Part shown: in pieces, positions 1 to 27,436 of the stretch
Layout: each line of letters starts with the position of its first letter
Numbering within the stretch: position 1 is the first letter of the stretch
Source of the DNA: an uncultured Gemmatimonadales bacterium
GTDB taxonomy: Bacteria > Gemmatimonadota > Gemmatimonadetes > Gemmatimonadales > GWC2-71-9
Reading direction: 5' to 3'
Assembly: GCA_963844035.1 (NCBI GenBank)
Contig: CAWJMT010000021.1
Span: forward strand, 1-27,436
Length of the DNA: 27,436 nucleotides
Notes under the pieces: generated by a model
The model's input: the letters and a program-made list of their open reading frames with translations, nothing else
Databases searched by the model: none
What the model was told of the DNA's origin: nothing
Position numbers and translations under genes: made by a program

Positions 1-29
1 CTCCACTCAATTGGCGGTGGCGGTGGCTG

Positions 30-551
30 ATGATGAAGCCGGCATGCATCACGCTTGCACTGTTCGCAACCGCGTTTGCCTCGGCGCTGACCGCACAGGT
101 CGAGGAGGGGGATGCCCGGAAGACCCTTGCCGGCCTGCGGGGCGTCTCCGTCTCGGTCGTGCCGGTGGTGGAACAGGCCCCAAAGAACGCGGTCGTGGCG
201 GAGCAGATTCAAGCCGAGGTGGAGACGCAGGTGCGGCACGCCGGCATTACGGTGCTCAAGAAGGACGACCTGCGTCGCACGCCCGGAATGCCGTACCTCT
301 TTGTCCTGCCAAGCGTCCAGCGCCCGGACTCCGCCGGCAAGCCGTACCTGTACCGCGTCGAGGTCGAGGTCTTCCAGCTGGTGGTGCTCTCCCGGAACCC
401 CGAAATGTTTGCCCTCGCCCGCACCTGGAATTCCAGGGGTAGTCTCGGCGCGGCGGCGGAAGCGAATCTCGTCTCGTCCATCAAGGACGCCGTGCAAATC
501 ATGACGGCCCAGTTTATCACGGCGTACCTGGACGCGAATCCGAAGCATTAG
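30..551 (+). CDS. Hypothetical exported protein
   Basis: 173-aa ORF with a Sec-type signal peptide (MMKPACITLALFATAFASALTA/Q) and normal globular composition; no family recognised with certainty. Confidence 0.75.
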   Translation: MMKPACITLALFATAFASALTAQVEEGDARKTLAGLRGVSVSVVPVVEQAPKNAVVAEQIQAEVETQVRHAGITVLKKDDLRRTPGMPYLFVLPSVQRPDSAGKPYLYRVEVEVFQLVVLSRNPEMFALARTWNSRGSLGAAAEANLVSSIKDAVQIMTAQFITAYLDANPKH

Positions 552-593
552 TCGAGCCGACGCCTGCCCCTCGCGGTTATTCTTCTCCAGCAT

Positions 594-2519
594 ATGCTCT
601 CCCCTGAGGTTCCGGAGCGCCAGGCCCACGCGGCGCCCCGCGCGATCGAGCCGATCGACGGCCCGCGCGACCGGGAGCGCATCCCCACCGTGGTTGTTGC
701 CGACCCGGACGACGTCGCCCGGCTGGTTGCGCAGCGCATCGTAGACCTCGTCCAGCGCCGCGCCGACGCCGTGCTCGGCCTCGCCACCGGCAGCACGCCG
801 CTCGGCATCTACGGCGAGCTGATCCGCCGCCACCAAGCGGGGGAGCTCGATTTCTCGCGCGTCGTCACGTTCAATCTCGACGAGTACTACCCGATGCCCC
901 CCGACCGGGCGCAGAGCTACCGGCGGTACATGTGGGAGAATCTGTTCGCGCACGTGAACATCCGACCGGAGAACGTGCACATCCCCGACGGGCACGTCCC
1001 GCGGGACCGGCTCGCCGAGCACTGCGCCGCATACGAGCGCGCGATCGCCGATGCCGGGGGGATCGACTTCCAGCTGCTTGGCCTGGGCCAGAGTGGCCAC
1101 GTCGGGTTCAACGAGCCCGGATCCTCGCCGGATTCGCGCACCCGACTCGTCACGCTCGACACCGTCACCCGGAGGAACGCGGCGGCCGATTTCTTCGGCG
1201 AGGACCACGTGCCCCACGAGGCGATCACGATCGGCGTGGCGACGATTCTCGAGGCGCGCGACATCGCATTGATCGCCACCGGCGAGCACAAAGCGGCGAT
1301 TGTCGCACGCGCCGTCGAAGGCGATCCGTCGCCGGACGTCGCGGCGACGTACTTGCAACGTCACCCCAGAACAGTCGCGTATCTCGACCTCGCCGCCGCG
1401 GCCGAGCTCACGCGCATTCAGACCCCGTGGCTCCTGGGGAGCGTGACCTGGACCCCGGCCGAGACCGATCGGGCGGTCGTGTGGCTCGCGCAGGAGAGCG
1501 GCAAGGCGATCCTCAAACTCACGGCGCGCGACTACGCGGACCATCACCTCAGCCCGTTGCTCGCGCAGCATGGCTCGGCGGGGCCCATCAATGGGGCTGT
1601 GTTCAACCGGCTGCAACACAAGGTCCGGGGCCGCACCAAGCTCCCGGCGCGGCTCACCGTGCTGGTGTTCTCGCCCCATCCGGACGACGACGTGATCTCG
1701 ATGGGGGGGACCCTGCGGAAGCTGCGGGAGAACGACAACACCATCGTCGTCGCCTACATGACGAGCGGCAACATCGCCGTGTTCGACCACGACGTCCGGC
1801 GCCACCTCGATTTCGTGGAGCGGGCCAGCGAGACGCTGGGGGTCGATGCCCGGGCGGTGTCCCGGGTGCGCGCCGAGGTCGAGTTGAGCGTCGAGCAGAA
1901 GGAGCCGGGCGCGGTGGACCTCCCGGCGGTACAGGCGCTCAAGCGCACCATTCGTGAGTCAGAGGCAGTCTCCGCGCTCGGCGCGGTGGGGCTGCCGCCG
2001 AGCGCCGCCCGTTTCTTGAACCTCCCGTTCTACCGTACGGGAGAAGTGCGCAAGCGACCGATCGGGCCGGAGGATGTTGCCATCCTCGTGGCGCTGCTCG
2101 ATGCCGTGCGTCCCGACGTGATCTTCGTAGCGGGTGACCTGTCGGACCCGCACGGCACGCACCGGATGTGCCAGGCGGCAATCGAGCGCGCGCTCCACGA
2201 ATACGGCGGCCCAGCTCCTGCCGTCTGGCTCTACCGGGGTGCGTGGCAGGAGTGGTCGATCACCGAAGCGGACGTCCTCGTGCCCCTGTCGGACGACGAG
2301 CTGCGGGCCAAGGTGCTCGCGATCTTCAAGCACCAGTCGCAGAAGGACACCGCGCCGTTCCCCGGTCCGCACGACGACCGCGAGTTCTGGCAGCGGGTTG
2401 AGGCCCGCAATCTCGGGACCGCCGCGCTCGCCAATCGCCTCGGCCTGCCGGAGTACCATGCGATGGAGGCGTTCGTGCTGCACCAAGGTGCAATGGTTGC
2501 CTCAGATACCCGCTCGTAG
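594..2519 (+). CDS. nagB: Glucosamine-6-phosphate deaminase fused to a C-terminal PIG-L/LmbE-like deacetylase domain
   Basis: NagB motifs LGLATGSTP, TFNLDEYY, GHVGFNEPG; C-terminal PIG-L motifs FSPHPDDD, DPHGTH, HQSQ. Confidence 0.95.
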   Translation: MLSPEVPERQAHAAPRAIEPIDGPRDRERIPTVVVADPDDVARLVAQRIVDLVQRRADAVLGLATGSTPLGIYGELIRRHQAGELDFSRVVTFNLDEYYPMPPDRAQSYRRYMWENLFAHVNIRPENVHIPDGHVPRDRLAEHCAAYERAIADAGGIDFQLLGLGQSGHVGFNEPGSSPDSRTRLVTLDTVTRRNAAADFFGEDHVPHEAITIGVATILEARDIALIATGEHKAAIVARAVEGDPSPDVAATYLQRHPRTVAYLDLAAAAELTRIQTPWLLGSVTWTPAETDRAVVWLAQESGKAILKLTARDYADHHLSPLLAQHGSAGPINGAVFNRLQHKVRGRTKLPARLTVLVFSPHPDDDVISMGGTLRKLRENDNTIVVAYMTSGNIAVFDHDVRRHLDFVERASETLGVDARAVSRVRAEVELSVEQKEPGAVDLPAVQALKRTIRESEAVSALGAVGLPPSAARFLNLPFYRTGEVRKRPIGPEDVAILVALLDAVRPDVIFVAGDLSDPHGTHRMCQAAIERALHEYGGPAPAVWLYRGAWQEWSITEADVLVPLSDDELRAKVLAIFKHQSQKDTAPFPGPHDDREFWQRVEARNLGTAALANRLGLPEYHAMEAFVLHQGAMVASDTRS

Positions 2520-2578
2520 GGTTGTCCACGAGTCCGCCGCATAGAACCCCCAGCTTCTCGTTCGTCAGGAGGCACGTC

Positions 2579-3646
2579 ATGACCAGGATTCGGCGTAGTG
2601 CCGTTGTCGTCGCGCTGGCGGTCGCCGGCACCGCTGTGTTGCCGGCGCGGGAGGCAGGGGCCCAGGCGAAGCCGAAGGCGCAGAGCACGCAGCCCTCGAT
2701 CGCGACGATCTTGAACGAGACCTACGCCAAGTTCAAAGATCTGCAGGAGGGGAAGAACGCGGACTATATCCCGGCGCTCGCCAAAGTCGATTCCAACCTG
2801 TTCGGCATCGCCCTCGTGACTCCGGACGGCAAGGTCTACACCGCGGGCAACACCAAGGGACAGGTCTCGATCCAATCGATCTCCAAGGTGTTCACGCTCG
2901 CCAAGGTGATCGAGGAGCAGGGACCGGACGTCATCGAGAAAACCATCGGCGTGGACGCGACCGGGATGCGCTTCAACTCCATTGTCGCCGTCGAAATGGC
3001 GCAGAAGGGTCTCGGCGGACCGGAGATGAACTCGCTCGTCAACCCCGGCGCGATTGCCACGACGTCCATGGTCAAGGGGAATACGCGGGCCGAGGTGTGG
3101 AACAGCATTCTCAGCTTCTACTCTGATTTCGCCGGGCGGCCGCTCCAGGTGGACCAGGAAGTCTTCAAGTCCGAGGCGGAAACGAACCAGCGGAACCAGG
3201 CGATCGGCGCCCTGATGTACGCGTACGGCTACATCAAGGCGAACCCGGCACAGGCGACGGACGTGTACACGGAACAGTGCGCGGTCAGTGCGAATGTGAA
3301 AGATCTCGCCACCATGGCGGCCACGCTCGCTAATGGCGGCAAGAATCCGGTGACCGGCAAACAGGTGATGGCGTCGAAAAACGTCCCGTACGTGCTGGCG
3401 GTGATGGCGACCGCCGGACTGTACGACGACTCAGGGAAGTGGCTCTACCGCACGGGGCTGCCCGCCAAGAGCGGCGTAGGCGGCGGCATCATCGCCGTGG
3501 CCCCCGGCAAGTTCGGCATCGCGGTGATTTCCCCTCCGCTCGACGGTGCCGGGAACAGCGTCCGTGCCCAGCGCGCGATTGCGGAAATCGCGGCGCGCTT
3601 GAATGCCAATCCCTACGCAGCCGGGGGTCCGGCTGCGACCCGGTAG
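2579..3646 (+). CDS. glsA: Glutaminase A with N-terminal signal peptide
   Basis: GKNADYIPALA, catalytic SIQSISKV (SxxK), GLYDDSG, GLPAKSGVGGGI, SPPLDGAGNSVR. ATG at 2579 is preceded by AGGAGG; MTRIRRSAVVVALAVAG...AGA/Q looks like a signal peptide. Confidence 0.93.
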   Translation: MTRIRRSAVVVALAVAGTAVLPAREAGAQAKPKAQSTQPSIATILNETYAKFKDLQEGKNADYIPALAKVDSNLFGIALVTPDGKVYTAGNTKGQVSIQSISKVFTLAKVIEEQGPDVIEKTIGVDATGMRFNSIVAVEMAQKGLGGPEMNSLVNPGAIATTSMVKGNTRAEVWNSILSFYSDFAGRPLQVDQEVFKSEAETNQRNQAIGALMYAYGYIKANPAQATDVYTEQCAVSANVKDLATMAATLANGGKNPVTGKQVMASKNVPYVLAVMATAGLYDDSGKWLYRTGLPAKSGVGGGIIAVAPGKFGIAVISPPLDGAGNSVRAQRAIAEIAARLNANPYAAGGPAATR

Positions 3647-4970
3647 CCCCTGGGGTCGCTCGCTTGTACTCGCGGCGAGCCTGCTCGTGGTCCTCGCGCC
3701 ACGCGTGAACGCCCAGGACGTGGCGGCCCAGACACCGGCCGACACCAGCGCCGACACCGCCGCGACCGCCGATTCCATTTATCAAACCAGCATCGCTGGA
3801 GAATTTCGACCTGCCAAAGGGTTCGACCTCGTCCGCACGAAAGTCGCCAGCCTGAACATCAGTTTCTACGGACTGTTCCGGTATGTGAACCAGCTCCCGG
3901 GGGATCAGGAGTTCATTGATCACCTGGGTGGCGTCCGCACCGTCAAGACGCGCAACGATCTGTACTGGCACCGGACGATGGTGTGGCTCACCGGGTTCTT
4001 TCACGTTCCCAGGTTTCGCTACAACATCACGATGTGGTCGCTGTCGACCACGCAGCAAGCGCTGCTGTTCGGGAATCTCCAGTACGTGTTCGCCCCGGCC
4101 CTTACCGTCGGTGTGGGACTCACCCCCAATCTGACGATACGTTCGATGCAGGGTTCCTGGCCGTTCTGGGGCGGCAGCGATCGGCAGATGGCGGAGGACT
4201 TCTTCCGCGGGGGATTCTCGTCCGGCGCCTACGTGACGGGTCAGGCAGCGCGCCGTCTCTATTACACCGCCTCGGTCAACACCAACTTGAGCCAGCTCGG
4301 CGTGACCGCGTCCAACGACACGCGCGACCTCGCGTACAGCGCCAGCTTGAACTGGATGCCGACCACCGGCGAGTTCGGACCGCGCGGCGGACTCGGCGAT
4401 CTCGAGTACCACCAGCGTCTGGCCACCCGGTTCGGGATATCGGCGGGCCACAGTCGCGAGGGGCGCTACGCGAACGACAGCGTTCCGCCCAATGCCGCGC
4501 AGATCAAGCTCTCGGACGGCGTGAACCCATTCGACGCGGGCGCGCTGGCCGCCGGGGTGATCGTGCAGAAACTCGACTACGACGAGATGGCGATCGACGC
4601 GGGATTCAAGTATCGCGGCTTCTCGTTTCAGGGCGAGTATTACCTGCGCCGGCTCTCGAACTTTCTGGCCACGGGCCCCGTGCCGCTCTCGTCCATCACC
4701 GATCACGGGTTCCAGGTGCAGGGCATGCACATGGTGGTGCCGAAGCGGCTGGGAGTCTACGCCACCTACGGCGTGGTGATGGACGAGTTCGAACGGCACC
4801 CCTGGGAGGTATCGGGGGGCACGACCATCTACCCGAGCGGCACGCGGTCCTGGCGCTTGAATCTTCACGTCATCCGGGTCGAACGGTGTCCGGCGTCTTC
4901 CACGTTTGGTTACTACACGTCGGGCCAGTCCGGCACGACGATTTCCATCGGCACGGACATCCTGATGTGA
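3603..4970 (+). CDS. Putative outer-membrane beta-barrel/porin-like protein
   Basis: Signal peptide (SLVLAASLLVVLAPRVNA/QD); aromatic- and Gly-rich alternating strands (GFKYRGFSFQGEYY); coupled to glsA and to the next gene. The exact start is uncertain. Confidence 0.7.
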   Translation: MPIPTQPGVRLRPGSPWGRSLVLAASLLVVLAPRVNAQDVAAQTPADTSADTAATADSIYQTSIAGEFRPAKGFDLVRTKVASLNISFYGLFRYVNQLPGDQEFIDHLGGVRTVKTRNDLYWHRTMVWLTGFFHVPRFRYNITMWSLSTTQQALLFGNLQYVFAPALTVGVGLTPNLTIRSMQGSWPFWGGSDRQMAEDFFRGGFSSGAYVTGQAARRLYYTASVNTNLSQLGVTASNDTRDLAYSASLNWMPTTGEFGPRGGLGDLEYHQRLATRFGISAGHSREGRYANDSVPPNAAQIKLSDGVNPFDAGALAAGVIVQKLDYDEMAIDAGFKYRGFSFQGEYYLRRLSNFLATGPVPLSSITDHGFQVQGMHMVVPKRLGVYATYGVVMDEFERHPWEVSGGTTIYPSGTRSWRLNLHVIRVERCPASSTFGYYTSGQSGTTISIGTDILM

Positions 4971-4978
4971 GGTGCTCC

Positions 4979-6076
4979 ATGCGCGTTGTGTCGGGGCTCG
5001 TGTTGATCGGTCTCTGCGCCGTGGCGCACCCCGCCGCAGCACAGACCGCCGATTGCGATTTCGACGACTCGCATTTTCATCTCACCAACTACGTGCAGGA
5101 AGGCCCGGGCGTGAGGGACTTCCTGAAGCTTATGGGAAAGCGCGTCTGCCGGTCCACGCTGTTCGGCATCCCGCTCCAGCAGACGTGGGCGTATGCGAAC
5201 TCCGGGGACTACGCGCCGACGTACTATCTCCAGACCGACGCCCCGCTCTACTACTACTCGTTCACCGACGCGAGCGTCGCCATGGCGTACCGCTCGCTGT
5301 CGCCGCAGGAGCGCACCCGGTTCGATCCGATGATCACGGGCTTCAATCCGGCGGACATGTATGCCGCCGATCACATCAAGCGGGTGCTCCGTACCTTCCC
5401 CGGCGTGTTCGAAGGCATCGGGGAGTTCACCATTCACAAGGAGTTCGTGTCGGCCAAGGTGGCGGGCGGAGCCGCGAGCCTCATCAACCCCGCGCTCGAC
5501 CGGATTCTCGATTTGGCCGATACGGCGGGACTCGTCGTATTGATTCACAATGACATGGACATGCCGTTCGCGAAACCCGGCACCGAGCCCGTGTTTCTCC
5601 CCCAGATGAAGTCCCTGCTGCGGCGGCATCGGGGCGCTGCGATCATCTGGGCCCACATCGGCCTGGGACGCGTGGTGCATCCCACCGTGCCATCGGCATC
5701 GGTCACCGCGGCCGAGCGCAACCCGACGTACGGGATGATCGTCGAGGGCATCCTTTCGGACTCGACGCTCAGCCACGTGTACTTCGACATCAGCTGGGAT
5801 GAGGTGGCGAAGTATCTGCTCGCGAGCCCCGAGGTGACCCGCCGCTCGGCCGAGTTGCTCAACCGCTATCCCGACCGCTTCCTGTTCGGCTCGGATGTCG
5901 TCGCGCCGCGCGATACGAGCGCGTACTTCGCCGTGTTCAACGACTATGCCCCGCTGTGGGCGCTGCTCACGCCCGAGGCCAGCGCGAAGGTCCGCAAGGG
6001 CAACTACGAACGGCTGTTCGACGCCGCGCGGGAGCGCGTGCGGGCGTACGAACGAAAGCAGGGCTGGTCAAAGTAA
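4979..6076 (+). CDS. Exported amidohydrolase-family (TIM-barrel metallo-hydrolase) protein
   Basis: ATG 4979 after GAGG; signal peptide ...AHPAAA/QT; DSHFH (DxHxH), GIGEF, LIHND, WAH, FDISW and RFLFGSD motifs. Confidence 0.88.
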   Translation: MRVVSGLVLIGLCAVAHPAAAQTADCDFDDSHFHLTNYVQEGPGVRDFLKLMGKRVCRSTLFGIPLQQTWAYANSGDYAPTYYLQTDAPLYYYSFTDASVAMAYRSLSPQERTRFDPMITGFNPADMYAADHIKRVLRTFPGVFEGIGEFTIHKEFVSAKVAGGAASLINPALDRILDLADTAGLVVLIHNDMDMPFAKPGTEPVFLPQMKSLLRRHRGAAIIWAHIGLGRVVHPTVPSASVTAAERNPTYGMIVEGILSDSTLSHVYFDISWDEVAKYLLASPEVTRRSAELLNRYPDRFLFGSDVVAPRDTSAYFAVFNDYAPLWALLTPEASAKVRKGNYERLFDAARERVRAYERKQGWSK

Positions 6077-6094
6077 CCGTAGAGTCCGAGGGAG

Positions 6095-6122
6095 TTGCCG
6101 GACCCGCCTGATTTGCTAACTT
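6095..6122 (+). promoter_or_regulatory. Putative sigma70 promoter for tRNA-Trp
   Basis: TTGCCG-16 nt-TAACTT, with TGn before the -10, 18 nt upstream of the tRNA. Confidence 0.45.
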
Positions 6123-6140
6123 CCAGCCGCATTACTTCCT

Positions 6141-6213
6141 AGGTCCGTAGCTCAATTGGTAGAGCACCGGTCTCCAAAACCGGGGGTTGCAGGTTCGATT
6201 CCTGCCGGGCCTG
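6141..6213 (+). tRNA. tRNA-Trp(CCA)
   Basis: Acceptor AGGTCCG/CGGGCCT, D arm TAGCTCAATTGGTAGAGC, anticodon arm CCGGT-CTCCAAA-ACCGG, T loop GGTTCGATTCC; 3' CCA not encoded. Confidence 0.97.
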
Positions 6214-6238
6214 TTAGAGCCGCACCGTGGGGGATCTC

Positions 6239-6912
6239 ATGCAAAACGTCGCTCCGCGCAGCTGTGCGCACCTCGCGACAATGGCCGTCGCGGTGTGCGT
6301 CATCCCCTCCGCCGTGCCAGCCCAGTCGCCAGTCCCAGACTCGGTGGTATACCTCCTCTCTCCATCCAGCCGCTTCGAGGTAACGACCGGCAAGGGCGGT
6401 CTGCTCGGCTTCGCCGGTCACACGCATGTGATTCGCGCGCGGGCGTTCTCGGGGCGGGTTGTCTTCCACCCGGCAAGCCCACTGCCTCCCGCGTCGAGAT
6501 CGTGGTGCCCACGGACTCGCTCGAGGTCCTCACGCCTCCAGACACGGCAGAGATCCGCAAGGTGACGGAGGCGATGCGGACCGAGGTGCTCGACGTGAAG
6601 CGCTATCCCGAGATCCGCTTCGTGTCGAAGACGCTGACGGCCGCTGACGGTGGCTTTGTCATCGTCGGGGATCTGACCATGGCGGGCCGCACGCGCGAAG
6701 TGCGAGCGGAGGTCAAGGTCAATATCCGCCCGGACAGCTTGCGAGCGACGACCACGTTCGCGGTGAATCAGACCGACTTCGGAATCCGGCCGTTCCGGGG
6801 CGGCCCTGGCGGCAGCGTCCGAGTCGCCGACCGGGTCAGGTTCGAGGTCGATGCGGTGGCGTCCTTGCGGACCGCCCGGCGGGACGATAAATCCGGTCTC
6901 CCAATTGGATAG
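6239..6912 (+). CDS. YceI-family protein (frameshift near 6480)
   Basis: The N-terminal frame (signal peptide, GGLLGFAGHTHVI) switches at a short C run to a frame with VLDVKRYPEIRFVS, GDLTMAGRTREV and QTDFGIRP, typical of YceI. Confidence 0.82.
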
Positions 6913-6950
6913 TTCGCCAGCTAGCGCGGAACTTCATTTAAGGAGGAAGC

Positions 6951-7565
6951 ATGGGTGTCGCTGCGAGAATCCCCGTCGTGGTGATGGTAGTCGCCGGCCT
7001 CGCACTCGGGCGTCGGACCGCGGCCGCGCAGGAGGCGTCGGCCGACGCGCAGCTCGCGCAGGCCAAGACGGCGCTCGCCAAGTACCAGGACCCCATGGAG
7101 GCGGTGCGCAACGGCTACTTCTCGACCGTGAGCTGTATGGAATTTCCGACGGGCCTCAACGAACACGAGCATGGCGAGCACGGCGGGATGTCGTACAAGC
7201 CCGGGGGAATGGGCGTCCATTTCCTCAATACCGCGCTGATCGGGCCGACGCTCGATCCGACCAAGCCGCAGGTGCTCATCTACGAGCCGGTCGCCGACAA
7301 CAAGCTGCAGCTCGTGGCCGCGGAGTGGTTCTCGCCCGTGATGCCCGGTGTGAAGGAAGCGCCCAAGGTGTTCGGGCGAGCGCTCGAGGGTCCGATGGAA
7401 GGGCACCCGCCGATCATGTCGCCCGGGTTCCACCACTGGGATCTTCACGTCTGGCTGTGGAAGAACAACCCGAGCGGGATGTTCAGCCCGACCAACCCCG
7501 ACCTGAAGTGCCCCAAGACCGGATACTCGTATGCCGGAGAACCGCCGAAGATGGTGACGCCATAG
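6951..7565 (+). CDS. Exported His/Met-rich hypothetical protein
   Basis: Strong RBS AAGGAGG; signal peptide ...TAAA/QE; motifs GGMGVHF, LDPTKPQVLIYEP, WDLHVWLWKNNPSGMFSPTNP. Confidence 0.85.
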   Translation: MGVAARIPVVVMVVAGLALGRRTAAAQEASADAQLAQAKTALAKYQDPMEAVRNGYFSTVSCMEFPTGLNEHEHGEHGGMSYKPGGMGVHFLNTALIGPTLDPTKPQVLIYEPVADNKLQLVAAEWFSPVMPGVKEAPKVFGRALEGPMEGHPPIMSPGFHHWDLHVWLWKNNPSGMFSPTNPDLKCPKTGYSYAGEPPKMVTP

Positions 7566-7571
7566 GACAGC

Positions 7572-8917
7572 ATGATGGTGCGTTACGCCCTGCTCTGCAT
7601 CCTTGCTCTTGGCTTGACGGGATGTGAATCAACTGCCCCTACACAAGCCGACGTAGCGGTCGCGACCGTTCAGGTCGCGGCCGCGACGGACACCGCGACC
7701 GCGCTCGGGAGTAGCGTGCAGTTCAGCGCGCTCGTGAAGGACGCGGGCGGCAATATGCTGTCAGGCAAGACGGTGACGTGGAGCTCGACCACTCCCGCGG
7801 TAGCGGTCGTGAACGCGGGCACCGGCATGGCCACAGCGATGGCGAACGGCTGGACGAGTATCGCGGCATCGGTCGAGGGCGTGACGGGCGCGCGCACCCT
7901 CACCGTGGCGCAGAGCGTGGCGACGGTCGTCGTCACCCCCGCGACGTTCAGCGTCCCCGCCGGCACGACCCGCCAGTTCTCGGCGACCGCGCTCGACGCC
8001 AACGGCAGCGGCGTCGCCGGAATCAAGTTCCTGTGGGTGTCCTCGAACACCAACGTAGCCGTGGTCGATACCACGGGGCTCGCCCACGGGGTCGGCCGGG
8101 GCGAGGCGATCATCGCCGCCGCCGCCCGCGGGCAGCCGGGGTACGCGGTCCTGACCGTCACGGTCCCCGCCGGACGCCTGGTGGTGGCGAGTACGCTCGA
8201 CAACGCCGTCTACCTGTACGATCCGGTGACGCTCACCCGACTGTCCACGTTCACCGTGACGGCGCCCCTGTCGGCTGCCGTCGGGCCGGATGGTCGTGTC
8301 TACGCCGGCACCACCTCAGGGCAAATCGCGGCGATCAATCCCACCACGGGAGACATCGCCACGTTGGGCAGCGGCATCATCGCCGGTCCCATCTATGGCA
8401 CCGACGGTGAGCGCGAGCGGCGTGATCTACGCATCGGGATCCAGCATGCTCGAGGTCCGCACGATGGATCTGACGGGCGCGGCGCTCGGCAACATCACGT
8501 CGCCCAACGGGACGAGTCTCCGCGCGTCCACGCTGGGACCGGATGGGAGTTTCTACCTCGCGACGTTGGCCGGGGGGCCGGTGCAACGCTGGGCCGCCGG
8601 CTTCGTATACGACACGGGTGTTTGGGGGCGGCGGGCTCGACGATGCGTTCGGCATCGCGACGCGGGCGAACGGCGACGTCATCGTGACCGACCAGAACCA
8701 GCACGCCTACTTCCGGTTCAGCCGCGAGGGCGTGTTCCTCGGCAGCGTAGCGATCGACTGCACGGGACAGGTGCGTAACCTCGCCGTGGACCAGGAGGAC
8801 AACCTCTGGATCGCCTGCTACGGATCAAACGCGGTCGTGAAGTTCGACACCCGTGACCGCGAAGTGGCCCGCCTGACGGTCAACTCCCCTTCGGGAGTCG
8901 CGTTCGAGCGGCCGTAG
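7572..8917 (+). CDS. Lipoprotein with two bacterial Ig-like (Big_2-type) domains and a C-terminal beta-propeller (frameshifts near 8400 and 8617)
   Basis: Lipobox LGLTGC; WSSTTPAVAVV and WVSSNTNVAVVD Ig repeats; GPDGRVY and GPDGSFY blades continue across ORFs 7572, 8290 and 8543 to ...SGVAFERP*. Confidence 0.8.
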
Positions 8918-8919
8918 TT

Positions 8920-9055
8920 CGCGCCCTGAGAGGGAGCGCTCGCGTCTCCGGTTTTACGCGCCCTGAGAGGGCGCGCTCGGCGGGGGGTGCGCCCTTAAGG
9001 GCGCACTCGCGCTCAGCCCGGGCTCTCAGCCCGGGGAATACCGCGTGATCTAGTC
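8920..9055 (+). repeat. Three-hairpin REP/REPIN-like element, copy 1 (with an extra degenerate first hairpin at 8920-8940)
   Basis: CGCGCCCTGAGAGGGCGCG / GTGCGCCCTTAAGGGCGCAC / AGCCCGGGCTCTCAGCCCGGGGAATA; homologous to 13167, 21758 and 22842. Confidence 0.9.
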
Positions 9056-9346
9056 CCGTAGCCCCAAGCGCTCTCGTGCAGGCGATGCGGCTGGCGCATG
9101 GGAACCCAAGCGAATCGGTATCGGCCCTGCTGATCCCGGGCTGCCTAGCTTTCCGGTGTGACCCCCACGAAATCCCCGACGAGATAGTCGAACGGCCGCA
9201 CGGCACGGGCGTGATTTCCCGGGGTATGCTGGTAGCTACCCGGCCGTCTGCCGCCATCGTTCTGACGCCCCTCCTGACGCCACTCCGATTGCGAGACCGC
9301 CGCGCGTCCTGGCCTGGCTGGTTTACGCGACGATTGGTGACCCGAC

Positions 9347-11231
9347 ATGAACCGAGTCCAGCACGGCGTGTTGCTCGGCGCCGCACTCATGTCGCTCGCC
9401 GCCTGCGATGACCCTTCCGATTCGCCCAGCGAAGTGGGGTTCCCGCCGCCCACGAGTGTCATGGCGGTTCCGGGGCCGGGCGCGAACCAGATCTCCATCG
9501 CGTGGGCGAACAAGATGGGCCCTGGGTCCTACCGCGTGTATTGGAGCACCAGCCCCAACGTCGCACCGGGGAACGGTACGACAATACTTGCGGAACCCAA
9601 CAATGCTGAGGCCATCATGGGTGTGACCCACTCCGGGGTCACCGCGAACACCACCTACTACTATGTCGTGACCGCCGCCGTCGACCATGGCGCGCCGGAC
9701 GGGCCGCCCTCCAGTATGACGTCGGCCAAGGCGTCCGGTGACATGGGGCTCGATGTGCGCGTCCCAGGACCCGGGCAGTTTGTGGGTAGCCTCCTCAACG
9801 TCGTGGTCGTTGTGGAATCTCGTTTCACACTTCAGAGCGTCGTTGCGACCGTGGGCGGGCAGTCCGTGAACCTGACTTTCACTGGGACCGTTTGGGCGGG
9901 GACGATGCCGCTCGACGCCGTGCCCCCAGGGCCCGTGACGGGCACGATCGTCGCGACGGACGCGTACTCCACCGCCATCACGGGCTCCTTCGCGTTTGTG
10001 CACGGCAGTGCGCCGTCCCCCCTTACGATCACTGCGCCGGAGAGCCTCACCGTGGCTCGGCCCAACGTCCGGCTCAACGTCTCGTGCGTCGGTTGCTATG
10101 ATGTCGCCGGGTATTTGCTCTATCCGGAAGTGAGACTGCTGGCTCAAGCACCCTCAGGCTTCGATCAGACCGTCTCACTCGCGACGTGGGATGGCCATGA
10201 GGCAGTGCTGCAGTTCAACGCAAGGGATTCCACGTGGCATACCACGATCAAGCAGCGTCGGGTGTTTGTCGAGCTCAGCCCAAACCTGACCGAGGTGGCG
10301 AGTGTCCACGGTTCCATTCTAGACGTACAGCCCGACCGCATCCTGGTTCTCACGCAACCCGACAGCGTATCAACCGGCGTCTACATCCACAGCCGAGTGT
10401 CGGGCAGCGACGTGGTGGTCTACAATGCGCCCGGCCATAGCGGTGACGACCGGGTTCCTGACCCCGGTCGGAACCATGTTCCTCGAACGCACCGGGAGCG
10501 CAGGCCCGATGGTGCTGCACGAGTGGCAATCCGGCACGTTGAGCGACCTGGGGAACGCGACGGGTCTGGCGGTGAAGGGCAACTACGCCGCCTTCACGAC
10601 CGGCGCCGGGCTGATCCGCCGCGACGTGGTCACGGGCACGAACACGACCGTGAGCGCTTCCACAGGGGCGTTTGATGTCGCCGCGAACGGCGACGTGGTG
10701 TGGCAAGCGAGCGACGAGGTTTGGCGGTTTCGCGACGGCGTGACCACCCAGCTAACGAATGACGGGTCAGCATTTAGCGATAGGTCTCCGAAGACCGACG
10801 GCATAAACGTGGCGTATCTCAAGGTCACCAGCTATGGAGGTTTCACCACCGCCGTGTTCGACGCGACGGGTGAGCACATCCTCACGCCGGTCCCGCTCAG
10901 CGGGGACAAGGGCTATCGCATGGCCAACGGCTGGGTGGCCTATACGAAGTCCGTAAACGGCGACTATCAAGTGTGGAGCCGCTCTCCGGCCGGGGAGGAG
11001 CGTCACGTGGGCGCGTTCGCGGCCGGACCCACGGAGGTGCTCGATGCCCTTGGTCCGAACGGCGAGGTGACCGTGACCCTCCTCGGTGTTTACGGCGGGC
11101 GACGCTATCTCACGGTGCCCGACTACAGCGCAGCGCCGCGGGAAGTCAATTCATCCCTTGGCTCCGGGCTCTTCCAGAACGGCGGCCTCTTCGTCACCAT
11201 CGGCCGCTCGCTCTTCCAGGTGAATCCGTAG
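9347..11231 (+). CDS. Surface lipoprotein, FN3/Ig-like domains plus beta-propeller-like C-terminus, paralogue A (frameshift near 10438)
   Basis: Lipobox MSLAAC; FN3-like SYRVYWSTSP...TTYYYVVTA. ORFs 9347 and 10425 join by removing one base, judged by comparison with paralogue B. Confidence 0.8.
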
Positions 11232-11235
11232 GGAT

Positions 11236-13123
11236 ATGAACCGCACACTCCAGCACCTATTGCTCGGCGCCGCCGTCTTGGTCCTCGCCACGTGCGATGA
11301 CCCGTCCGACCCGTCCGACGCGTCACGGCCGGGCCCCCGCCGCCCACGAGCGTCACAGCGCTTCCGGGGCCGCACGCGAACGAGATCACCGTCAGGTGGG
11401 CGTCGAAGGTCGGCCCGGCGATACACGCGTCTATTGGAGTACCAGCCCCAACGTCGCACCGGGGAGTGGTACCACGATACCTGTGGACCCATACCAAGGT
11501 CCTCACGGAGTAACGTGTCGTCCACTCTGGGGTCGCGTCGAACACGACCTACTACTACGTGGTGACCGCCTCTGCGGGCGACCGCCGGTGAGGGGCCGCC
11601 CTCCAGTGTGATTTCCGCCAAGGCGTCCGGCGACATGGGACTCTCTGTCGCCAGCCCGGAGCCCGGGCAGTTTGTCAGTAGCCAACTCAGCTTGGTCGTC
11701 GGGGTGGATTCTCGCTTCACGGTTCAGAGCGTCGTTGCCACCGTGGGCGGGCAGTCCGTGAACCTGACGTACAGCGCAGGGGCTTGGAGGGGGACGATAC
11801 CGCTCGACGCCGTGCCCCCGGGGCCGGTGACGGGCACGATCGCCGCGACCGACGTGTACTCCACCGTGATCACGGGCTCATTCGCGTTTGTGCACGGCGC
11901 GACGGGCCGCTCACGCTCACGATCGCGTCGCCCGAGAGCCTCACCGTGGCGCGGCCCAACGTCCGGCTCAACGTCTCGTGCGTCGCCTACGATCTCAAGG
12001 GTTGCTATGATGTCGCCGCGTACGAGATCTCTACTTGCATAAACACGAAAGCTGGCGCAAGCCCCCTCGGGTTTCGATCAGACTGTCTCACTCGCGCAAT
12101 GTGATGGCAAACAGCCGTTGCTGCAGTTCAACGCAAGCGATTCCACGTGGCATACCACAATCAAGCGGCGCCGGGTGTTCGTCGAGCTGAGCCCCAACCT
12201 GACCGAGGTAGCGAGTGTTCACGGGTCGATCCTCGACGTACAGCCCGACCGCATCCTGGTCCTCACGCAAACCGACAGCGCATCAACCGGCGTCTCCATC
12301 CACAGCCGAGTCTCGGGCAGCGACGTGGTCATCTACAATGCGCCCGGGCACACGGTGACCACCGGGTTCCTGACCCCGGTCGGCGCCATGTTCCTCGAAC
12401 GCACCGGGAGCGCGGGCCCAACGGCCTTGCACGAGTGGCAATCGGGCACGTTGAGCGACCTGGGGAGCGCGACGGGTCTGGCGGTGAAGGGGAACTACGC
12501 CGCCTTCACGACCGGCGCCGGGTTGGTCCGCCGTGACGTCGTGACGGGCACGAACACGACCGTCAGCGCTTCCACGGGGGCGTTTGATGTCGCCGCGAAC
12601 GGCGACGTGGTGTGGCAGGCGAGCGACGAGGTCTGGCGCTTTCGCGACGGGGTGACCACCCAGCTGACGAATGACGGGTCAGCATTCGCCGACCGCTCCC
12701 CTAAGACCGACGGCATAAACGTGGCGTATCTCAAGGTTCAGGGCGGTTTCACCACTGCGGTGTTCGACACGGCGGGCGAGCACATCCTCACGCCGGTCCC
12801 GCTCAATAACGGGGACATGGCGTATCGCGTGGCCAACGGATGGGTGGCCTACACGAAGTCGGTGGCCGGCCAGTACGAGGTGTGGAGGCGCTCTCCGGCC
12901 GGTGAGGAGCGTCACGTGGGCGCGTTCACCGCGCCTGGGGAGGTGCTCGACGCCCTTGGTCCGAACGGCGAGGTGACGGTGCTCAGGACGCGACGGTATA
13001 TCGTTTTGCCCGACAACACCACAGCGCCGCGGGAAGTGAATTCCATCCCTTGGCACCGGGTTGTTCCAGAATGGCGGCCTGTTCGTCATCATTGGTCGCT
13101 CGCTCTTCCAGGTGAATCCGTAG
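11236..13123 (+). pseudogene. Tandem paralogue B of the 9347-11231 lipoprotein, multiply frameshifted
   Basis: Colinear, high DNA similarity to A from ATGAACCG to TTCCAGGTGAATCCGTAG; broken into ORFs 11236, 11297, 11608, 11784 and 12118. It is either a real pseudogene or sequencing error. Confidence 0.75.
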
Positions 13124-13166
13124 GACGCACCCGGAAGAGCATCGCGTTCGAGCGGCCGTAGGATTC

Positions 13167-13265
13167 CGCGCCCTGAGAGGGCGCGCTCGGCTGGGGCGCG
13201 CCCTTACAGGGCGCACTGGCGCCCAGCCCGGGCTCTCAGCCCGGGGAATACGACGCGATCTAGTC
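13167..13265 (+). repeat. Three-hairpin REP/REPIN-like element, copy 2
   Basis: CGCGCCCTGAGAGGGCGCG...GCGCCCTTACAGGGCGC...AGCCCGGGCTCTCAGCCCGGGGAATA...GATCTAGTC; lies between convergent genes. Confidence 0.9.
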
Positions 13266-13283
13266 GCGCCGCCTAGTCTCGCT

Positions 13284-13970
13284 TCAGTTCCGCAGCGCTC
13301 CCTGCGCCACCCAGCGCCGGATCATCCGGATCGTCTGATTCGGCAGGGGCGGAAATCCCTGAGGCATGCGGCCGCCACTGCCGCCTACCTTCGCTTGAGT
13401 CCCCTGAATCTTGTGCACCAGGTAGCTCGAATCGGGCTGCCCCGGCCGGATGAGGGTCATCTCCGAGCACTCGGCGGATGTGACCCCGACCGTCGCTACT
13501 CTGGCGCGGTACCCGGTGAGCCTCAGGCCCAGCGGTGCGCCTCCCGCCGCAGAATGGCACCCGGTGCAGGCCCCCTTCAACACCGGGGCCACGTGACGGG
13601 CGAAGCTCACCGGCTCGAGCGTGACCGTGAAATCGACGTTCGTCGCCGCCAGCTCCGTCACGGTGACGGTCCGCGGATTGGCCTCCGGGAGCGCGGTCGC
13701 TGCGGGCACGATCAGCAGCACGTCGTACGTGCCGGGCGTGACCCCCGCGAATGCGTACCGCCCGGTCGCATCGGTGAGGGTGGCTCGCAGGTCCGTGGCG
13801 CTCCCCGGACGGCGCAGCCGGACGGATGCTTCATCGAGCGCGGCGCCAGCGGTATCGCGCAGGGTGCCGACGATCGCCCCGACCGGCGGTGTGGGTGGCG
13901 TGGCCCCTCGGTAGCACGCGACCAGCACGACGCCCGCGGCGAGGGTGAGGAGTCTGGTGTTTGCGGTCAT
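13284..13970 (-). CDS. Lipoprotein: carboxypeptidase-regulatory-like domain plus c-type cytochrome domain
   Basis: Lipobox VLVAC; TDATGRYAFAGVTPGTY; heme motif CTGCH; PGQPDSSYLVHKI, RMP and IRRWVAQGA resemble planctomycete-type cytochrome c domains; RBS GAGGA before ATG 13970. Confidence 0.82.
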   Translation of the reverse strand: MTANTRLLTLAAGVVLVACYRGATPPTPPVGAIVGTLRDTAGAALDEASVRLRRPGSATDLRATLTDATGRYAFAGVTPGTYDVLLIVPAATALPEANPRTVTVTELAATNVDFTVTLEPVSFARHVAPVLKGACTGCHSAAGGAPLGLRLTGYRARVATVGVTSAECSEMTLIRPGQPDSSYLVHKIQGTQAKVGGSGGRMPQGFPPLPNQTIRMIRRWVAQGALRN

Positions 13971-13985
13971 CTGGATCCTCACGTG

Positions 13986-14726
13986 TCAGTGGGAGACAAA
14001 GCGCTCCAGCGCGACCCGATAGGTCGCCGTGGATGAGTCGTAGGTCAGCTGGACTTGGGTGGGGAAGTACCCGCTCCCCGGATACACCAGCGGCTGTTTG
14101 ATCGGAAAAGCGACGCGAGGTCGTGTCTTGAGCCATTCCACCGTGGTCATGAGGTCGTAGAACGTGATCTTGCCTTCGTGCGAGCCGTACAACAGCGTCT
14201 TCTCGAACGGCATTCCGTGGAACTCGGGCGCGCGCATGTCCGCGAAGTGCGTGCCCATGAAGGCCACCGACTCGGTCACCTTCGCGTAGTCCCTGGGGAG
14301 GCTCTTGGACGGCGGGGGCACCGAATCAACCCCTCCGGCGACGGCTTCCCGGTCTTCGATCGACACCAGATAGAAATGGAAGTCCAGGTGGGGCCGGTCG
14401 TAGATGCCACCGGGCGCGTGACCGAGCGGCACCCAGTCGAAGTACAGGTGGGTGAACGGTGTCTTTGGCCCGTCCGGGCCCAGCGTGAGTGTGAACGGGG
14501 CGTTGGTGTCCGGCAAACCTGTGAGTAACCCGGCCGTGAAAACGACGCCCACTGCCGCCGGATGCCCGGCGCTATCGAGCGTGACGAACGTGCGGATGGT
14601 TCCGTTGCCAAGCTTGGCCGTCTGGCCGGGCTTGGAGGCCTCGCGGTGTGTCGCGAGCAGGGCGGCGGTGAACGCGACGGTGCCGCCCACCGGAAGGAGC
14701 AGGGAAGTAAGAAGGAGTCGGCGCAT
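13986..14726 (-). CDS. Exported TTHB210-like / DUF5602-like protein
   Basis: Signal peptide from ATG 14726; motifs LGNGTIRTFV, DWVPLGHAPGGIYDRPHLDFHFY, MGTHF, PEFHGMPF. Family assigned from memory of these motifs. Confidence 0.72.
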   Translation of the reverse strand: MRRLLLTSLLLPVGGTVAFTAALLATHREASKPGQTAKLGNGTIRTFVTLDSAGHPAAVGVVFTAGLLTGLPDTNAPFTLTLGPDGPKTPFTHLYFDWVPLGHAPGGIYDRPHLDFHFYLVSIEDREAVAGGVDSVPPPSKSLPRDYAKVTESVAFMGTHFADMRAPEFHGMPFEKTLLYGSHEGKITFYDLMTTVEWLKTRPRVAFPIKQPLVYPGSGYFPTQVQLTYDSSTATYRVALERFVSH

Positions 14727-15067
14727 CAGGGCGTCCTTGAGTCGTATTGGTGCTCCGACCGGTGTGGGTCGGACGAAAATGCGAAGCGGATTGGCGGTGT
14801 GGATCAGCGACCGACGTACGAACGGATAGGCACGATCAAACGCCGCGTCGCGGGCAAACAACTTGCGTAGGGAACGGTCGCGTTTCAGGGACTCATGCGC
14901 CGTGATGGTTCGTACGCGTCGCCGGGTTACGCGTGGGTGACTTACCTGCGGCTCGGGTCACGCGTCGATGGGCGACCCGTGCTTCGGGTCACATGCCCCG
15001 GAATCCGCATCGCTCTAGGGCTAGCCCCTAGACCATGGCCTCTCGCATGGTGGTGTACCTTTGTCGC

Positions 15068-15478
15068 ATGATCGAGATCTCGGACCTCCATCACGTCAGT
15101 CTCGCCGTCACCAATCTCAAGCAGTCCAAAGCGTTCTACGGCGACGTGCTCGGGCTCAAGGAGATCGAACGTCCGGCGTTCGAGTTCGCGGGGGCGTGGT
15201 ACGCGATCGGCGATCGCCAGCTGCACCTGATCGTGCATGACAAGCCAACGCTGCGCACGCGGGGGATCGACTCACACGACGTGCACTTCGCGCTGCGGGT
15301 GAAGAGCTATCAGGAGATGGTGGCCCACCTCAAGTCGTTGGGGTATTCGAGTGACACGCGGGATGACGCCAAACGGCTGCGGGAAAACCAATGGGGGAAG
15401 GCGGGCTTCCCACAGATCTTCATCCTCGACCCTGATCGCCACGTGATCGAGTTGAATGCGGAGCGGGCGGAGGGGTAG
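15068..15478 (+). CDS. VOC/glyoxalase family protein
   Basis: LHHVSLAVTNL...FYGDVLGL, QLHLI, HFALRV, QIFILDPDRHVIELN. Confidence 0.92.
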   Translation: MIEISDLHHVSLAVTNLKQSKAFYGDVLGLKEIERPAFEFAGAWYAIGDRQLHLIVHDKPTLRTRGIDSHDVHFALRVKSYQEMVAHLKSLGYSSDTRDDAKRLRENQWGKAGFPQIFILDPDRHVIELNAERAEG

Positions 15479-15484
15479 GGCCCC

Positions 15485-16271
15485 GTGCTGACCCGTTGGA
15501 CCGCAATCGCGCTGCTCGCGCTCGTGCTCGCGTGTAATTCGAACGACCCCGCGGCCCCCGAAGTGTGTGCCACCACGAATGGAGCTCCCGCACCAATGCC
15601 TGGGCCAGCCCATGCGCCGTTCTCGGTCCTCGTCTTCTCCCGCACCACCGGCTATCGCCATGCCTCGATCCCCGCGGGCGTCACCGCGATCCAGGTGCTC
15701 GGCGCGCTCAACAACTTCACCGTCGAAGCGACCGAGGACCCCACCGCGTTCACCGACGCGAACCTCGGCGCGGTTCGGCGCCGTCGTGTTCCTCAGCACG
15801 ACCGGCGAGGTGCTGGACGCCGCACAGCAAGCGGCGTTCGAGCGCTACATCCAGGCCGGCCACGGTCTGGTGGGCGTGCACTCGGCATCCGACACCGAGT
15901 ATGGCTGGAGCTGGTACCACACTCTGCTTGGCGTCACGTTCGCGTCCCATCCCCCGATGCAGCAGGCCAGCGTGGTCGTCGTGGACACGGGCCAGCGGTC
16001 CACGCGCACCCTACCCGATCCCTGGGTCCGCACCGATGAGTGGTACAACTACACCGCCTTGCCGGTGAGCGTCTCGGTGCTGGTGCGGGTGGACGAGTCG
16101 ACGTACTCCGGCGGCACGATGGGAGCCACGCACCCGATCAGCTGGCAGCGCGAATATGACGGTGGGCGGGCGTGGTACACGGCGATGGGACATACGGCGT
16201 GCAGCTACAGCGAGCGGGCCTTCCTCGACCACCTGCTCGGCGGCATCGAGTGGGCGGCGGGGATTCCCTGA
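15485..16271 (+). CDS. ThuA-domain lipoprotein (frameshift near 15767)
   Basis: Lipobox VLAC; VLVFSRTTGYRHASIP, then after one extra G: VVFLSTTG, VGVHSASDTEY, DEWYNY, GGRAWYTAMGH. Confidence 0.87.
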
Positions 16272-16279
16272 GCGACGGA

Positions 16280-16639
16280 CTAGCGGCGCCCGAGGTACTT
16301 CTCGTCCCAGGCGACCGGGTAGCGTCCCTGGCAGCGTTCGCAGCTCAATTCGGCGGGTGATCCCTCGAGCGACACGCGATTGCTGCAATTGGGACAGACG
16401 CCGTACTTGTCGCCCCAGGTCTCCGGGAGCCGGATCGCGTCGCGCGGACGCGGCACGACGGTCCAGCGCAGCGGTCGCTGGTCCACGACCTCGATAACGG
16501 AACGCGGTACGCTGACGGTCCTCCACTGCACATCGAGGGTGATTTCGTGGCGCTCGAACTCCGTGACCCGATACCACGCGCCGCGGCGCAGCGGGTACGG
16601 ACCTTCAGCCTTCAAGCGAGCCCAGTGAAGTGCATGCAT
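16280..16639 (-). CDS. Hypothetical protein with C-terminal zinc ribbon
   Basis: LRRGAWYRV N-terminal motif; CPNC...CERC metal-binding pairs. Confidence 0.78.
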   Translation of the reverse strand: MHALHWARLKAEGPYPLRRGAWYRVTEFERHEITLDVQWRTVSVPRSVIEVVDQRPLRWTVVPRPRDAIRLPETWGDKYGVCPNCSNRVSLEGSPAELSCERCQGRYPVAWDEKYLGRR

Positions 16640-16836
16640 GGATCGGTTGTAACACACTAGTGCCTGAAAGGCGCGCCTGATAGCCGATGACTCCGCTGGT
16701 TCGCGCGCCGCTTTACACGTCCGTTACGGGTCCCGGGGCTCCGTTCTGTAAGTAATCATGTGACAACGCCTTAGAAAATTCGCCGTAGGCCGGATATTGG
16801 TCGCTGGCCCGGCGGATTGCATATTGGTCCCCCCTT

Positions 16837-18321
16837 ATGACCAGCAGCGCGAAGGACTTCTGGCTGTTTAGGATCGTCCACCAGGACACGGGCAAACCAG
16901 CTCAAGGGGTCCCCGTGACGGTGCTCGACGGGTCCGGGAATCCGGCCGGCCACTTTGTCAGCGAGCCTGACGGCACGGTGCGGATCCCCCGTCGCGAGGG
17001 CGCGCGGATCAGGCTGCGAGTCGGACTCCGCAACGAGGAGCCGATCGAGCTGAACACGGCCACGCTGCGAGACGGCCCGACCGACCTCGCGGCGCCGAGC
17101 TGGGTGCCGTTCACGTCGTCGCCGGTGGAGCGTGGGGAGCGGGAGCAGATGGCTATCCCGGCACCGCATGCGGCCGAGTCGCGCGAAGTGCCCGGGCACG
17201 TCCTCTACTTCCAGCGCCTCGCCATGTTCGGTGAGCCGGCGTCGCCGTCACCCGCCGGATCCCAGGACAACGTCGCGGACTTCTTTGCGACCCCGACCGA
17301 TCCAACCGCCGTGCTGCGTTACGGCGTGGTGATCGAAGTCGAGCAGCTGTGGCAGTCCACCGGAGTGCAGTGGGGCGAGCTGCTCTACAGCGTCTCGCTC
17401 ACGCCGGGGGACGAAGCGCGGCTCACCGTGCTCGACGGCCGCTGGCGCCGCGACATCGAGGGCCGGGAGCGGCCGCTGCAGATTCTCGCCCGGATGGTGG
17501 GGACGTCGATGCTGGGCGATCTGGTGACGGCGCTCCGGCCCGAGCTGCAGGTCGAGTCGTGCACCCTCACCGACCCGAATCTCGAGACGGCGGCGAGCGG
17601 CACGATGCACATGATCCGCGAGCGCACCGAGCGGATGAGCCAGGCGTTGCGCCGCCGTCCGTTGGGCGTGGTGGACGGCACGCAGGAGACCTCCGACCAC
17701 GCCGCGATCCGCACCGTGCGCAACACGGCGAAGGACCGGGTGGTCACGTTCCACTTTTTTGAGCCGCTCGAGCACTTCCGGGTGGTCGTGCGCAGTCCGC
17801 GGATCCGCCCGGTGATCTTCGTCCCGTTCCGGCTCCCCAACGTGGCGACGCCGGACGTGGTGCAGCGGTTCGGGTACATCTTCCGGCGCACGCTGCTCGA
17901 CCGTGGCATGGTTCCGGACCTCGAGCGACTGCTGAATGGAGAGAGCGCGGGGAGCGGGGGGAACCGGCTGCTCGAGCACGTCGAGGCGAACCTGCTGTAC
18001 TACTCGACCGCGATCATCGCGGCGGGGGACCACGCCGCGCGCCATACGGCGCTCTCGAAGGTGCGCGACGCGTCCGGTGTGCCGTTGACCGACCTGGTCG
18101 AGAACACGGTGCTGGGGCGGGTCGGGAGCGCGATCGCCATGCCGCTCCGCTCGCTGGGGCAGCTGCCGCGGGAGTGGCGTGAGGCGCTCGCGGCCTACAC
18201 GACGCGTCCCCCGCGGCTGACCGAGGAATTCAGCGTCAACATCCCCCATCCGGGCGTATGGGTCACCGCGCAACCGCACGCGCCGATGCAAAGCTCGGCG
18301 ACCGAGAGCGCCGCAGGCTGA
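16837..18321 (+). CDS. Hypothetical cytoplasmic protein (494 aa)
   Basis: Long uninterrupted ORF with GC-rich third positions; no signal peptide; function not assignable. Confidence 0.8.
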   Translation: MTSSAKDFWLFRIVHQDTGKPAQGVPVTVLDGSGNPAGHFVSEPDGTVRIPRREGARIRLRVGLRNEEPIELNTATLRDGPTDLAAPSWVPFTSSPVERGEREQMAIPAPHAAESREVPGHVLYFQRLAMFGEPASPSPAGSQDNVADFFATPTDPTAVLRYGVVIEVEQLWQSTGVQWGELLYSVSLTPGDEARLTVLDGRWRRDIEGRERPLQILARMVGTSMLGDLVTALRPELQVESCTLTDPNLETAASGTMHMIRERTERMSQALRRRPLGVVDGTQETSDHAAIRTVRNTAKDRVVTFHFFEPLEHFRVVVRSPRIRPVIFVPFRLPNVATPDVVQRFGYIFRRTLLDRGMVPDLERLLNGESAGSGGNRLLEHVEANLLYYSTAIIAAGDHAARHTALSKVRDASGVPLTDLVENTVLGRVGSAIAMPLRSLGQLPREWREALAAYTTRPPRLTEEFSVNIPHPGVWVTAQPHAPMQSSATESAAG

Positions 18322-18324
18322 CCT

Positions 18325-18347
18325 TCGTCCCCTCGTCGGGGGCGGAT
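18325..18347. terminator. Possible hairpin terminator between convergent genes
   Basis: TTCGTCCCC-TCGTC-GGGGGCGGA stem fills the 25-bp gap between two stop codons; no long U tract. Confidence 0.35.
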
Positions 18348-19562
18348 CAGGTACGGATGCGGTTCCGCCCGTCTTCCTTCGCACGATACAGCGCTTGATC
18401 GGCGGCCCGGATCACCTGATCCGGGAGGCCGTGGCGACTGTTCCGCTCGGCCACGCCGATGCTGACGGTGATCGCCGCCTGGCGGCGTTTGCCTTTGCTC
18501 TTCTCGCGCTTGCGCGCGACCCGGATGCGGCCGCGAATCGTGAAGGCGGTGTCCGCGATCGCTTCGCGCACGGCTTCGAGATGAGGCAGGGAATCCTCCA
18601 CCGACTTGCCCGGGAACAGGATCGAGAACTCCTCCCCGCCGTAGCGGTACGCCTTTCCACCGCCCTCCACGTGGGCCAGCTTCGCCGCCACCATCTTCAG
18701 CACGTGGTCCCCCACATCGTGGCCATACTCGTCGTTGAAGCGCTTGAAGTGATCCACGTCCACCATCGCGATCGCATACTGGCCCCCCAGGCGCTGCATC
18801 GCTTCGGTCAGGGCACGGCGGGTCGGCAGGTGGGTGAGCCCGTCTTGATAGGCGAGGAGGTAGGAGGCTTCAATGATCGAGACGACGAGCACCAACCCGG
18901 CGGTGCCGAGGTAGATCGCTCCCCCGGGGCCGGGGCGGTACGCAGTGAGGGCGAGGAACGCGGCCAGGATGGCCCAGAGGAATCCCCGGTGCGTGGCGTC
19001 GGTCTCGAACACGAGGGGCGTGACCACGGCGCCCAGAGCGATGGCGAAGGCCAACAGCGCCGGCTGCCGCAGGTGCGCCCACGCCAGCAGTTTCGCCGGG
19101 ACGCAGCGGTTGCGCCAGCAGGGCCGCGGTCGTCGTGGGCGACGTGCGGCTGAACATCAGCACCAGCGTCACCTGCAACACGATGGCCCCGAGACGCAGC
19201 AGGCCGCTCGGCGTGAGCGTGCCGCGGTCGGGGAGCAGGGCGAGCGCGGCGAGGTTCAAGGGCAGCAGCACCGCGGTGGCGCGCAGAATCACCTGGCCGC
19301 TGGCGCCGCGTCCGGGCGAGCCGAGCGCGAGGGTCGCGAGGGCCAGCACCACCAGGGCGAGCAGCAGCCGGTTGCGCTGGAACCGCCAGGCCAACAGGGC
19401 GCCCACCGCGAACACCGCGTAGGGGTAGAACCGGGCGAACGCCGGCAGCGCGCCACGCAGCGCGTCGAGCTGCAGGATCACCGCGGCGGCGATCACCAGC
19501 ACGCCGTCGGGTGCGACCAGCGTCAGCCCTCGTTTCCACCATCTGACTTGCGCGCGTTTCAT
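18347..19562 (-). CDS. Membrane-bound diguanylate cyclase (GGDEF), frameshift near 19103
   Basis: Multi-TM N-terminus (ORF 18870-19562) joins DGLTHLPTRR, DVDHFKRFNDEYGHDVGD, RYGGEEF, ADQALYRAKEDGRN by removing one base. Confidence 0.9.
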
Positions 19563-19660
19563 GGGTTCGCTGTTGCGGTGGCCATAACGGTACGCTAGAC
19601 GGCGGACAGGTCAACTCAGGGGAGGCGGGCACGCGGGTTGCGTGCTCCGGCAACGGGTGG

Positions 19661-19669
19661 TGATATTCT
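19661..19669 (+). promoter_or_regulatory. Putative extended -10 promoter for the tRNA-Glu pair
   Basis: TGATATTCT (TGnTATTCT) followed by a GC-rich discriminator, about 30 nt upstream of the tRNA. Confidence 0.45.
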
Positions 19670-19698
19670 CCCCGCCGGCTCTTCTCCGGCCGAACTCC

Positions 19699-19771
19699 GG
19701 CGGTATCGTCTAGGGGACTAGGACGGAGCCCTCTCAAGGCTCAAACACGGGTTCGAATCCCGTTACCGCTA
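19699..19771 (+). tRNA. tRNA-Glu(CTC)
   Basis: Acceptor GGCGGTA/TACCGCT; anticodon arm GAGCC-CTCTCAA-GGCTC; T arm ACGGG-TTCGAAT-CCCGT. Confidence 0.96.
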
Positions 19772-19791
19772 CTGTCACCGCTGGCGCTTCC

Positions 19792-19863
19792 GCCCCCATC
19801 GTCTAACGGTTAGGACACCACTCTTTCAAGGTGGGAACAGGGGTTCGATTCCCCTTGGGGGCA
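19792..19863 (+). tRNA. tRNA-Glu(TTC)
   Basis: Acceptor GCCCCCA/TGGGGGC; anticodon arm CCACT-CTTTCAA-GGTGG; T arm AGGGG-TTCGATT-CCCCT. Confidence 0.96.
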
Positions 19864-19895
19864 CTAAGAAAGGGACGGGGGGGGAAGGGGGACGG

Positions 19896-20292
19896 GTGGC
19901 GGACGTCGAGCTATCCAACGTAGAGCAGATTGCGATCATCGTGCACGACGTGGACCGCGCGGTGCGGTTCTACCGCGATATCCTCGGCCTGCCGTTCCTA
20001 TTTCAGGTCCCGAACATGGCGTTCTTCCAGTGCGGCGAAGTGCGCCTGATGCTCGGTATTCCGTCGGCGCCCGAGTTCGATCATCCCTCCTCGATCATCT
20101 ACTATCACGTGGCCGACATCGAGGCGACGCACCAGGCGCTCGTGAGTCGCGGCGCTCACCTTCCGGAGCACACCGCACCTGGTGCACCGGGCCGCGGACC
20201 ACGAAGTGTGGATGGCGGAATTCCAGGATCCCGACTCGAACCACCTCGCGCTGATGAGCCGCAAGCCGCTTGGCTCGCCGAGGGTTGCCTAA
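19896..20292 (+). CDS. VOC/glyoxalase family protein (frameshift near 20155)
   Basis: VEQIAIIVHDVDRAVRFYRDILGL, MAFFQCGEVRLML; removing one C gives TFRSTPHLVH...WMAEFQDPDSNHLALMS...TAA at 20292. Confidence 0.88.
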
Positions 20293-20321
20293 CGTTTTGT
20301 GGATAGCGATGTTTCCGCCGC

Positions 20322-20394
20322 GCGCCGATAGCTCAATTGGTAGAGCAAATGACTCTTAATCATTAGGTTCTCGGTTCGATTCCGAGTCGGCGCA
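20322..20394 (+). tRNA. tRNA-Lys(CTT)
   Basis: Acceptor GCGCCGA/TCGGCGC; anticodon arm AATGA-CTCTTAA-TCATT; T arm CTCGG-TTCGATT-CCGAG. Confidence 0.96.
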
Positions 20395-20408
20395 TGACGT
20401 CGTTCCAA

Positions 20409-20441
20409 CCCCCCGGGCCTCGCCGCTCGGGGGGCTTTCTT
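20409..20441 (+). terminator. Rho-independent terminator after tRNA-Lys
   Basis: CCCCCCGGG...CTCGGGGGG stem followed by CTTTCTT. Confidence 0.7.
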
Positions 20442-20458
20442 GTGCCAAAATGGGGGTA

Positions 20459-20827
20459 TCATTCGTCCCCAGCGGGGAGGTGCGACGTCAATTCGCTCAA
20501 CGCCCCCACGAACAAGGCAAGACCGACGAGGCCGAGCGCGAGCCCGATCGTTCTTCCAGCATCGACCTCCTTGATCGCGACCTGCCTGACGTCCGAGACC
20601 GCGACCTTGAATGGCCTTCCGTGGGAGACCCCTGCCAGGCTGTCGTCCCCCACGACTCGCGGCTCTTCGACAACCACGTGCGAACCGTTGGCCTGGGTCA
20701 GGCGCACGGCAGTGGGTTGCTGGGCGGAGATGATCTGCGGCGGGCTGCCCGCTTTCTGAACGTGCCACGTGGTGCACGCGGCGAGATACCAGACGAGGAG
20801 AGCACAGGCGATTGGTCGGCGCAGCAT
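20459..20827 (-). CDS. Small lipoprotein with C-terminal TM helix, paralogue X
   Basis: RBS AAGGGAG; lipobox YLAAC; C-terminal hydrophobic TIGLALGLVGLALFVG; near-duplicate at 22994-23362. Confidence 0.82.
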   Translation of the reverse strand: MLRRPIACALLVWYLAACTTWHVQKAGSPPQIISAQQPTAVRLTQANGSHVVVEEPRVVGDDSLAGVSHGRPFKVAVSDVRQVAIKEVDAGRTIGLALGLVGLALFVGALSELTSHLPAGDE

Positions 20828-21022
20828 GGGTGACTCCCTTGTGGGTTCGCCAGCAATAGACGCTCGCGCTCTCAAGCGAGAATCAAGGAAGTCCGAGCGA
20901 CTCACCCCATCGGGCTATCTACCTACTCCACCCCTCCACCGAACGAGGCATGCCTATTGAGCCCCGCCCCTTACATGTTGCAGCAGAGGCCGCTCGTACG
21001 CCATCGTCCACTGGAGGTTTCC

Positions 21023-21739
21023 GTGAAACGTTTCTGGTTATTCGTGCTCTTGATCGTGGTCGCCTGTACCACAGACACGTCGGGTCCCACCGCCGTGCCC
21101 GTGACAATCGTTGTCACGAACGACCTGATCGACCCCGTCACCATCTATGTGAATGACATAGCCGTAGGGATTACTGCAGCGAGCGCTACTCAGCAGGTCA
21201 CCGTCAACGTTGCCGGGAGCCTCACGGTGTCCTTCGATCTGAACCGTCCCATCACGACCGGGGGAACCCCGCTCGGTGAGCAGATGTTCGGCGACTTTGA
21301 GACCATCTCGAACCCCAGCGGCACCTACACGTTCATCGTGGACAACTTTGTAGGCACGCAGGAATACTTCGCCCCGTTGATTTCAAACTCCGGCGCCTAT
21401 CCAATCATCATGGCAGTCAACTCGGGTCTCGCTTCAGAATACCGGTGCAATTGCACCGCTCCCTCGGGTGGGTTGGACGTCAACATCGGCTACTATCGCT
21501 TGTTCGGTAACACCGAAGTCAGAGGTTATCGGAGCGTGAGCGGCTATGGAAACGGCACCTATACCTTCTGGAACGTTTCCACCTTTGGTCCCGGCGTACA
21601 GGACGGCAGCGGCGTCGTGCTGCTCGCCAATAGTGCGAACCTCCTGTCGCCGCCGATCGGGGCGGCGGGAGTTGCCGGCACGGTCACAAGAGGGACAGGT
21701 CGCCCAACATTGGGTCGGGCACTGACGAACACGCCGTAA
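21023..21739 (+). CDS. Hypothetical lipoprotein
   Basis: GGAGG RBS before GTG 21023; lipobox IVVAC; Thr/Gly/Asn-rich; visibly more A/T-ending codons than the neighbours. Confidence 0.78.
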   Translation: MKRFWLFVLLIVVACTTDTSGPTAVPVTIVVTNDLIDPVTIYVNDIAVGITAASATQQVTVNVAGSLTVSFDLNRPITTGGTPLGEQMFGDFETISNPSGTYTFIVDNFVGTQEYFAPLISNSGAYPIIMAVNSGLASEYRCNCTAPSGGLDVNIGYYRLFGNTEVRGYRSVSGYGNGTYTFWNVSTFGPGVQDGSGVVLLANSANLLSPPIGAAGVAGTVTRGTGRPTLGRALTNTP

Positions 21740-21757
21740 GCCGCATTCTTGGAGCGG

Positions 21758-21807
21758 AGCCCGGGCTCTCAGCCCGGGGAATGCCGCGCGCGGAGTCGGC
21801 GCGTTCC
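21758..21807 (+). repeat. Partial copy (third hairpin and tail) of the REP-like element
   Basis: AGCCCGGGCTCTCAGCCCGGGGAAT...GAGTCGGCGCGTTCC matches the 3' half of the copy at 22842. Confidence 0.85.
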
Positions 21808-21890
21808 TGCATCTGCTCCGAGCGCGGTCTGTCGGCGAAACGGTGGATGCCCTTGCGGTGCGGGTCCGCAGGGGAAACTTATCCGCTGTC

Positions 21891-22230
21891 GTGCCCGAGC
21901 ACGTCGCTCTCTTTCGGCCCGGCACCTCTCCTCCGTCGAGCGAGCGCGGCTCTCCTCCGCGCTGCCGCCCGATCTTCTCGAGCAGGTCCGTCGCCGGGTC
22001 CGGCTCCTCGCCCTGTTCGTGGCGATTGGGTTCGCGATCGACCCCGTCTTCTCCTCCGTCGGCTACGGTGCGGCTGCCCTGCGAGCGTCCCGCTGCCGGA
22101 GGTATTCCTCGAAGCGCCTGCCGTTCCAGTGGGTCAACTTCGGCGCGGAGCGGCTCCGGTCGCCGTATGGGGACGGCTCGTCAGCCGAAGGTCACGCCTT
22201 GCCGGCTGCTCACCATCGGTCTCGTGTATC
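21891..22230 (+). pseudogene. Degenerate 5' fragment of a membrane protein (possibly the N-terminus of a membrane Ser/Thr kinase)
   Basis: Across several frames: VPEHVALFRPGTS / LSSALPPDLLEQVRRRVRLLALFVAIGFAIDP / LPFQWVNFGA / LLTIGLVY; it ends abruptly. The kinase link is from recollection; no kinase domain is present. Confidence 0.5.
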
Positions 22231-22758
22231 GTAGTCCCGTCGCCGAGCTGGCTGGAGCTATTTGAGCCCCAGCAATAGGCGGCACCCACGGCCGTGAGCC
22301 GCAGGTGTGCGAGCCGCCGGCGCTCATGCTGGTGACGTCAGCGTGCGGCAACGAGGCACTCGTCGCCCCGGTGCGCCCCACCGCGCTCGCGGCGAGCCTG
22401 TAACCGCTGCCCGGCCGGTCGATCCGCAGTTGTTGAACGTGGCGATCCCCCGGGCCGCCACGACGGTCAGCGTGCCCGCGAGGGTCCCCGCGACCAGGTT
22501 TGCCCCGAGCGCGAGCGTCACCGCGTCCGTCGCCGTCGTCAGCGTGTTGCCCGCGCTGTCCTGCACCGCTACCTGGACCGCGGGAGCGATCTGCTCTGCA
22601 CCCGGGGCGCTCGTCGGCTGCACCAGGAAGGTCAACTTGGTCAGCGGGGCTACCGGTGCTGGTTGAGCCGGAGGTTGAGCCGGAGCGGTTTCCTCGCTAC
22701 AGCCGATAATGGCCGCAGCCAGGACGAACAGCAGATGGCGTGTGTTACTGGGAGTCAT
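22228..22758 (-). pseudogene. Truncated Ig-like/RCC1-repeat lipoprotein
   Basis: ATG 22758, lipobox IIGC, LTFLVQPTS...VQVAVQDSAGN...GIATFNN, then after frameshifts SAGGSHTCG(L)TAVGAAYCWGSNSSSQLGDGTT, which is one RCC1 repeat only. Confidence 0.78.
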
Positions 22759-22841
22759 TCGCAAACAGATATGTGCCCCATCCTGCGAGGCGTCAATGGT
22801 GCCGGTTGCGCGGTCGATGGATGAGGCAGGTGAGCCGTTTT

Positions 22842-22953
22842 CGCGCCCTGAGAAGGCGCGCTCGGCCGGGGGTGCGCCCTTACAGGGCGCACAATCAACG
22901 CCGAGCCCGGGCTTCAGCCCGGGGAATACCGCGTCCCGAGTCGGCGCATTCCC
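22842..22953 (+). repeat. Three-hairpin REP/REPIN-like element, third full copy
   Basis: CGCGCCCTGAGAAGGCGCG...GTGCGCCCTTACAGGGCGCAC...AGCCCGGGCTTCAGCCCGGGGAATACCGCGT. Confidence 0.9.
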
Positions 22954-22993
22954 GGAATTGCCTCCGAGAACCATAGGACTCATAGGTCCTCCT

Positions 22994-23362
22994 TTAGTTG
23001 CCGTTCTGCGTCGTTTCGCCCAAGGCCGCGGCGTACACGACAAGGAATAGCGGGACGCAGATGCCGAGCGCTAGTCCGATCGTTTTGCCTGCGTCGACCT
23101 TCTTGACCGCGACCTGCGTGACGTCCGAGACCGCGACGGCGTTAGAGGACACTCCGTTGTGGAAGCCCGCCAGGCTGTCGCCCCCGACGACTCGCGGCTG
23201 TTCGACAACCACGTGCGAACCGTTGGCCCGGGTCAGGCGCACGGCTGTGGGGTGCGTGGTAGAGATGAGCTGCGACGGGCTGACGCCCTTCTCAACGTGC
23301 CACGTGGTGCACGCGGCGAGATACCAGAGGAGGAACGCAGAGGCGATTGGTCGGCGACGCAT
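22994..23362 (-). CDS. Small lipoprotein with C-terminal TM helix, paralogue X'
   Basis: RRPIA...WYLAACTTWHV...VRLTRANGSHVVVEQPRVVG...DAGKTIGLALG, colinear with 20459-20827. Confidence 0.82.
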   Translation of the reverse strand: MRRRPIASAFLLWYLAACTTWHVEKGVSPSQLISTTHPTAVRLTRANGSHVVVEQPRVVGGDSLAGFHNGVSSNAVAVSDVTQVAVKKVDAGKTIGLALGICVPLFLVVYAAALGETTQNGN

Positions 23363-23394
23363 GGTCAACTCCCTTGTGGGTTCTCTCAGTTGCC

Positions 23395-23516
23395 GGCGAG
23401 CGGTAGGTGTGTGCGACCCGTATCGACGCGCCCGGCAGGAGCTCCCCTTCCTGCTGCCCGACGAGCACGGCGAGGGGAGCCGAAACGACGATCGCGGTCA
23501 GGAACCCTGTGCGCAT
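23395..23516 (-). pseudogene. 5' remnant of an exported protein gene
   Basis: Strong RBS AAGGAGGA, then MRTGFLTAIVVSAPLAVLVG/QQEGELLPGASIRV; plausible coding ends after about 40 codons, at the leader of X'. Confidence 0.5.
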
Positions 23517-23920
23517 ACGTTCCTCCTTTAGGGATGGCCGGAAATAGGCGCTCGAGCCCTCAAGCGAGAATCAAGCGAGCCAGAAATGCTGTGTTATCGC
23601 TCAGATAGGACGGCGCGACCACAGGTCGGCGATCGCGGATTCGGGGAGGCGTCGGAGCGGAGGCGTCAGAGCGAAGGAGCGAGGGCCGGCATGGCCATCG
23701 AGGGCCATCGCCAACACCGACAACACTACTGGTTGGTACAGTCCGCCGCCAACTGACTGCGCGGCAGCAAGGCGCCCCCCGGTGTCGATTGAACGCGGTG
23801 GCCGCGGTCCCTCATGAAGAACATGAAGAAGAGCCGCGCCGGCCCTTCCTTGACAGTCTGCCAACCGCCCGCAGTTTAGCCCTGCCCGACACGAGCACCC
23901 TCAAGCCGGGAGATCCAACC

Positions 23921-24376
23921 ATGCGTCGCACGTTCGCTTCTCCACTCATTGGCATGGCGTTGGTCGCAGTCGTCTGTGCTCCCGTGGGAGCCCAGGCGAA
24001 GGGGAAGTCGCTCTACGTCCGGCTCGGGGGCAAGGCGGCCATCACCGCCGTGGTGAACGAATTTGTGTCCCGGGTCGGCGCCGACAACCGCATCAACAAG
24101 TACTTCGCGGCCACGGTGGCCGACACCGTGCGGCTGGCGGCCCTCAAGGGAAAGCTCGTGGATCAGATTTGCCAGGCGACCGGCGGCCACTGCCACTACA
24201 TGGGGAAGGACATGAAGACCGCCCATGCAGGCATGGGAATCACGCACGCCGACTTCGCCGCACTGGTCGAGGATCTGTCCGGCGCGCTGGACAGTTACAA
24301 TGTGGCGCCGATGGACAAGGCCGAGCTCCTTGGCGCGCTCGCACCAATGGAAAAGGACATCGTCGAGGGCACCTGA
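23921..24376 (+). CDS. Exported group I truncated hemoglobin
   Basis: SLYVRLGGKAAI, ATGG, YMGKDMKTAHAGMGIT (proximal His), DFAALVEDL; signal peptide ...APVGA/Q; RBS GGAG; TTGACA at 23850-23855. Confidence 0.92.
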   Translation: MRRTFASPLIGMALVAVVCAPVGAQAKGKSLYVRLGGKAAITAVVNEFVSRVGADNRINKYFAATVADTVRLAALKGKLVDQICQATGGHCHYMGKDMKTAHAGMGITHADFAALVEDLSGALDSYNVAPMDKAELLGALAPMEKDIVEGT

Positions 24377-24498
24377 CAGCCCGGGAACCCCTCGTTCCGA
24401 GTGGGCGCCCTGGTGGACGACCCCCGGCCTGACCTGTAGCTTGTCGGGTCTCTTGCAATTCGGCCCATCAATTGGCGGATCGAGTGGCACCGCGCGGC

Positions 24499-24612
24499 AT
24501 GCAGCCTGACGATCTCGACCCGGCTCGCGGGGTCCTGACCGGCGTTCTCCTGGGCGTCTTGTTGTGGGTACTGCTGATCGGTACCTGCTACTACGTGGTG
24601 AGGCGCGGCTAG
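24499..24612 (+). CDS. Putative 37-aa single-pass membrane peptide
   Basis: Translated by hand: MQPDDLDPARGVLTGVLLGVLLWVLLIGTCYYVVRRG*; below the ORF-track cutoff; stops 5 bp before the convergent stop codon. Confidence 0.6.
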   Translation: MQPDDLDPARGVLTGVLLGVLLWVLLIGTCYYVVRRG

Positions 24613-24617
24613 TCGCC

Positions 24618-25778
24618 CTACTGCGGCGTGATGCGATACACCTGCCCGCTCGAGCGCGTGACGTAAATCTCGCCGCGCGCGTCCTCGCCGAACGACGTGA
24701 GTCCCCCCGCCACCCCGAAGTCGGCCGTGTGATCGATGAGGTCCGTCACGGTGCCGCCCTGCATGCGGAGGCTGCGGATCCAGCCGGCGCAGTACTCGCC
24801 GAAAAAGTAGCGGCCGGCGAGATCGGGGTATCGGGTCCCGCGGTAGACATAGCCGCCCGTGATCGAGCAGTTGGCATTGTTCGAACCGTGGCTGTACTCG
24901 TAGACGGGGAGAATGAGGCCGGCCATTGGGCAGGAATTGCCCGAGGGATAGCAGTGCGCCCCCTCCATCGTGTTCCAGCCGTAGTTGCGTCCGCCCGGGT
25001 CCCCGGCACTCGCGAAGTTGAGCTCTTCCCAGGCGTTCTGTCCCACGTCGCCGATGTAGAGGTCGTGGGTCATCCGGTCGAACGAAAACCGCCACGGGTT
25101 CCGCAGCCCATAGGCCCATACCTCCGGCGCCGCCGGCGGCCGGCCGACGAACGGATTGCTCGCCGGAATCGCGTACGGTGGCGCGCCGTTCACGTCGATG
25201 CGCAGGATCTTTCCCAGGAGCACCGTGCTGTCTTGCCCGTTGTCGTCGGGATCGCCGCCGCCACCCCCATCCCCGGTACCGATGTAGAGGTAGCCGTCGG
25301 GTCCGAACGTCACCAACCCGCCGTTGTGGTTGCTGTTCGCGGCATGCGGAATACTCAAGAGCACCTGGCCGGAGGTCGCGTCGCCGACGTTGGGGTTCGC
25401 CGAGATGTGATAGCGAGCCACGGTGAGTGCGCCGTTGGACGCCGTGTAGTCGACGTAGAAGAACCCGTTGCTCGCGTAGTTGGGATCGAAGGCGAGGCTC
25501 AGCAAGCCGCGCTCGCCGCCGGTGCTGATGATCCCGGAGAGATTCAGGAACAGCGTCGGGAGCAGCGTGTCGCGGCGCACCACGCGAATCGCGCCGCTCT
25601 GCTGTACGACGAAGATCCGGTTCGTGTCGCCCGGCGGCGCCGTGACGTACAGCGCCGAGTTCAAGCCCGATGCCACCTGGGTGAGGGAGAGGGTGGGCGC
25701 GGACGGCGTGTCGTCACCGCACGCGACGAGCGTCGCAACACCGGCTGCGAGGAGCAGCGTCCCGATCGGTCGTCTCAT
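24618..25778 (-). CDS. PQQ-dependent sugar dehydrogenase (GSDH family) lipoprotein
   Basis: Lipobox TLVAC; ERGLLSLAFDP, NHNGG, FGPDGYLYIGTGDGG, GLRNPWRFSFD, SFGEDARGE; AAGGTGAG upstream of ATG 25778. Confidence 0.92.
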   Translation of the reverse strand: MRRPIGTLLLAAGVATLVACGDDTPSAPTLSLTQVASGLNSALYVTAPPGDTNRIFVVQQSGAIRVVRRDTLLPTLFLNLSGIISTGGERGLLSLAFDPNYASNGFFYVDYTASNGALTVARYHISANPNVGDATSGQVLLSIPHAANSNHNGGLVTFGPDGYLYIGTGDGGGGGDPDDNGQDSTVLLGKILRIDVNGAPPYAIPASNPFVGRPPAAPEVWAYGLRNPWRFSFDRMTHDLYIGDVGQNAWEELNFASAGDPGGRNYGWNTMEGAHCYPSGNSCPMAGLILPVYEYSHGSNNANCSITGGYVYRGTRYPDLAGRYFFGEYCAGWIRSLRMQGGTVTDLIDHTADFGVAGGLTSFGEDARGEIYVTRSSGQVYRITPQ

Positions 25779-25791
25779 GCGATGACTCACC

Positions 25792-27436
25792 TTACTGGGG
25801 TGCAATGCGGTAGACCTCGCCGTTTCCCCGAGTGATGTACAGCTCGCCCCGCGTGTTCTCCCCGAACGACGTGAGGCCGGGAAGCAACGCGAACTCCGTG
25901 TGCGACACGAGGTCGGTCGCGACTCCAGCGACCATCCTGAGACTGCGCACCCGGCCGACGCAGTAGTCGGCGAAGAAATACCGCCCGAGGAGCGAAGGAT
26001 TCCGCGTGCCGCGGTACACGTAGCCTCCGGTGATGGAACAGTTCCCCGATGCATGGCTGTACTCGTACACCGGCAAGACCAGTCCGGTCATGACACAACC
26101 CGTTGCGGGGGCGTAGCAGTGGAGCCCTTCCATCGTATTCCAGCCGTAGTTGTGCCCACCCAGGTCCCCTGCGGAAGCGAAATCGATCTCCTCATACGCG
26201 ACCTGCCCGACGTCCCCGATGTAGAAGTCCCCGGTGACGCGATCAAACGAGAACCGCCACGGATTGCGCATGCCGTAGGCCCACACCTCGGGAGCCGCGG
26301 GTGGACGGCCGACGAACGGATTGCTCGGTGGAATCGCGTAGGGGAACGCGCCGTTCACGTCGATGCGCAGGATCTTCCCCAGCAGCACGGTGCTGTCCTG
26401 GCCGTTCCCGTCCGGATCGCCGCCGCCCCCGCCGTCGCCGGTGCCGATGTAGAGGTAGCCGTCCGGCCCGAACGTCACCAACCCGCCGTTGTGGTTGCTG
26501 TTCGCGGCATGCGGGATACTGAGCAGCACCTGGCCCGAGGCCGCGTCGCCGACGTTGATATTCGCGGAGACGTGATAGCGGGCGACGGTGAGGGCGCCGT
26601 CCGGAGCGGTGTAGTCGACGTAGAAGTAGCCGTTGCTGGCATAGTTGGGATGGAAGGCGAGGCTCAGCAGGCCACGTTCACCGCCGTAGCTGATGATCCC
26701 GGAGAGATCCAGGAACGGCGGCGTGAGCAGCGAATCGCGGAACACCACGCGAATAACGCCGCTCTGCTGCACGACGAAGACCCGGTTCGTGTCCCCCGGC
26801 GACGCGGTCACGTACAGGGCGGAGGTGAGGCCCGACGCGATGAGCGTGAGGCCGGGAGTGCCCGTGGCGGTCGCGGTGAACGAGAGGACCGGGAGCGCGC
26901 CCACGGTCGCTCGCGCGGTCTGACTGCCGGTGGTCTGGCCGAGTGTCCAGGTGGTTTGCGCCTGCCCCGATGCATTCGTCGTAGCGGATGCGCTCCCGGT
27001 GCTCCCCGATCCGGCTGTCGCGGCGAATCCCACGGTCACGCCCGCGACGGCATGCCCGGTCGCATCGTTCACCTGCACGACGAGCGGCTGCGGGAGCGTC
27101 TGGCCCGCGGTGTCGGTCTGCGCGTCCCCCGAGACCTTGATCAGCTGCGCGGCCGCCTGCGCCACCGCCACGGTCACGCTCGCGGTGAGGCTCTCCGACT
27201 TGGCCGTGACTTGCGCGCTGCCGTTGGCGACGGCCGTCGCGAGGCCGGTGGCGGTGACGCTGACGACGGCGGCGGTGCTCGTGGACCATGCGATGGGGGC
27301 ATTCGCCAGCGTATCGCCGTTCTGGTCTTTCACCGAGGCCGTGAGCTGTTGCGAGGCACCGATGGCGGTGAGTGAAACCGTCGAGGAGGGGGTGATCGCG
27401 ATCGTGGTGGCTACGCGCGCGGGGTCGGGGACCACC
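25792..27436 (-). CDS. PQQ-dependent sugar dehydrogenase with N-terminal Ig-like domains (5' end outside the window)
   Basis: Big_2-like WSTSTAAVVSV and SGDAQTDTAGQTLPQPLVVQV domains, then the same GSDH motifs; frame is open to the window edge. Confidence 0.92.
   Translation of the reverse strand, partial: VVPDPARVATTIAITPSSTVSLTAIGASQQLTASVKDQNGDTLANAPIAWSTSTAAVVSVTATGLATAVANGSAQVTAKSESLTASVTVAVAQAAAQLIKVSGDAQTDTAGQTLPQPLVVQVNDATGHAVAGVTVGFAATAGSGSTGSASATTNASGQAQTTWTLGQTTGSQTARATVGALPVLSFTATATGTPGLTLIASGLTSALYVTASPGDTNRVFVVQQSGVIRVVFRDSLLTPPFLDLSGIISYGGERGLLSLAFHPNYASNGYFYVDYTAPDGALTVARYHVSANINVGDAASGQVLLSIPHAANSNHNGGLVTFGPDGYLYIGTGDGGGGGDPDGNGQDSTVLLGKILRIDVNGAFPYAIPPSNPFVGRPPAAPEVWAYGMRNPWRFSFDRVTGDFYIGDVGQVAYEEIDFASAGDLGGHNYGWNTMEGLHCYAPATGCVMTGLVLPVYEYSHASGNCSITGGYVYRGTRNPSLLGRYFFADYCVGRVRSLRMVAGVATDLVSHTEFALLPGLTSFGENTRGELYITRGNGEVYRIAPQ

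Follow-up and report, generated by a model that had tools for sequence, protein, structure and literature searches.

How did two lipoprotein genes come to lie between two copies of the end of a third gene? In the window, which is the whole stretch of 27,436 nucleotides analysed here (contig C21, from an uncultured bacterium of Gemmatimonadales type), a predicted lipoprotein gene with Pfam matches to an Ig-like (Big_2) domain and an NHL/SGL-type propeller occupies positions 7572..8917 (forward strand, as are all features below unless stated otherwise). Its final 20 bases (8898..8917, ...AFERP stop) recur as a non-coding copy at 13142..13161 and, in an exact repeat search, nowhere else. This right copy lies 18 bp after the stop codon of gene B, which ends at 13123. 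When up to three mismatches were allowed, the 20-mer still had two matches against 0.01 expected, a number reached in 0 of 100 shuffles. Coordinates and shuffles therefore agree with the first-pass annotation, which had reported the repeat. A scan of JGI metagenomes with the 20-mer gave a single match, by chance, in an unrelated gene.

Downstream of both copies stands a three-hairpin element with a GATCTAGTC tail, an arrangement that had also been reported and that the coordinates confirm. Element copy 1 spans 8954..9040 (hairpins H1 8958-8974, H2 8987-9006 and H3 9017-9035), with its tail at 9047..9055, and copy 2 spans 13162..13250 (H1 13168-13184, H2 13196-13216 and H3 13227-13245), with its tail at 13257..13265. 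As single-stranded DNA the two copies fold far better than shuffles (z -4.5 and -6.2), and they are 89.6% identical over 106 nt. The bracket is imperfect, as the left 20-mer is directly followed by a truncated extra copy of H1 (8918..8942) and a short spacer, and the right one by six bases. The tail had been described as shared by these two copies only; this holds among 102 3' flanks of the repeat, but the 9-mer occurs once more in the genome, on contig C35. The 18-bp junction between the gene B stop and the duplicated gene end (13124..13141) is unique: neither the genome nor the loci searched contained a significant match to it. An Rfam search of the window returned four tRNAs only.

The bracketed genes are A (9347..11231), a predicted lipoprotein gene with a weak FnIII-like N-terminal Pfam match and one frameshift, and its tandem paralogue B (11236..13123), which has 82% DNA identity to A and several frameshifts. 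A homologue of A in genome G004 is intact (691 aa) and also has a weak fn3 match. Downstream, on the reverse strand, lies a convergent cytochrome-like gene (13284..13982) with a carboxypeptidase-regulatory-like Pfam domain and CXXCH. The assembled Ig gene is frameshifted as well, and its two frameshifts are probably long-read errors, because they are missing from its orthologue on contig C5 and from contigs of relatives. This orthologue is intact (450 aa) and 76% identical to the Ig gene of C21, with an identical 20-mer. C21 and C5 are orthologous within one mixed bin, with 86-94% identity over long aligned blocks, and the bin has a duplicate tRNA set; judged from these sequences, C5 is a co-binned sister lineage of the window contig. 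The genome (G000) is 84% complete. Several tandem paralogue pairs are found in the window.

The insertion and its empty site

The first-pass annotation had proposed that A and B entered at the end of the Ig gene, and an empty allele in related soil strains bears this out, with the stop of the Ig gene as the insertion target. The DNA absent from these strains amounts to 4,359 bp (4.4 kb) and includes both hairpin copies: contig X4 covers 8762-8914 and 13274-13506 with zero letters between, and X1 has the identical joint. In this allele the Ig stop is joined directly to the cytochrome-like gene, and the 20-mer is retained without a hairpin and without A and B. A TAG at the right boundary (13274..13276) fits both sides of the joint 8914/13274, and the final five bases of the first GATCTAGTC tail are identical to those at the start of the empty-site side (13274-13278). 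Among seven sequencing runs (shares 0.05-0.09), six were used, and only long bridging contigs were counted; the runs with the empty site are all from one study. An empty site with a single repeat, as had been predicted, was not seen among the bridging contigs of relatives, where the only empty allele has no hairpin element; strains beyond this sample may have one.

The prediction of different cargo in relatives fared better, as gene content at the locus varies between strains: an A-type gene stands directly before a VOC or a ThuA gene (joints 11232/15064 and 11231/15494). A close orthologue of the Ig gene was found in none of 6 same-genus or 400 family genomes. Homologues of A occur in 5 of 250 genomes and homologues of the VOC gene in 4 of 200, and in the DNA examined none of them was syntenic with the window. 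The sole hairpin near these homologues is a diverged one, located about 4 kb away from an A-like fragment. As the A/B homologues in five other genomes have no flanking copy of the three-hairpin repeat, A and B are not dedicated cassettes.

A REP-like repeat linked to a Y1 transposase gene

The three-hairpin element matched 102 GTDB stretches, mostly from Gemmatimonadota, and is a low-copy REP-like repeat. G000 holds 10 full copies and one cognate transposase gene, and solo copies between genes outnumber the transposase gene, as they do in a REPtron. One base pair of H2 is C-G in 87 of 121 copies, T-A in 28 and mismatched in 6, which points to selection on the hairpin; the invariance of H1 is built into the search, and for H3 the covariation pattern fitted just 3 copies. 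In base counts over 134 5' flanks and 102 3' flanks, no GT[AG]G motif appeared at the 5' foot of the repeat. A GTAG target rule was considered and rejected: GTAG closes several of the duplicated gene ends, but many other stops adjacent to a repeat are TGA and the flank counts are free of a motif. The duplication junctions, likewise, gave no common cut motif. A description of the family was not found among the literature matches listed, a set that leaves most subscription journals and supplements outside.

The repeat is associated with an IS200-like Y1/HUH transposase gene (tnpA), found at 11 distinct places among 101 GTDB loci. Repeats lie on both sides of the gene at 9 of 12 distinct tnpA loci, all of them antisense to it; two of the remaining loci are short and the third has the strict pattern on one side. 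The cognate gene of the bin is on C5, in the sister lineage, and the organism of the window may lack it. On C5, a PF01797 match above the cut-off (C5:200388-200730), in a frameshifted copy, is located between two repeats, and this repeat-tnpA-repeat unit falls in the region orthologous to the window locus.

Across 29 homologues of the transposase, H54 and Y113 are invariant and H52 and Q117 nearly so. The protein is a core of 131 aa with the HUH motif and the Y-x-x-x-Q of IS200/IS605 subclass 1.1; its consensus is YVRxQxxRHP, and the Y-x-x-x-NP of class 2 is absent. The nearest PDB sequences and solved structures are IS200/IS605 transposases. The family scores of the protein are below the cut-offs (29.4 bits against 80 for NF047646 and 40.8 bits against 55 for NF033573). 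Subclass 1.1 elements are expected in several near-identical copies, whereas G000 has a single cognate tnpA. From its motifs and scores, this repeat-associated clade appears to fall outside every published TnpA-Y1 class compared.

Duplicated flanks at other copies of the repeat

A check for duplicated gene ends around other copies of the repeat had been suggested, and duplicated flanks were found at other loci. The 5' flank was duplicated nearby at 21 of 110 copies, against 11 of 550 random windows, in counts that are non-independent and include whole-paralogue arrays (L122 and L100/L134). By cluster, a duplication was present in 18 of 98, or 13 after pruning of five unrelated or unchecked matches, compared with 13 of 337 gene ends in the control, which was left unpruned. 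The majority of clusters (80 of 98) show none. The pruned count excludes an unchecked match on C4 at +7013 and the match due to A/B paralogy. On inspection, L086 belongs to another repeat family, L114 is a chance 15-mer and L129 an internal gene repeat, and all three were rejected as flank duplications; L136 was retained.

The duplications take several forms. At L100 an 18-bp gene end is repeated around a repeat doublet, at L107 a 73-bp gene start is repeated around the whole tnpA unit, and on C5 the end of the VOC gene occurs three times with repeats. Other cargo lies between repeated units of flank and repeat at L079, L145, C4 and 21.8-22.8 kb in the window. At L079, L145 and C4 the flank is partly a further hairpin, and it may therefore belong to the element and not be a captured target. 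At L122 and L100/L134, every paralogue in an array is followed by a copy of the repeat.

Origin of the bracket

Our best explanation, to which we assign about an even chance, is that the gene end was duplicated during the entry of A and B because a transposase nicked the DNA next to the hairpin. The bracket would then be the footprint of a Y1 transposase with a predicted activity on single-stranded DNA: a nick close to the hairpin and duplication of whatever lies between nick and hairpin. A copy of the repeat with its GATCTAGTC tail would have landed at the stop of the Ig gene, probably by local spread from the repeat-tnpA-repeat unit that is still present, about 0.5-1.3 kb away, in the sister lineage. 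The transposase would next have nicked the gene 20 bases before its end; copying primed from the 3'-OH, with strand transfer, would have yielded two units of gene end, repeat and tail. A and B would have been joined between these units during that event or afterwards. Comparable steps are described in the REP literature. TnpA-REP cleaves 5' or 3' of a REP, also at a distance, and carries out strand transfer (PMC8266576); rolling-circle-like amplification and the capture of gene fragments have been proposed for REPs (PMC3333891); and tandem REPIN units have 5' and 3' flanks in common with unrepeated DNA between them (PMC3116915). That IS200/IS605 transposition makes no target duplication, according to PMC3333891, counts against our explanation. 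So do the location of the cognate tnpA, a frameshifted copy, in the sister lineage, the failure to see an intermediate allele with one repeat, the absence of a common cut motif from the duplication junctions and the large share of clusters free of duplication. On the nicking model, the end of the Ig gene would be whole because it was duplicated and not because a recombinase rebuilt it. Passive loss of A and B by host recombination between the repeats of about 150 bp would be possible.

A bracket of this kind could also be a mosaic, in which a donor with the order Ig-repeat-A-B recombined within the Ig gene of an Ig-repeat-cytochrome recipient and the far end was joined illegitimately 20 bases before the recipient stop, a process known as homology-facilitated illegitimate recombination. 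The repeat copies would then stem from two strains, and the bracket would need no transposase cut. The gene set of the window indeed combines alleles that were each seen on their own (Ig-cytochrome, and A-type before VOC or ThuA), and about 10% of positions differ between the two repeat copies, whose 5' spacers differ as well. Compared with the X strain, the final 153 bp of the Ig gene have 15 differences and the other 1181 bp have 52 (Fisher p 0.009), and contigs of three runs break at 8760. However, this signal is weak if any window is allowed (p 0.27), and the polarity against C5 is unchanged (7:6 against 12:12). The donor allele Ig-repeat-A was not seen, and the short cargo-free duplications at L100, L107, L136 and C5 would be left unexplained. 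We regard a mosaic as rather unlikely. That two strains' alleles were joined at the repeat by the assembler is barely credible: the mixed bin contains orthologous contigs (C21 and C5), the assembly has many indel errors and the window strain is present in none of the seven runs (best share 0.09), but the copies are about 10% divergent with distinct spacers, the junction 13141/13142 lies outside the hairpin repeat and a like architecture occurs in independently assembled genomes.

The first-pass annotation had favoured a reversible, att-like cassette, in which a circle with the gene end, the repeat, A and B recombines in and out and regenerates the gene end. The geometry is compatible with integration by a single crossover, there is other cargo between flank-plus-repeat units at the four sites named above, and the exact 20-mer falls within the longest identical run (37 bp) between the Ig genes of C21 and C5 (p about 0.03), although runs of 34 and 30 bp exist too. 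We nonetheless consider such a cassette improbable, given that the only empty allele seen has no repeat and that the A/B homologues in five genomes have none. Between the A-type gene and VOC there are at most about 70 unplaced bases, which is too short for a gene end and a repeat. Tyrosine recombinase (PF00589) matches are confined to C3, C4 and C10, neither a resolvase (PF00239) nor an IS110 transposase (PF02371) was found in the 84%-complete genome, and viral contigs and plasmids yielded no copy of the repeat. A tandem duplication of the whole Ig gene with its repeat, the second copy of which was mostly replaced by A and B, has precedents in the whole-paralogue arrays at L122 and L100/L134 and in the tandem paralogue pairs of the window. 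Such a relic is improbable too, as the repeat comprises 20 exact bases with an abrupt boundary, the Ig gene offers no significant match to the 18 bases upstream, no further Ig remnant was found and relatives with a second Ig copy were not seen.

Beyond the nicking model for this one bracket, we tentatively propose, as a generalization that we think doubtful, an undescribed IS200-like Y1 clade in Gemmatimonadota for which the three-hairpin repeat would be a portable point of entry. Stretches of up to several kb, led by the repeat, would be inserted at gene ends, target duplications of considerable and varying length (18 to >70 bp) would keep the target whole, and strain-variable arrays of surface proteins would arise without an integrase or attC. 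If this were true, a domesticated HUH transposase would gain a concrete job, that of gene capture.

Comparison with known systems

Integron cassettes and att elements have variable modules at one locus, hairpin-forming repeats between them and a duplicated gene end, and integron attC sites carry the boxes RYYYAAC ... GTTRRRY. The locus described here resembles them in its strain-variable modules, hairpin repeats and duplicated gene end. Unlike integrons, it has neither a RYYYAAC nor a GTTRRRY box on either strand in 8880-9080 or 13120-13300, and unlike att elements it has no recombinase on C21 or C5. The one empty allele seen keeps the 20-mer without a repeat, but a single-repeat allele may exist in other strains. 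The absence of attC sites and of a local recombinase had been part of the first-pass annotation and stands. Its idea of a surface-protein cassette system finds no support, as the hairpin is REP-like, Y1/HUH-linked and of a known kind, and A/B homologues occur elsewhere without it.

Closest are the REPINs of Pseudomonas fluorescens SBW25 (Bertels & Rainey 2011, PMC3116915), where direct units of 5' flank, repeat and shorter 3' flank also enclose unrepeated DNA, and where repeats cluster beside their own Y1 transposase gene (PMC3116915, PMC3337134). In the same two sources, the authors leave the mechanism of tandem REPIN clusters unexplained. In SBW25 the unrepeated DNA is a short stretch, whereas here it is 4.1 kb with two genes; moreover, the 5' flank here is a gene end, there are about 10 copies per genome and the transposase is IS200-like. 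The E. coli REP/BIME REPtron (Ton-Hoang et al. 2012, PMC3333891; Corneloup et al. 2021, PMC8266576) likewise has hairpin repeats flanking a single Y1 gene and solo intergenic copies, and distant cleavage, tandem amplification and the capture of genes or gene fragments (codA-cynR) have been proposed for it (PMC3333891, PMC8266576). It differs from our repeat, which has no GTAG foot and consists of a roughly 90-bp unit of three hairpins that flanks tnpA on either side in direct orientation, and from our transposase, which has Y-x-x-x-Q instead of Y-x-x-x-NP and scores below the NF047646 cut-off. Similar brackets may be contained in Supplementary Fig. S7, which deals with REPtron gene capture.

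Within the scheme of Quentin et al. (2018, PMC6006769), the transposase mixes motifs of class 1 and class 3. With IS200/IS605 subclass 1.1 it shares a short HUH/Y1 core (131 aa here) and Y-x-x-x-Q; it differs in having one cognate gene among many solo repeats, and in place of insertion without target duplication we find duplications of 20 bp here, 18 bp at L100 and 73 bp at L107. Subclass 1.2 has DH[IV]H, WQ, Y-x-x-x-Q-x-x-HH and no REP, whereas NHVH, WA, YxxxQxxRH and repeats are present here. NHVH and W[TA] are shared with class 3, in which the genes have atypical hairpins on their flanks. Class 3 has Y-x-x-x-x-Q, a core of about 155 aa and a CnGA foot, in contrast to Y-x-x-x-Q, 131 aa and no CnGA in the flank counts here; its hairpins are catalogued in Additional file 2.

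From this analysis, the A and B bracket is probably a larger-cargo version of known REP-repeat behaviour and not a new cassette-swapping system. In PMC8266576 and PMC3337134, the spread of REPs, the use of a domesticated Y1 transposase to its host and the reason why tandem REP units have common flanks are described as open. Filled and empty alleles with base-level junctions, together with a 131-aa candidate enzyme, make the nick-and-copy model exactly testable. If cargo capture is enzyme-driven, it would be a route by which accessory surface genes are acquired in a common soil lineage; if not, the repeat would be an ordinary one at a recombination hot spot.

The window contains a second bracket. 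Its left copy (21754..21822) consists of H3 and a tail of about 45 bp, and its right copy, about 1.1 kb downstream (22839..22968), is a full third copy of the REP-like element with the same tail. On C5 this tail is present once only and 21808-23842 is absent.

The bracket around the inserted lipoprotein genes

The last 20 bases of the Ig-like predicted lipoprotein gene (7572-8917, forward strand) occur exactly at two places, 8898-8917 and 13142-13161, where 0.01 would be expected. The right-hand copy is separated by 18 unique bases from the stop of gene B, which ends at 13123. Both copies precede a three-hairpin element of ~90 bp (the repeat; 8954-9040 and 13162-13250) that, as single-stranded DNA, folds far better than shuffled sequences. 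Among the 102 3' flanks examined, the tail GATCTAGTC follows these two hairpin copies only. The first-pass annotation had described this arrangement, and it holds at each of these points. The bracket is nevertheless imperfect: its left side carries an extra truncated first hairpin, and its two hairpin elements share 89.6% identity. A perfect 5-bp hairpin within the Ig-like gene (8884-8897) ends exactly where the duplicated 20-mer starts, but may be there by chance, as none is obvious at other duplication junctions. The enclosed genes, A (9347-11231) and B (11236-13123), are tandem paralogues, 82% identical, each encoding a predicted lipoprotein whose sole domain match is weak and FnIII-like.

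Empty and variable alleles

The window is the entire contig C21 of a 39-contig genome with a completeness of 84%. Another contig of the same bin, C5, holds an orthologous copy of the region, with 86-94% identity across long aligned blocks, and carries the same four tRNAs once more, from which we infer that C21 and C5 represent two sister lineages binned together. The counterpart of window positions 1-27436 is G000:C5:193728-210998, a diverged orthologue throughout, and the bin appears to mix two lineages although its contamination score is 3%. Frameshifts are frequent in this assembly, and those in the Ig-like gene are likely sequencing errors, since they are missing from C5 and relatives.

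In sequencing run X4, a 386-base contig spans 8762-8914 and 13274-13506 with nothing between, the TAG fitting either side, and run X1 has the same joint; both runs come from one study, and their strains are ~90-95% alike to the window. Relative to this empty allele, the window carries an insertion of 4,359 bp. As the insertion takes in both hairpin copies, the empty site with a single repeat that had been predicted was not seen, and the X4 and X1 allele lacks both copies. Different cargo in relatives, by contrast, was found as expected. On C5 the Ig-like gene leads directly to a VOC gene, followed by a unit of repeat and transposase gene (tnpA); in X2 contigs the end of an A-type gene is joined to the start of the VOC gene (with at most ~70 unplaced bases) or of the ThuA gene; and on an X5 contig the repeat lies 35 bases past the VOC end. 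Gene modules form a variable array at this locus, and A-type genes are present in it with no repeat downstream. In five other genomes, homologues of A are not flanked by the repeat. Relative to C5, the window has a second insertion of ~2 kb (21754-23842). A hairpin with its tail forms a direct repeat there, alongside gene fragments and a paralogous copy of the lipoprotein gene at 20459-20905; more paralogue pairs lie around the tRNA cluster (24613-26850; 20459-20905 with 22994-23368).

The hairpin repeat and its transposase

The bin contains 10 full copies of the repeat. Matches occur in 6 of 60 relatives, strong ones in 3, and its exact 22-base pattern is found in 102 GTDB stretches, the other carriers being titled mostly Gemmatimonadales or Gemmatimonadetes. 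Viral contigs did not match the 22-base pattern, and blastn did not find the repeat in plasmids.

On C5, a Y1/HUH transposase gene (PF01797) lies between two repeat copies. Of 12 distinct tnpA loci, 9 show this arrangement, with a repeat on each side of the gene and antisense to it. The transposase has 481 homologues; among the 29 aligned of 120 listed, HUH, W93, Y113 and Q117 are conserved, and the nearest solved structures are IS200/IS605 transposases. It scores under both NCBIfam cut-offs, and its motifs combine class 1 and class 3 of the TnpA-Y1 classes of Quentin et al. (PMC6006769). One hairpin pair covaries (C-G in 87 and T-A in 28 of 121 copies), and the GTAG foot is absent at the repeat. 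Taken together, these features indicate that repeat and transposase work like a REP/REPIN with its transposase, yet fail the motif tests of the canonical family. Three further Y1 transposase genes (G000:C23:11530-11877, C5:185867-186082 and C23:33741-33962) are each flanked by their own, different hairpin repeats; several repeat-transposase pairs thus coexist in one bin.

Flank duplications at other repeat copies

Counting exact matches of at least 15 bases within 7 kb, the flank was duplicated for 21 of 110 5' flanks of the repeat versus 11 of 550 random windows, and in 18 of 98 repeat clusters versus 13 of 337 gene ends. Once five of these clusters were removed (three after inspection, one distant and uninspected, one due to A/B paralogy), 13 hits at eight sites remained, with the controls unpruned and the counts not independent. 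Flank duplications recur at other repeat copies, but most repeat clusters have none. At L100 an 18-bp gene end is duplicated around a repeat doublet, at L107 a 73-bp gene start and a 40-bp piece around a tnpA unit; L136 has a short target duplication, and on C5 the VOC gene end is present three times. Repeated units of flank plus repeat enclose cargo other than a transposase gene in the window (21754-21822 and 22900-22968) and at L079, L145 and C4, where the flank takes in a further hairpin. Whole paralogues with the repeat after each occur at L122 and L100/L134. L122 and L134 (an Eisenbacteria MAG) hold arrays of such paralogous, secreted-looking genes, the latter ending in a repeat-tnpA unit.

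Origin of the bracket

In published work, TnpA-REP cleaves on the 5' or the 3' side of its hairpin, at a distance too, and transfers strands (PMC8266576); 3'-OH-primed copying is modelled to add one unit and can capture gene fragments (PMC3333891); and Pseudomonas has tandem REPIN units that share flanks on both the 5' and the 3' side and enclose unrepeated DNA, there called unexplained (PMC3116915). The window matches this last layout: the gene end measures 20 bp, the tail 9 bp and the spacer 4.1 kb. The insertion, the empty allele, the repeat's association with the transposase and the recurrence of duplications are observed; the sequence of events and the part played by the enzyme are inferred. 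A transposase nick beside the hairpin, followed by copying, would give the second gene end and repeat unit, an origin to which we assign an even chance. A mosaic of two strains would account for the same geometry and for the 10% difference between the repeat copies, but its sequence signal is weak and we consider it rather unlikely. Similarly doubtful is enzyme-driven capture of cargo with long target duplications.

The att-like entry or exit of A and B at the repeat, as originally proposed, is now disfavoured and seems improbable. In its favour, no stretch is better conserved between C21 and C5 than the end of the Ig-like gene (p ~0.03), but the empty allele of X4 and X1 carries no repeat, and attC boxes and a local recombinase are both absent, as had been reported. 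That the right-hand gene end is the relic of a whole-gene duplication is very unlikely, and misassembly deserves hardly any weight.

The A+B bracket works like a REPIN/BIME cluster, but differs from described cases in its kilobase cargo, gene-end flank and IS200-like enzyme. We do not assign it to the GTAG-REP/RAYT, IS200, subclass 1.2, class 3, integron or att-element families. A description of the hairpin-transposase family was not found in the literature searched; the supplements of PMC3333891 and PMC6006769 may bear on this.

Unusual tRNAs near the repeat

Predicted tRNA genes adjoin the repeat at L002:5328-5415 (G000:C4) and L145:9563-9647, and in part at L136. In two genomes they combine a long variable arm and a body that reads as Leu-like with anticodons for Val (CAC) and Ala (CGC). 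Charging with leucine would lead to Val or Ala codons being misread. They resemble the allo-tRNAs of PMC5389517, although their fold looks canonical 7/5. On C4, the 3' half of the tRNA is duplicated ~0.8 kb away. A second conserved motif of two consecutive hairpins, which could be a small RNA or a terminator, lies near the repeat and these tRNAs (L079:7108-7170, L145:9437-9507, L145:9812-9881, C4 near 409500, and L136).
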